From assembly GCA_039208735.1 (NCBI GenBank), contig JBCCQY010000145.1, positions 1 through 23,763 of the forward strand: a stretch of 23,763 nucleotides of DNA. The letters are read 5' to 3'. The position numbers and the translations under genes were made by a program. The notes beneath the pieces are model-generated. The model worked only from the letters and a program-made list of their open reading frames with translations, was not told the origin of the DNA and ran no database searches. Shown here piece after piece: positions 1-23,763 of the stretch (position 1 is its first letter; each line of letters begins with the position of its first letter). This DNA is from Myxococcota bacterium (GTDB lineage Bacteria; Myxococcota_A; UBA796; GCA-2862545).

Positions 1-817
1 CAATCCGTGCGGTACGCAACGCTTCGGGCAGCGGCTCGGTCGCCGGCAGCCCCTTCAACGCCTGCTCGACCCGAAGGCGAAGCGCCCACACCGCTGTGGC
101 ATGGACCGGATCCTCTCGGTCGATAAGGGCAAGCCCGGTCTCTAGGTGGTTCAACGCCAGACCCGGCTCTGAGAGCCTCGCCTGAGCCCAAGCCCACAGG
201 AGGTGGACGTACCCCAACGTGGCACTTCGAACCTCCGGGCTCACTGGCGTCACCTTGACGGCTTTCGTCTTGCGGTCCCGCTCTTGGTGCGCGATGGAAC
301 GCTCGTCACAGGAGAATTCGAAGCAGCTGACGAGCGGGGGCAACAGGCGCTCGAGTTCGCCCGAAAGGGTCGGAGTGTGATGCGGTTCGATGTGCTGATC
401 GGCGTGCCGAATGCTCGCGGGCAGCGCAACGGGATCGGCTCGCAATGTCGCGGCAAACCCGGCGGCCATAAGCGCGCGCCGGGTGAGGCCAGGCGCTGAC
501 GAGGCAACGAGGGCTTGCAGGCGCGAACCAAGCTGTTCGTCCCCTGCACACCGGACCGCCCTATCGCGTAGACGATCGCTCATCGCGTGGCTGCGCAGCG
601 CCCGAGCCACCTCCCGCCAGGTGGAGCCTTCACTGTGCGCGGTTTCGGCGTCGGCCCACCGCCCGAGTACCGCCGGAAGCGCGGTCGAATCCGCTTCCCA
701 CACCGCACGTGACCAACACAGCCGAGCCTCGCGCAGCCGCCCATCGCGCAGCATCGCCTCCGCCTGCTCGCTCCAGCCCGACGCGGACGGCGCGGCCAAC
801 TTGGAATCATCTTGCAT
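1..817 (-). CDS. Hypothetical alpha-helical protein, partial (runs off left edge; at least 272 aa, MQDDSKLAAPS...)
   Basis: Manually translated: open frame from ATG at 817 (GGAGGGGAG RBS upstream) to the window edge. Absent from the ORF track because no stop lies in the window. Overlaps the stop of the upstream cytochrome remnant by 11 nt. Confidence 0.7.
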   Translation of the reverse strand, partial: MQDDSKLAAPSASGWSEQAEAMLRDGRLREARLCWSRAVWEADSTALPAVLGRWADAETAHSEGSTWREVARALRSHAMSDRLRDRAVRCAGDEQLGSRLQALVASSAPGLTRRALMAAGFAATLRADPVALPASIRHADQHIEPHHTPTLSGELERLLPPLVSCFEFSCDERSIAHQERDRKTKAVKVTPVSPEVRSATLGYVHLLWAWAQARLSEPGLALNHLETGLALIDREDPVHATAVWALRLRVEQALKGLPATEPLPEALRTARI

Positions 818-1340
818 CGAACTCCCCTCCGGATTCGCCCTTACGATCGATGTGTGCTGCTCTCTTGACGCGGATCGACACACGACAGGGGTCGCAAACC
901 ACAGTTCGGACCTCATGGTCAGGCAAAAAGGATGCATCGACCGGGTCCACGAGTCGCAGTTCGACGAACACCCGACCCTCGGGTACCCGAACCGTCTTCG
1001 GCACCCCAGGCACCAAGCGAGTGTCACGGACCACTCGGAACGGGTCAAGGGCGAGTTCGCGCGCCAACAGGGTCCAGCCAAGGAGCGTTCCGTCGTTGGA
1101 CCGCGACCCAACGACGAGATGTCGAAACAGGTCACCTGTGGGCACCCGGTGACCAACATCCTGTGCAGTCAGCGTCACGTTGAGCCCGCTTTCGGCCTCG
1201 GTCACCACGACATCAACCGCCTGCCGCAACCAGCGAGCGTCGTGGCCCCCTCGTGCACGATGGTCGTGACAATCCGGGCAGGCCAGGCCTGCCTTGGCGG
1301 CTGGGCTCTTGCGCCACTCGGCATCGTAGTCGATTGGCAT
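807..1340 (-). pseudogene. C-terminal remnant of a multiheme c-type cytochrome (c554-like family)
   Basis: End of ORF 807..2714(-): EWRKSP..ACPDCH (CxxCH)..GGHD..VGHRVPTGDLFRHLVV, a typical tail of these cytochromes. No signal peptide or upstream hemes, so 5'-truncated. Confidence 0.6.
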
Positions 1341-1412
1341 CGCACGAACATGCGATGGTCCGCCCTCACTCCATTGGTGATGCAGTTTGTGCTCCAAGGG
1401 GCAGGAGGCACC

Positions 1413-2693
1413 ATGCGCGTTTCGTTGTTGGGGTTTGGATTGGTGGCGTGTTCGGTCACTCCGTCGGTTCCTGGCGTTCCGCCTACAACGCAGAGCCCAG
1501 AGAACCCCACCAATCCAACAGACCCGATGGATCCTACCGATCCCAAGGATCCTGCCAATCCCACCGATCCGACGGACTGCCCGTTGATCGAGCAATTCGC
1601 CGACGTCGACCGGGACGGATTTGGCGATCGTTCCGACCGGGTCGAAGACTGCGACATCCTCCCCGGAAGGGTGACCAACGGCGAAGACTGTCGCGACGAT
1701 GACCCCAACATTTACCCAGGCGCACCGGAGCGCTGCAATGCCATCGACGACGACTGCAATCCCACGACACCAGGCGAAGGGGTTGGTTTCGAGGACATCA
1801 CCGGCTGGTCCGACCTGACGGCGAGCTTTGCCGCTGGAACCGCGACGACTCCCACAACCGAATCCCTGCTGAACGACGGCACGCTGCACGTGTGCGCGGG
1901 ACGGTGGTTCGTGGGCCTCGACATTCAGGCGAACGTCGACATCGTAGGCGATCCGAGCGGTGGTGCGGTCGTCTTCGATGGCGAAGACATCATTTCCGGC
2001 ATCCTCGTCGACGATGGGGCAAGGGTGACGCTCGAAGACCTCCGCCTCGAGGAGTTCATGGGTGGTTCCTACGGTGCAAGCCTCGGGTCGGCGCTTGGCT
2101 GTGGGAATGGAAGCACGGTTGTGGCGCGGAACGTCGAGTTCTTTGATAACGAGTCGCTCGTCGGCGGCGCGGTCTGGGCACGTTCGGGTTGTGACCTCAC
2201 GCTGGAGAACACCACCTTCCGAGACAACCAGTCCGCGTTCGGGGGGGGACACCTCGCCGTTCAAGGCAGCACCGCGGTTGTCGACAACAGCTCCTTTGGT
2301 GGGGGCATCACCTTGAGCGAAGGCGGAGCGATCTTGGTGGTCGCAGGTGGAGGAAACGCGGCTTCGTTGACCTGTACAGATTGCGAACTGGACGCGAACG
2401 AAGCGGGCACCGACGGCGGCGGCATCGCCGTTCTGGGACCCGATGCGAACGTCGTGATGACCGGGGGCGAGATCACCGACAGCCTCGCCGGCAACCTGGG
2501 GGGCGGCGTTTACCTGTTTACCGCAAACGACCAGGTCACCACGTCCATCTCCTTTTCGAACACGAGTTTCGGTCCGAATGTCACGCAGGGCGAAGAGTCC
2601 GATGTCTACTACTTTGCCAATGAGTTCTTCAATCTCAACTACACCTATAACGGCGTGACTACGGTCTTCTGCAACCAATACGGCTGCATCTGA
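1413..2693 (+). CDS. Lipoprotein with Pro/Thr/Asp linker, MopE-like putative metal-binding repeat and right-handed beta-helix (GGAI/FxxN) repeats
   Basis: GGAGG RBS before ATG 1413. Lipobox LVAC. DCRDDDPNIYPGAPERCNAIDDDCN motif. Repeated FxDN..GGAV/GGAI/GGGI. Confidence 0.85.
   Translation: MRVSLLGFGLVACSVTPSVPGVPPTTQSPENPTNPTDPMDPTDPKDPANPTDPTDCPLIEQFADVDRDGFGDRSDRVEDCDILPGRVTNGEDCRDDDPNIYPGAPERCNAIDDDCNPTTPGEGVGFEDITGWSDLTASFAAGTATTPTTESLLNDGTLHVCAGRWFVGLDIQANVDIVGDPSGGAVVFDGEDIISGILVDDGARVTLEDLRLEEFMGGSYGASLGSALGCGNGSTVVARNVEFFDNESLVGGAVWARSGCDLTLENTTFRDNQSAFGGGHLAVQGSTAVVDNSSFGGGITLSEGGAILVVAGGGNAASLTCTDCELDANEAGTDGGGIAVLGPDANVVMTGGEITDSLAGNLGGGVYLFTANDQVTTSISFSNTSFGPNVTQGEESDVYYFANEFFNLNYTYNGVTTVFCNQYGCI
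1498..1578 (+). repeat. Degenerate 9-bp tandem repeat encoding a (P-x-D/N)n linker
   Basis: PENPTNPTDPMDPTDPKDPANPTDPTD, about 9 units. Confidence 0.8.
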
Positions 2694-2815
2694 GGTAAAC
2701 GACGACCGCGGCACACTCTCGTTCGTCGTTCAGACTCGCAGGGCCATTCGATGCGGTTCGAAGAACTCTGAATCCTCAAGCCGGCCGTCCGACTCCTCCT
2801 CGTCACGGAGGCCAA

Positions 2816-3685
2816 ATGAACCGTCAAATCGCGTGGCTCATTCCGCTGGTTGGTCTACTGGGGTGCGAGGCCGAGCCTGTCACTCCGGGGGATGCCGCCG
2901 TACTCGAGGGTTGGAACCGGATCTCGGTGGGAGAGGCAGCGACCCTTACGGATGCGCAATTCGTCGACACGAGATCCGAAACAAACTTCGAGGCAGGACA
3001 CATTCCAGGCGCACTTCAGCTCGATGCGGCGACGTTGCGCGAGACGGTCGACGGCATTGGGGGACAAGCGCTGCCCCGCAGTGAAGCCGACACGCTGCTG
3101 GCTCGATCCGGGCTTGAGGCGGATCTCCCCATCGTGGTGTATGGACCCGCCAACGACACGGGAACGGCTCGGGTACTATGGAGTCTCGCCTACTATGGCG
3201 CATCCGATGCCCTCCGTCTGTTGGATGGTGGACTGGAGCGGTGGACCGATGAGGGCAAGGACATTGAGGCGACCGCGGCGACGACGTTCATGGGACCTTG
3301 GAACGGGGGCGCCACCCGCAGTGAACTCCGCGTAGACCAGCAGTGGGTGCTCGACCATCTCGATGATTCAGATGTCGCCTTGTTCGATGTGCGATCGGCC
3401 ACCGAGTATGAGGCGGGACACATTCCCGGGGCCATCCATGCGGAATGGACCCAGAACCTCGATACCGACGGTTTGTTCCGGTCCACCGAAGAGGTCTTGG
3501 CGCTTCACGACAACCCGAGCGCGCCCACGATCGTGGTCTACTGCCAGAGCGGCGCCCGCGCGTCGGTGAGCTGGTCGCTGCTCCAGTTTGCCGATCTTGG
3601 GGATGTCCGTCTTTACGATGGGTCGTGGAATGAATGGGGAACCGACCCGGACACGCCCAAGGTCACGGGGCCCAATCCCCGATGA
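2816..3685 (+). CDS. Two-domain rhodanese/sulfurtransferase (SseA-like), lipoprotein
   Basis: Two GHIPGA motifs, LLDGG, active-site loop YCQSGARA, C-terminal YDGSWNEW, lipobox LLGC, GGAGG RBS. Confidence 0.9.
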   Translation: MNRQIAWLIPLVGLLGCEAEPVTPGDAAVLEGWNRISVGEAATLTDAQFVDTRSETNFEAGHIPGALQLDAATLRETVDGIGGQALPRSEADTLLARSGLEADLPIVVYGPANDTGTARVLWSLAYYGASDALRLLDGGLERWTDEGKDIEATAATTFMGPWNGGATRSELRVDQQWVLDHLDDSDVALFDVRSATEYEAGHIPGAIHAEWTQNLDTDGLFRSTEEVLALHDNPSAPTIVVYCQSGARASVSWSLLQFADLGDVRLYDGSWNEWGTDPDTPKVTGPNPR

Positions 3686-3805
3686 TCGGGGACCGCATGG
3701 GTCTCAAGCTGTGAACACGCGGTCCAGGCGACGGCGCCGCCGGCGAATAAGAAACACCATCTGAGAGGTCGCGAAGGAAGAAGGTCAAGGAATAGACTGG
3801 GCTCG

Positions 3806-5689
3806 ATGGCTGAAGTCAAGAAAGCGATGATCAGCAGCACCTCGCGGGACCTGCCGGAGCACAGGGACCAAGCCCGTGATGCGTGTTTGAGCCAGGGTGT
3901 GTTCCCGCTGATGATGGAACACCTGCCCGCTACCGATTCCGACGCGATCGCGGTGTCGCTCCGCATGGTCACCGAATCCGATGTTTACCTAGGCATTTTT
4001 GGCCGACGTTACGGCTATGTCCCGCAGGGCCACGCGATCTCCATCACTGAGATGGAGTACGATCGCGCCCTCGAGCTGGGCATTCCTCGGCTCATCTTCA
4101 TCATGGCGAATGAACACGCGCCGATCGATGAGCCCCCCGAAAGCGAAGAGAAAGCACAGAAGCTCGATGCGCTCAAAGCCCGGCTCCGTTCTGAAGCGAT
4201 CGTGAGCCTCTTCAAGTCCCCCGACGATCTGCGGGCCCACCTGCACCACAGCCTCGCCCGCTACAAAGAGAGCCACCCCACCACGGAATACCGGCCAACC
4301 TCGAGCGAGTCGGCGTATTTCTCCCGCCCCATCCAAGAGCAAATGGCGCGCCTCAACAAGGCCATCGACCAGCTCACAAAAGACCAGTTCAAAGTCATCG
4401 ACTTCTTGAGCGGCCACCGCCGGGTCGCGATCACGGGGGGCGCCGGCACGGGCAAAACCCTGGTGGCAACCGAGAAAGCCATCCGCATGGCCCACGCCGG
4501 CATGCGCACCCTAATGATGTGCCACAACCCCCATTTGGCCACGCACATTCGGAACCTCGTGGCCGGCACGCAGGTCGAGGTGGCGCACTTCGCCGAGTGG
4601 GTCGCCAAGCTGGTCGGAAAGCCCTACGGCTTCGACGACTCCTGGTCGCACTTTGCAGAGCCACTCGAAGCGGACCTCGACGAGGCGTTCGACATCCTGA
4701 TGGAAACCGACCGCCGGTACGATGCCATCATCGTCGACGAAGCGCAGGACTTCCGCGACGAATGGTGGCTGGTGGTGGAGGCCGCGCTCGAGAACCCTGA
4801 GCACGACATTCTCTACATCTTCCACGACAACAACCAGGCGCTGCTTCCGCATCGTGCCCGCTATCCGGTGGTGCAATCCCCCATTGTGCTGACCCAGAAT
4901 TGCCGCAACGCTGGCGAGGTTTTCGACGTCGTCACGGCCTTCCACTATCGGCTCCGCCAAACGCCTCCCTCCGAACTCCTGCAACGTGAAGGGATCTACC
5001 GAAAGTGGATCGTGCAGGATGATCGACCCATCCAAGCCGTCCACGAAGCCATACAGACGGCCTCCTCTACCATGGACCCATCGCAACTCGTGGTCCTTAC
5101 GCCAGACGATCTGGGCACGTCCCCGCTGAACGGTCTGGAAGTCCCCATCGAATTCGCATGGCGCTGGCAAGACAAGATCCGGTACTACTTCGACTACCTG
5201 CCCCGCGAATTCAGCAGCCCTCTCCGCCTGCCCCCGTTGAGCGAAGCCCTCACGCCCACCCCAGCCGACGTCCGCGCGGTCGTGAACATCGCGGAACGCA
5301 CGTTGCGAAGCATCCAACGTCAAGCCATGCCGTTCACGGTCCGTCCCAAATGGGTGGTCGATGACCGAGGGCTTCGACTCCGTCCCAGCCACCTGTCCAA
5401 CTACGAACGCCTCCAGTTCTTCGCGACCGAAGATTGGGCGGCCACGCTCCCTGAACCCCCAAAGCTTCGGCTGCTCCCCGCAAGTCTCTACCAGGGCCAC
5501 GAGCACGAGGTTCTCCTCGCCTCGGTGTCGGCCTTCAAGGGACTCGAATCGGACGGAGTGGTCCTTTGTGCGTTGCGCCCCCACAACCAACTTCGAGCCA
5601 ACCTCTACGTCGGCGCCTCGCGAGCCCGCTACCTGCTTCACCTCGTGATCGACCCTCGTTCGAACGCCCAACTGCCTCGCCACGGGTAA
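3806..5689 (+). CDS. DUF4062 domain fused to a superfamily-1 (UvrD/DUF2075-like) helicase/ATPase
   Basis: N-term ISSTSRDLPEHR..ESDVYLGIFGRRYG..SITEMEYDRALELGIPRLIF (DUF4062). Walker A GGAGTGKT, Walker B IIVDEAQD, then DNNQ, LTQNCRN, FKGLESD and YVGASRAR helicase motifs. Confidence 0.85.
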   Translation: MAEVKKAMISSTSRDLPEHRDQARDACLSQGVFPLMMEHLPATDSDAIAVSLRMVTESDVYLGIFGRRYGYVPQGHAISITEMEYDRALELGIPRLIFIMANEHAPIDEPPESEEKAQKLDALKARLRSEAIVSLFKSPDDLRAHLHHSLARYKESHPTTEYRPTSSESAYFSRPIQEQMARLNKAIDQLTKDQFKVIDFLSGHRRVAITGGAGTGKTLVATEKAIRMAHAGMRTLMMCHNPHLATHIRNLVAGTQVEVAHFAEWVAKLVGKPYGFDDSWSHFAEPLEADLDEAFDILMETDRRYDAIIVDEAQDFRDEWWLVVEAALENPEHDILYIFHDNNQALLPHRARYPVVQSPIVLTQNCRNAGEVFDVVTAFHYRLRQTPPSELLQREGIYRKWIVQDDRPIQAVHEAIQTASSTMDPSQLVVLTPDDLGTSPLNGLEVPIEFAWRWQDKIRYYFDYLPREFSSPLRLPPLSEALTPTPADVRAVVNIAERTLRSIQRQAMPFTVRPKWVVDDRGLRLRPSHLSNYERLQFFATEDWAATLPEPPKLRLLPASLYQGHEHEVLLASVSAFKGLESDGVVLCALRPHNQLRANLYVGASRARYLLHLVIDPRSNAQLPRHG

Positions 5690-5720
5690 TCTCGGGCTAT
5701 CGTCGATGGAAAACGGCGGT

Positions 5721-6815
5721 TCACCGTCTGTTGGGGTCAGCCTCGCGAATCTCGAGGATTTTGGACGTCAACGCGTCTGCCATCACTTCGTGATCGGCTA
5801 CTTCGGGGTGACGACCATGGCCGTTGTAGTCGAACACCAAGGAATGAACTTTGTCATCGCCTTGTTGCTGTAAGGTCTCGACGGCCAGTTCGAGGTAGCC
5901 CGGCATGGGGGAGCCAAAGGCCACCGCATCCATGCTTCCCAGCGCAAGAAGCACGTCTGCGTCGGGGTAGACGTCTCGAAGAGCGTCGTAAAAATCGATG
6001 TAGGTCGACTGAATCTCCGACCCCGCGCCCAGCCAGTAGTCGTTCTGCCCGAGGTTCACGACCACCAGCTCGGGCTGCCAAGAAAAGTCCCACGCACCAT
6101 CACCCAGTTGCAGGCCATCCCAATGGTCAAACATGGTTTCGGGCCACCACGACAGTTGAATGCCAATACCCGAAATGGAAATCGCCCGGGCTTCGGCGCC
6201 CACCGCTTCGGCGGCCAGTGCGGCGTAGCTAAGGTCGAAGTTCTTGTATTCGGGAAGCGCTTCGTCGCATGCACACTCGATCGAATAGCTGGAGGTAATC
6301 GAATCGCCATAAAACTCGATGCCAAAGGCAGGACGTTCGCTCTCTTCCAACCAACCGTCCGCCATCACGCCACGAAATCGCAAGGCTCCGTCGGCCGCCT
6401 CGGTCCGCTTGCTCAAACGAAACGCATGGGGCCCTGGGGCGAGTCCCTCGGCCACCACGTAGTCATGAATGCCGTCAAGAAGTTCGATCACCTGGGGCTC
6501 TTCGTCGTCAACGTAAACGTTGACCCAGTTGGTGCCGGACCCTTGGAGCTGCACGGTGATGGTGGTCGCATCGATCACCCCTTTCACCGAAGACCCTGAC
6601 CACACCAGGATCGGTGCGGTCCGTGCTCGCTGGTCGATGCGCCCCATGTAGACCCAACGCGGGTCGTCGGCAGGCAGCACCTTAAACCCCCTCGGCTCGT
6701 CGCTCGGAGGAGGGGGCAAGGTCTCTTTTGGCGAATCTTCCCTCGGAGCATCGCCCTTCGGTGGGGGATCGGGCTCCGCGGTACAAGCCGCCAACGTCGC
6801 AAAGATAAGCGTCAC
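5721..6815 (-). CDS. SGNH/GDSL hydrolase lipoprotein (CE2-like carbohydrate esterase)
   Basis: Lipobox LAAC. CE2-like N-domain (YMGR..WSGS..KRTE). FYGDSIT, SGIG, NLGQND, HPxxxDH. Confidence 0.85.
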   Translation of the reverse strand: MTLIFATLAACTAEPDPPPKGDAPREDSPKETLPPPPSDEPRGFKVLPADDPRWVYMGRIDQRARTAPILVWSGSSVKGVIDATTITVQLQGSGTNWVNVYVDDEEPQVIELLDGIHDYVVAEGLAPGPHAFRLSKRTEAADGALRFRGVMADGWLEESERPAFGIEFYGDSITSSYSIECACDEALPEYKNFDLSYAALAAEAVGAEARAISISGIGIQLSWWPETMFDHWDGLQLGDGAWDFSWQPELVVVNLGQNDYWLGAGSEIQSTYIDFYDALRDVYPDADVLLALGSMDAVAFGSPMPGYLELAVETLQQQGDDKVHSLVFDYNGHGRHPEVADHEVMADALTSKILEIREADPNRR

Positions 6816-6874
6816 ATGCCCCCCTTCGCGACACAGTCTAGTTCACGATTCAGCTCATCGCGAGGGCGGCCTTG

Positions 6875-6880
6875 TACGTT
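6875..6880 (+). promoter_or_regulatory. -10 box (TACGTT) of the IS110 circle-junction promoter
   Basis: Lies 17 bp from TTGACG (8264-8269) only after end-joining at the CT core. Confidence 0.75.
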
Positions 6881-6883
6881 CAA

Positions 6884-7245
6884 GGCATGGCGAGCGAGGG
6901 CGCGTGGAGGTCCCCTGAGAGGGGAACCGAGACGTTCCCGAGCGAGCCATGCCACCTCAGCTCATCGAGCGGCTGCTGTGGTGTTCCGTGTGCTCTCGGC
7001 AGGAGCCCGAAGGGCGGCCGAGGCCTCGAGCCTGCCAGTTAGATCGCTGGCCCCGTTGAGAGCCTGCGGTAGCCTTTGGGGCCACACGGGCGGTAGCTCG
7101 TCGGCGCCGAGCCATTGGAGGCTGAAAGTAGAGTGAGCCCCGCCCTCATCACCCTGTGGAGGCCGTAGAGAATCAGGTGGCGTAGACCACGCGTTCGCAA
7201 GGCAGGCCTGGGTGTTGGTTCAGGGTCGGGGCCCGTGCGGCACTT
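6884..7245 (+). ncRNA. IS110 bridge RNA (5' hairpin, two target-type loops, one donor-binding loop); ends approximate
   Basis: 5' stem 6884-6891/6946-6953. TBL1 guides 7011-7019 and 7037-7042. Second loop guides 7101-7108 and 7125-7131. DBL guides 7167-7174 and 7197-7201. Each loop has an apical hairpin and closing stems found by manual pairing. Confidence 0.85.
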
Positions 7246-7265
7246 AACGCGAAGGGGGGCCTCGA

Positions 7266-8267
7266 ATGGCACGACGCATGGCCGTGGGTATCGACGTCAG
7301 CAGCAAGCACTTCCACGTGGCCTGCATCGGCCGCGAGGAGATCGAGGTCTTCGAGAACTCCTCGACGGGTCGCAAACAGCTCGTGAAGGCCCTACGTCGC
7401 CATCGGGGTCCGATCGTGGCCGCGCTGGAGTCGACGGGCCCGTATGGCCTCGCGCTGGCCCTGGAGCTGCACAAGGTTCGCCGGATCGAGGTCCGGTACG
7501 TGAACCCAAAGGCGGCGAAGGGCTACGCGAGCCGGGGCCTGGCCCGCGCCAAGACGGACCGCGTGGATGCCCAGGCGCTCTCGCGCATGGCCCAGGAGGC
7601 CTTCGGGGTTCCTTAGGAGCCTCCGTCCGAGCACGCGCTGCAGCTTCGTGCGTGGGCACGGCGCGTCCGAAGCCTGGTCAACGACCGCACGCGCGAAAAG
7701 AACCGGCTGGGGTCGACAAAGGCCGCTGCGGTGCTGCCCGCCGCGCTCATCGAGGACATCGAGGACAACATCGCCGCGCTGGGCGCCCGCATTGACAGGC
7801 TTCGTCAGCGGATGGTTGTGTTCGCTCGACAAGACGCCGACCTTAGCGCGCAGATCGACCTGCTTTGCAGCGTGCCGGGGATCGGGGAAGCGATCGCGGT
7901 GGAGGTGTTGTCGGAGCTCGGGTGGATGCCCAGGGATCTGACGGCCCGACAGCTCGTGGCCCAGGCCGGGCTCGACCCGCGTCCGAAACAGTCCGGGCAG
8001 CGGGACGCCCCGCGGCACATCAGCAAGTTGGGCTCGAAGTACCTGCGCGGCATTCTCCACATGGCGGCGCTGACGTCGGTGCAGCACTGCTCGGAGGTCG
8101 AGGCGTTCCACCGCGTGCTGACAGAGCAGCGTCACAAGAAGCCACTCGTGGCCTATGTTGCCGTCTCTCGCAAGTTGCTTCACACGATCCACGGCATGCT
8201 GAAGACCCGGACCGCGTTTGACCCGTCTCGGTTCTACCAGCCCAAGAAAGTGCCCCGTGTAGCTTGA
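7266..8267 (+). pseudogene. IS110 family recombinase/transposase (333 codons) interrupted by one in-frame TAG at 7614-7616
   Basis: ORFs 7266..7616 and 7731..8267 share a frame. GIDVS, LESTG and KTDRVDA (DEDD RuvC), coiled coil, then VPGIG, AGLDP..QSG and ISKLGSKYLR (Tnp domain with catalytic Ser). Confidence 0.92.
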
Positions 8268-8269
8268 CG
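8264..8269 (+). promoter_or_regulatory. Outward-facing -35 box (TTGACG) at the IS110 right end
   Basis: Overlaps the recombinase stop codon, 15 bp before the end of the CT core. Confidence 0.75.
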
Positions 8270-8282
8270 GCCAACAGAGAAT

Positions 8283-9737
8283 CTATCTCATCGACCGTCG
8301 CCGCAGGGCCCACGGCAACAACCACGCCAACCACGCGCTCGCGCCCCAGCCCGAAGTCTGGCAGCCGGTCGACACCGGGGCGGGCTCCGTGGGGGCCTTC
8401 GGCTCGGCGGGCGGGGACGGTTCGGGCTCGGCCATCCCCGGGATGGGGTCTTTCAACAAACTTGCCAACGAGGGCGCTGCCTTGGCGGGACCCGACGACA
8501 ACGATGACCCAGCCGAGGTCACCTCACTCCCGGGGCGGCCTCCCCACTCTCCCCGCCGCGGCGAACTGCATTCGATGGGCCCTTCCCAAGGATGCAAAAT
8601 CGCGTAACGACCCTGGAAGGTGTTGGTAGGGGCCGGTTGAACGCCCTGTTCGGCAAACGTCCCATCCGGTCGCGGCGTTCCTTGGCCCCCACGCACCGCA
8701 GGGGCCGCCTTGAACACGAGGTCAGCATCGAGCCCGTCGGCTTCGTAGCGATAGTGCAGCCGCGTCAGCACGAACGGGCCTTGAGTTTCGAGCACGTCTC
8801 CGCCCAAGGTCAGCAATTCAGCTGGTTTCAACGCGGGCTGCGGGCACGGGTCGCACCACGAAGCATCCCACGCATACTCGGTCACCACGGTGCGCGGCTT
8901 CGCAACCTGGGTGAATAGGGCTTCGTAAAAACCGCCAAACTGATCCTTCACCTCTTTGCTGACCCGAAGATTGGTGGGAATGAAGGCGTTGTCGTAGTTT
9001 GCGACCTCATAGCGCTGCCCCGGCGCGAGAATATGAACCAAGAGGTCTTGGGCACCCTTTGCGTTGAGCAGACCCAGGCGAACGGGCAGCGAAAACGTGG
9101 GGCTATCGTAGTGCATGCGAAGCGGAGACAACACGGCTCGGCCATCGCGGAACGTGACGCGTTCGGGGTCGACTTTGGCCACAAAGAACTTGGTGCCGGC
9201 CGCCACGTACGGCTCGAGAACCTCGGCCGCTCCCTTCGGAATATTGTACTTCTTCTTGCGCAACCAGGTATCAAGCCCTGAAGAATCCGAGGCACTCAAG
9301 ACGACGATGTCGTACTCGCCGACTTGAAACTCGGCTTCGACTTTGACGCCGTTCTTGTTCCGAGCTCCGAGACCGCCAAGGGCGCCCCCCTCCGCGGCCA
9401 CCATGTCGAGCTCTTCCTCGTAGAGGGGCTCACACGGATCGCCTTCCCAGTAGGCCACGAGGCGGGGCGACGCCAATGAGTCGACCCGCTCGAAAATGCC
9501 CTTCGGCAGTGTCTTGACGTTGCTCTTTTTGAGCACTTCAGGCACCGGCACGACCATCGCAAACGCTTCGGGAGGCCCTTGGTAGCTATTCTGCATGGAC
9601 AGGACGGTTCGGGTGCCCATCCGCATGAGAACCACCATCGTGGCGTCATTGTAGAGCGATGCATCTGCACCACTGACGTAGAACCCGCAAAACGCCTCGG
9701 CCCGAGGCATCAAGAGTGACAACAACAAAGGAATCAT
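8283..9737 (-). CDS. DUF2330 domain secreted protein with MYXO-CTERM-like tail
   Basis: GGAGG RBS before ATG 9737. Signal peptide then AFCGFYV, FAMVVPVP, VGEYDIVVLSA, VTEYAWD..CDPC, LTRLH. C-term GC..hydrophobic..RRR. Confidence 0.88.
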   Translation of the reverse strand: MIPLLLSLLMPRAEAFCGFYVSGADASLYNDATMVVLMRMGTRTVLSMQNSYQGPPEAFAMVVPVPEVLKKSNVKTLPKGIFERVDSLASPRLVAYWEGDPCEPLYEEELDMVAAEGGALGGLGARNKNGVKVEAEFQVGEYDIVVLSASDSSGLDTWLRKKKYNIPKGAAEVLEPYVAAGTKFFVAKVDPERVTFRDGRAVLSPLRMHYDSPTFSLPVRLGLLNAKGAQDLLVHILAPGQRYEVANYDNAFIPTNLRVSKEVKDQFGGFYEALFTQVAKPRTVVTEYAWDASWCDPCPQPALKPAELLTLGGDVLETQGPFVLTRLHYRYEADGLDADLVFKAAPAVRGGQGTPRPDGTFAEQGVQPAPTNTFQGRYAILHPWEGPIECSSPRRGEWGGRPGSEVTSAGSSLSSGPAKAAPSLASLLKDPIPGMAEPEPSPPAEPKAPTEPAPVSTGCQTSGWGASAWLAWLLPWALRRRSMR

Positions 9738-9842
9738 GGTGGCCTCCGAGGCTGACAAACTCTACCCTACAGGCAACGAGGCGGTCGAATTTTGCCCGCA
9801 TGAAAGAATGTTCAGTTCCACGTTTACAGTTAGACGTCTGGG

Positions 9843-9984
9843 GCGGGGCTTCCGAGCCCTCGGTCATTGACCCACTGCGGGGCTACCCCGTGGTGTTTCT
9901 TCCAAGCCACAACCACCTGCGCTCGCCACGCCCTGCGTTCCCGCAGTGTTGGGCGCGCCGGGCCGGAAACGTCGGAGGCCCCGC
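9843..9984 (+). ncRNA. Putative retron msr-msd ncRNA
   Basis: 13-bp inverted repeat GCGGGGCTTCCGA (9843-9855)/TCGGAGGCCCCGC (9972-9984, one G-U). Unpaired G9856 in AGC context. Internal hairpins. Lies at the 5' end of a retron-type RT. Confidence 0.6.
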
Positions 9985-11095
9985 ATCCGCCTTCCTCACG
10001 AAGAACTCAAGCCCGACCGGCACCGCCTGGTCCACGCCATTGCATTGGCACTCCTTGCTGGCGAATGGTCCGCCGATGCCATGTCGAACCGTGTGCATGA
10101 GGTTGTCGTTCCTCCGCTCCCGTGGCTCCCCAACCTGATTCGCAAGCTCCTTCGTGCCTACCCCGAACGCCGGGGACTTACGCCAGGGCGGCTCCACGGC
10201 TGGCTACAGCGCAACCGCGAATTTCGCCTTGCGTGGCGGAAAGGCCTCGCCACGCAACGACCTCAACAACGATTCGTTGTGCCGCCGGAACCCAAGCCCG
10301 CGACGCTGCCGCTGCGCGCCGCCGTGCCCGCCCTTCACACGCCGGGCGATGTCGCTGCCTGGCTCGACCTCTCCCCGTCACGACTCGACGGGTTGGCCGA
10401 TCTTCGCGGGTGGCACCGAAACGCAGGCTCACCCCTGCAACATTACCGTCGATGGTGGGTCCCCTCAAGACGTCCGGAAGGACTGCCTCGGCTCCTCGAG
10501 GCCCCCAAGGACCAACTCCGCAGGGTTCAACGTCGTCTCCTCCGCCAGATCCTCGTACTCGTGCCTTGTCATGCCGCGGCCCACGGCTTTATCGAAGGGC
10601 GGTCGGTGTGGACGGCAGCCCAGCCCCACGCCGGTGAGGCGCGGTTGATCCGACTCGATCTGCGCACCTTCTTCCCTTCGATTCATCGAAGACGCGTCGT
10701 TGGCGTCTTTACTTCAATGGGCTTTCCCCGCGAGGTCGCATTCCTGTTCGGTTCGCTCTGCACAACCCGAACGCCCTCATCCGATCTCGACGCCTCGGCT
10801 CCACATCTGAAGGGCCTCTATCGCGACCCCCACCTGCCCCAAGGCGCCCCCACCTCGCCGTGGCTCGCCAACCTCTGTCGTGAACCAAGCTCCATCGGTC
10901 GGGCGACGCGAACGCGACCGTCTCAAAGCCATCCTTACAAACTGCCTGCGAACGGGGCCCGCGACCCAAAACCGCCACAACCATCCGAATTGGCGGGCGC
11001 ATTTGCAAAGCCGAGTGGCGTGGGTCAACCACGTGCACCCCGGTCACGGAGCCAAACTTCAGGCATTGTTCAACCAAATCGAATGGACGCCGTGA
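9946..11095 (+). pseudogene. Retron-type reverse transcriptase with an internal deletion (YADD to VTG region) and frameshift near 10877; start uncertain
   Basis: HYR..RLLEAPK, HAAAHGF..GRS, AQPH (region X-like), DLRTFFPSI, LPQGAPTSPWLANLC, then a jump to another frame VVNQAPSV..LKAILTNC..QNR..IEW (10877-11095). No YADD in either frame. Confidence 0.85.
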
Positions 11096-11992
11096 TTACG
11101 GCTGTTTGCGGGTGACGAGTTCTGTACCCAGCGCGGACGCCACAAAATGCTCCTTTCGATCCGAGCAAAGCGTCTGAAGCCAATCGAAGTAGCCGCCATC
11201 CGAGATGGGCAGGGTTTCCTCACCGAACCGCATCCACACCCGGTAGCGAATTCCCGAGTAGTACGCTTGTTCGAGCGGCAGCCGGTCGATTTGTGGAAAC
11301 GTACCCTTGAACTGGTCATGCAGGGCGTTGGCCACCGCTTGGAAAGGCGGCGTGTTGAACAACTCGAGGCGCACTGCGGCCGCGTCTCGGTCTTGGGCCA
11401 AGCGAACATGCAGGTCGCGTTGCAAGGTCAGATGCCGGGTGAACGTTTTAAGCGCGAACCGTCGCGCATCCTTGTCGCGCCCCGCCGTGACCGCGGCAAA
11501 CATCGAAAAGTGACGAGTATGAGCCTCGCTCTTGAGCGGCTGACATCGAACCAGACGTCCGACCGTGCACAGATCGAGAATACCCGTTTGGCCGGCCCGT
11601 CGACGACGCGCACACTCAAGCGCCAGCACGTTCGTCGGATCGGCAAGGACCTCGAGGTTGCGGGCGGCACTGAACACCCGATTCTGGCCTCCCAACGAAA
11701 AGGTACTGCACGAGCCCAAGGGGGCCAGCGGCGACAACTCGATCGCTTCAAACGCCTCGGCGACATCGAGGCTGGCCAACTCGGCGCGTCGTAGCGCCCT
11801 CGCATCGACAGGGGCAGGCTGTACGTAGCCGTCGCGCAGGAACGCCCGTAGCACCTCGGCGGGGGTTCGACCTGCCGCGCGCTCTTTCGCAACTTCGAGC
11901 CACAGCGCGGTGAGCTCGGCGGTGGGTTGGCCAACGAGATGCCCAACCAGGCCTTCGTAGCCTTCGACCAGCCGCCGTAGCAACGGATTCAT
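11096..11992 (-). CDS. Hypothetical protein with class II aminoacyl-tRNA-synthetase-like motifs
   Basis: 298-aa ORF, ATGA-coupled to the upstream gene. ELSPLAPLG, ADPTNVLALE, RLVRCQ..HF, YYSG, DGGYFDW, SALGTE. Confidence 0.7.
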   Translation of the reverse strand: MNPLLRRLVEGYEGLVGHLVGQPTAELTALWLEVAKERAAGRTPAEVLRAFLRDGYVQPAPVDARALRRAELASLDVAEAFEAIELSPLAPLGSCSTFSLGGQNRVFSAARNLEVLADPTNVLALECARRRRAGQTGILDLCTVGRLVRCQPLKSEAHTRHFSMFAAVTAGRDKDARRFALKTFTRHLTLQRDLHVRLAQDRDAAAVRLELFNTPPFQAVANALHDQFKGTFPQIDRLPLEQAYYSGIRYRVWMRFGEETLPISDGGYFDWLQTLCSDRKEHFVASALGTELVTRKQP

Positions 11993-13431
11993 CGGAGCCG
12001 CTCACGCCGTCGCAGGGCAAGCAGGCCGATCAACAGCGGCAATGCACCGCCCATGGCGAAGCCCTGGTGGTTGCAGCCGGACTCCGTTCCGCCGGTTCGG
12101 CGCACATCGAACGTCGCCACCGCGCCGCTGCTCCCCGCGATGCCTCCGAGACTCAACGCAACAGTATAGATGCCTGGCGCGGGGAACATCAGCTCGGGCT
12201 CCCAGGCCCCAATCGGCTCAAACACCCTCAGGCCGTCCGTTCCCTCACCCTCGAACACATCCCACTGGATTTCCGAGATGCAGCCGTAAACCGAGACATC
12301 GGAATTGTTCAAGAGCTGATAGCGCAGGCCATCCACCTGTTCGACCTCGAAGCTCGGTTCGGGCAATCCGCAGGCGCGCACGTAGCCCACCCGCCGCACC
12401 ACGTCGGACCAGCTGTCGCAGGTCTCGGAGTCGCCTTGCACCGTCACTTCGATGGTGTAGTTGCCGGGCTCGGTGTAGGTGTGCGAATTGGACGTGCCGG
12501 TCGCCGTGTTGCCATCTCCCCAGCTCCAAGCCGCCTCCGTAACGTCGGCGAGGTCGGCGGACGCAATGGCACAGTTGAGATCCAGAGGCACTACCCCCAC
12601 CGCGAGCCCCTCCGACGCCTCATTCGAACACGAAAACGAAATGGAAGGCCCATACAACGCGGTCAGGCCCTCGATGTCGTCCTCGTTGATGGTCAACTGG
12701 CTAAGACTACAGGCCGGCGCGGTCCAATACATGGTGGCCTCGAACAAGCGCGGGTCATCGCAGGGTTCCCCCCCCAGGGCGGGGTTCTCACAGCTGTTCG
12801 CAAGCCCCAACTGATGCCCAAACTCATGCGCCGCGATGGCCGCCATGGAGTACTCACCGCCGCTGCACTCGTTGCGCTCAATTTCGTCAACGGTGCGGAA
12901 GACCACACTATTGTCGTTGAAGGACAGATCACCCGAGAGCACAACCTGATAGGGTCGACCAGCCACATCGATGGTTCGGCCCACGTCGAAGACGAATATT
13001 TGCGCCGCAAGCACCCCCGGACCCAACACATCATCTGGGTCGTTGAAGGTGATGTGGTTTTCAAAATCCGTGAGATTGAACGTCGCAACATTGGGCGCCG
13101 CGAGTTCTGGATTGGCAATCGAGTCCAACACGTTTAGCTGAATGTTGGCACAGGTGGCGGCATCCCACGCTTCGGCTCCCAAACGGAGTTCCGAATAGCA
13201 AGCCCCCGCCGGCACGGTTTCTTCACAACAGCCCGAAAGTCCCCCGCTCGCTTCACACGCCTCAATCGAGTTCTCGGCTCCGTCATCAGCCACTCGAAGG
13301 TCGATGGATCGGGACTCCGGCGCCCAAATGAGCTGCTGGTGGCGCCATGCATGCGCATCGGATGCGAACGATGTGCCAAGAAGGACAAGTCCGAACCCAA
13401 GAAATAGACGACGCGGGCTTGCAAGGGGCAT
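11989..13431 (-). CDS. Matrixin-like (M10) metalloprotease with PKD domain(s) and MYXO-CTERM-like tail
   Basis: Signal peptide ending AHA. HEFGHQLGLAN, Met-turn ATMY, DDIEG..ALY. PKD WSWGDG..HTYTEPGNYTI. GC..hydrophobic..RRR. Start moved to ATG 13431. Confidence 0.85.
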   Translation of the reverse strand: MPLASPRRLFLGFGLVLLGTSFASDAHAWRHQQLIWAPESRSIDLRVADDGAENSIEACEASGGLSGCCEETVPAGACYSELRLGAEAWDAATCANIQLNVLDSIANPELAAPNVATFNLTDFENHITFNDPDDVLGPGVLAAQIFVFDVGRTIDVAGRPYQVVLSGDLSFNDNSVVFRTVDEIERNECSGGEYSMAAIAAHEFGHQLGLANSCENPALGGEPCDDPRLFEATMYWTAPACSLSQLTINEDDIEGLTALYGPSISFSCSNEASEGLAVGVVPLDLNCAIASADLADVTEAAWSWGDGNTATGTSNSHTYTEPGNYTIEVTVQGDSETCDSWSDVVRRVGYVRACGLPEPSFEVEQVDGLRYQLLNNSDVSVYGCISEIQWDVFEGEGTDGLRVFEPIGAWEPELMFPAPGIYTVALSLGGIAGSSGAVATFDVRRTGGTESGCNHQGFAMGGALPLLIGLLALRRRERLR

Positions 13432-13551
13432 GCGGCTTTCCAAACGATGAAGTCGACAACAACGTGAAGTGCTGAAGCGTGTAGTTAACGAATTCGGCAA
13501 GTGAAGGCGCCCCCGTTGCGACGCCAAACGCATCCATGGTAGCTCGGCGAC

Positions 13552-15178
13552 ATGACTCGATTCCTCGCCTTGCTAGCTGTTGTCGGGGCTTGCCGCGCCG
13601 AGCCGACCCTTGCCCTCGATGCCGATCTGCGGACCGCAGCTGCGTGCGAGGCGATCACGCTGCGCGCCACGCGGACCAATACGGATGCAGAGGTACGTTG
13701 GTCTGTCCTTGGTTATCCACAACTGCTCATGGTCGATGGCGAAGACGGCGTGTTGAACGTTCAACTTCCCTCCGTGGCCCAAGACCGCACGATCACCTTC
13801 CGGGCCGAAGCCGATGGCGCTGTCGACGAGGTCAGTGTCGATGTGACCGCTGCCCCAACGCCTCCGGAATTCGCGGCCGGCATGGTGCCCGACTGTGGCC
13901 CCTTCGCCGAAGGGGTGGCCAGCGGTGACCCCGGAGCCGACCGTGTGACGCTGTGGACGCGCCACGCCTCGGCAGACCAGACCCTGACGTGGCAACTCGA
14001 TACGGACGACACCTTCCGAAACCCTCGCACCGGCACGGTAGCCGTCGAGGCAGCGGCGGATCGCACTGCCGTGGTCGAGGTGGATGGCCTAAGTCCGGCC
14101 ACCACGTACTACTACCGGTTCCTCGACGAAGCAGGCACTAGCTCGGTGCTCGGCCGAACCAAGACCTCACCCGACGGCGATACCGAACGGTTGCGGATGG
14201 CCGTGGCCTCGTGTTCGAGCATCTACTCAGGTTGGTTCAACGCTTACCAGCGCATCGCGAATCGAGGCGACCTCGATCTCGTCATCCATTTGGGCGACTA
14301 CATCTACGATTTCGTTGATGAAGACGAGGAGATTCGGGTTCCCGACCCGTACCCGTCCAACCCCGATACCCTCGAGGAGTGGCGCGGACGTCATGCCTAC
14401 TACCTCGGGGATCCCGATTTGCGGCTCGCGCGGGCTCGGCATCCGTGGTTCCTGCTGTGGGACAACCACGACGTCGAGAGTACCGCGGCCGAGAACTATC
14501 GCGGTTCGGTCCAGGCCTTCCGCGAGTTCAATCCCATCGCACCTACCGATGGACCAGCCGACGTGCTGTATCGGAACCTGTCGTATGGGTCCCTTGCTGA
14601 CGTCCACGGCGGCCTGGCGCATCCTTGGCAATCAGAAGATGTTCGCCACCTTCTTGGTGCCGCCCACCGTGAGCAACAACCCCGCGGGGGTCTTCGACAC
14701 CCGCTCTTGGGACGGCTTTCCCGAAGCTCGCCAACGGTTCTACGACTTCGTCGAGGCACAGGGCATCGAAGACATCCTGGTGCTTTCAGGGGACGCTCAC
14801 TTCTCAGTGTCCTCCGACCTCGTCGAAGACCCCGCCACCTATGACCCGGAGACGAGCCAGGCCTCCCACGGGGTGGAGTTTCTGCCCACCAGCATCTCAC
14901 GGGGGAACTTCGATGAGACGCTGGGTCCCAACAACGAAGGTTTCATCGAGGTCCTGCGTCAGAGCATCGCCGATCGGAATCCCCACAATGCCTACGTCGA
15001 ACTCATCCAACATGGCTACGGTCTGCTCGACATCACCGACGAGCGCATCGTGGCGGAGTACTGGTACTCCCCCATCCTCGAGGACAGCGAGGAGGAAGTC
15101 ATGGCGGCGGGCCTCACGGTGCGCCGAGGCGCCAACCGGTGGGAGCGCGAGATCGCCACGGAACCCTTTGTTCCCTGA
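13552..15178 (+). pseudogene. phoD: PhoD-like alkaline phosphatase lipoprotein, internal deletion/frameshift at ~14603
   Basis: GVASGDP, HLGDYIY, WDNHD, LYRNLSYG in the first frame. WRILGNQ, WDGF, SGDAH, VEF and HGYG in a second frame (14315..15178). The usual LDTR..LG..Q..WL segment is absent. Confidence 0.85.
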
Positions 15179-15199
15179 CGGTCACCCAATCGCCTCGCA

Positions 15200-15784
15200 T
15201 CAAGCCCGCTTGCCGCTCTGACCGAGCTTGACGGCTGCCCCGACGAGATGTGCGAGCCGCAAAGGCTCGGGAACCTTGCCCCGATCGGTGAGGCGCTGCA
15301 GTAGCGGGGCCAAAACGTCAGGCTCTGCTCCCATGACTTGAAAGCAGAACCCGCCTCGTTCGTGGACAGGCCCCGCAGCAGCCATTCGCGCGCGACGCAT
15401 CGGCCCATCGTCGAAGCGCGTGAGAACATGCTCGATCGCCGCAAAATCAGGGGGTCGGCGCATGATGGAAGCACATGGGCGTTCGGTGCGCTCCGCCAGC
15501 GCAGGTAAATCCACCACGTTCATGCCCGCAAACGTCAGGCCATCGAGCAAGATCAAGTCGACCGAGGGATAGAACTTCGATCGCGTCACCAAGTCGATAA
15601 TCACCTCCGTCGCATCCGTTCCGTCGCGGGTGACCGCTCCCCACACCATCCCTTCGAGTCGGGTGTTTTGGCAGAACATCCCTGCCACGTGGACGACCTG
15701 ATCGACCTCCTTGTTGAACGGAACGTCATCGAAGCCGAGCGTTTGAACCACCTGCCCACGTTCCCACCGCTTTCGGAGCGTCAT
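15200..15784 (-). CDS. DUF99 family protein (endonuclease dU / EndoV-like)
   Basis: GFDD, DGTDAT, LLDGLTFAGMNVVD, GKVPEPLRLAHL. GGAGG before ATG 15784. Confidence 0.88.
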   Translation of the reverse strand: MTLRKRWERGQVVQTLGFDDVPFNKEVDQVVHVAGMFCQNTRLEGMVWGAVTRDGTDATEVIIDLVTRSKFYPSVDLILLDGLTFAGMNVVDLPALAERTERPCASIMRRPPDFAAIEHVLTRFDDGPMRRARMAAAGPVHERGGFCFQVMGAEPDVLAPLLQRLTDRGKVPEPLRLAHLVGAAVKLGQSGKRA

Positions 15785-15825
15785 GAGCCCTCCATGAGAC
15801 ACCGTAGTGGTGCGTGGTGATTCTT

Positions 15826-16518
15826 TCAGCCCTGTGAGGTCGAGAGCAAGCGTCGGAGCAGCAAGAGTTCGCCGGTTAGCGCACCAATGACGCACATGGA
15901 CACAATCCACACCTCGGGCACGGAAAAGGCCAGCAAAACGGGTTCATCGAACCGTTGCACGGGGCTCGGAAAGGACGCAACCACCACCCTCATCACGTTG
16001 AGGAGCAACGCCATCGTGATGCCCCACCCAAGCCACGCCACCGCACGATGGCGCGTGGCAAAGGGAGCCAACGCAAGTGCAGCGAGCCCCGCCAGGATGT
16101 CGGGATTGCTGCCCGTCCAAGTCATTTGCGGAGGCACTCGCCCCTCGGCGACCCAGGCCGCCAACACCAGCTCCAGGGGAAAACGAAACCCCTGGAAGGC
16201 GAGGAGCCACCCACTGCTTAGCCCCGAAAGGCGCTTGCCAAGCGGAGACGCCACAAGGGCCAACGTGAACAGCGTCTGGCTGCCAAAGAACAGGGGCATG
16301 GAGGGCAACGGCTCCTCTGCCGACAAGGCCCCAACCCACGGAGGAATGGCCGTGACCCCCATCCAAACCGCCACCCCCAACGCGGCGATGCTCCCATCCC
16401 GCCACCGCTGCTCGGGCTTCGCCACCACGGCGACTCCTGCGACGGCTGCGCAGGCCACAAAGGCGACGACCGCGAGGAACAGACCCATGGCGGGCCACGA
16501 AGAAGGTGGCATCTTCAT
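15826..16518 (-). CDS. Integral membrane protein, unknown function
   Basis: About 6-7 hydrophobic segments. FRFPLELVL..PPQMTWTGSNPDIL motif. Start may be 16512. Confidence 0.8.
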   Translation of the reverse strand: MKMPPSSWPAMGLFLAVVAFVACAAVAGVAVVAKPEQRWRDGSIAALGVAVWMGVTAIPPWVGALSAEEPLPSMPLFFGSQTLFTLALVASPLGKRLSGLSSGWLLAFQGFRFPLELVLAAWVAEGRVPPQMTWTGSNPDILAGLAALALAPFATRHRAVAWLGWGITMALLLNVMRVVVASFPSPVQRFDEPVLLAFSVPEVWIVSMCVIGALTGELLLLRRLLSTSQG

Positions 16519-16525
16519 TCTCCAG

Positions 16526-16545
16526 TGCTATCTAAATTCATAGTA
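16526..16545. promoter_or_regulatory. Putative operator palindrome TGCTAT-N8-ATAGTA between divergent genes
   Basis: Imperfect AT-rich inverted repeat in the 26-bp spacer beside an HxlR-type regulator. Confidence 0.45.
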
Positions 16546-17138
16546 TGCGCTCTTATAATCAATACTGCGGAGTCGCCAAGGCGCTTGATCTGGTTGGTCA
16601 GCGCTGGGCCTTGTTGATCGTGCGAGACCTCTTGCCCGGTCCTCGTCGATTTTCCGACTTGATCCGCCCCGGCCTCACTCCGAATGTGCTCACTACGCGG
16701 CTTCACGAGCTCCGCGATGCAGGGCTCCTTGAGGCGACAACGCTGCCGCCCCCGGGGGCCCGCAAGGTGTGGCGTCTCACCGAAGCCGGTCAACGGCTCC
16801 GACCGGTCGTGCTCGCCCTCGGCCACTTTGGCGCTACCTACATGGGGTCCACCGAAGGCCACACCACTGATGTACGCTGGTTCGTCGTGTCGCTGGAACG
16901 AAGGTGGGTGCCATCTGGGGCCAAAGGCGTGGTGCAGCTCATCGTCGACGACGTGCCCTATCGAGTTCAGCTCACTGAGCGAGGCGCCCGCGTCTCCGAT
17001 GGGCTCACCGACCGACCCGACGCGACGTGGCGGGGCTCCGCATCTGAGCTGTTTCAGGCCGTGCGTACAGGCCCCCGTCCCGCGGACCCCTCAGGCCTTC
17101 TCGCCAACCTGTTCGATGGGATCGCAGCCCCCGGGTGA
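16545..17138 (+). CDS. HxlR-family winged-helix regulator with SCP2-like C-terminus
   Basis: YNQYCGVAKALDLVGQRWALLIVRDLLPGPRRFSDL..PNVLTTRL..LTEAG. Confidence 0.9.
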   Translation: MRSYNQYCGVAKALDLVGQRWALLIVRDLLPGPRRFSDLIRPGLTPNVLTTRLHELRDAGLLEATTLPPPGARKVWRLTEAGQRLRPVVLALGHFGATYMGSTEGHTTDVRWFVVSLERRWVPSGAKGVVQLIVDDVPYRVQLTERGARVSDGLTDRPDATWRGSASELFQAVRTGPRPADPSGLLANLFDGIAAPG

Positions 17139-17244
17139 CGAATTTCGTCCACGACGGCCCAGCGAGCGGGCTTTCGCAGGTTTCGACTTGCCCGAAGGGG
17201 TGAATGAAAGCACAGTGCCTCGGCGCGGGACGACGGGAGCATGC

Positions 17245-18012
17245 ATGACTCGACCCCTCCGCGCACTTTGGCTCAGCCTCGCCCTGGGCGTTTTGGTCGG
17301 TTGTGAATCGACCGAGCCAGAAGAGACGCTCGACACCCCACCTGGGCTGCCTGCCCCACTGCCGGATGAACCGTTCATCAACGCCGGATTTGTCGTCGTC
17401 GATGCCGTGTTTGCCTACGACGCGGACTTGGGCCAAATCGTGAGTGCGAACAACGGCACCAACGCCATTCCGAACGCGCTGTACATCACCTTCTTCGATG
17501 CGGCTTGGGACCAAAACAACCCCGACACGATCGGCCTGGTCTGCGACCTGGTCCTGCCCCTCGAGACGGCCGGGGCCGCGGTTCCGCTCGGTGACCCCGA
17601 CCGGTGGTACGAAATCGCGCGCAACCCGGCGGAACCGGCCTTGACGACGTGCCACGACCCCGGCACCACCCTCGACCCCACGAGCTGGCCAGTCGACATC
17701 GTCCAGGCCTTCGTCGACGGCGCCCCGGATGCGTTCTACGTCGTGGTCGGCCAAGGAATCGCGAATCCCAAGGCGCCCTTCGTCTTCGGGGGCTACTTCG
17801 GCCTCAACCCGGCCATTGGCCTTCCCCCGGACCCCGGCGGTGACGAGGTCTACGTGCTCGAAGGCTTTGCCTTTGCGATTGACGAAAACTACTCGTTGGT
17901 GCCGGATCAGTACGGCAACGCCACGTTCCTCCCGACGGTCGACATCTTCAACGACGGCCTCGGGCTGCCCACTGGGGCATACCAGATGCGGTCGACCTTC
18001 GGTCTTCCGTAG
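17245..18012 (+). CDS. Hypothetical lipoprotein
   Basis: GGAG before ATG 17245. Signal MTRPLRALWLSLALGVLVGC (lipobox LVGC). Acidic globular body. Confidence 0.8.
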   Translation: MTRPLRALWLSLALGVLVGCESTEPEETLDTPPGLPAPLPDEPFINAGFVVVDAVFAYDADLGQIVSANNGTNAIPNALYITFFDAAWDQNNPDTIGLVCDLVLPLETAGAAVPLGDPDRWYEIARNPAEPALTTCHDPGTTLDPTSWPVDIVQAFVDGAPDAFYVVVGQGIANPKAPFVFGGYFGLNPAIGLPPDPGGDEVYVLEGFAFAIDENYSLVPDQYGNATFLPTVDIFNDGLGLPTGAYQMRSTFGLP

Positions 18013-18013
18013 C

Positions 18014-18553
18014 CTATCGACGTTTGCGCGGGGGCCGCTTGGCGTCGGTGCAAGCGTCGGAACTCCCGAGGCGGCAAGCGTGCTCCAAGCACGTCAGCTG
18101 GGCCGCCGCGTCGGTGAGCAGGCACTCGGCATAGCAGCTCAGCGCGTCGCCAAGCGCACACGCCCGCTGTTGGGTCTGACGTTCATCCATTCCCTGCGTG
18201 AGGGCCGGGTAGTGCCGGCGAACCAGCACGATCCATCCTGACAGCTCCCCGCATGTGCGCCCGGAACCACCCTGGCAAGCCTGCGCCAGCGACCGGAGCT
18301 TCCGCTCACACCACGCCCGGTCCGGGGGGCCTCCCAACCGCACCCAAGCATCTTGGCAGGCGGCATCGTGCTCCAGCTCACAGGCTCGGAGGTACAAGGG
18401 TCGCCACTCCGACGTGGGCCTGTCGGCAACAAGACGCCGCACTCCCAACCGAAAACACGCGGCTGCGTCGTCGGTCGCACACGCGGCTTTCAGGGCGGCG
18501 TCGTCCCGCTGATTCGGGCCAGCCCATACTTGCATCAACCCAAGCCACCACAT
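18014..18553 (-). CDS. Cys-rich Sel1-like repeat protein
   Basis: Repeated AC-x6-C pairs (ACATDDAAAC, ACELEHDAAC, ACALGDALSC, ACRLGSSDAC). Confidence 0.75.
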   Translation of the reverse strand: MWWLGLMQVWAGPNQRDDAALKAACATDDAAACFRLGVRRLVADRPTSEWRPLYLRACELEHDAACQDAWVRLGGPPDRAWCERKLRSLAQACQGGSGRTCGELSGWIVLVRRHYPALTQGMDERQTQQRACALGDALSCYAECLLTDAAAQLTCLEHACRLGSSDACTDAKRPPRKRR

Positions 18554-18560
18554 CGCCTGC

Positions 18561-19358
18561 CTACCCCCGGTGTTCCGTCATCACTTGCTGCGGTTCCGAC
18601 ATTGCGCGTTGGCGTGCTTCCTCGACGTCGGCGCGATGCAGATCGCGGAGCCGCTCGCTCGCGCCCTCAGGACAACCTCCAATGACCTTGAGCGCGTTCG
18701 GTTTCGCATCTTGGGTCACCGTGGTCCAGCAGGAGACACCGTCCGCGCTCTCCTGCTTCGCTAGTGCATCATCGGCCGCAATCCCGGCTTCGATCTTCTC
18801 ATTGAGCTCGTCTACCGCGGTCCACGGGAGGTCCGGCGTCAGTGCGGTGCGGTCAGGGTTCGACTTCAGCCGCTCGAGCAACTGTGCTGCCTTGCGAGCC
18901 CGTCCCTTGTCCAGCGTATCTTCCGCCCGAAGGTACAGAAACCGCCGCTGGTTGAATCCTGCCCACGTCCGCACGCGTTCCATCGACGGCGCATGGCCGG
19001 TGCCTGCCAGGTGTCCAAACAACGTCCTCGCGTCGTCGAAGCGCCCCTCGTAGAGCGCGACGCGCGCCTGCCGGTCGAACCCTAGTTGCTGCACCACCCC
19101 CAGCATGCGCACAACCCCGCGCTCATCGGACTTGCGCAGGCCCCCGATCGACAGCACGAGGTGCGTCAGCTGCGCGGAACACACGAACCGCTCCGCCTCG
19201 AGATCCTGCTTGGCCAGCTCGAAGAGTTGCTTGCGGCGGGCCTTCGTATCGAGGTCCTTCACGGTCTCCGCGAACGCGGCGTGGCCGCAATCCGTAAGGA
19301 ACTCTTGGGGCGTCGCAGCATTTGCGACCATGCCCAAGAGCCAGAGGTTCGGTACCAT
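18561..19358 (-). CDS. Secreted helical (TPR-like) hypothetical protein
   Basis: GAGGAG RBS, short signal ending ANA, helical repeats, 7 bp upstream of the Sel1-like gene. Confidence 0.7.
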   Translation of the reverse strand: MVPNLWLLGMVANAATPQEFLTDCGHAAFAETVKDLDTKARRKQLFELAKQDLEAERFVCSAQLTHLVLSIGGLRKSDERGVVRMLGVVQQLGFDRQARVALYEGRFDDARTLFGHLAGTGHAPSMERVRTWAGFNQRRFLYLRAEDTLDKGRARKAAQLLERLKSNPDRTALTPDLPWTAVDELNEKIEAGIAADDALAKQESADGVSCWTTVTQDAKPNALKVIGGCPEGASERLRDLHRADVEEARQRAMSEPQQVMTEHRG

Positions 19359-19490
19359 GTGATCTCCTCGAGGCTGGGGTTCCCATCCTACGATGCTGCG
19401 GCTTCGCTGATTGCGGCATCAACGTCGTGGACCGTGAGGCGCTGGTGCACGTATGCCTGAACGTATGATAAGTTGGGACGCCAGAAGGCG

Positions 19491-19768
19491 ATGCGAAAGG
19501 CGTCGACGCGGTCGAAGGTGAATCCGAGATACAGGGGCATGTACCGGGTGAAGAACTCGTCTTCTTACGATCAGTCGCTTCGCCGACGGGGCGAGTTCAC
19601 GGTCAGCCCAAGTTCTCCGACGCCGTCATCGAACTGGCCCTAAATTTGCGACTCTTGTTTCGTCTTCCCTGTCGCCAGACCGAGGGATTCCTCGGCTCGT
19701 TGCTTCGGCTCGCGGGCATTGACCTCGACGCTCCCGATTACACCACGCTGTCCCGGCGGACCCGAGGA
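19491..19768 (+). mobile_element. IS5-family (IS903-like) transposase N-terminal fragment, degenerate
   Basis: Manual translation MRKASTRSKVNPRYRGMYRVKNSSSYDQSLRRRGEFTV, frame jump at ~19602, then GQPKFSDAVIELAL..LPCRQTEGFLGSLLRL..PDYTTLSRR. No DDE domain or terminal repeats seen. Confidence 0.8.
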
Positions 19769-19913
19769 CCATGCTGAGCTTCTTGACGAACGAACGCCTT
19801 TGCGGCGCTACGCAGGACGGGGTCACCGACTTGATCGAGGTGCCGATGGACCGAGCGCACGAAGAACTGCTCGGTGGCGGGGAAAAAAGGTTCTGTGCGT
19901 TCATCGCGTGGGT
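19768..19913 (-). pseudogene. Remnant of a predicted metal-dependent hydrolase (PF10118-like)
   Basis: THAMNAQNL / FPATEQFFVRSV..DPVLR..AFVRQEAQHG, with a frameshift in an A6 run (~19883-19888). Truncated at the IS5 fragment. Confidence 0.65.
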
Positions 19914-19973
19914 GGGGTGCTTCCCCGACGGCTGCTCGGGGTGATCCCGAGATTGGAACGTCCCATCGTCCGA

Positions 19974-21278
19974 TCAATTTGCTGGGAACTCCGTCCAACC
20001 CGTCCACCACGCCGCGTCGGCTCCGGGGCGGACCGCGCCCACGTAGTTCGCGCTTTCGTCCCAGAAGCGGTCCTCGGGCGTGCGGGCGGCCGGCGTGTTG
20101 GCGACCAAGCCTTCGCCGGCAGGTGTGAAGGCGTCGTCGGACGGCGTCAAATCCTGCTTCCCATCGGGTTGTAGCACGACCATCGCATTGGGGAACACGC
20201 CGGCGGACGTGCTCGCGTTCATCGCCTTCGGATCGAAGAACCAAGCAGACTCGTCGAAGTCGTCGTCATCGGTCTCGACGTCGTCCTCGGCGTCGAAGTA
20301 CCCGTCACCCCGCGGCCCAATCTCCGCGAGCAGGGTGTGGCTGACTTCAAGTTCTCCCGATTCGATCGCTCGCGTCGTCTCTCGGTCTCGAATATCGATG
20401 CTCTCTAAACCAAACCCACTGATAATGCTGTTACGAACCATCCCCGCGGTGCCTGCGCGAAGGATGATGCCTCGGGACGCACTGCCGTCGTCGTTCACCC
20501 CAAGCAGCGTGGCATTGTAGATGGTGGGTGCGCTGCGAGGCATTTCATCGAGTTCGTCGTCGTTGTTCTCGCCCTCGACGGCGGAGCCCGAGGGCTCGCC
20601 ATGCTGGATGATCAGGTACTGTACGTTGCCCCGCCAGCCCTCACTCCAGTCCAGCCCCTGGCCGTTGGGGTAGCTGACCAGCAGATGCCGTATGTCGACG
20701 GTCCCTCCCACAACCTCGACGCCATCGTCCAGAGTCGCGTGGGTCTGTACGAAGTCGACGATGGTGCCCGACCCACACCCCGCGAGCGTGAGGCCGTTCA
20801 GGTCGCTGTCCCGATCCAAAAAGAAGCCGGCAAACTCGACACGAACGTATTGCAACGCCCCACAACTGTGTTGGTCGTCTTGACCCCCATAGGTTCCGCG
20901 CGCATCGGATTCGTCAATGCCCTCGGCAGCCCCGGTGCCTTCGTGAACGACACCCCGCCCGAGCAACACGAGCCCCCCCCAGTCCCCCGCCGCTCGGGCT
21001 CCGGTGGGCTGGTCACTGGTGAAGACGATGGGCTCGGTGGCCGTGCCTCGCGCTTCGATACGGCCCGACCGGGTGATCACGAGCGCAGAGCTGCTGGTGC
21101 CTCGAAGGGTCGTGCCGGGCTCGATGGTGAGCGTCGCATCCTCGACGAACACCACGCCATCGATGAGCCACGCGCGATCGGCTTCGAGCGTGAGGTCCTG
21201 GTCGATCGTTCCCGACAACCGCACCTCGGGCCAAGGCCCGACACAAGCCCCCAAGAGCAGCAGCCACTGTCCGAACAT
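19974..21278 (-). CDS. Acidic beta-helix lipoprotein
   Basis: GAGG before ATG 21278. Lipobox LGAC. LTIEPGT, PIVFTSD..GDWGGLVLLG, YVRVEFAG, NGLTLAGCGSGT, DDGVE, C-terminal WWTGWT. Confidence 0.85.
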   Translation of the reverse strand: MFGQWLLLLGACVGPWPEVRLSGTIDQDLTLEADRAWLIDGVVFVEDATLTIEPGTTLRGTSSSALVITRSGRIEARGTATEPIVFTSDQPTGARAAGDWGGLVLLGRGVVHEGTGAAEGIDESDARGTYGGQDDQHSCGALQYVRVEFAGFFLDRDSDLNGLTLAGCGSGTIVDFVQTHATLDDGVEVVGGTVDIRHLLVSYPNGQGLDWSEGWRGNVQYLIIQHGEPSGSAVEGENNDDELDEMPRSAPTIYNATLLGVNDDGSASRGIILRAGTAGMVRNSIISGFGLESIDIRDRETTRAIESGELEVSHTLLAEIGPRGDGYFDAEDDVETDDDDFDESAWFFDPKAMNASTSAGVFPNAMVVLQPDGKQDLTPSDDAFTPAGEGLVANTPAARTPEDRFWDESANYVGAVRPGADAAWWTGWTEFPAN

Positions 21279-21291
21279 GCACACCTCTGCG

Positions 21292-22011
21292 TCAGAAACG
21301 AACCATGAGCTCGGCTCCGGCCGGTCCCATACCAATGTTCCAGGTTGAATCTGCCGGGCGCGGCACGACAAAGCCGATTGCCGCTAAGGCAACTCCGGCC
21401 CCGACCCCCACCAGCGCCACATTGTTGACGGTCCGTGAAACGGCGTACGAAGAGGGGTCTCCCGACGCAATCGCCGTGCGGCTCGTCTGGAAGCTGCCGA
21501 TCGCAACGCCGCCGCTGATGGCGGCCGTCGAGGCGCCAGCGGCGACCAACCCCCAACGTGGTCGTCGCCGGGTAGGCTCGAACTCGGGCTCCGATGGGGT
21601 CACGATGGCGGGTTCCGGCTCGGATGGGGGGAGGTTGGGCACCTCGATGGGCTCGGGAGGCGACGCCCGTTCGAGGCGCTCCTCGATGGCCAAAACCCGA
21701 CGTCGGATTGTCGTCTGTTCCGAATCCGGTGCATAGAGCCGATAGCGCTCCAGGGTTTCTAGGGCTTCCCGCAATAGGCCACCACGCTCCTGGGCATTGG
21801 CGATGTTGAACAAGATTTCGGGCGCCTCCGTCATCGCGTAGGCCTTCTGAAATGCCTCAACGGCGCGCTCGTATTGGCCCTCTTCGTACCACTGGGTGGC
21901 GAGCGAATAGAGCTTTCGGGCTTCGTCGAGTTCGGCCGGAGGAGGTTCGGATTCGGGGTTTGGAGACTGGGCAAAGGCTGATGCGAACAAGAACAACGCT
22001 AGCGCGAGCAT
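21292..22011 (-). CDS. Secreted/membrane TPR protein
   Basis: Signal peptide AFA. TPRs (YEEGQYERAVEAFQKAY..ILFNIANAQE). Pro-rich linker. Two C-terminal hydrophobic helices. Confidence 0.85.
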   Translation of the reverse strand: MLALALFLFASAFAQSPNPESEPPPAELDEARKLYSLATQWYEEGQYERAVEAFQKAYAMTEAPEILFNIANAQERGGLLREALETLERYRLYAPDSEQTTIRRRVLAIEERLERASPPEPIEVPNLPPSEPEPAIVTPSEPEFEPTRRRPRWGLVAAGASTAAISGGVAIGSFQTSRTAIASGDPSSYAVSRTVNNVALVGVGAGVALAAIGFVVPRPADSTWNIGMGPAGAELMVRF

Positions 22012-22028
22012 CGGAGTCGTCCTCTTCT

Positions 22029-22532
22029 CTACGGGTCGCCGAAGGGGTCCTTCAGATCGGACTTACGAACCCCCAGCGCCTCGGGTGCGGGGACCGAAGG
22101 CGAAGCAGTGGGGCGGGAAGGGGGAGGTGACGGAGGAGCATCGACCTTTGGACTCACCGGGGAAGCGTCCTCGACCGAGGCGCGTCCAGGGTCGATGGCA
22201 GCTGGCGGAGGCGGGGGAGCGACGAGACCTTTGGCAGGTCGCCCCTCTTCGGTTGGGTGTGCGGCCTCTCCGTCAGTCGGGAAGCCGAACGTTCGGACCA
22301 TCCAAAACGCCGCTGCGGCCCCGATGAGGATCAAGGGAAGTCCGACCATGGCGACCGCGGGGAAAATCGAGGCACGCCGTGGTTGTTCGGGCCCTTCCTC
22401 CGCCACGAGCTTTGCGCCGTCGGCGAGACACACCGTGTAGGAGGAGTCGTAGGTCGCACCGCACCGGGGGCACCGTACGACATCACCGATGAGATTGAGT
22501 CTGGGTGGCTTGTGTGCGGGTTCTCGTGCCAT
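22029..22532 (-). CDS. Single-pass membrane protein with N-terminal Zn-ribbon-like motif and Pro-rich tail
   Basis: CPRCGATY..C.ADG, one TM segment, Pro-rich tail ending DLKDPF. Confidence 0.7.
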   Translation of the reverse strand: MAREPAHKPPRLNLIGDVVRCPRCGATYDSSYTVCLADGAKLVAEEGPEQPRRASIFPAVAMVGLPLILIGAAAAFWMVRTFGFPTDGEAAHPTEEGRPAKGLVAPPPPPAAIDPGRASVEDASPVSPKVDAPPSPPPSRPTASPSVPAPEALGVRKSDLKDPFGDP

Positions 22533-22703
22533 GGCGGACGGAGTTCCTTCGAATTCGACGTGATGGAGAGTCTGCAGCAGATCTTGATGACGCGAGGACT
22601 ACCATAGAACTGCTCGCATTTCACCTGACCCGAGTCCACGACGAAGATCACGAGTCGACGGCAAACGGTCGCGATACACAGTGAACGCGCGTGGGAGGGT
22701 GAA

Positions 22704-23657
22704 TTGCGGCGAGGACTCGACCGTGGAGTACGTCGGGTAGCGCTGGTGGGTACAGAGAGTCAGCAAACTCAACTGCGGCAGATTCTCTTGTCGGTCGATG
22801 GGCAAATCGAGCCTCATCGCGCTGCACCTACCGCCGTGACGAGCGAGCACGACCTCGTGTTCGTGGCGTCCCCCTTTGACGAAGCCACCCTGCACCACCT
22901 GTCGAGCCTCGATGCCACGCCGTGGCTCGTGATCCTCACCCCGCGGCTGGACGGGGCGCTGATGTCGCGCATCGAAGGCGTGTCCAACCTGGTCGCGCTG
23001 CTGTCCATCGACGCCAAAGGAGGACCCCGGGTCGGCCACATGATGTACGTCATCCGGCGTCTCCTAAGCCCGATGGCGGTCACGCCGTCGTCCCAGGAAC
23101 TGATGCGATGGGGCAGCACCACGATCTCGTGGACGCCTCGCTCGACGGCGGAAGCGGCGTCCTTGGTCGACGCTCTCGGTGCGGTGGGCCATCGCTTGGG
23201 ACTGTCGCAAGCCGAAGCCGCTGCCACCTGTGTCGCCGCCCACGAGCTGGTGACCAACGCGCTGTATGCCGCTCCAACGGATTCCAAGGGAAACCTGCGC
23301 TTCGCACACCATCGCGAACAGCCGGTGGAACTCTCCGCATCCGAGGCACCTCGCATCGAACTCACGGTGGATGGCAACTCGGTCGCCGTCGATGTGACGG
23401 ATCCGTTCGGTGGGTTGACCGCCGCGCGCTTCTTCGCCGCGATTGGAAACGACCTGGCGGGCAGCGGAGGGGTGGTCACCTTGGACCGCTCCCACGGAAG
23501 TGCGGGACTCGGACTCTCACGATGTCTTCGAGAGGGGGCTACGCTCCGAGCCGAGGTCACGCCGGGAGTTCGGTCGTTCGTCGGTTGGTGGCGAGACCGG
23601 CGACACCACTTGCCCTCGGCCGGTCGGTCGGCGATCTTCCTCGAAACCTCATCGTAG
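22704..23657 (+). CDS. Protein with C-terminal HATPase_c (anti-sigma/RsbW-like) domain
   Basis: GGAGG before TTG 22704. HELVTNAL (N-box), VTDPFGGL (G1), AGLGL (G2). Confidence 0.75.
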   Translation: MRRGLDRGVRRVALVGTESQQTQLRQILLSVDGQIEPHRAAPTAVTSEHDLVFVASPFDEATLHHLSSLDATPWLVILTPRLDGALMSRIEGVSNLVALLSIDAKGGPRVGHMMYVIRRLLSPMAVTPSSQELMRWGSTTISWTPRSTAEAASLVDALGAVGHRLGLSQAEAAATCVAAHELVTNALYAAPTDSKGNLRFAHHREQPVELSASEAPRIELTVDGNSVAVDVTDPFGGLTAARFFAAIGNDLAGSGGVVTLDRSHGSAGLGLSRCLREGATLRAEVTPGVRSFVGWWRDRRHHLPSAGRSAIFLETSS

Positions 23658-23763
23658 GCGCGCCTCGCTTACGGGCTCCTCACGAACCGCTAGAGACCTG
23701 ACCAACAGTCACGCGGCTTCCTTCAGTCGTCCGAGGACGAAGCAGTTCGCTACAACCGCGCAA

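Follow-up and report, generated by a model that had tools for sequence, protein, structure and literature searches.

An IS110-group insertion sequence predicted to encode a bridge RNA with two target-binding loops, of which the added loop appears to direct most insertions

Introduction

The recombination complex of the insertion sequence IS621 consists of one recombinase dimer bound to the target-binding loop (TBL) of a bridge RNA and another dimer bound to the donor loop, and handshake base pairs drive strand exchange (PMC11208158, PMC13626964). Since the linker between the two loops is short, one complex takes its TBL from one RNA molecule and its donor loop from another (PMC11208158). Genome editing with bridge RNAs is still a young technology; in the literature covered, the characterised molecules have one target loop.

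Here we describe a predicted bridge RNA that departs from the canonical rule of exactly one TBL and one donor loop, as it carries two TBL modules. No description of two TBLs in one natural bridge RNA was found in the literature covered, which included PMC11208160, PMC13604230, PMC11187229, PMC12288879 and 10.64898/2026.08.14.744561; the sole mention of two TBLs in that literature concerned two dimers, not two loops per RNA (PMC13626964). The 86 bridge-RNA models in 10.64898/2026.10.21.760802, many of which are said to deviate from IS621, could include a two-TBL layout. Comparison with relatives indicates that this layout is a real and conserved variant of the IS110 bridge RNA, which is apparently new. 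A lineage that has carried two loops since its proteins diverged to ~31% identity would be a ready scaffold for multiplexed or single-RNA designs, and makes it testable how a guide is retargeted without loss of mobility and whether one RNA serves both recombinase dimers.

The element, its ends and its recombinase

The window, by which we mean the whole 23,763-nt stretch of DNA analysed, carries an IS110-group insertion sequence at 6871-8284, the host element of the loops (features lie on the plus strand unless stated otherwise). Related elements used for comparison include an intact paralogue on contig C143 of the same genome (G000; 69% identity) and an intact element present in three copies at three loci of G013, a genome of the same family (50% identity). 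The ends of the window element are laid out as in the IS110 group, with a left end of 393 nt, a right end of ~15 nt, CT at both junctions and no long terminal inverted repeats. The left CT core (6871-6872) was read from the sequence and by comparison with an empty site, and the left target half outside the element (LT; 6864-6870) is identical to the left guide of loop 1 at 7012-7018. The short right end (8264-8284) comprises a -35 box (8264-8269), the left-donor sequence (8276-8282) and the right CT core (8283-8284), which is adjoined by the right target half (RT; 8285-8290). Across the joined ends of a circle, the -35 box would be separated by a 17-nt spacer from a -10 box at 6875-6880, constituting a junction promoter predicted from sequence only; boxes 17 nt apart occur likewise in C143 and G013. 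The right core and position 8285 supply the stop codon of a DUF2330 gene (8283-9758, minus strand), so that gene was left whole by the insertion.

The ends were confirmed by an empty site, as on a contig assembled from a different sample of the same study 6867 is followed, after three other letters, by 8283 (depth 2.5). In the sequencing run X2, we also detected a second insertion that has 6862-6872 in common with the window and a different upstream flank, which was not found in G000. The empty allele in X2 and the filled allele differ at two adjacent LT letters, 6868-6869 (depth 2.5): the filled allele matches the loop-1 guide exactly there, and the empty allele can be paired only by wobble. 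This difference may reflect a strain difference, an assembly error or allele-specific targeting.

The recombinase gene (7266-8267) encodes DEDD and Transposase_20 domains, PF01548 and PF02371 both scoring over the cut-off. Its frame is broken by TAG at codon 117 (7614-7616), a position invariantly occupied by W in 26 homologues, and a contig from the run X1 covering 6947-8234 showed no letter differences from the window. The catalytic residues D10, E55, D98, D101 and S243, which are invariant in the 26 homologues, are all kept in the window copy. We regard this copy as broken; it could move only with help in trans, for instance from C143. The sequencing runs in which DNA of the element occurs are marine metagenomes, and no RNA run was among those listed. 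Some copies, L015/L209 (G013) and L076, have themselves received other insertions, which lie in the left end and the recombinase gene. The C143 element is situated within a repeat (G000, C143 about 22350-22440), and C36 carries an empty, similar copy of this repeat at about 68460.

Elsewhere in the window, a gene at 9946-11115 (plus strand) encodes a reverse transcriptase of 389 aa, for which PADLOC gave RT_other (E 1.8e-79) and retron RT_outgroup (E 1e-75) as the best matches. A gene at 3806-5689 (plus strand) encodes DUF4062 and a UvrD-like helicase with a PADLOC match to RTasNERD-Hel (E 1e-32), and is possibly linked to defence. There is a 13-nt perfect inverted match between 6818-6830 and 7248-7260, the leaders of the divergent esterase and recombinase genes, which likely reflects likeness of ribosome-binding sites, and an 11-nt identity between the left flank (6850-6860) and a left-end stretch that directly follows the 5' hairpin (6957-6967), which was not seen in relatives. 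Both look-alikes were judged incidental.

Anatomy of the predicted RNA

The RNA is predicted to start near 6885, upstream of 6971, where the feature proposed in a first-pass annotation of this DNA began. All coordinates in that annotation check against the sequence, and its central observation, two target-type loops plus one donor loop in a single IS110 end, is confirmed by the covariance model, the relatives and the loop-2 stem described below. A 5' hairpin was predicted by folding at 6884-6954, and similar hairpins were found in C143, G013 and L076.

Target loop 1 (6992-7063), the distal and dominant one, was identified by the covariance model, junction scoring and sequence reading. It consists of a left guide (7012-7018), the core C (7019), an inner stem (7021-7033), a right guide (7035-7040), the core AG (7041-7042) and the handshake AT (7043-7044), and its outer stems bear compensatory changes relative to C143, as read from the sequences. 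A copy of the 9-mer 6863-6871 occurs once within the 393-nt left end, at 7011, against 0.012 occurrences expected by composition. The right guide had been claimed to pair with the core plus right flank at five of six positions; this count holds, albeit only three of the six right-target positions are matched.

Target loop 2 (7096-7138), recognised by the covariance model and stem covariation, has the same parts, namely an outer stem (7096-7099/7135-7138), a left guide (7101-7107), the core C (7108), an inner stem (7110-7123; strands 7110-7113/7120-7123), a right guide (7125-7129), the core AG (7130-7131) and the handshake AG (7132-7133). The third pair of its inner stem is switched relative to the loop-1 stem (7021-7024/7030-7033).

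A stem predicted by folding (7138-7146/7222-7231, spanning 7138-7231) encloses the donor-binding loop (7160-7209), and its 5' strand (7138-7146) served as the anchor motif of the family survey. The donor loop contains a left guide (7167-7173), a stem (7177-7190), a right guide extending to 7201 and the handshake GC (7202-7203). As expected of a donor loop, its guides match the joined ends: the left guide plus C (7167-7174) equals 8276-8283, an 8-mer that recurs once in the left end, at 7167 (0.002 expected), and the right guide pairs with 6871-6875, one of these pairs being G-T.

Covariance model and folding

The covariance model was trained on 30 single-TBL relatives only, to avoid circularity; in this training set the stems were 97.5% paired, with 41 double changes. 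Among the 43 model matches in the 23.8-kb window, the best was loop 1, with 19.1 bits and E 0.014, and the fourth was loop 2, whose score of 12.2 bits (E 0.46) is weak when taken alone; these two were the only ones of the five best matches to align over the full model. Both loops were also recovered by the same model in L184 (29.4 and 28.1 bits) and G092 (21.5 and 18.0 bits), while many loops of relatives score weakly with this single-TBL-trained model. An Rfam search gave no match with an E of 5 or lower.

Relative to shuffled sequences, the complete left end shows only a modest gain in folding (z -2.2 and -1.2), and unconstrained folding does not open the loops, the open form being at -151.3 vs -175.7 kcal/mol, a cost of ~24 kcal/mol. 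The open form is costly, and the loop-1 guide is hidden in the minimum free energy (MFE) fold, because loop 1 and the sequence immediately 3' of it can base-pair; the protein would thus have to select the open form. In the MFE fold, at 7005-7081, the stretch just 3' of loop 1 pairs with the left guide and stem of this loop. This competing fold is a possible off-switch, for which no clear counterpart was found in C143.

Distribution and origin of the two-loop layout

The survey drew on at least 160 loci from two collection scans plus genome searches, and the anchor motif was found in at least 73 distinct left ends. Most surveyed left ends carry one TBL, directly before the donor-enclosing stem, and it is this TBL that matches the insertion site. 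Two loops were read in at least 14 elements and then in two more, G092 and G030, the latter with a degenerate loop 2, giving at least 16 elements at about 31-70% protein identity. In these elements, loop 2 occupies the position of the single TBL of the relatives, and loop 1 lies upstream. On this comparison, the ancestral place is that of loop 2, and loop 1 is the addition. The first-pass annotation had taken loop 2 for a duplicated and reprogrammed loop; the direction is reversed. The left ends of two-loop members are also longer, ~335-416 nt vs mostly ~190-300 nt in single-TBL sisters.

In a quick IQ-TREE phylogeny of 77 proteins with a midpoint root (L157, L177, L169 and L026 were left out), all 12 labelled two-loop rows fell on one side of one branch (SH-aLRT 95), and none of 500 shuffles scored as low. 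On the same side are L010, in which two loops were seen on later reading, L020, which is without a left end, and L006 and L008. L012 has two loops, yet it lies outside the two-loop branch, on a branch of length 1.95. A single old origin of the layout is therefore likely, albeit not proven by these sequences. The left ends of L006 (G038) and L008 (G063), inside the two-loop branch, are rearranged or not parsable as two clean loops; the three copies of L008 have one site class in common, and a distal guide fits the right half of this class.

Other searches added little to this distribution. A loop-2 scaffold pattern searched across 401 genomes returned the two known copies plus two matches at control level, and a single-protein locus search of genome contigs yielded nothing that was confirmed. 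A donor-loop pattern hit eight stretches in viral contigs, none with a recombinase, and we attribute these to chance.

Insertion sites follow loop 1

We scored the guides against 22 left and 21 right junctions from 14 elements, multi-copy members having supplied junctions. L006 and L008 (not parsed), L020 and L007 (without a left end) and variant B of G119 (loop 2 not assembled) were excluded from the junction counts. Loop 1 matched 80% of positions vs 42% under permutation, and loop 2 matched 51% vs 36% (p ~0.0001), across the 43 junctions; the guides were assigned purely by hand while the flanks were in sight, which may have inflated the match rates, that of loop 1 most, and kin have hosts and repeats in common, so that permutation p-values are overstated and the direction is firmer than the p-values. 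Loop 1 gave the better fit in 12 of the 14 elements, L184 and L060 were ties (L184 alone when wobble pairs are allowed), and loop 2 was better in none. From the 12 of 12 decidable elements favouring loop 1, the use of loop 2 is bounded below ~22% (95% bound by hand arithmetic, with elements treated as independent).

Individual elements point the same way. In the window element, loop 1 fits 7/7 positions of each of the two filled left junctions and loop 2 fits 3/7, and over the whole site loop 2 matches only 5/13 positions. Multi-copy members show one site class each (G013, 3/3; G006, five left and five right; G042, 3/3 right flanks). G119 contains two variants, whose left ends are 93-95% identical over their first part and which differ in the loop-1 right guide, and its genome has two right-flank classes matching these two guides; the pairing of variant with flank is our inference, since the ends lie on separate contigs. 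Loop 1 thus behaves as the target loop of a bridge RNA should, its guides matching the site (permutation) and changing with it (G119 variants). G030, which was held out of the scoring, fits loop 1 as well. At a G119 left junction (L301 1501-1516), AA stands in place of the CT core.

Some junctions lean the other way. The left junctions of L290 and L016 prefer loop 2 by one base, yet the right flank of L016 favours loop 1, 5 vs 1. The single flank of G092, a right one, fits loop 2 at 5/5 and loop 1 at 5/6 plus a wobble; further G092 junctions were searched for and not found. Among all the insertions considered, none clearly depends on loop 2.

Target abundance in the host genomes was assessed separately. 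In G013, the loop-1 target is a host repeat (222 matches vs 25 in the control), and the loop-2 target has no exact match in that genome. Neither of the two targets of the window element is enriched in G000 relative to a fifth-order Markov expectation, nor is the loop-2 target of C143 in the same genome. The loop-2 target of G092 is modestly enriched (15 vs 5), and the loop-1 motif of G092 at one mismatch is not above control (414 vs 426), although the first 100 matches listed are all exact, many of them in inverted pairs.

The single-TBL relatives L025, L199, L205 and L036 insert at the start of hairpin-like repeats. The repeats at these right flanks look like integron attC sites, and the window loop-1 target resembles their motif.

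What loop 2 does

Loop 2 has a conserved scaffold, as the model matches and the covarying stem show, with guides that differ between relatives. Pairing in the loop-2 inner stem reaches 89% across 14 elements, with 11 double changes, a result not attained in 500 shuffles, and the core-pairing G is nearly invariant in the alignment; with the stem covarying and the guides varying, loop 2 is neither fully paired nor invariant. Its guides also track the site of their own element within groups of like targets (p 0.035 in repeat-targeting members, 0.012 in the others), which could come from selection, shared ancestry or gene conversion. In L184, an identical right guide is present in both loops inside different hairpins, and in G092 the right guide is nearly identical in both. 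On the other hand, the handshake AT, the complement of donor positions 6-7, is found in loop 1 of 10/14 elements vs loop 2 of 0/14, albeit the first base A is kept in loop 2 of 10/14; among single-TBL loops, 20/30 have AT and 7/30 have AG. Loop 2 looks degenerate in L076, L011 and L012, besides G030, and several members have lost or distorted the core pairing of this loop.

We consider it the best reading, and a somewhat probable one, that loop 1 is an added, dominant guide and loop 2 a subordinate guide of ancestral position. The narrower claim that loop 2 is a live second guide, responsible for a minority of insertions at a variant repeat or an unrelated site while loop 1 takes most, we hold with a confidence a little short of even. 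Were it live, the element would provide a natural multiplexed guide of an RNA-guided recombinase and a route of guide retargeting in evolution, with a spare loop exploring new targets without risk to mobility and a longer linker perhaps letting one RNA feed both dimers.

The strongest rival is that loop 2 no longer guides and is a protein-docking or structural module, which folds the donor domain or soaks up dimers while its guide letters drift. The absence of any element preferring loop 2, its lack of an AT handshake, the damaged core pairing and the targets of the window, C143 and G013 that are unenriched or without exact matches in their own genomes all suit this reading, and in IS621 two TBL-bound dimers form no productive complex (PMC13626964). 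Nevertheless, inert guides should not match their own sites above the permuted null, within target groups too, nor would they be expected to share right guides with loop 1 as in L184 and nearly so in G092, where the loop-2 target is modestly enriched; the AG handshake is moreover employed by seven of the 30 single-TBL elements. We judge an inert loop 2 rather unlikely. If it were so, the interest would fall to that of a variant of RNA architecture.

The first-pass annotation had proposed a natural multiplexed guide with two target specificities in comparable use. The TBL anatomy of both loops speaks for it, and so do the one-base preferences of the L290 and L016 left junctions, the G092 right flank and the donor handshake, which in the window and C143 is compatible with the two final LT letters that each loop predicts under the rule given in PMC11208158. 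Two site classes of comparable weight, one per loop, were nevertheless not what the flanks gave: with loop 1 better in 12 elements, two ties and none for loop 2, insertions largely match loop 1, close to the outcome (loop 1 only) that its proponent had named as speaking against it. All the decidable elements, the single site classes of G013, G006 and G042 and the right flank of L016 make equal use improbable.

A division of labour by reaction step is more doubtful still. One RNA could give rise to a stand-alone TBL along with a full bridge RNA, or loop 2 could serve excision. CazIS110-1 does have a direct-transfer route in which a TBL-only RNA cooperates with the bridge RNA (10.1101/2025.10.25.684509), and handshakes that favour insertion disfavour excision (PMC13626964), the handshakes of our two loops differing systematically. 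For such a division, however, loop 2 would have to read the occupied site, of which it matches few positions in the window (5/13, as above), its handshakes fail to complement positions 6-7 of LT in all three of the window element, C143 and G013, and excision can run on the donor loop alone (10.64898/2026.08.31.748434, PMC13626964). A role for loop 2 as a reader of hybrid junctions was also considered and found no match by eye.

Finally, a recent decaying duplication or chance folding in GC-rich DNA, to which the weak model score of loop 2 alone (E 0.46), the modest folding z-scores of the left end and the pseudogene state of the window copy might lend colour, is largely refuted and hardly credible, given that intact relatives with as little as ~31% protein identity have the layout too and lie on one branch, and that the loop-2 stem covaries.

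Returning to a dominant loop 1 and a subordinate loop 2, we propose the following scheme. The sequence comparisons establish the layout, its conservation, the ancestral place of loop 2 and the agreement of sites with loop 1; the rest is our model. The circular element would transcribe an RNA of ~350 nt from the junction promoter, each loop of which would bind one recombinase dimer, as in IS621. Loop 1 would have been added once and then taken over targeting, and with the donor loop would now perform nearly all insertions. Loop 2 would still bind a dimer and could guide rarely; it would have been retained both for its place in the donor-loop domain and as a spare guide, in many cases one adapted to a variant of the same host repeat. 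The advantage of loop 1 may lie in its full insertion-promoting handshake and its distance of ~100 nt from the donor loop, and we speculate that such a linker is long enough for one RNA to serve both dimers in cis.

Comparison with known systems

The window element can be compared with IS621 (PMC11208160, PMC11208158, PMC13626964). Both have a DEDD plus Tnp recombinase (match to the IS621 chain, E 1.4e-23), a long left and a short right end, a CT core, a junction promoter (here a predicted one) and a 5' hairpin, and in both the TBL and the donor loop are each composed of a left guide, a hairpin, a right guide and a handshake; repeats are targeted by IS621 and by several members here. In contrast to IS621, two TBLs stand in one RNA, which is predicted to be ~350 nt rather than 177 nt long, and the working TBL lies ~100 nt from the donor loop instead of across a 14-nt linker.

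The chain of ISCro4 was matched as well (E 1.8e-25). In the split bridge RNAs of ISCro4/IS622, the TBL and donor loop are separate working modules (10.1101/2025.05.14.653916), which makes it mechanically plausible for one transcript to carry a second TBL, although those RNAs are engineered and have a single TBL per donor loop. The TBL-only RNA of CazIS110-1 (10.1101/2025.10.25.684509) is alike in that an extra TBL acts beside a full bridge RNA, but the RNA there is a truncated form that shares the guide of the full one, whereas the extra loop here is separately encoded and has a different guide. The single-TBL sisters (for example L023, L025, L053 and L069) have the TBL scaffold, the enclosing stem, the donor loop and the core in common with the two-loop elements, and differ in having a shorter left end with one TBL, at the place of loop 2, which matches the insertion site.
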